From IMG/VR virus record IMGVR_UViG_3300020216_000014, positions 1 through 17,519 of that record: a stretch of 17,519 bases of DNA; one strand, 5' to 3'. The notes beneath the pieces were generated by a model that was not told the DNA's origin, did not search any database, and saw only the letters and a program-made list of their open reading frames with translations. The stretch comes from a virus. Below, one piece after another: positions 1 through 17,519 of this stretch (position 1 is its first letter; each line of letters starts with the position of its first letter). The position numbers and the translations under genes were made by a program.

Positions 1-120
1 TGGAGTGCTATCTTGTGCGTGATTCACAAACCCCCCTCCTCCAAATTTTTACTGCAAAAATCCTTGACTTATCCTGAATATTTTGTTATACTAATTATAG
101 ATCAAATGAAAGGAGGTAGA
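1..120. repeat. Left inverted terminal repeat (ITR-L), 120 bp
   Basis: Positions 1-120 are the exact reverse complement of 17400-17519, compared block by block. Identity ends at 121 vs 17399. Long perfect ITRs at both window ends indicate a complete linear protein-primed replicon. Confidence 0.97.
64..92 (+). promoter_or_regulatory. Sigma-A-type early promoter inside ITR-L
   Basis: TTGACT (64-69), a 17-nt spacer, then TATACT (87-92), with TG at 84-85 (extended -10). SD AAAGGAGGT follows at 109-117, and ATG at 126. Confidence 0.75.
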
Positions 121-125
121 ATAAA

Positions 126-419
126 ATGGAAAAATTAAATATGAATGATATCCGTGACTTTATTAATATGGCATGGGATAATCTTTTAATGTATAACCTA
201 GAACTAATATTATATAATGATGGCATGTTTGCCGTAAGACAAGTTGGTTCTCCATCATTATTCGAAGAAGATATAATATATATTTTGTCGCTTGATCCAA
301 CTTACTGGATCGATAGTGACTTTGTTAAAGTAGACAATGGAAATGTGAAGAAAGATAACAAAAAATATAGTGATTTTGTTAAAAGAATGTCAACAGCAAT
401 ATTAGATGTTATCTTATAA
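126..419 (+). CDS. Hypothetical early protein, 97 aa, no family recognised
   Basis: ORF-track ORF. Its ATG lies 8 nt after the strong SD in the ITR, and it is the first gene downstream of the ITR promoter. Confidence 0.8.
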   Translation: MEKLNMNDIRDFINMAWDNLLMYNLELILYNDGMFAVRQVGSPSLFEEDIIYILSLDPTYWIDSDFVKVDNGNVKKDNKKYSDFVKRMSTAILDVIL

Positions 420-436
420 TTTAAGTAAAAAAATAC

Positions 437-465
437 TTTACATCTTAGTAAATTAATGTTATAAT
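437..465 (+). promoter_or_regulatory. Sigma-A-type promoter (second early promoter)
   Basis: TTTACA (437-442), a 17-nt spacer, then TATAAT (460-465), with TG at 457-458 (extended -10). It lies in the only sizeable non-coding gap (420-567). Confidence 0.7.
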
Positions 466-471
466 AATTTA

Positions 472-533
472 TGTGATAAATAATAAAAAATTAGCTATGT
501 GGTTTTTCCGATATATTGTAACTATTTATCACA
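472..533 (+). promoter_or_regulatory. 5'-leader stem-loop at the predicted transcript start
   Basis: GTGATAAATA (473-482) is the perfect reverse complement of TATTTATCAC (523-532), and T472/A533 add one more pair. The loop is 40 nt and A/U-rich. The stem begins about 7 nt after the -10 box, at the probable +1. Confidence 0.35.
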
Positions 534-567
534 AAAAAACATTGAAGATAAAGGAGGTAAAGAAATC

Positions 568-792
568 ATGAAGTTTCCTTGTAAAGTAACTAAGGTTAAA
601 CGTATATATTATACGTTAGATCAAGAATTACACACGCAAATCGCTCGTTTTGAAAGACGTGTTAGCAAGGTGGAAGCAAGAGAAATACTTGAGAATTTAG
701 GCATAGAATTTGATGAAGTTTTAAATATCAAACCAGAATATGACCTAGAGTTTGATATTAAATTAGATGATCTAGAAAAATATATTAAATAA
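568..792 (+). CDS. Hypothetical early protein, 74 aa, acidic C-terminus
   Basis: In-frame ATG at 568 is preceded by AAAGGAGGT (550-558). The track's GTG start at 499 has no SD and lies inside the leader hairpin, so the shorter form is preferred. Confidence 0.75.
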   Translation: MKFPCKVTKVKRIYYTLDQELHTQIARFERRVSKVEAREILENLGIEFDEVLNIKPEYDLEFDIKLDDLEKYIK

Positions 793-806
793 GGGAGTAA
801 TTTATA

Positions 807-1331
807 ATGACTGAAGAAAATAACGTAACAGCAAATGAAGTAATGACAGGATCAAACAGTTTAGAACAGGTAGTGCAAGAAACCCCAAACTTTACAATTT
901 TACAACTGCCTAACGGGAAATACAAAAAAATGATGAAGTACGAAAAGTTTTTCTCAAAAGTACCGGAAACAGAAGAAGAACAGTTGACTTTATTCAAGGT
1001 CTTTAATGCTGATCAAGATAGTGGGCTTGTAACCTCATTATCTAATGTCGTGGGAAAAGAATTTAATATTGAACAAGTTTTCTTTAATCCTTATCAATCA
1101 TTTGATGAAGAAAACGGAACATTTTCAAATGGTGTAACTACTACCCTACTTTCAACAGATGGCGAGTTTTTTGCCACTTCTTCAAAATCAGTATATTATA
1201 CTTTGCATAATATTTTTGAAGCATTTGGTTACCCAAACACTGAAAATTATAAACCAGTAAAAGTTGAGGTTACAAGTAAAAAAATGACACGTGGGAACCA
1301 AATCAATTTAGATTTGAAGGGTAGAGAATAA
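807..1331 (+). CDS. Hypothetical early protein, 174 aa (possible replication accessory/ssDNA-binding protein; function unverified)
   Basis: ORF with SD AAGGGAG (790-796). It is the last gene before the intrinsic terminator. The SSB idea rests only on its position in the early module and its size, as in related small podoviruses. Confidence 0.6.
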   Translation: MTEENNVTANEVMTGSNSLEQVVQETPNFTILQLPNGKYKKMMKYEKFFSKVPETEEEQLTLFKVFNADQDSGLVTSLSNVVGKEFNIEQVFFNPYQSFDEENGTFSNGVTTTLLSTDGEFFATSSKSVYYTLHNIFEAFGYPNTENYKPVKVEVTSKKMTRGNQINLDLKGRE

Positions 1332-1340
1332 AAATATGAT

Positions 1341-1367
1341 GGGCGCTTGTATAAGCGTCCATTTTTT
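1341..1367 (+). terminator. Rho-independent terminator
   Basis: GGGCGCTT (1341-1348) pairs with AAGCGTCC (1353-1360) as 8 bp including one G-U pair. The loop is GTAT, and TTTTTT follows at 1362-1367. Confidence 0.75.
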
Positions 1368-1384
1368 AAAGAAAGTTGGTTTAT

Positions 1385-1876
1385 ATGGCAAGGCGTAGAA
1401 GAAGAACAAGACGAAGAGATAATGAAGAAGAAACCCGTAGAAGTAATGAACGTGCGTTAAACGGGTTTGGTCATGAATTAAATATAAGAACAACGAACCC
1501 TGATCAAGTGGAGCGTTTTATTGAAAGTTTTCAAAAATTTGATCGATCTTTTGGTCAGTATGCTGAAAATTATCATACGACTTGGACAATCTCGGATTTA
1601 AATTTAAGATCAATGATGAACGGAAAATATCACCAAATCATGAAAGATGTATTAGATCTTGAAGATGAGAAAAAGATTGTATCTGATGTGCAACAATTTG
1701 CTATTGCTGTTTCAACAATTTATGAAAAAAGTGGGAATAATATTCAACGTTTTTTTAATCGTATGCGGGATTTAGTGGAAAAGACGAAGGAATTTAGAAA
1801 TGAATTGCGTGCGGATAACAATGAAAATAATTTATGGAACGCTGTGAAATATTATGTTACACAACATCAAAGTTAG
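1385..1876 (+). CDS. Arg-rich N-terminus protein, 163 aa; candidate terminal protein (hypothesis)
   Basis: ORF-track ORF (TTG at 1376, ATG at 1385; only a weak SD-like GAAAG upstream). The N-terminus is MARRRRRTRRRD, and the rest appears helical by composition. It lies directly upstream of the packaging ATPase and DNA polymerase genes. Confidence 0.7.
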   Translation: MARRRRRTRRRDNEEETRRSNERALNGFGHELNIRTTNPDQVERFIESFQKFDRSFGQYAENYHTTWTISDLNLRSMMNGKYHQIMKDVLDLEDEKKIVSDVQQFAIAVSTIYEKSGNNIQRFFNRMRDLVEKTKEFRNELRADNNENNLWNAVKYYVTQHQS

Positions 1877-1886
1877 GGGGTAAATC

Positions 1887-3134
1887 ATGCCAAAGTTTGA
1901 TACATCTAATAAGAAAGTACCAGAAGAAAAACAACAAAAAGAGCTACAAAAATTTGTATCGACTTATCGAAAAAAATATATCCCTGATAAATATAACCAG
2001 ATCTATATGATTGATGAGCTGATGAATCCGGATATTGATCACTATATATCGATATCAAATAGAAGTGACGGCAAAAGTTTTAACTATATCGGGTTTTTTT
2101 GTCAATTTGCTTATGTTTATGGTGTAGGTTTTACTTTAATCGGTAGACATTATACGGTACGGCAAGCTTATGCAAGATTTATTGAAAAGATTTTTGATAC
2201 GTTGAATTGTTTTGACAGTAAAGATTTAACTATGAGAAGAACCGATTTTTATATCATGGTGCTTTATAAAGGAAAATGTTTAGGTGTGATCACGGATTTG
2301 AATGAGGCAACGGACTTAAAATATCATTCGAACTTTTTAAAAGATTATCCTTTAGTCATTTATGATGAATTTTTAGCTTTAGATGATGACTATGAAAGTG
2401 ACGAATGGGGCAAGCTTAAAACGATTTATTCTTCAATTAATCGTGATGAGAAGATTCCCTTTATTCAATTTCCTAAAGTGATTTATTTAGGGAATGCGGT
2501 GAACTTTTCTAGCCCAATCTTAGCTTATTTAAAAGTATATAATATCTTAGAAAACCACCCAATCAATAGTATGAAAGTGTACGGCAATATCGTTTTAGAA
2601 ATGCGTAAGAATGAAAATATTAACCAAGAAAGAAATTTACGTGCCTTTGATGAAGATCAAGATAATTTAACGCTTGGGCAATTTGAAATTAATAATCATC
2701 TTATTGCAAAAGATACAGATTATAAAGAGCTTTCGCAAGATCCTTTATTGTTTAATATTAAAGATGGCGCGCAATATATTAAGGTCAGAGCAAATCCTTA
2801 TACCCGTTTAGTCATTTTATCTATCGAAAAAGAAGCAGAATTTTCAGTGGATTATGTAACGAATTTGAAAGATAAACGGGAAGATAATATTTATTTAGAA
2901 GAAAATTTTTATAAAGATATGACAAAGAAATTTGATAAAGGACTTTTTTTATTTGAAAACAATTTTAGTAAAGATTTTATTTTACAAAATTTGTATGATT
3001 TAGATTTTAGAAAAGTGATCAAACATTATCAAATGAAAGACAATGAACCTTTTGAAGAAAAAGAAAAAATCTTCCAAGATAACTATATGGAAGATACAAA
3101 GAAAGCACTGGTTAATAGATTTTTTGGAGGCTAG
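1887..3134 (+). CDS. DNA encapsidation (packaging) ATPase, phi29 gp16-like
   Basis: Deviant Walker A NRSDGKS (codons 58-64, nt 2058-2078) and Walker B LVIYDE (nt 2352-2369). Its size and position match the encapsidation proteins of small protein-primed podoviruses. Confidence 0.8.
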   Translation: MPKFDTSNKKVPEEKQQKELQKFVSTYRKKYIPDKYNQIYMIDELMNPDIDHYISISNRSDGKSFNYIGFFCQFAYVYGVGFTLIGRHYTVRQAYARFIEKIFDTLNCFDSKDLTMRRTDFYIMVLYKGKCLGVITDLNEATDLKYHSNFLKDYPLVIYDEFLALDDDYESDEWGKLKTIYSSINRDEKIPFIQFPKVIYLGNAVNFSSPILAYLKVYNILENHPINSMKVYGNIVLEMRKNENINQERNLRAFDEDQDNLTLGQFEINNHLIAKDTDYKELSQDPLLFNIKDGAQYIKVRANPYTRLVILSIEKEAEFSVDYVTNLKDKREDNIYLEENFYKDMTKKFDKGLFLFENNFSKDFILQNLYDLDFRKVIKHYQMKDNEPFEEKEKIFQDNYMEDTKKALVNRFFGG

Positions 3135-3137
3135 TCC

Positions 3138-5441
3138 ATGCATACAAACAAATTACAGAAATTTATTAAAAAATATAAAAAAGAAAAAGAATTAAATTTG
3201 TTTGTAGATATCGAAACTTTGGGGTATAACAAAGAAGCCGGAAGAGAAAAACCCACCGAGTATAAAAATATGGTTTACAGTGTTGCCGTGTCTTTTTTTG
3301 ATGAAGATCAGTTAAAAGTGGAGGTTTTTCCCAATTTTAATTACTTTTTTGAATCGATATTTGATGGTTTAAGAAATGGAACGGGGATTATCTTTAATAA
3401 ATCACCTAAAATCAAATTGATTTATCATAACGGCAATAAGTATGATAATCACTTTATGCTATGGGATATCTTATACTACTATCCTTTTGTCAAACGTAAA
3501 AATTTATTTTTAAAAAATACAGAACATAATGATGATGTAGACGCCGAAAAAATTAAAGGTTTAAGTAAAGAAGAAAAACAAGGAATGGTTTTAGAAAGTC
3601 ACATTAAGTCAGCCAATAACTTAGAAATGACATTTTTTCTTTACGGGGTACAATTCGAAACCGTAGATAATTTTGTAAAAACAAGCGTAAGTTTAGATAC
3701 GCTAGGAAAAAAATTATATAATATTAATGTTTTAAGTGAAGATGATTTGAAAACGTCTTTTGATTATGTGAAATATGATAAAGATGAAGATATGACAAAT
3801 CAAGGTGCAAAGCAGTATTGTTTGAGTGTGTTTAATCACTTGAATGAATCAGAAATGACCTATATTATCAATGATGTTGTGATTTTAGGGTATGCCGTAA
3901 AATATTATAGTACCATTTTTTATGGATTCGATTATAACAAAATGACGTTTACCGCTAATATTTTAGATTATTACAACCAAAATCGATTGACTTCTTACCA
4001 ACTTTTGCATAAGTTTCCGCAAGGAAAAAAGACCACACACGTAAAATATACAGATTATCAATTTACGGGGTTAAATTTTTACGATTATTTAAAGCCTTTT
4101 TATCGGGGTGGGTTGAATTTTTATAATCAGTTTTTACGATCAAAGATTTTGACGAATGCGTTTAGCATGGACTTAAATTCTAGTTACCCTTATGTGATGT
4201 ATAACGAAAAAATACCCACATATCTATCCGACTATGAAGATTTTGGTGAAGAATCAGAAAAAATTGAGTGGAACAGATCGGAAGATTTTTTTTATTTGTA
4301 TCGTATGACCAAATGGGATTTTAATAACTTAGTGCTTGATAAGATCGATTCGATTGTATTAAGACAAATGATTGTTAAGTATTATACTACCAATGAATAT
4401 GTGAATATCAATGATTATACGTTACGAATTATTGAAAAAGTGACGGGAAACAAAATAAATTATATCCGTTGTTTGTCTTATGTTGGTTTTTCAACGCAAA
4501 GATTCGGTAGTCGGGAACAATTAGCGCATAACTATAAAATCAAATCAGAAGGCAAGCAAAAACAAGAAATGATTATGCATGATCCGTACACTTATGAATT
4601 TACGGAAAATGAAAATAAAAATTCGTTTAGTGCTGAAGAAATCAACAATTCGAAAGTATTATTAAATGGGTTGTATGGTATCCCTGCGCTACGCCCGTAT
4701 TATCATTTGTTTAGATTGAACCCGGATCATAGTTTTTATTCAATCCCGCAAGGGTTTAAAAATAGCGAACGTAACATTGTATTTAGTATATTTGTTACGG
4801 CAGTTGCTTTTTATAATTTGATTATGCCTTTGTCTTATCTCACACAAGATGAAATCGATCAATATTTTATTTATTGCGATACGGATAGCTTATATTTAAA
4901 AAAAGAAGTTTATGAAAAAATCCCAGCTGAAATTTTTGATCCGATCAAACTAGGGGCATGGGATATTGAACATGAAGATATCAAAAAAATGTATGTCTTA
5001 AATCATAAAAAATATGTCTACTATGCTGAAGATCAAATTCAAGTGGCTTGCGGAGGTATCCCACAAGATACCTTTGATAAGAATATGGATTTTGAAACTT
5101 TTGTTAATACCCAATTTAAACCCGGTATCGAAATCCATAATCAAAGATCCATTTTTAATAATCAAGGGACAATATCTATTTATCCAAGCACAACGTTATT
5201 AGATGAGGGAAGAAACTATTTTTCTTATTTCCCGTTAGATGAAGATGAAAAAAAGCAAGAAATTATAGAAGATATAAAGAAAACATATTACGATCAGGGA
5301 TTAGAAGAAACCTTATATTTTGAAACTGCCGTTGGTACACTATCGATAGATGATGTATTTCGAGAACCTGAACCCGTGAAAGGAAAGAATGATTTGTTTT
5401 TACTAGAAATTGTAGAAAATCATATAAAAAATGAAATATAG
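3138..5441 (+). CDS. Protein-primed family-B DNA polymerase
   Basis: Exo I is FVDIETLG (D24/E26), Exo II is HNGNKYDNHF and Exo III is YIINDVVIL. Motif A is DLNSSYPY (D345), motif B is KVLLNGLYG (K506), motif C is YCDTDS (D581/D583) and the KxY motif is HKKYVYY. Long spacers between motifs A, B and C are consistent with TPR-type insertions. Confidence 0.95.
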   Translation: MHTNKLQKFIKKYKKEKELNLFVDIETLGYNKEAGREKPTEYKNMVYSVAVSFFDEDQLKVEVFPNFNYFFESIFDGLRNGTGIIFNKSPKIKLIYHNGNKYDNHFMLWDILYYYPFVKRKNLFLKNTEHNDDVDAEKIKGLSKEEKQGMVLESHIKSANNLEMTFFLYGVQFETVDNFVKTSVSLDTLGKKLYNINVLSEDDLKTSFDYVKYDKDEDMTNQGAKQYCLSVFNHLNESEMTYIINDVVILGYAVKYYSTIFYGFDYNKMTFTANILDYYNQNRLTSYQLLHKFPQGKKTTHVKYTDYQFTGLNFYDYLKPFYRGGLNFYNQFLRSKILTNAFSMDLNSSYPYVMYNEKIPTYLSDYEDFGEESEKIEWNRSEDFFYLYRMTKWDFNNLVLDKIDSIVLRQMIVKYYTTNEYVNINDYTLRIIEKVTGNKINYIRCLSYVGFSTQRFGSREQLAHNYKIKSEGKQKQEMIMHDPYTYEFTENENKNSFSAEEINNSKVLLNGLYGIPALRPYYHLFRLNPDHSFYSIPQGFKNSERNIVFSIFVTAVAFYNLIMPLSYLTQDEIDQYFIYCDTDSLYLKKEVYEKIPAEIFDPIKLGAWDIEHEDIKKMYVLNHKKYVYYAEDQIQVACGGIPQDTFDKNMDFETFVNTQFKPGIEIHNQRSIFNNQGTISIYPSTTLLDEGRNYFSYFPLDEDEKKQEIIEDIKKTYYDQGLEETLYFETAVGTLSIDDVFREPEPVKGKNDLFLLEIVENHIKNEI

Positions 5442-5442
5442 T

Positions 5443-5472
5443 GTGAAAACAAGTCTGATTTTATGTTATAAT
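5443..5472 (+). promoter_or_regulatory. Candidate late promoter (weak -35, extended -10)
   Basis: TGTTATAAT (5464-5472) is a perfect extended -10. The best -35 is GTGAAA (5443-5448), with 4 of 6 matches and an 18-nt spacer. It lies in the gap between the polymerase gene and the structural genes. Confidence 0.5.
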
Positions 5473-5495
5473 AAGGAAAAGGAGGCAAAAGACGA

Positions 5496-5744
5496 ATGGA
5501 ATTTAAAAATAAACAAGAATTGTTTGACTTTATGCAACAGTTATCAGATAACTATGAATCGTTATCTAAAGAGTTGCAAGAACTTAAAGAATCATCTAAT
5601 CAACAGCAACAAAATCAGGACGAAAACGAACAAAACCAAGACCCGGAAAACGGAGGTACACCTGAAGACGCTACGGGTGGGGGTAGTCCTGAAGTAGAAC
5701 ATTCTGATGAAGAAATGGACGAAATTCAAGATTTTCTATCTTAG
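5496..5744 (+). CDS. Small acidic protein, 82 aa; candidate scaffolding protein
   Basis: SD AAGGAGG (5478-5484). The protein is highly acidic and Q/E-rich, with a helical-looking N-terminal half. It is close upstream of the capsid gene (separated only by the 56-aa ORF 5761..5931), in roughly the position of phi29 gp7. Confidence 0.55.
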   Translation: MEFKNKQELFDFMQQLSDNYESLSKELQELKESSNQQQQNQDENEQNQDPENGGTPEDATGGGSPEVEHSDEEMDEIQDFLS

Positions 5745-5760
5745 AAAGGAGTAAAACAAA

Positions 5761-5931
5761 ATGAATGAAGAAGAAAACAACCAAATGCGCGATATGATGA
5801 AAACATCATATGATGATGTGAAGCTGGATAAAAGCGGGGAATTGAATGCAAGCATGAGTATTCAAGAAACTTCGCAAGATCAGTACGAAAGTAAGATTTG
5901 GAATGTAGGAGGTTCAGAAGATGGCAACTAA
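5761..5931 (+). CDS. Unannotated small acidic ORF, 56 aa (MNEEENNQMRDMM...)
   Basis: Hand-translated and not in the ORF track. ATG at 5761 is preceded by AAAGGAG (5745-5751, 9-nt spacing). The stop TAA at 5929-5931 overlaps the capsid gene start by 11 nt. Confidence 0.55.
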   Translation: MNEEENNQMRDMMKTSYDDVKLDKSGELNASMSIQETSQDQYESKIWNVGGSEDGN

Positions 5932-7084
5932 AGCAGATAATGTAACAAAAGCCACTGTTAAAGCGTTGGATTTATGGAATAAGGCAAATGGTACAAGTTG
6001 GACGTTTGGCACAAATTGGACAAATGTTAATACAAAATTTGAAACGTTTGTCAATAAGTTTTTGTTTCCAAAAATCAATGAAACAAACTTGTCTAATGTT
6101 GATTTAGGCAATCGTTTTGACTGGTTGGCTAAAGAAGTGGATTTTATCGGGCAATATAGTGAAGATTATGTTGTTTTGGATACAGTACCCACAACCTTAG
6201 ATTTATCAAAACCTGAAGAACTGATGTTAAAACGGAACTATCCTAAAATTGCAACCAAACTTTATGGTGCGGGTGTCGTACGTAAACAAAAATTTACCTT
6301 AAATAATAACGATACAAGATTGAACTTTTCAACACTTGGCGACGGGATCGCTTATGCTGTTGGTGTGTATAAGAAAAAGATTTCGGATATTAATGTATTC
6401 GAAGAAAAAGAGATTCGGGCTATGCTTGTTGATTATGCCTTAAATGTAACACAAGATACCCGTGAAGTTAATGGACAAGATGATCTTGTTAACAAGATTT
6501 ACGAGGCGATTTTGAATATCCAAAATAACTCCGATAAATATAACGAAACAAACTTAGCTTCAGGTGGGGCAATCGGACGTTATACGACCCAAACCAAGCT
6601 AAAAGATGTGGCGATTCTAACAACAGATACGGTTAAAACGTATCTATTAAATACGGTTGTGGGGAATACGTTCCAAATTGCTGGTTTAGACCCAACAAGT
6701 CGAATTATATCATTTGATGATTTAGGCGGGGTTTATCGTGTAAATGATGATGTGACGTTAAACAGTGATCAAACGATTGAATATTTCCGTACTTTTGGGG
6801 ATTATCAAGTACAAAAAGGGGACGTTGTGCCTGCTGAATCCGTGTTAACTTTTGATGTTTCCGGATTGACTGAGTTTGAAGAAAAAGTAACGGAAATTAA
6901 GCCACAAGATGAGTTATTTTCCTTTATTTTTGATGTGAATAAATTGAAATATCGTCGAAACACGAAAGGCATGTTGAAACAACCATTTTACAATGGCGAA
7001 TTTGATGAGGTTACGCACTGGTTGCATTATTACAGCTTCAAGGCAATCAGTCCATTCTTTAATGGCGTACGTATAGGAGGTTAA
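5921..7084 (+). CDS. Major capsid protein (by position and size)
   Basis: 387-aa ORF with SD TAGGAGGT (5905-5912). It sits between the scaffold-like ORFs and the connector gene. No motif-level identification was possible by eye. Confidence 0.7.
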   Translation: MATKADNVTKATVKALDLWNKANGTSWTFGTNWTNVNTKFETFVNKFLFPKINETNLSNVDLGNRFDWLAKEVDFIGQYSEDYVVLDTVPTTLDLSKPEELMLKRNYPKIATKLYGAGVVRKQKFTLNNNDTRLNFSTLGDGIAYAVGVYKKKISDINVFEEKEIRAMLVDYALNVTQDTREVNGQDDLVNKIYEAILNIQNNSDKYNETNLASGGAIGRYTTQTKLKDVAILTTDTVKTYLLNTVVGNTFQIAGLDPTSRIISFDDLGGVYRVNDDVTLNSDQTIEYFRTFGDYQVQKGDVVPAESVLTFDVSGLTEFEEKVTEIKPQDELFSFIFDVNKLKYRRNTKGMLKQPFYNGEFDEVTHWLHYYSFKAISPFFNGVRIGG

Positions 7085-7086
7085 CC

Positions 7087-8097
7087 ATGTATGAACCGGG
7101 GTTAAAAGTAGATCTAAAAGAAGATTTACAACAAAAAGTGATCGGGCATAGAAATAACTTTGTCCATATCATGACTTCCCGGTATTATGAGTTGCTTCCC
7201 CAACTGATAGACTACCGCAATAAAGAACATATTGCGGTAGATTTTTTAAAGTTAGAAGTTGGACTACGTAACGGCTATGAAATGGTGATCGGGGAAGCAA
7301 CCAACGGGAAAATTGTTTTAATGGGCTATGTGACAAATCCTAATACGATCACAAATGCAAAAACGATATTTCAGCAAACAAGACAGTTACAAAAACAAGA
7401 TATCAAATTTATTATACCTGATTTTTTAATACCAGCTAAAATGCGTGAAATCACCTATTTAGACGATTGCAAAACCGGAAATTTTGTGGTTATGCGAAAT
7501 AAGGTTCTCAATTATACGAACGATTATCAAATCATTGATCACTTTGTCGAAGAAATGGCAGAAATCACAACTTCTCGTTTTTCGATTATTATGCAACTAA
7601 AAATCATGACGTTTTTTATTTCAGAAAATGGCGATGAAAGCGTGAATGAAATTGTTTCAGCTTTGTATAATGGAAGTCCTTTTGCCAAAGTCGATAAATT
7701 TTTTGACCCTGAAGAGCAAATGCTGGAGTATCACAATGATAACGGGGCAAACAATTTAGTGGAGCTAAAACGTGAGTACCAAAATAAAATTAGTGAGTTA
7801 AACAATTTGATCGGTATACAATCCATAGGTGTTGAAAAAGAAAGCGGGGTTTCGGATACTGAAGCCCAAGCCAATAAAGGGGTTACGTTTTCAAATGCGA
7901 ATGTCTATTTGAGTGCTAGGCAAAAAAGTTTGGATACCTTAAATAAACGTTTTGGGTTAGAAATTGAAGCCGTTTATAATGATGAAGTATCTAGCGAACT
8001 TTCACAAAAACCTGATGAAGGAGGTACGCAAGGCAATGAGAAAAACAGCAACGATAATGGATCTGATCAGCAGCGAACTCCAGAAGCAGGGAAATAG
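7087..8097 (+). CDS. Head-tail connector (portal / upper collar), phi29 gp10-like
   Basis: Several segments align by eye with my recollection of phi29 gp10. Examples are FLKLEVGLRNGYEMVIGE, GNFVVMRNK...IDHFVEEMAEITTS and LKREYQNKISELNNLIGIQSIGVEKESGVSDTE...RFGLEIEAVY. The 336-aa size also fits. Confidence 0.88.
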   Translation: MYEPGLKVDLKEDLQQKVIGHRNNFVHIMTSRYYELLPQLIDYRNKEHIAVDFLKLEVGLRNGYEMVIGEATNGKIVLMGYVTNPNTITNAKTIFQQTRQLQKQDIKFIIPDFLIPAKMREITYLDDCKTGNFVVMRNKVLNYTNDYQIIDHFVEEMAEITTSRFSIIMQLKIMTFFISENGDESVNEIVSALYNGSPFAKVDKFFDPEEQMLEYHNDNGANNLVELKREYQNKISELNNLIGIQSIGVEKESGVSDTEAQANKGVTFSNANVYLSARQKSLDTLNKRFGLEIEAVYNDEVSSELSQKPDEGGTQGNEKNSNDNGSDQQRTPEAGK

Positions 8098-8722
8098 TGA
8101 ATTTGTAAAAGATGGGCATTTAGTATTTTTTGATGAAGATGAACAATTTATCCAAAAAATCATGAAATATGATGAAGATGTGGAAAAGATTGTAACAGAT
8201 AAATTTTTCAAAGGTTTTAATTTTCAAAATGAAAAAACGGATCATGATTTTAAAAAAACCTTTGTTAATCAATTTTTAGATCGTGAAATTATGTTTCAAA
8301 CGGTTGAAAAATTTGCGAGTCAATTGATACGATTGACCTTGCAATATGAAAAATATATTGAAAATGTTTATGAAAAATATCAAGAGTTATTAACCCAAGA
8401 AAGTTTGCATGAAGATCAACAAGATACTGAAAGCAATACAACCCAAGATTCGACAAATACCACAGATAATAGAAATTTAAGGTCGACTTTACCCCAAGAC
8501 GAAATCAATATGAATATTGAAAATACGGAAATGAGTTATGCAGATGAAAACAGTATAGACAAGCAACAGCAAAAAGGAAACGAAACCGGTAATCAAACCG
8601 GAAAAGAACAAGGAAATTCAAAAGATAATAACTATAATGTAGAAACATTAAAGAGCTTGCAAAATATTTTCAAAGATATCTTTGAAATTTATGATCGTTA
8701 TTGTTTCTTGCATGTATGGTAG
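8036..8722 (+). CDS. Lower collar protein (by synteny), 228 aa
   Basis: The ORF is open from 7964. The in-frame ATG at 8036 has a strong SD, GAAGGAGGT (8017-8025, 10-nt spacing). The position after the connector gene matches phi29 gp11, and the C-terminal half is Q/N/T/D-rich and low in complexity. Confidence 0.55.
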   Translation: MRKTATIMDLISSELQKQGNSEFVKDGHLVFFDEDEQFIQKIMKYDEDVEKIVTDKFFKGFNFQNEKTDHDFKKTFVNQFLDREIMFQTVEKFASQLIRLTLQYEKYIENVYEKYQELLTQESLHEDQQDTESNTTQDSTNTTDNRNLRSTLPQDEINMNIENTEMSYADENSIDKQQQKGNETGNQTGKEQGNSKDNNYNVETLKSLQNIFKDIFEIYDRYCFLHVW

Positions 8723-8735
8723 GAGGTAAAATTTA

Positions 8736-10937
8736 ATGTCAGATAAGAGAAAAGATTATAAAGAACGTGACGAGGGTTTTCTAGGATACCCTTTACAAAA
8801 TGAATCAGGTAAACGGCAATTTTATGACCCGTGGTATAATGATAAGACGGATTATAATACAAATGCCCCATCTTATTATGATTATTTAGCCCGTATGCAT
8901 AAATTGATCCATTTATTAGCTGATAGAATTTGGGAGTACGACAAAGAACTAGCCAAGCGATTTGAAGAGTGGGATAAATTGATCGAAAAATTTCCGGAAA
9001 ATGTTGAAAAACTTTTGATTGAGTGGATGGAAGACGGAACACTTGACGAAATTATAAATGAAAATATATTTAATAATTTAAACAATAAAATTGACGCAAT
9101 GCGTTTTGCTGTGGATAAAAATATCCAAGATATTAAAGATCATGAAGCAAGAATGCAAACACATGAAGCAAGAACGCAAACATTAGAAAAAAGAGAAAGT
9201 AAAACACTAAAATTATTGTATCAAAAAAGAGCGATGAGTTTTAATTTAGGAAGTCGAGATAATGAATTATTTCAAGGCGCGCATAGAGCAAACCAAGGCA
9301 TAACTTATATTGAACATGAAGGACACGAATACGTGTTTGTATTACATCGTGATTCAGGTTCAACGTGGGACGAAGACGAAAAGCAACGAATTACGCAGTT
9401 TGAATATAATAATGATGGATTGCTAGCAGACACAATAGCTATATCAAATGTCATTCGTGTAGGTCACCAAGGCATTAGCGCTTTGATTGAAAATAATGAA
9501 ATCTATTTAATTTGTGGATCTTATAACCAAAAAGGATATACAAAAGTCAAGTGGCAAGGAAATGAAACGGATCAAAAAGACGTAAAACATTATGAACTTT
9601 TAGAACCTGATTCGGATAGCTCCCCAAATAGTATTTTTTATCACAATACGCCTGCTACGGATAAACAAGGAAAATATGTTGTTATGTCAGGTTCCGCAAG
9701 GTATGAGGGAGGGTTAAGATATGTTTTAATTTACAATAGAAAAGAAGTTGAAAATGCCTTAACAACAAAACATGTGAAACCTTTAAATATATTTAAAATT
9801 AAACCCATTGGATATACTAACTCCAATATTGTACAAGATATAACGATGGACGAAAGTCATATTTATATTTTACACGGTGCGGCAGGGAAACGGAAACCTA
9901 TTATTTTACAAACGTATAGTTTAAGTGGCGAATTTTTAGGCTATCACACAATCGATACCATGTATAATGCCTATTCTCAAAGGGATATTGTTTCAGGTGA
10001 CGTCAGCATTGAACCTGAGGGATTATCTTTGCGAGGCGATCATGTTTTAGTAGAAATTGTTAATGTAGAAAAAAGAGACAACGGCGACATTTCTACCAAA
10101 GTTTTATATGAATGTAGTGCTGAACCTATGCCAGATAGTGAACCAATCAATAGCGGTGTAAGTCCAAAAGAACCTGCATCAAACATTCATTTGCAAGGAA
10201 ATCCTAACGATATTTCTTTTGATAAAGGTAACGCCCTGCAATTTTCTGGATATGATTTTGAAACGGAAGAATTTTTAAATGCGTTAAGTTATAACGCCAG
10301 TCATACATTTTCTATTTATGATAGTAGAGATGGTGCGGATAATGAACAACGGTTGCTATTAGGTGGATACTATAGAGATGACGAACAATATGCAATTATT
10401 CGTGGTGATCGTTCAAATGATAAAGGGGCAGGATTTAATTTATCCACAAATAAAGGCGAACAATACGGAACAATCACATTTATAGCCCCTAACGATTCGG
10501 GAAGCGAAGATAAACGTGCCTACTTTTCAGGGGGTACAGGAAACTTTAGACCCGGGGAAGATAACAAGCAAAGCTTAGGCGGAGGCGGTCATAAATGGAA
10601 AAATGTTTATTCTACGAATGGCATTCAGTCAACATCAGATCGACGTTTGAAAAAAGATGTTGAAAACAGTGATCTAGGGCTTGATTTTATTAATAATTTG
10701 CGCGCGGTAAAATATAAAAATATCGATGGTAAAAGAAACCACTACGGGATTATTGCCCAAGAGTTAAAAGAATTATTAGATCAATTAGATATTGATTTTG
10801 GAGGTTTTCAAGATCATAATCTTGATGAAAAAGAACCTTTAGACACTTATACGATTGGTTATGGTGAACTGATTGCTCCTTTAATTCAAGCGGTGCAAGA
10901 ATTATCTAAACAAGTGGAAGAATTAAAGAAAGGTTGA
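8736..10937 (+). CDS. Tail spike / pre-neck appendage (receptor-binding) protein with C-terminal auto-cleaving chaperone domain
   Basis: 733-aa ORF with SD TAGGAGGT. The N-terminal SYYDYLARMHKLIHLL...WEYDKEL region resembles the virion-attachment N-domains of Firmicutes phage fibres (BppU-like, from memory). A heptad-like HEARMQT/HEARTQT segment follows, then a large beta-rich central region and an S74-type C-terminus. Confidence 0.8.
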   Translation: MSDKRKDYKERDEGFLGYPLQNESGKRQFYDPWYNDKTDYNTNAPSYYDYLARMHKLIHLLADRIWEYDKELAKRFEEWDKLIEKFPENVEKLLIEWMEDGTLDEIINENIFNNLNNKIDAMRFAVDKNIQDIKDHEARMQTHEARTQTLEKRESKTLKLLYQKRAMSFNLGSRDNELFQGAHRANQGITYIEHEGHEYVFVLHRDSGSTWDEDEKQRITQFEYNNDGLLADTIAISNVIRVGHQGISALIENNEIYLICGSYNQKGYTKVKWQGNETDQKDVKHYELLEPDSDSSPNSIFYHNTPATDKQGKYVVMSGSARYEGGLRYVLIYNRKEVENALTTKHVKPLNIFKIKPIGYTNSNIVQDITMDESHIYILHGAAGKRKPIILQTYSLSGEFLGYHTIDTMYNAYSQRDIVSGDVSIEPEGLSLRGDHVLVEIVNVEKRDNGDISTKVLYECSAEPMPDSEPINSGVSPKEPASNIHLQGNPNDISFDKGNALQFSGYDFETEEFLNALSYNASHTFSIYDSRDGADNEQRLLLGGYYRDDEQYAIIRGDRSNDKGAGFNLSTNKGEQYGTITFIAPNDSGSEDKRAYFSGGTGNFRPGEDNKQSLGGGGHKWKNVYSTNGIQSTSDRRLKKDVENSDLGLDFINNLRAVKYKNIDGKRNHYGIIAQELKELLDQLDIDFGGFQDHNLDEKEPLDTYTIGYGELIAPLIQAVQELSKQVEELKKG
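10635..10934 (+). other. Intramolecular chaperone auto-processing domain (Peptidase S74-like) within the tail spike CDS
   Basis: The S-D-R-R-L-K-K-D signature starts at codon 634. It is followed by ...HYGIIAQELKELL... and ...GYGELIAPLIQAVQELSKQVEELKK, the pattern known from endosialidase-type tail spike chaperone domains. Confidence 0.8.
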
Positions 10938-10941
10938 TATC

Positions 10942-11910
10942 ATGGCAAAACGATTTACAAGAAATATACGTTCGGTTGAAAATATCGAAAAACAGCCCAA
11001 ATACACAAATGAACAAAACGATTTACTATCAGATGATAAAGAAGTTTATATTCGTAACCAAGGAAAATATGAAAAAATCACAGGTAACGTTGAAAAAGTC
11101 AACAACAAAGAACCTGACGATAGCGGAAACGTTGAAATTGATACGGGTGTTATGGAAGTCAATGACCAAACCCCGGACGATAGCGGAAACGTTGAAATTG
11201 ATACGGGTGCAATGACGGTTAATGATGAAAAACCGGACGAAAACGGGAATGTAACAATTGATACTGGTACAATGACGGTCAATGAAGAAAAACCGGACGA
11301 TAAAGGAAACGTTGAAATTGATACCGGCGTGCATAAAGTCAATCAAGAAACCGCAGACGATAGCGGAAACGTAGAAATTGATACCGGGGTTATGCAAGTT
11401 AACGGAAAAGAACCCGATGAAGAGGGTCATATATTAATTGAAGCGTCTGACATACCAGATAACCAAAATTTAGCTAGAAAAGAATATGTAAAAAAAGAAA
11501 TAAGTAAAAGTTTATCAAAATTTGAAAATGAATATTTAGTTATGACCGATACTTTCGAAAATGCCTTTCCTGATAGAAAAAAAACTAGACTGCAATATGT
11601 ATTGCAGGGGAACATGATGCAAATCTTTGGATTAATCAGAACAAAAAAAGAACTAACAGGAAAAGATACCCACGTTGTTGCAAAAATCCCTGATAAATTT
11701 AATCCTATTATTGAGGGGTATAATTATGGGACTATGGGGTCAAGATATCATTTTAAGACCTATATTAATGAAAAAAATGATCCTAAATACCCTAATGAAA
11801 TAACCATTCGAAGCATTACAGATGTAGATAATCAATATGTAGATCTTTCAGCAGATGAACAAGGGGTTTTTCATATCAGTTTGACTATTGGGGTTGAGGT
11901 AAATGAGTAG
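10942..11910 (+). CDS. Fibre protein with tandem 20-aa repeats and a globular C-terminal domain
   Basis: 322-aa ORF. Residues 56-170 hold about 5.75 copies of x-x-P-D-[DE]-x-G-N-V-x-I-D-T-G-x-M-x-V-N-x. The stop overlaps the next gene's start (11903). Confidence 0.75.
   Translation: MAKRFTRNIRSVENIEKQPKYTNEQNDLLSDDKEVYIRNQGKYEKITGNVEKVNNKEPDDSGNVEIDTGVMEVNDQTPDDSGNVEIDTGAMTVNDEKPDENGNVTIDTGTMTVNEEKPDDKGNVEIDTGVHKVNQETADDSGNVEIDTGVMQVNGKEPDEEGHILIEASDIPDNQNLARKEYVKKEISKSLSKFENEYLVMTDTFENAFPDRKKTRLQYVLQGNMMQIFGLIRTKKELTGKDTHVVAKIPDKFNPIIEGYNYGTMGSRYHFKTYINEKNDPKYPNEITIRSITDVDNQYVDLSADEQGVFHISLTIGVEVNE
11107..11451 (+). repeat. 60-bp in-frame tandem repeat array (5 full units and a 45-bp partial unit)
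   Basis: Units are at 11107, 11167, 11227, 11287 and 11347, with a partial unit at 11407-11451. Units 1 and 2 share an identical 34-nt core, GACGATAGCGGAAACGTTGAAATTGATACGGGTG. A degenerate half-unit (GNVEKVNN) lies just upstream. Confidence 0.9.
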
Positions 11911-13651
11911 AAATTTAACAAAATTTCAATTTTTTAAAAATGTACCTTTGAATGATTTTCAAAATACCATTCATTTCAAATCAAATTCGGAACGTGACGA
12001 CTATTTTTTAAACGGTCGTCACTTTCCGAGCATTACATTTGATAAAGAATTTAATTGGGTACGTGATAAAAGCGAAGTGCAACTTCCTACGTCTTATGAA
12101 TCGATGGACGGGGTAAACTATTGCACCTTTTTAGACGGGTTTTCAAATCAACGGTTTTATGCTTTCGTGTTGGAAAAAGAATACATCAATGATCATGTAA
12201 CAAAAATGTACTTATTAATTGATGTATTAATGACTTACACACAAGGTGACGTTATCAAACAAAATGCCAAAAAAGTATTTATCAATCGAATGCATTACAA
12301 CAAAGTAGATTATAAGAAAAATCTTCATTATTTACGAAATAATGATGACGTTTTAAAAACAACAACAAAAAAATATATCAAATCGAATAGTAAGATCTTT
12401 AAAGATTTTTGGGTTTTAATGTTAGCTAGCGTGAATTTGCAAAAGGACTTCGGCGATGAGGACGACCCTAAAATGTCTACTTCTAGCGGAACAGTTTATG
12501 ATAATATCCCAAGTCCATTGAATATTTATATTGTGAGTTTAGATGACTTCCCAAAATTTATGCGATCCTTGTCTAACTATCCATGGATTGCGCAAAACAT
12601 TAATAAAAATTTTGTATTGCCAAAAGATATTGTATCTGATCGGTATTTTAATAAAGTCAATACCAAAGGCGACAACCCGCCTACGGTTTACCAAATTACC
12701 GGCAAAGGAAAATCTTTTGACGTCACAATCGATAGCATGGAACTTGATTTTTATAAACTTTGCAACATCTTCGGTTTAGATCCAGATACTGAGGGGCATT
12801 TATTAAGAAACGAGTATACCACCACTGAATTATATTCCTATGATGGGCAAAGAATTCTAATAGATAACGGGTTAATCAATCGTGATACCTCCGTTAAAAA
12901 TAAACTCCATGTCATGACTAACGCCGGTTATCATAACGAATTTGCTTTCTATTACACCAATTACATGCGCCAAACGAACGAAAGTCATGATACCGGCGTA
13001 AAAGACGGGGGGATGTTTTTAAATAATGCTATTGTTTGGAACACTTTTAATGAAATCCCTATGCTCATAGATAACTATCAACTAGGACTGGCACAAAACG
13101 CCCACCAAAGAGAACTAGCCGAGGACAAGCTATTATCTAGCCGGATTGAGGGGGTAAAAGATGAAGACGCCGACCCTAGAAGTCGCTTGATGGACGGTAT
13201 TTCTCTACTATCTAATGCCAGCCCCGTGAACTTTATGGGAAAGATTACTGATGAATATGAGTTTTACAGAACACAAAAAGCACAATTTAAAGACTTAGCC
13301 ATATCTTCACCAACCATTACCGCCCAATCAGACGCCAATTCATTTCAAATCGCGAATGATTTTTACGGGATAACAAAAAAACATGCGTTTTTAGACCCAC
13401 AGGAAAAACAACGTGTCAAACGTTATTATAATGCCTTTGGTTTTCAAGTCGAAGACTTTGGACAACCTGAAATTGAAACCATGACCGTATGCAATTTTGT
13501 TCAGTTTTCAGGAAATTGGGTGCTACCGAATATTGACCCTAATCTAATGAGTATCTTAAAATCCCAACTTGAAAACGGGGTGCGATTCTGGCATAATGAT
13601 GGGAGTAAAGACCCCTTGAAGCAAAACTTACTCACAAACAAATGGAGGTAA
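11903..13651 (+). CDS. Tail knob / distal tube protein, phi29 gp9-like
   Basis: 582 aa. The N-terminus (VPLNDFQNTIHFKSNSERDDYF...RFYAFVLEKEYINDHVTKMYLLIDVLMTY) and C-terminus (...YYNAFGFQV...CNFVQFSG...LKSQLENGVRFWHNDG) parallel phi29 gp9 segments from memory (WFYAFVTELEF...FEIDVLQTW; FFHKYGYKI...NYVQTKD...IFDNGITLWHTDN). Confidence 0.85.
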   Translation: MSRNLTKFQFFKNVPLNDFQNTIHFKSNSERDDYFLNGRHFPSITFDKEFNWVRDKSEVQLPTSYESMDGVNYCTFLDGFSNQRFYAFVLEKEYINDHVTKMYLLIDVLMTYTQGDVIKQNAKKVFINRMHYNKVDYKKNLHYLRNNDDVLKTTTKKYIKSNSKIFKDFWVLMLASVNLQKDFGDEDDPKMSTSSGTVYDNIPSPLNIYIVSLDDFPKFMRSLSNYPWIAQNINKNFVLPKDIVSDRYFNKVNTKGDNPPTVYQITGKGKSFDVTIDSMELDFYKLCNIFGLDPDTEGHLLRNEYTTTELYSYDGQRILIDNGLINRDTSVKNKLHVMTNAGYHNEFAFYYTNYMRQTNESHDTGVKDGGMFLNNAIVWNTFNEIPMLIDNYQLGLAQNAHQRELAEDKLLSSRIEGVKDEDADPRSRLMDGISLLSNASPVNFMGKITDEYEFYRTQKAQFKDLAISSPTITAQSDANSFQIANDFYGITKKHAFLDPQEKQRVKRYYNAFGFQVEDFGQPEIETMTVCNFVQFSGNWVLPNIDPNLMSILKSQLENGVRFWHNDGSKDPLKQNLLTNKWR

Positions 13652-13654
13652 ACC

Positions 13655-15460
13655 ATGGCAACAATTAAAGAATTTGCAAAGAAAAAAATTAATAATGATT
13701 TTGATCTAAGTGTTGATGATGTTGCCAAGCGATGTTACGATACCGGAAGATTTCAAGCCTACGGGTTAAGTAACGCGCAAGTAAAAAAAGTACTCAATGC
13801 GGTAAAAGATAATGGGATTAGTCCCGCGTTTTTTGCCGCCTATGAAGCTAGTGAGGGATATAACCCATCTTGGGGGTGGCTAAACCACACCACACCCCAA
13901 GGGAATTATTTAGAAGACGCCAAAAGTGTCAGCCGTTGGTTAAAAAAACAATCAAACGACATGAGCGGAAAACCCGCATGGATTGACTACGCCAACTATA
14001 AAGATTTTGTACCAGCCAGTGTCAAACAAAAAGGCAACAAAGATTTTAAAAACATGCCAAAAGGAACTATTGGAAGAGCTTACATTCCCGGTACAGCAGC
14101 CGCCACATGGGAAGTTTACTATCCCAAAGGACTAAAAGCTTCCTATAACGGGGTACAAAATTACGGCGCGCCTTTAAATGACGCCATGAAAACAATTGAA
14201 TATTGGGGTGGTAATATCGACAGCTCCGGGGGTGGTGATTCTGGTGGTAGTGATTCTGGAGGTGGTGATTCTGGGGGTAGTGATTCTGGAGGTGGTGATT
14301 CTGGGGGTGAAAGCACCACAATCACGGTCAAACCCGATCTATCTTCTGTCAATGATTTTTTTAAGAAATTCATTGATGATCTAATAAAAAAAATCAATAA
14401 AGAACTAAAAAAAGATATGAATCTAAAAGGGTTATCCAAAAATTTATATTCAAGTAAATATCTCATTATACAAAAACAATTAGATAACACCTACAAACCT
14501 AAACCCGGAAAAGCCTTTACGGATATGCTCAATAAAGCCAAAAAAGACGGTTCAAAAGAATTAAAAAATCTTGTCAGCAAGTTAGAAAAAGATAACACCA
14601 CAATCACGGTCAAACCCGATCTATCTTCTGTCAATGATTTTTTTAAGAAATTCATTGATGATCTAATAAAAAAAATCAATAAAGAACTAAAAAAAGATAT
14701 GAATCTAAAAGGGTTATCCAAAAATTTATATTCAAGTAAATATCTCATTATACAAAAACAATTAGATAACACCTACAAACCTAAACCCGGAAAAGCCTTT
14801 ACGGATATGCTCAATAAAGCCAAAAAAGACGGTTCAAAAGAATTAAAAAATCTTGTCAGCAAGTTAGAAAAAGATAACACCTACACCAAAGAAACCGGAG
14901 GTAGTGATTCCGGAGGCGGTGATTCCGGTGGAGGTGATTCCGGTGGCGGTGATTCCGGTGGCGGTGATTCCGGTAAAGGTTGGTATTTCCCTTACAAAAC
15001 TGACGTTTTAACGGTTACCAGTCCGCAAGGATATCGTTGGGGTCGTTATCACCACGGGGCTGATGTGGTCGCTGGTTCAGGCGGTGGAATTTATGCCATG
15101 CATTCTGGTACCGTGAAAATATCCGCCGAAAGTGTTCCCGGTTGGGAAGTAGCCGGTGCTATGATATGCATACAAAATGACAAAGACGACGGATACGGCG
15201 GGTTGTTCGTGCAATACGAGGAATTTGCACCCAATTCACGACTGGTTAACGTCGGGGATAAAGTCAAAGGCGGTCAAAGAATCGCTACATCAGGCATTAG
15301 CGGAAACAGTACAGGCGAACACTTGCATTTTTCCACCAATAAAAAAGGCAAATTAGTACCCGCCCGTCCCGGAAATTGGGAAACCGCATTAGACTGTATC
15401 AATTTACCCAATAAAGCAGGGAAATATAAACTGCCTTCAGGAATTAAAAAACCCGGATAA
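13655..15460 (+). CDS. Tail-associated peptidoglycan hydrolase, phi29 gp13-like (lysozyme-like N-domain and M23 endopeptidase C-domain) with an inserted duplicated module
   Basis: M23 motifs are HHGAD (15050-15064) and HLH (15320-15328). The N-domain (about 190 aa) contains YEASEGYNPSWGW, which is lysozyme-like by analogy. Two Gly/Ser/Asp linkers bracket two identical 94-aa Lys-rich modules. Confidence 0.85.
   Translation: MATIKEFAKKKINNDFDLSVDDVAKRCYDTGRFQAYGLSNAQVKKVLNAVKDNGISPAFFAAYEASEGYNPSWGWLNHTTPQGNYLEDAKSVSRWLKKQSNDMSGKPAWIDYANYKDFVPASVKQKGNKDFKNMPKGTIGRAYIPGTAAATWEVYYPKGLKASYNGVQNYGAPLNDAMKTIEYWGGNIDSSGGGDSGGSDSGGGDSGGSDSGGGDSGGESTTITVKPDLSSVNDFFKKFIDDLIKKINKELKKDMNLKGLSKNLYSSKYLIIQKQLDNTYKPKPGKAFTDMLNKAKKDGSKELKNLVSKLEKDNTTITVKPDLSSVNDFFKKFIDDLIKKINKELKKDMNLKGLSKNLYSSKYLIIQKQLDNTYKPKPGKAFTDMLNKAKKDGSKELKNLVSKLEKDNTYTKETGGSDSGGGDSGGGDSGGGDSGGGDSGKGWYFPYKTDVLTVTSPQGYRWGRYHHGADVVAGSGGGIYAMHSGTVKISAESVPGWEVAGAMICIQNDKDDGYGGLFVQYEEFAPNSRLVNVGDKVKGGQRIATSGISGNSTGEHLHFSTNKKGKLVPARPGNWETALDCINLPNKAGKYKLPSGIKKPG
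14228..14308 (+). repeat. Gly/Ser/Asp linker microsatellite 1 (30-nt unit, about 2.6 copies)
   Basis: GGTGGTGATTCTGGNGGTAGTGATTCTGGA is repeated from 14231 and encodes GGDSGGSDSG. Ser is coded TCT throughout. Confidence 0.9.
14314..14881 (+). repeat. Perfect 282-bp tandem duplication (2 copies plus a 4-nt CACC microhomology)
   Basis: 14314-14595 and 14596-14877 are identical in my block-by-block comparison. CACC at 14878-14881 repeats the unit start. The duplication is in frame and gives two identical 94-aa modules, TTITVKPDLSSVNDFFKKF...LVSKLEKDN. Confidence 0.92.
14897..14974 (+). repeat. Gly/Ser/Asp linker microsatellite 2 (15-nt unit, 5 copies)
   Basis: GGNGGNGGTGATTCC is repeated five times and encodes GG[SG]DS. 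Ser is coded TCC, unlike linker 1, so the two linkers are not recent copies of each other. Confidence 0.9.
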
Positions 15461-15475
15461 GGAGGTATACAAAAA

Positions 15476-15919
15476 TTGAATTTTTTTGATAGATTAAACA
15501 TCATTCTATCTTTTTTAGGTATATCCACCGGGTTTATATTTAAAAAGATATATCACTGGATTAAATTTCAAATAAAAATAAAAAAACAAAATGAAGAATT
15601 TTATAAAAAATTTGTGAAATCAACCAATAAAAAAAATGAAAAGCAAGATGAAGAAATCAAAAATATCCAAGATCATACACAACAAATAGAAAATGCCCAA
15701 TATCATATTTTGGAAAGTCAAAGAGTGATTTTATACAATCAAATTCGTGCCAAATCTAAAAACTTGATCAATCATGGATATATTACTTTATCAGATCTAG
15801 ACGCCTTAAATTTATTATACAAAAAATACAAAGAATTAGGAGGGAATGGCACAGCGGAAATACTTTATCAAAAAGCCATTTCCCTGCCTAAAAAAGGGGA
15901 TAGTGAAAATGTTCAATGA
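15476..15919 (+). CDS. N-terminally membrane-anchored protein, 147 aa (possible holin partner/antiholin; function unknown)
   Basis: TTG start lies 9 nt after AAGGAGGT (15459-15466). There is one hydrophobic segment (LNIILSFLGISTGFIF) followed by a charged, helical-looking domain. It overlaps the holin gene by 11 nt. Confidence 0.65.
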   Translation: MNFFDRLNIILSFLGISTGFIFKKIYHWIKFQIKIKKQNEEFYKKFVKSTNKKNEKQDEEIKNIQDHTQQIENAQYHILESQRVILYNQIRAKSKNLINHGYITLSDLDALNLLYKKYKELGGNGTAEILYQKAISLPKKGDSENVQ

Positions 15920-16154
15920 AAAAACTTACAAAATATTAAAGTGGTGTATCTTAATTGTTATACCAGCTTTTGCTACACTAGTAGGTACAATAGGAAGTAC
16001 ACTCAATTTAGAAAATACTGATATCATAGTAACCATTATCATAGCTATTGATACATTCTTAGGTACTAGCCTAGGTATTGACAACAAACGCTTCTATAAA
16101 AAACAATTAGAAAAAGAAAAGGAAAAAGAAAAAGAAAAGGAGGAATCAAAATGA
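15909..16154 (+). CDS. Holin, small two-TM type (resembles Dp-1-family holins from memory)
   Basis: ATG at 15909 lies 8 nt after AAGGGGA. Two hydrophobic segments are present (ILKWCILIVIPAFATLVGTIG; IIVTIIIAIDTFLGTSLGI), with a charged C-tail KKQLEKEKEKEKEKEESK. It is immediately upstream of the endolysin and overlaps its start codon (ATGA). Confidence 0.8.
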   Translation: MFNEKTYKILKWCILIVIPAFATLVGTIGSTLNLENTDIIVTIIIAIDTFLGTSLGIDNKRFYKKQLEKEKEKEKEKEESK

Positions 16155-17101
16155 CTTTACACGTTTCAGATCTTTCCAACCATCAAAAACCAAATATTCA
16201 TTCTTATCCCTCAGACGGATATATTTTTAAAGCAACTGAAGGGACATCTTTTGTTGACAAGAATTGTGATATCTTTGTCCAACAAGCAATTAAAGCAGGA
16301 AAACCCTTTGGTGTATATCATTTCATGGACGGGAGCAATTGGAAATCCCAAGCCGATCATTTTATTCAATCGACCAAAAATTATCATAAAAAAGGGATTT
16401 TAGCCCTAGATTATGAAATGTATGGTATGCAAGGGGCTTCAGTAGCTGAAAAATGGTTAGATTATGTTAAACAAAAAACAGGCGTTGCACCCCTAATTTA
16501 TATGAATGTTTCCGCAATGAACGGCGATAATTGGGGTTCAGTTGCCAAAAAATATGGTTTATGGATCGCCTACCCAAATGGCAAAGGAAACTACCCAAAT
16601 ATTGCTTATTGGGATACTGCCACATTACATCAATATACCTTTGAACCACACGATCAAAACGAATTCTTTGGTGATCGTGAAACATGGGATAAATTGGCAG
16701 GTGGAAAGCCTAGCAAACAATCCACCAAAAAGAAAACTTCTAAACCAAAACAAATTAAAGAAGATGGCATGGCTGGAACAGAATGGGCTACACGCTTGCA
16801 AGAAATCTACGATTGTAGAATTGTTGACGGCGTGATTTCAGGGCAAATCAAAAATCCAAGTAACAAATATGTTTATTCCGCTGAATGGGGCAGAGGTGGT
16901 TCAAATGTAATTAAAAAAATTCAGAAAGAATTGAAAAAACAAGGCGTTTACAGTGGTAAAATTGACGGAAACATAGGGCCAAAATGTGTGGACGGTATGC
17001 AACGAATTGCAGGAACAACTAATGACGGCTTCATTAGTCCAGTAAGTAACATGATTAAATGGACACAAATTCAAATGAATAAAGATAAACGACCTTTTTA
17101 A
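16151..17101 (+). CDS. Endolysin: GH25 muramidase with C-terminal peptidoglycan-binding-like repeats
   Basis: GH25 hallmarks are present: VSDLSNHQ...GYIFKATEGTSFVDKN...GVYHF...LALDYE...PLIYMN...LWIAYP...LHQYT. A basic linker (KPSKQSTKKKTSKPKQ) follows, then two PG_binding-like segments (...LKKQGVYSGKIDGNIGPKCVDGMQRIAG). Confidence 0.9.
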   Translation: MTLHVSDLSNHQKPNIHSYPSDGYIFKATEGTSFVDKNCDIFVQQAIKAGKPFGVYHFMDGSNWKSQADHFIQSTKNYHKKGILALDYEMYGMQGASVAEKWLDYVKQKTGVAPLIYMNVSAMNGDNWGSVAKKYGLWIAYPNGKGNYPNIAYWDTATLHQYTFEPHDQNEFFGDRETWDKLAGGKPSKQSTKKKTSKPKQIKEDGMAGTEWATRLQEIYDCRIVDGVISGQIKNPSNKYVYSAEWGRGGSNVIKKIQKELKKQGVYSGKIDGNIGPKCVDGMQRIAGTTNDGFISPVSNMIKWTQIQMNKDKRPF

Positions 17102-17107
17102 ATAAAG

Positions 17108-17137
17108 TATCCCTCATTTATTTGAGGGATATTTTTT
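17108..17137. terminator. Bidirectional intrinsic terminator between the convergent late and right-end transcription units
   Basis: A 9-bp stem pairs TATCCCTCA (17108-17116) with TGAGGGATA (17123-17131), with a 6-nt loop. TTTTTT follows on the + strand (17132-17137), and CTTTATTT follows on the - strand. Confidence 0.8.
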
Positions 17138-17309
17138 AATGTACTTTGATATTGAATTTTTTAAGTAAATTTAAAGAAGTTTCATAATCTAGCATAACAT
17201 CTTTTTTAGTTACAGTTTTAAAAAGATCTTCAGCTAAAAGCGTAACTTTTTTCTTAGTTAAAAAAATTACTTTCCCACTATTTAAATCACTAACAATCTT
17301 TAAGTCCAA
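17136..17309 (-). CDS. Unannotated 57-aa ORF (TTG start): MDLKIVSDLNSGKVIFLTKKKVTLLAEDLFKTVTKKDVMLDYETSLNLLKKFNIKVH
   Basis: Hand-translated from the - strand. It is open for 58 codons in AT-rich DNA. TTG is the first possible start after an in-frame TGA, with AAAGGA 10 nt upstream. It ends at the bidirectional terminator. Confidence 0.45.
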   Translation of the reverse strand: MDLKIVSDLNSGKVIFLTKKKVTLLAEDLFKTVTKKDVMLDYETSLNLLKKFNIKVH

Positions 17310-17326
17310 ATGATTTCAATCCTTTC

Positions 17327-17395
17327 TTATATAAATAGATAACCCCATAATAAAACAAATGCTAGTACTTGTAAAAATAATAATAAGCTAAACAT
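17327..17395 (-). CDS. 22-aa hydrophobic micropeptide MFSLLLFLQVLAFVLLWGYLFI
   Basis: Hand-translated. ATG at 17395 lies 7 nt after the ITR-R copy of the strong SD AAAGGAGGT and downstream of the ITR-R promoter. This mirrors the arrangement of the 126..419 gene at the left end. Confidence 0.5.
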   Translation of the reverse strand: MFSLLLFLQVLAFVLLWGYLFI

Positions 17396-17399
17396 ATTA

Positions 17400-17519
17400 T
17401 CTACCTCCTTTCATTTGATCTATAATTAGTATAACAAAATATTCAGGATAAGTCAAGGATTTTTGCAGTAAAAATTTGGAGGAGGGGGGTTTGTGAATCA
17501 CGCACAAGATAGCACTCCA
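17400..17519. repeat. Right inverted terminal repeat (ITR-R), 120 bp
   Basis: Exact reverse complement of 1-120. Confidence 0.97.
17428..17456 (-). promoter_or_regulatory. Sigma-A-type early promoter inside ITR-R (mirror of 64..92)
   Basis: Same TTGACT-17-TATACT sequence with an extended -10, read on the - strand because it lies in the perfect ITR. Confidence 0.75.

Follow-up and report, generated by a model that had tools for sequence, protein, structure and literature searches.

The window, the whole stretch of 17,519 nucleotides that was analysed, holds the complete, linear genome of a 17.5-kb Rountreeviridae-type phage, with perfect terminal inverted repeats of 120 nt each at its ends and an identity of ~90% to the Tetragenococcus phages phiWJ7 and phiYA5_2, both classified in Rountreeviridae. 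Directly downstream of a phi29 gp9-like tail knob gene lies a gene for a tail-tip lysin, which codes, in this order, for a glycosyl hydrolase (GyH) domain, a first linker, a middle domain present twice, a second linker, and an M23 peptidase (Table 1). The orthologs of this lysin in phiWJ7 (ORF16, LC644557) and phiYA5_2 (LC742552), with amino acid identities of 94% and 89%, are annotated as "peptidase" and share the domain order, the repeat unit of linker 2, and the genome organisation; in neither of them does linker 1 form a clean microsatellite. The knob protein is identical in a sister contig (JGI 3300010165, 17,147 bp) and 94-96% identical to that of relatives with a single-copy lysin; an exact look-up with the lysin and knob proteins gave this contig alone.

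Table 1. Features of the knob-lysin region, with positions in the window and the evidence for each.
Feature	Position	Strand	Evidence
Tail knob gene (phi29 gp9 / Andhra gp12 type)	11903..13651	+	Pfam Caud_tail_N E 2.7e-31, phi29_gp9_C E 2.7e-11
Tail-tip lysin gene, 601 aa	13655..15460	+	ORF list and translation; PDB 8ej5_A "tail tip lysin (spike)" E 1.4e-71; Pfam M23
N-terminal PlyCA_N-type glycosyl hydrolase (GyH) domain, aa 1-190	13655..14224	+	PDB, PHROGs, and Pfam matches
Linker 1, Gly/Ser/Asp microsatellite	14231..14309	+	TRF, 30-nt unit x2.6, 97% (or 15 nt x5.3)
Copy 1 of the 282-bp unit, aa 221-314	14314..14595	+	TRF; jackhmmer domain E 2.5e-35
Copy 2 of the 282-bp unit, aa 315-408, identical to copy 1	14596..14877	+	TRF, diagonal scan, jackhmmer
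Third CACC, 4-nt microhomology at the duplication end point	14878..14881	+	Boundary sequences
Linker 2, (GGDSG)n microsatellite	14904..14974	+	TRF, 15-nt unit x4.7, 94%
C-terminal M23 metallopeptidase domain	14975..15460	+	Pfam PF01551 E 1.8e-14, aa 465-568; PDB M23 matches

A sequence search of the PDB aligned aa 4-212 of the lysin with residues 7-216 of Andhra gp10 (8ej5_A, E 1.4e-71) and its N terminus with residues 7-199 of P68 gp11 (Orf11; 6o43_A, E 7.8e-58). The GyH domain also matches phrog_5979 (E 9e-65), and PF21480 (PlyCA_N) is precomputed for the lysin of the sister contig, which has the same length. At the C terminus, the M23 matches in the PDB include LytM and lysostaphin, and in homologs the same N-terminal domain is followed by either PF01551 (M23) or PF05257 (CHAP). 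The gene had originally been predicted to code for a tail lysin like gp13 of phi29; its assignment as a tail-tip lysin with an M23 domain is confirmed, while Andhra gp10 and P68 gp11 are better comparators. Those two proteins share with the present lysin the N-terminal PlyCA-type GyH domain, a helix-sheet-helix middle domain held between two flexible linkers, and a gene position next to the tail knob gene, and they are virion-borne cell-wall hydrolases, as this lysin would be by analogy. They differ from it in ending in a CHAP domain instead of an M23 metallopeptidase and in having one middle domain, which here is found twice in tandem and has a longer second helix. In position and role the phi29 protein agrees with this lysin, both belonging to the tip of a phi29-like tail; it, too, begins with a glycosidase and ends with an M23 peptidase, and it has a Gly-rich linker. 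However, it has no middle domain and corresponds to a short architecture found among the homologs, whereas here two folded copies of 94 aa and two linkers separate the catalytic domains. The PDB gave 74 sequence matches at E<=1, and the best 60 of these included no phi29 gp13 chain.

Tandem Repeats Finder (TRF) delimited a repeat at 14314-14881 with a period of 282, 2.0 copies, 100% matches, and 0 indels (score 1136). The repeat is in frame within the lysin ORF and encodes two identical units of 94 aa, located in the protein by a diagonal scan; it begins two residues past linker 1 and stops six residues ahead of linker 2, and is an in-frame tandem duplication of the whole middle domain. The unit boundaries, marked here by a slash, read GAAAG/CACCACAATC, GATAA/CACCACAATC, and GATAA/CACCTACACC, and the copy-to-copy junction of the duplication reads GAAAAAGATAA/CACCACAATCACGG; a one-copy allele would read GGTGAAAG, a single unit, and then CACCTACACC. 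The tetranucleotide CACC stands at 14314 and 14596 and again at the end point. That the lysin contains a perfect 282-bp tandem duplication, bounded by this 4-nt motif and flanked by two Gly/Ser/Asp repeat linkers, had been proposed before, and the TRF results and boundary sequences bear out each of these points. A chance origin was rejected, with 282 bp occurring twice at 100% identity, and so was a non-coding repeat element, the repeat being in frame and coincident with one folded domain. Two minus-strand ORFs (14491-14772 and 14161-14490) have no homolog support and were set aside as by-products of the repeat. One of these ORFs is as long as one repeat unit.

The duplicated module, with 22 Lys in 94 residues, had been described as a new element to which no function could be assigned. 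With the 94-aa module by itself as query, a word-indexed search for homologs found nothing, Pfam gave no match, and the match in PHROGs was marginal (phrog_25557, E 0.002). Its homology surfaced only through the full-length PDB search and a local iterative profile search, in which the jackhmmer profile of the module reached residues 214-277 of Andhra gp10 (E 3e-18) and 214-281 of P68 gp11 (E 6e-19), both with Z=1e6. The AlphaFold model of one copy, which the original prediction had suggested building, gave a fold with pLDDT 87.8 in which helices at residues 10-31 and 66-93 enclose a sheet. Its top Foldseek match was 8ej5_A (probability 1.00, rmsd 1.4 Å over 60 columns), the only credible one among 350k PDB chains, the next ones having E>1.8 and rmsd>6; a structure search of BFVD added a single match of 462 aa. 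Judging from these profiles and the predicted fold, the module is the middle domain that is conserved, in helix-sheet-helix form, among picovirus tail-tip lysins such as Andhra gp10 and P68 gp11, homologous to the "linker domain" of Andhra gp10 (published as residues 211-277), and not an unassignable element. A module without a Pfam match can in this way be defined as a domain family, with ~77 clusters and specificity for these lysins: we found 77 representatives among 1.84e9 proteins, nearly all of 440-520 aa with the domain at residues ~200-300.

Nor is the module an insertion, as had been thought, since each close relative has it a single time, with the same linkers on either side, as do 82 of 132 homologs; the other 50 are short (331-413 aa), have no such domain, and form a separate architecture. 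A single copy is present in phiWJ7 (503 aa) and phiYA5_2 (508 aa), compared with 601 aa here, in nine more alleles of the clade (499-513 aa each), and in all six IMG/VR relatives found with the GyH domain as query. Duplication was detected in 3 of the 82 domain-bearing homologs, which represent two lineages, and in none of the 77 database-wide representatives; extra "stretches" picked up in P0132, P0140, P0173, and P0193 by an exhaustive search are no further duplications.

The linkers use different Ser codons (TCT/AGT in linker 1, TCC in linker 2), and their lengths range from 18 to 37 aa (linker 1) and from 11 to 30 aa (linker 2) among 13 clade members. TRF counted 3.6 copies of the linker 2 unit in phiWJ7, 4.6 in phiYA5_2, and 4.7 here, and the sole difference between P0126 and P0127 is one GGGDS unit. 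Such variation by whole repeat units among near-identical alleles agrees with the expectation that both linkers are prone to slippage; independently of the duplication, the two would alter their length by slippage of 15-nt units.

The sister contig differs from this genome by 9 SNPs and 1 indel (99.93% identity) and likewise carries two copies, joined by the same junction. One of its substitutions is confined to copy 1, and a D->H change affects corresponding positions in the two copies, which could be a consensus artefact instead of gene conversion. Three of the nine strain substitutions fall in the repeat, which makes up 4% of the sequence (binomial P=0.005), and all three are nonsynonymous; the remaining changes lie in tail genes. 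The duplication would predate the split of the two sister strains, and the earlier view of it as a very recent event needs nuance: the sister strain shares it and has since gained substitutions within it. A phage of an unrelated lineage (L006, JGI 3300020217), whose lysin is 35% identical and which shares the knob-lysin-holin gene order, carries a duplication of its own for this domain (339 bp x2), with 3-nt microhomology and 12 differences between the copies (8 synonymous and 2 nonsynonymous codons). On this comparison of sequences, doubling of the domain has arisen twice independently.

In the Andhra virion (PDB 8ej5, with a tip map resolution of only 4.9 Å), the middle domains of a lysin dimer, one per chain, form a four-helix bundle whose beta-sheets penetrate the hexameric tail knob; the bundle docks the lysin and keeps fixed the channel loops by which terminal protein and DNA are held back. 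This dimeric placement at the tail tip, with the middle domains in the knob, is known only from the Andhra cryo-EM structure, and by analogy we infer that the knob would be the docking partner of the duplicated domain. No homolog of the tip protein Andhra gp1 / P68 gp2 was detectable in the phage genome, a difference from both comparators, so the architecture of the tip may not be the same as in Andhra. AlphaFold modelled the two-copy segment with pLDDT 86.6 and pTM 0.80, compared with a pTM of 0.69 for one copy, in one run whose alignment covers essentially one copy, natural fragments stacking on one copy under MAFFT. Foldseek with the two-copy model gave nothing informative. The confident placement of the two copies relative to each other suggests a single-chain pseudo-dimer plug.

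It seems likely, all parts taken together, that the phage has doubled the domain by which its lysin docks in the knob. The duplication would have arisen at the 4-nt microhomology CACC, either through a switch of template or through illegitimate recombination, and what lets it survive is presumably that the domain forms an autonomous unit with a flexible linker on either side. Each chain would hold both halves of the plug. Most likely, the tandem copies would pack against each other as an intramolecular pseudo-dimer, in imitation of the bundle that forms between chains in Andhra, which would alter the number or arrangement of lysin chains at the tip; alternatively, the extra domain pair might stack below the plug and make the stalk longer by about one helix length.

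A real duplication could also be a neutral or slightly harmful transient, its extra domain being unused and due to be lost by recombination between the repeats. The rarity of the duplication among domain-bearing homologs and database-wide representatives and the single copy in all six IMG/VR relatives are consistent with this, as is the identity of the copies, which indicates a young event. However, the allele has lasted while two strains diverged at 9 sites, a costly perfect direct repeat of 282 bp would be expected to be lost readily, and L006 has kept its two copies with synonymous changes in excess of nonsynonymous ones. The enrichment of strain substitutions in the repeat, all of them nonsynonymous, also speaks against an unused domain, and we regard a neutral transient as possible, if doubtful.

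The original proposal, that the module is a novel spacer inserted into an enzyme like phi29 gp13 and that the number of copies sets how long the tether of the M23 domain is or how far this domain reaches, now appears quite improbable. The empty Pfam and word-indexed searches would point to novelty, linker lengths do vary, and reach would grow if the extra domain pair stacks in series. Against this, the module matches a domain that is conserved and already known to serve in docking rather than as a spacer, its presence in the clade is ancestral, the homologs without it have a separate architecture, and AlphaFold fixes the mutual arrangement of the copies with no extended tether.

An assembly artefact, in which the true genome would have one or another copy number and the assembler passed a graph loop twice, is very improbable. 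The identity of the copies over 282 bp, exceeding many short reads, would favour it; the junction k-mer matched nothing in either of the two contig collections searched, which lack these contigs and are silent on its frequency; the lysin of this phage is missing from the gene-position index; and a related MAG contig breaks within linker 1, a sign of difficult assembly in this region. Moreover, the two contigs that agree may share an assembly pipeline and be derived from related samples. However, the novel junction must be present in reads to be assembled, the sister contig shows this junction again and carries a substitution in just one of its two copies, the duplication keeps the frame exactly and spans precisely one structural domain, and the diverged copies of the same domain in L006 cannot be a loop artefact. 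Assemblers usually collapse rather than expand tandem repeats, which also counts against this explanation.

A bolder extension of the doubled docking domain is that plug-domain duplication is a recurrent, selected, and reversible way of rebuilding the tail tip. A C2 homodimeric plug would become a single-chain pseudo-dimer, altering lysin stoichiometry or tip length, and copy number would track the host envelope (capsule or teichoic acid). We advance this tentatively and think it unlikely. During experimental coevolution, Enterococcus phage EfV12-phi1 acquired in-frame tandem duplications in its tail fibre gene, which were recurrent, variable in copy number, and shown to be selected by host resistance (PMC6365445). 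The two cases are alike in being perfect in-frame tandem duplications in a tail gene of a phage with a Gram-positive host; they differ in that the EfV12-phi1 unit has 1.8 kb, belongs to a long tail fibre of a myovirus, and contains no recognised domain (PMC6365445), whereas the unit described here has 282 bp and is one docking domain of a lysin.

What is new at this locus is the doubling of the domain, the domain itself being already known. Andhra offers the sole virion structure in which the middle domain is resolved; there the lysin contacts the knob through this domain alone, and a proposal drawn from that structure is that it keeps the DNA gate closed up to the breach of the cell wall. As it occurs in nature, an allele with two of these domains per chain, found in two unrelated lineages, is a ready test of the twofold plug in a sixfold knob, of the number of lysin chains needed per virion, and of the trigger of ejection. 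Tetragenococcus phages spoil soy-sauce fermentations, and picovirus tail lysins are under development as antibacterials, so telling a structural anchor from a flexible linker in these proteins aids their engineering.

The window ends in a perfect 120-nt inverted terminal repeat and therefore represents a complete phi29-type linear genome, approximately 90% identical along its length to the Tetragenococcus phages phiWJ7 and phiYA5_2 (Rountreeviridae, isolated from soy-sauce mash). Immediately upstream of the lysin gene is the tail knob gene, whose product matches the Pfam families Caud_tail_N and phi29_gp9_C; a holin and a GH25 endolysin are encoded downstream. Between lysin and holin there is a 147-aa ORF with no Pfam match, conserved in phiWJ7 (ORF17), phiYA5_2, and a sister contig (JGI 3300010165, Ga0136203_100232, 17,147 bp), one end of which matches the terminal repeat of the window at 97.7%.

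Features of the viral genome and of its tail-tip lysin gene
Feature	Window positions	Unit and copies	Agreement	Method
Inverted terminal repeat	1-120 and 17400-17519	120 nt	perfect	
ORF with coding tandem repeat	10942-11910			
Coding tandem repeat	11095-11399	60 bp x5.1	76% identity	
Lysin gene (+), 601 aa	13655-15460			
Linker 1 microsatellite	14231-14309	30-nt unit x2.6	97%	Tandem Repeats Finder
Lysin tandem repeat, in frame (aa 221-314 and 315-408)	14314-14881	282 bp x2.0	100% matches, 0 indels	Tandem Repeats Finder
CACC microhomology	14314, 14596, 14878	4 nt		
Linker 2 microsatellite	14904-14974	15-nt unit x4.7	94%	Tandem Repeats Finder
ORF between lysin and holin, 147 aa	15476-15919			

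In a PDB search, the first 190 residues of the lysin aligned with phage Andhra's tail tip lysin (8ej5_A; E 1.4e-71) and with Orf11 of P68 (6o43_A; E 7.8e-58). At the C terminus lies an M23 peptidase domain (E 1.8e-14), in place of the CHAP domain of Andhra gp10 and P68 gp11. By every criterion that can be applied to a sequence, the protein belongs to the family of these two tail-tip lysins, and its architecture is not that of phi29 gp13. In Andhra, gp1 forms a tip disc around the lysin; BLASTP and phmmer searches of the whole genome in the window, for example of ORF 126-419, found no homolog of this protein (gp2 in P68). The tip of this phage may be built differently, or its gp1 counterpart may have diverged past sequence recognition.

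The 282-bp duplication of the original prediction is present in the sequence, and its two 94-aa products are identical. The boundaries read, in order, GAAAG|CACCACAATC, GATAA|CACCACAATC, and GATAA|CACCTACACC, in exact agreement with the CACC microhomology proposed at the three junctions. The duplication begins two residues past linker 1 and stops six residues short of linker 2; it covers exactly one folded domain. An assembly artefact is argued against by this exact frame and extent, by the same two-copy gene in the sister contig (99.93% identical over 13.9 kb), and by a diverged duplication of the same domain in a distant picovirus contig (L006, JGI 3300020217), since a loop-traversal artefact cannot yield diverged copies.

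The linkers had been described as slippage-prone, and allelic variation bears this out. Among 13 alleles of the clade, linker 1 ranges from 18 to 37 aa and linker 2 from 11 to 30 aa, two lysin homologs (P0126 and P0127) differ solely by one GGGDS unit, and the linker-2 DNA unit also occurs in phiWJ7 (3.6 copies) and phiYA5_2 (4.6 copies). Serine is encoded by TCT/AGT in linker 1 and by TCC in linker 2. Many distant homologs have the same low-complexity motif on both flanks of the domain, approximately 90 to 115 aa apart, and flexible linkers on either side appear to be the norm for the family. A partial ortholog (P0121, MDN6580913.1) on a 2,319-bp contig from a Tetragenococcus koreensis metagenome-assembled genome stops inside linker 1, indicating that assemblies break at this microsatellite; the binning of this phage contig with T. 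koreensis hints at the host.

The module had been taken for a new functional element inserted in a phi29 gp13-like enzyme, a view that the relatives do not sustain. The lysins of phiWJ7 (503 aa, 94% protein identity) and phiYA5_2 (508 aa, 89%) carry one module between the same two linkers, as do nine more single-copy alleles in public data (499 to 513 aa). Judged from these alleles, the module is ancestral, and of its two copies only the second is particular to the lineage of the window.

In the PDB search with the full-length lysin, the module itself was aligned, weakly and as a second segment, to Andhra gp10 residues 218 to 311, with which it shares motifs. Homology was tested in two independent ways, by sequence profile and by structure. 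With the 94-aa module as seed and 132 homologs as the target set, an iterative profile search reached convergence after four rounds. With the database size set nominally to one million, the profile matched Andhra gp10 214-277 (E 3e-18) and P68 gp11 214-281 (E 6e-19). The conserved core, G.S..f.N.yf.v.KTf.NTYKIKP, is flanked by two amphipathic helices. AlphaFold, with the profile-search alignment, modelled one module (pLDDT 87.8, pTM 0.69) as a helix (10-31), a three-stranded sheet, and a second helix (66-93). Among 350,542 PDB chains, the only credible Foldseek match was 8ej5_A (prob 1.00, rmsd 1.4 Å over 60 columns, TMq 0.58), all others having E>1.8 and rmsd>6 Å. The module is the known middle domain of Andhra gp10 and P68 gp11, which in Andhra inserts into the knob.

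Searched exhaustively with the profile, 1.84 billion representative proteins yielded only 77 members, nearly all 440 to 520 aa long and with the domain near residues 200 to 300. The domain family is thus small and specific to lysins of this type. Of our collected homologs, 82 of the 132 contain it; the other 50, mostly of 331 to 413 aa, match the short phi29-gp13-like architecture. One homolog (P0174, 685 aa) joins the domain to different catalytic domains, which fits a role as structural adaptor; its differing N-terminal region is lysozyme/amidase-like (by eye only) and is accompanied by M23. Another (P0167, 652 aa) has extra sequence, CHAP-like by eye only, between the domain and M23. The two suggest domain shuffling around a constant adaptor.

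The lysin of L006 is 35% identical to that of the window (nearest cultured relative, a Kurthia phage, 41%) and lies in the same gene order of knob, lysin, and holin. Its middle domain is duplicated in tandem (339 bp x2, 96% identity, 3-nt microhomology at the junction). The 12 differences between copies (8 synonymous, 4 in two nonsynonymous codons) all fall within a 45-nt patch at unit positions 25 to 69, the other 270 nt being identical (L006 2215-2895), a mosaic suggestive of gene conversion or of a patch of recombination. No further duplications were found among 130 retrieved homologs, the 77 database-wide representatives, and six IMG/VR loci; the duplication is thus rare, yet has arisen at least twice.

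Over window positions 3655 to 17519, the sister contig differs by nine substitutions and one 1-nt indel. The tail fibre gene has two (K497T, G505A), ORF 10942-11910 has S267A and two synonymous changes, the right-end non-coding region has one substitution and the indel, and none were found in the polymerase, capsid, and connector genes (approximately 5 kb compared). The duplicated module has three, all nonsynonymous: C->G in copy 1 only (A295G), and G->C at matching positions of the two copies (D277H, D371H). The repeat makes up 4% of the sequence yet holds three of the nine substitutions, an enrichment (binomial P 0.005; P=0.04 with the paired change scored as one event), and the pattern across tail fibre, ORF 10942-11910, and lysin repeat points to host-interaction pressure. 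The module change, D57H, adjoins the nearly invariant N58 of the knob-entering hairpin. That both copies carry it suggests turnover of copy number or gene conversion; it may also be a consensus artefact in the sister contig. The tandem repeat in ORF 10942-11910 encodes five 20-aa units (VN.E.PDDSGNVEIDTG.M); in phiWJ7 ORF13 and the homolog in phiYA5_2 there is a single unit, the C-terminal part differs, and a small separate ORF follows downstream.

At the Andhra tail tip there are two gp10 chains, the linker-domain helices of which form a four-helix bundle inserted in the knob hexamer, while the beta-sheet penetrates the knob. In our models, both termini of each module lie at one end, away from the sheet, and the copies are joined by approximately 10 residues (coil 94-103, pLDDT ~65), so copy 2 could lie beside copy 1. 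The two-copy segment, predicted from an alignment covering essentially one copy, reached pLDDT 86.6 (all five models at 83-87) and pTM 0.80, the latter above the one-copy value of 0.69, which would imply a defined mutual arrangement rather than beads on a string; Foldseek was uninformative for this model. The simplest reading would be an intramolecular pseudo-dimer imitating the intermolecular bundle of Andhra. Alternatively, two bundles in series would lengthen the stalk.

No account of a knob-insertion domain in duplicate turned up in the searchable literature. There is precedent for in-frame tandem duplication in tail genes as an adaptive response, such duplications having evolved in the tail fibre of EfV12-phi1 during host coevolution (PMC6365445). 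The duplication in the window is very probably real and amounts to a neat experiment of nature on the plug at the tail tip: if the pseudo-dimer forms, a single chain might be enough to make the entire plug, and either lysin stoichiometry would be altered or a spare domain pair would be left.
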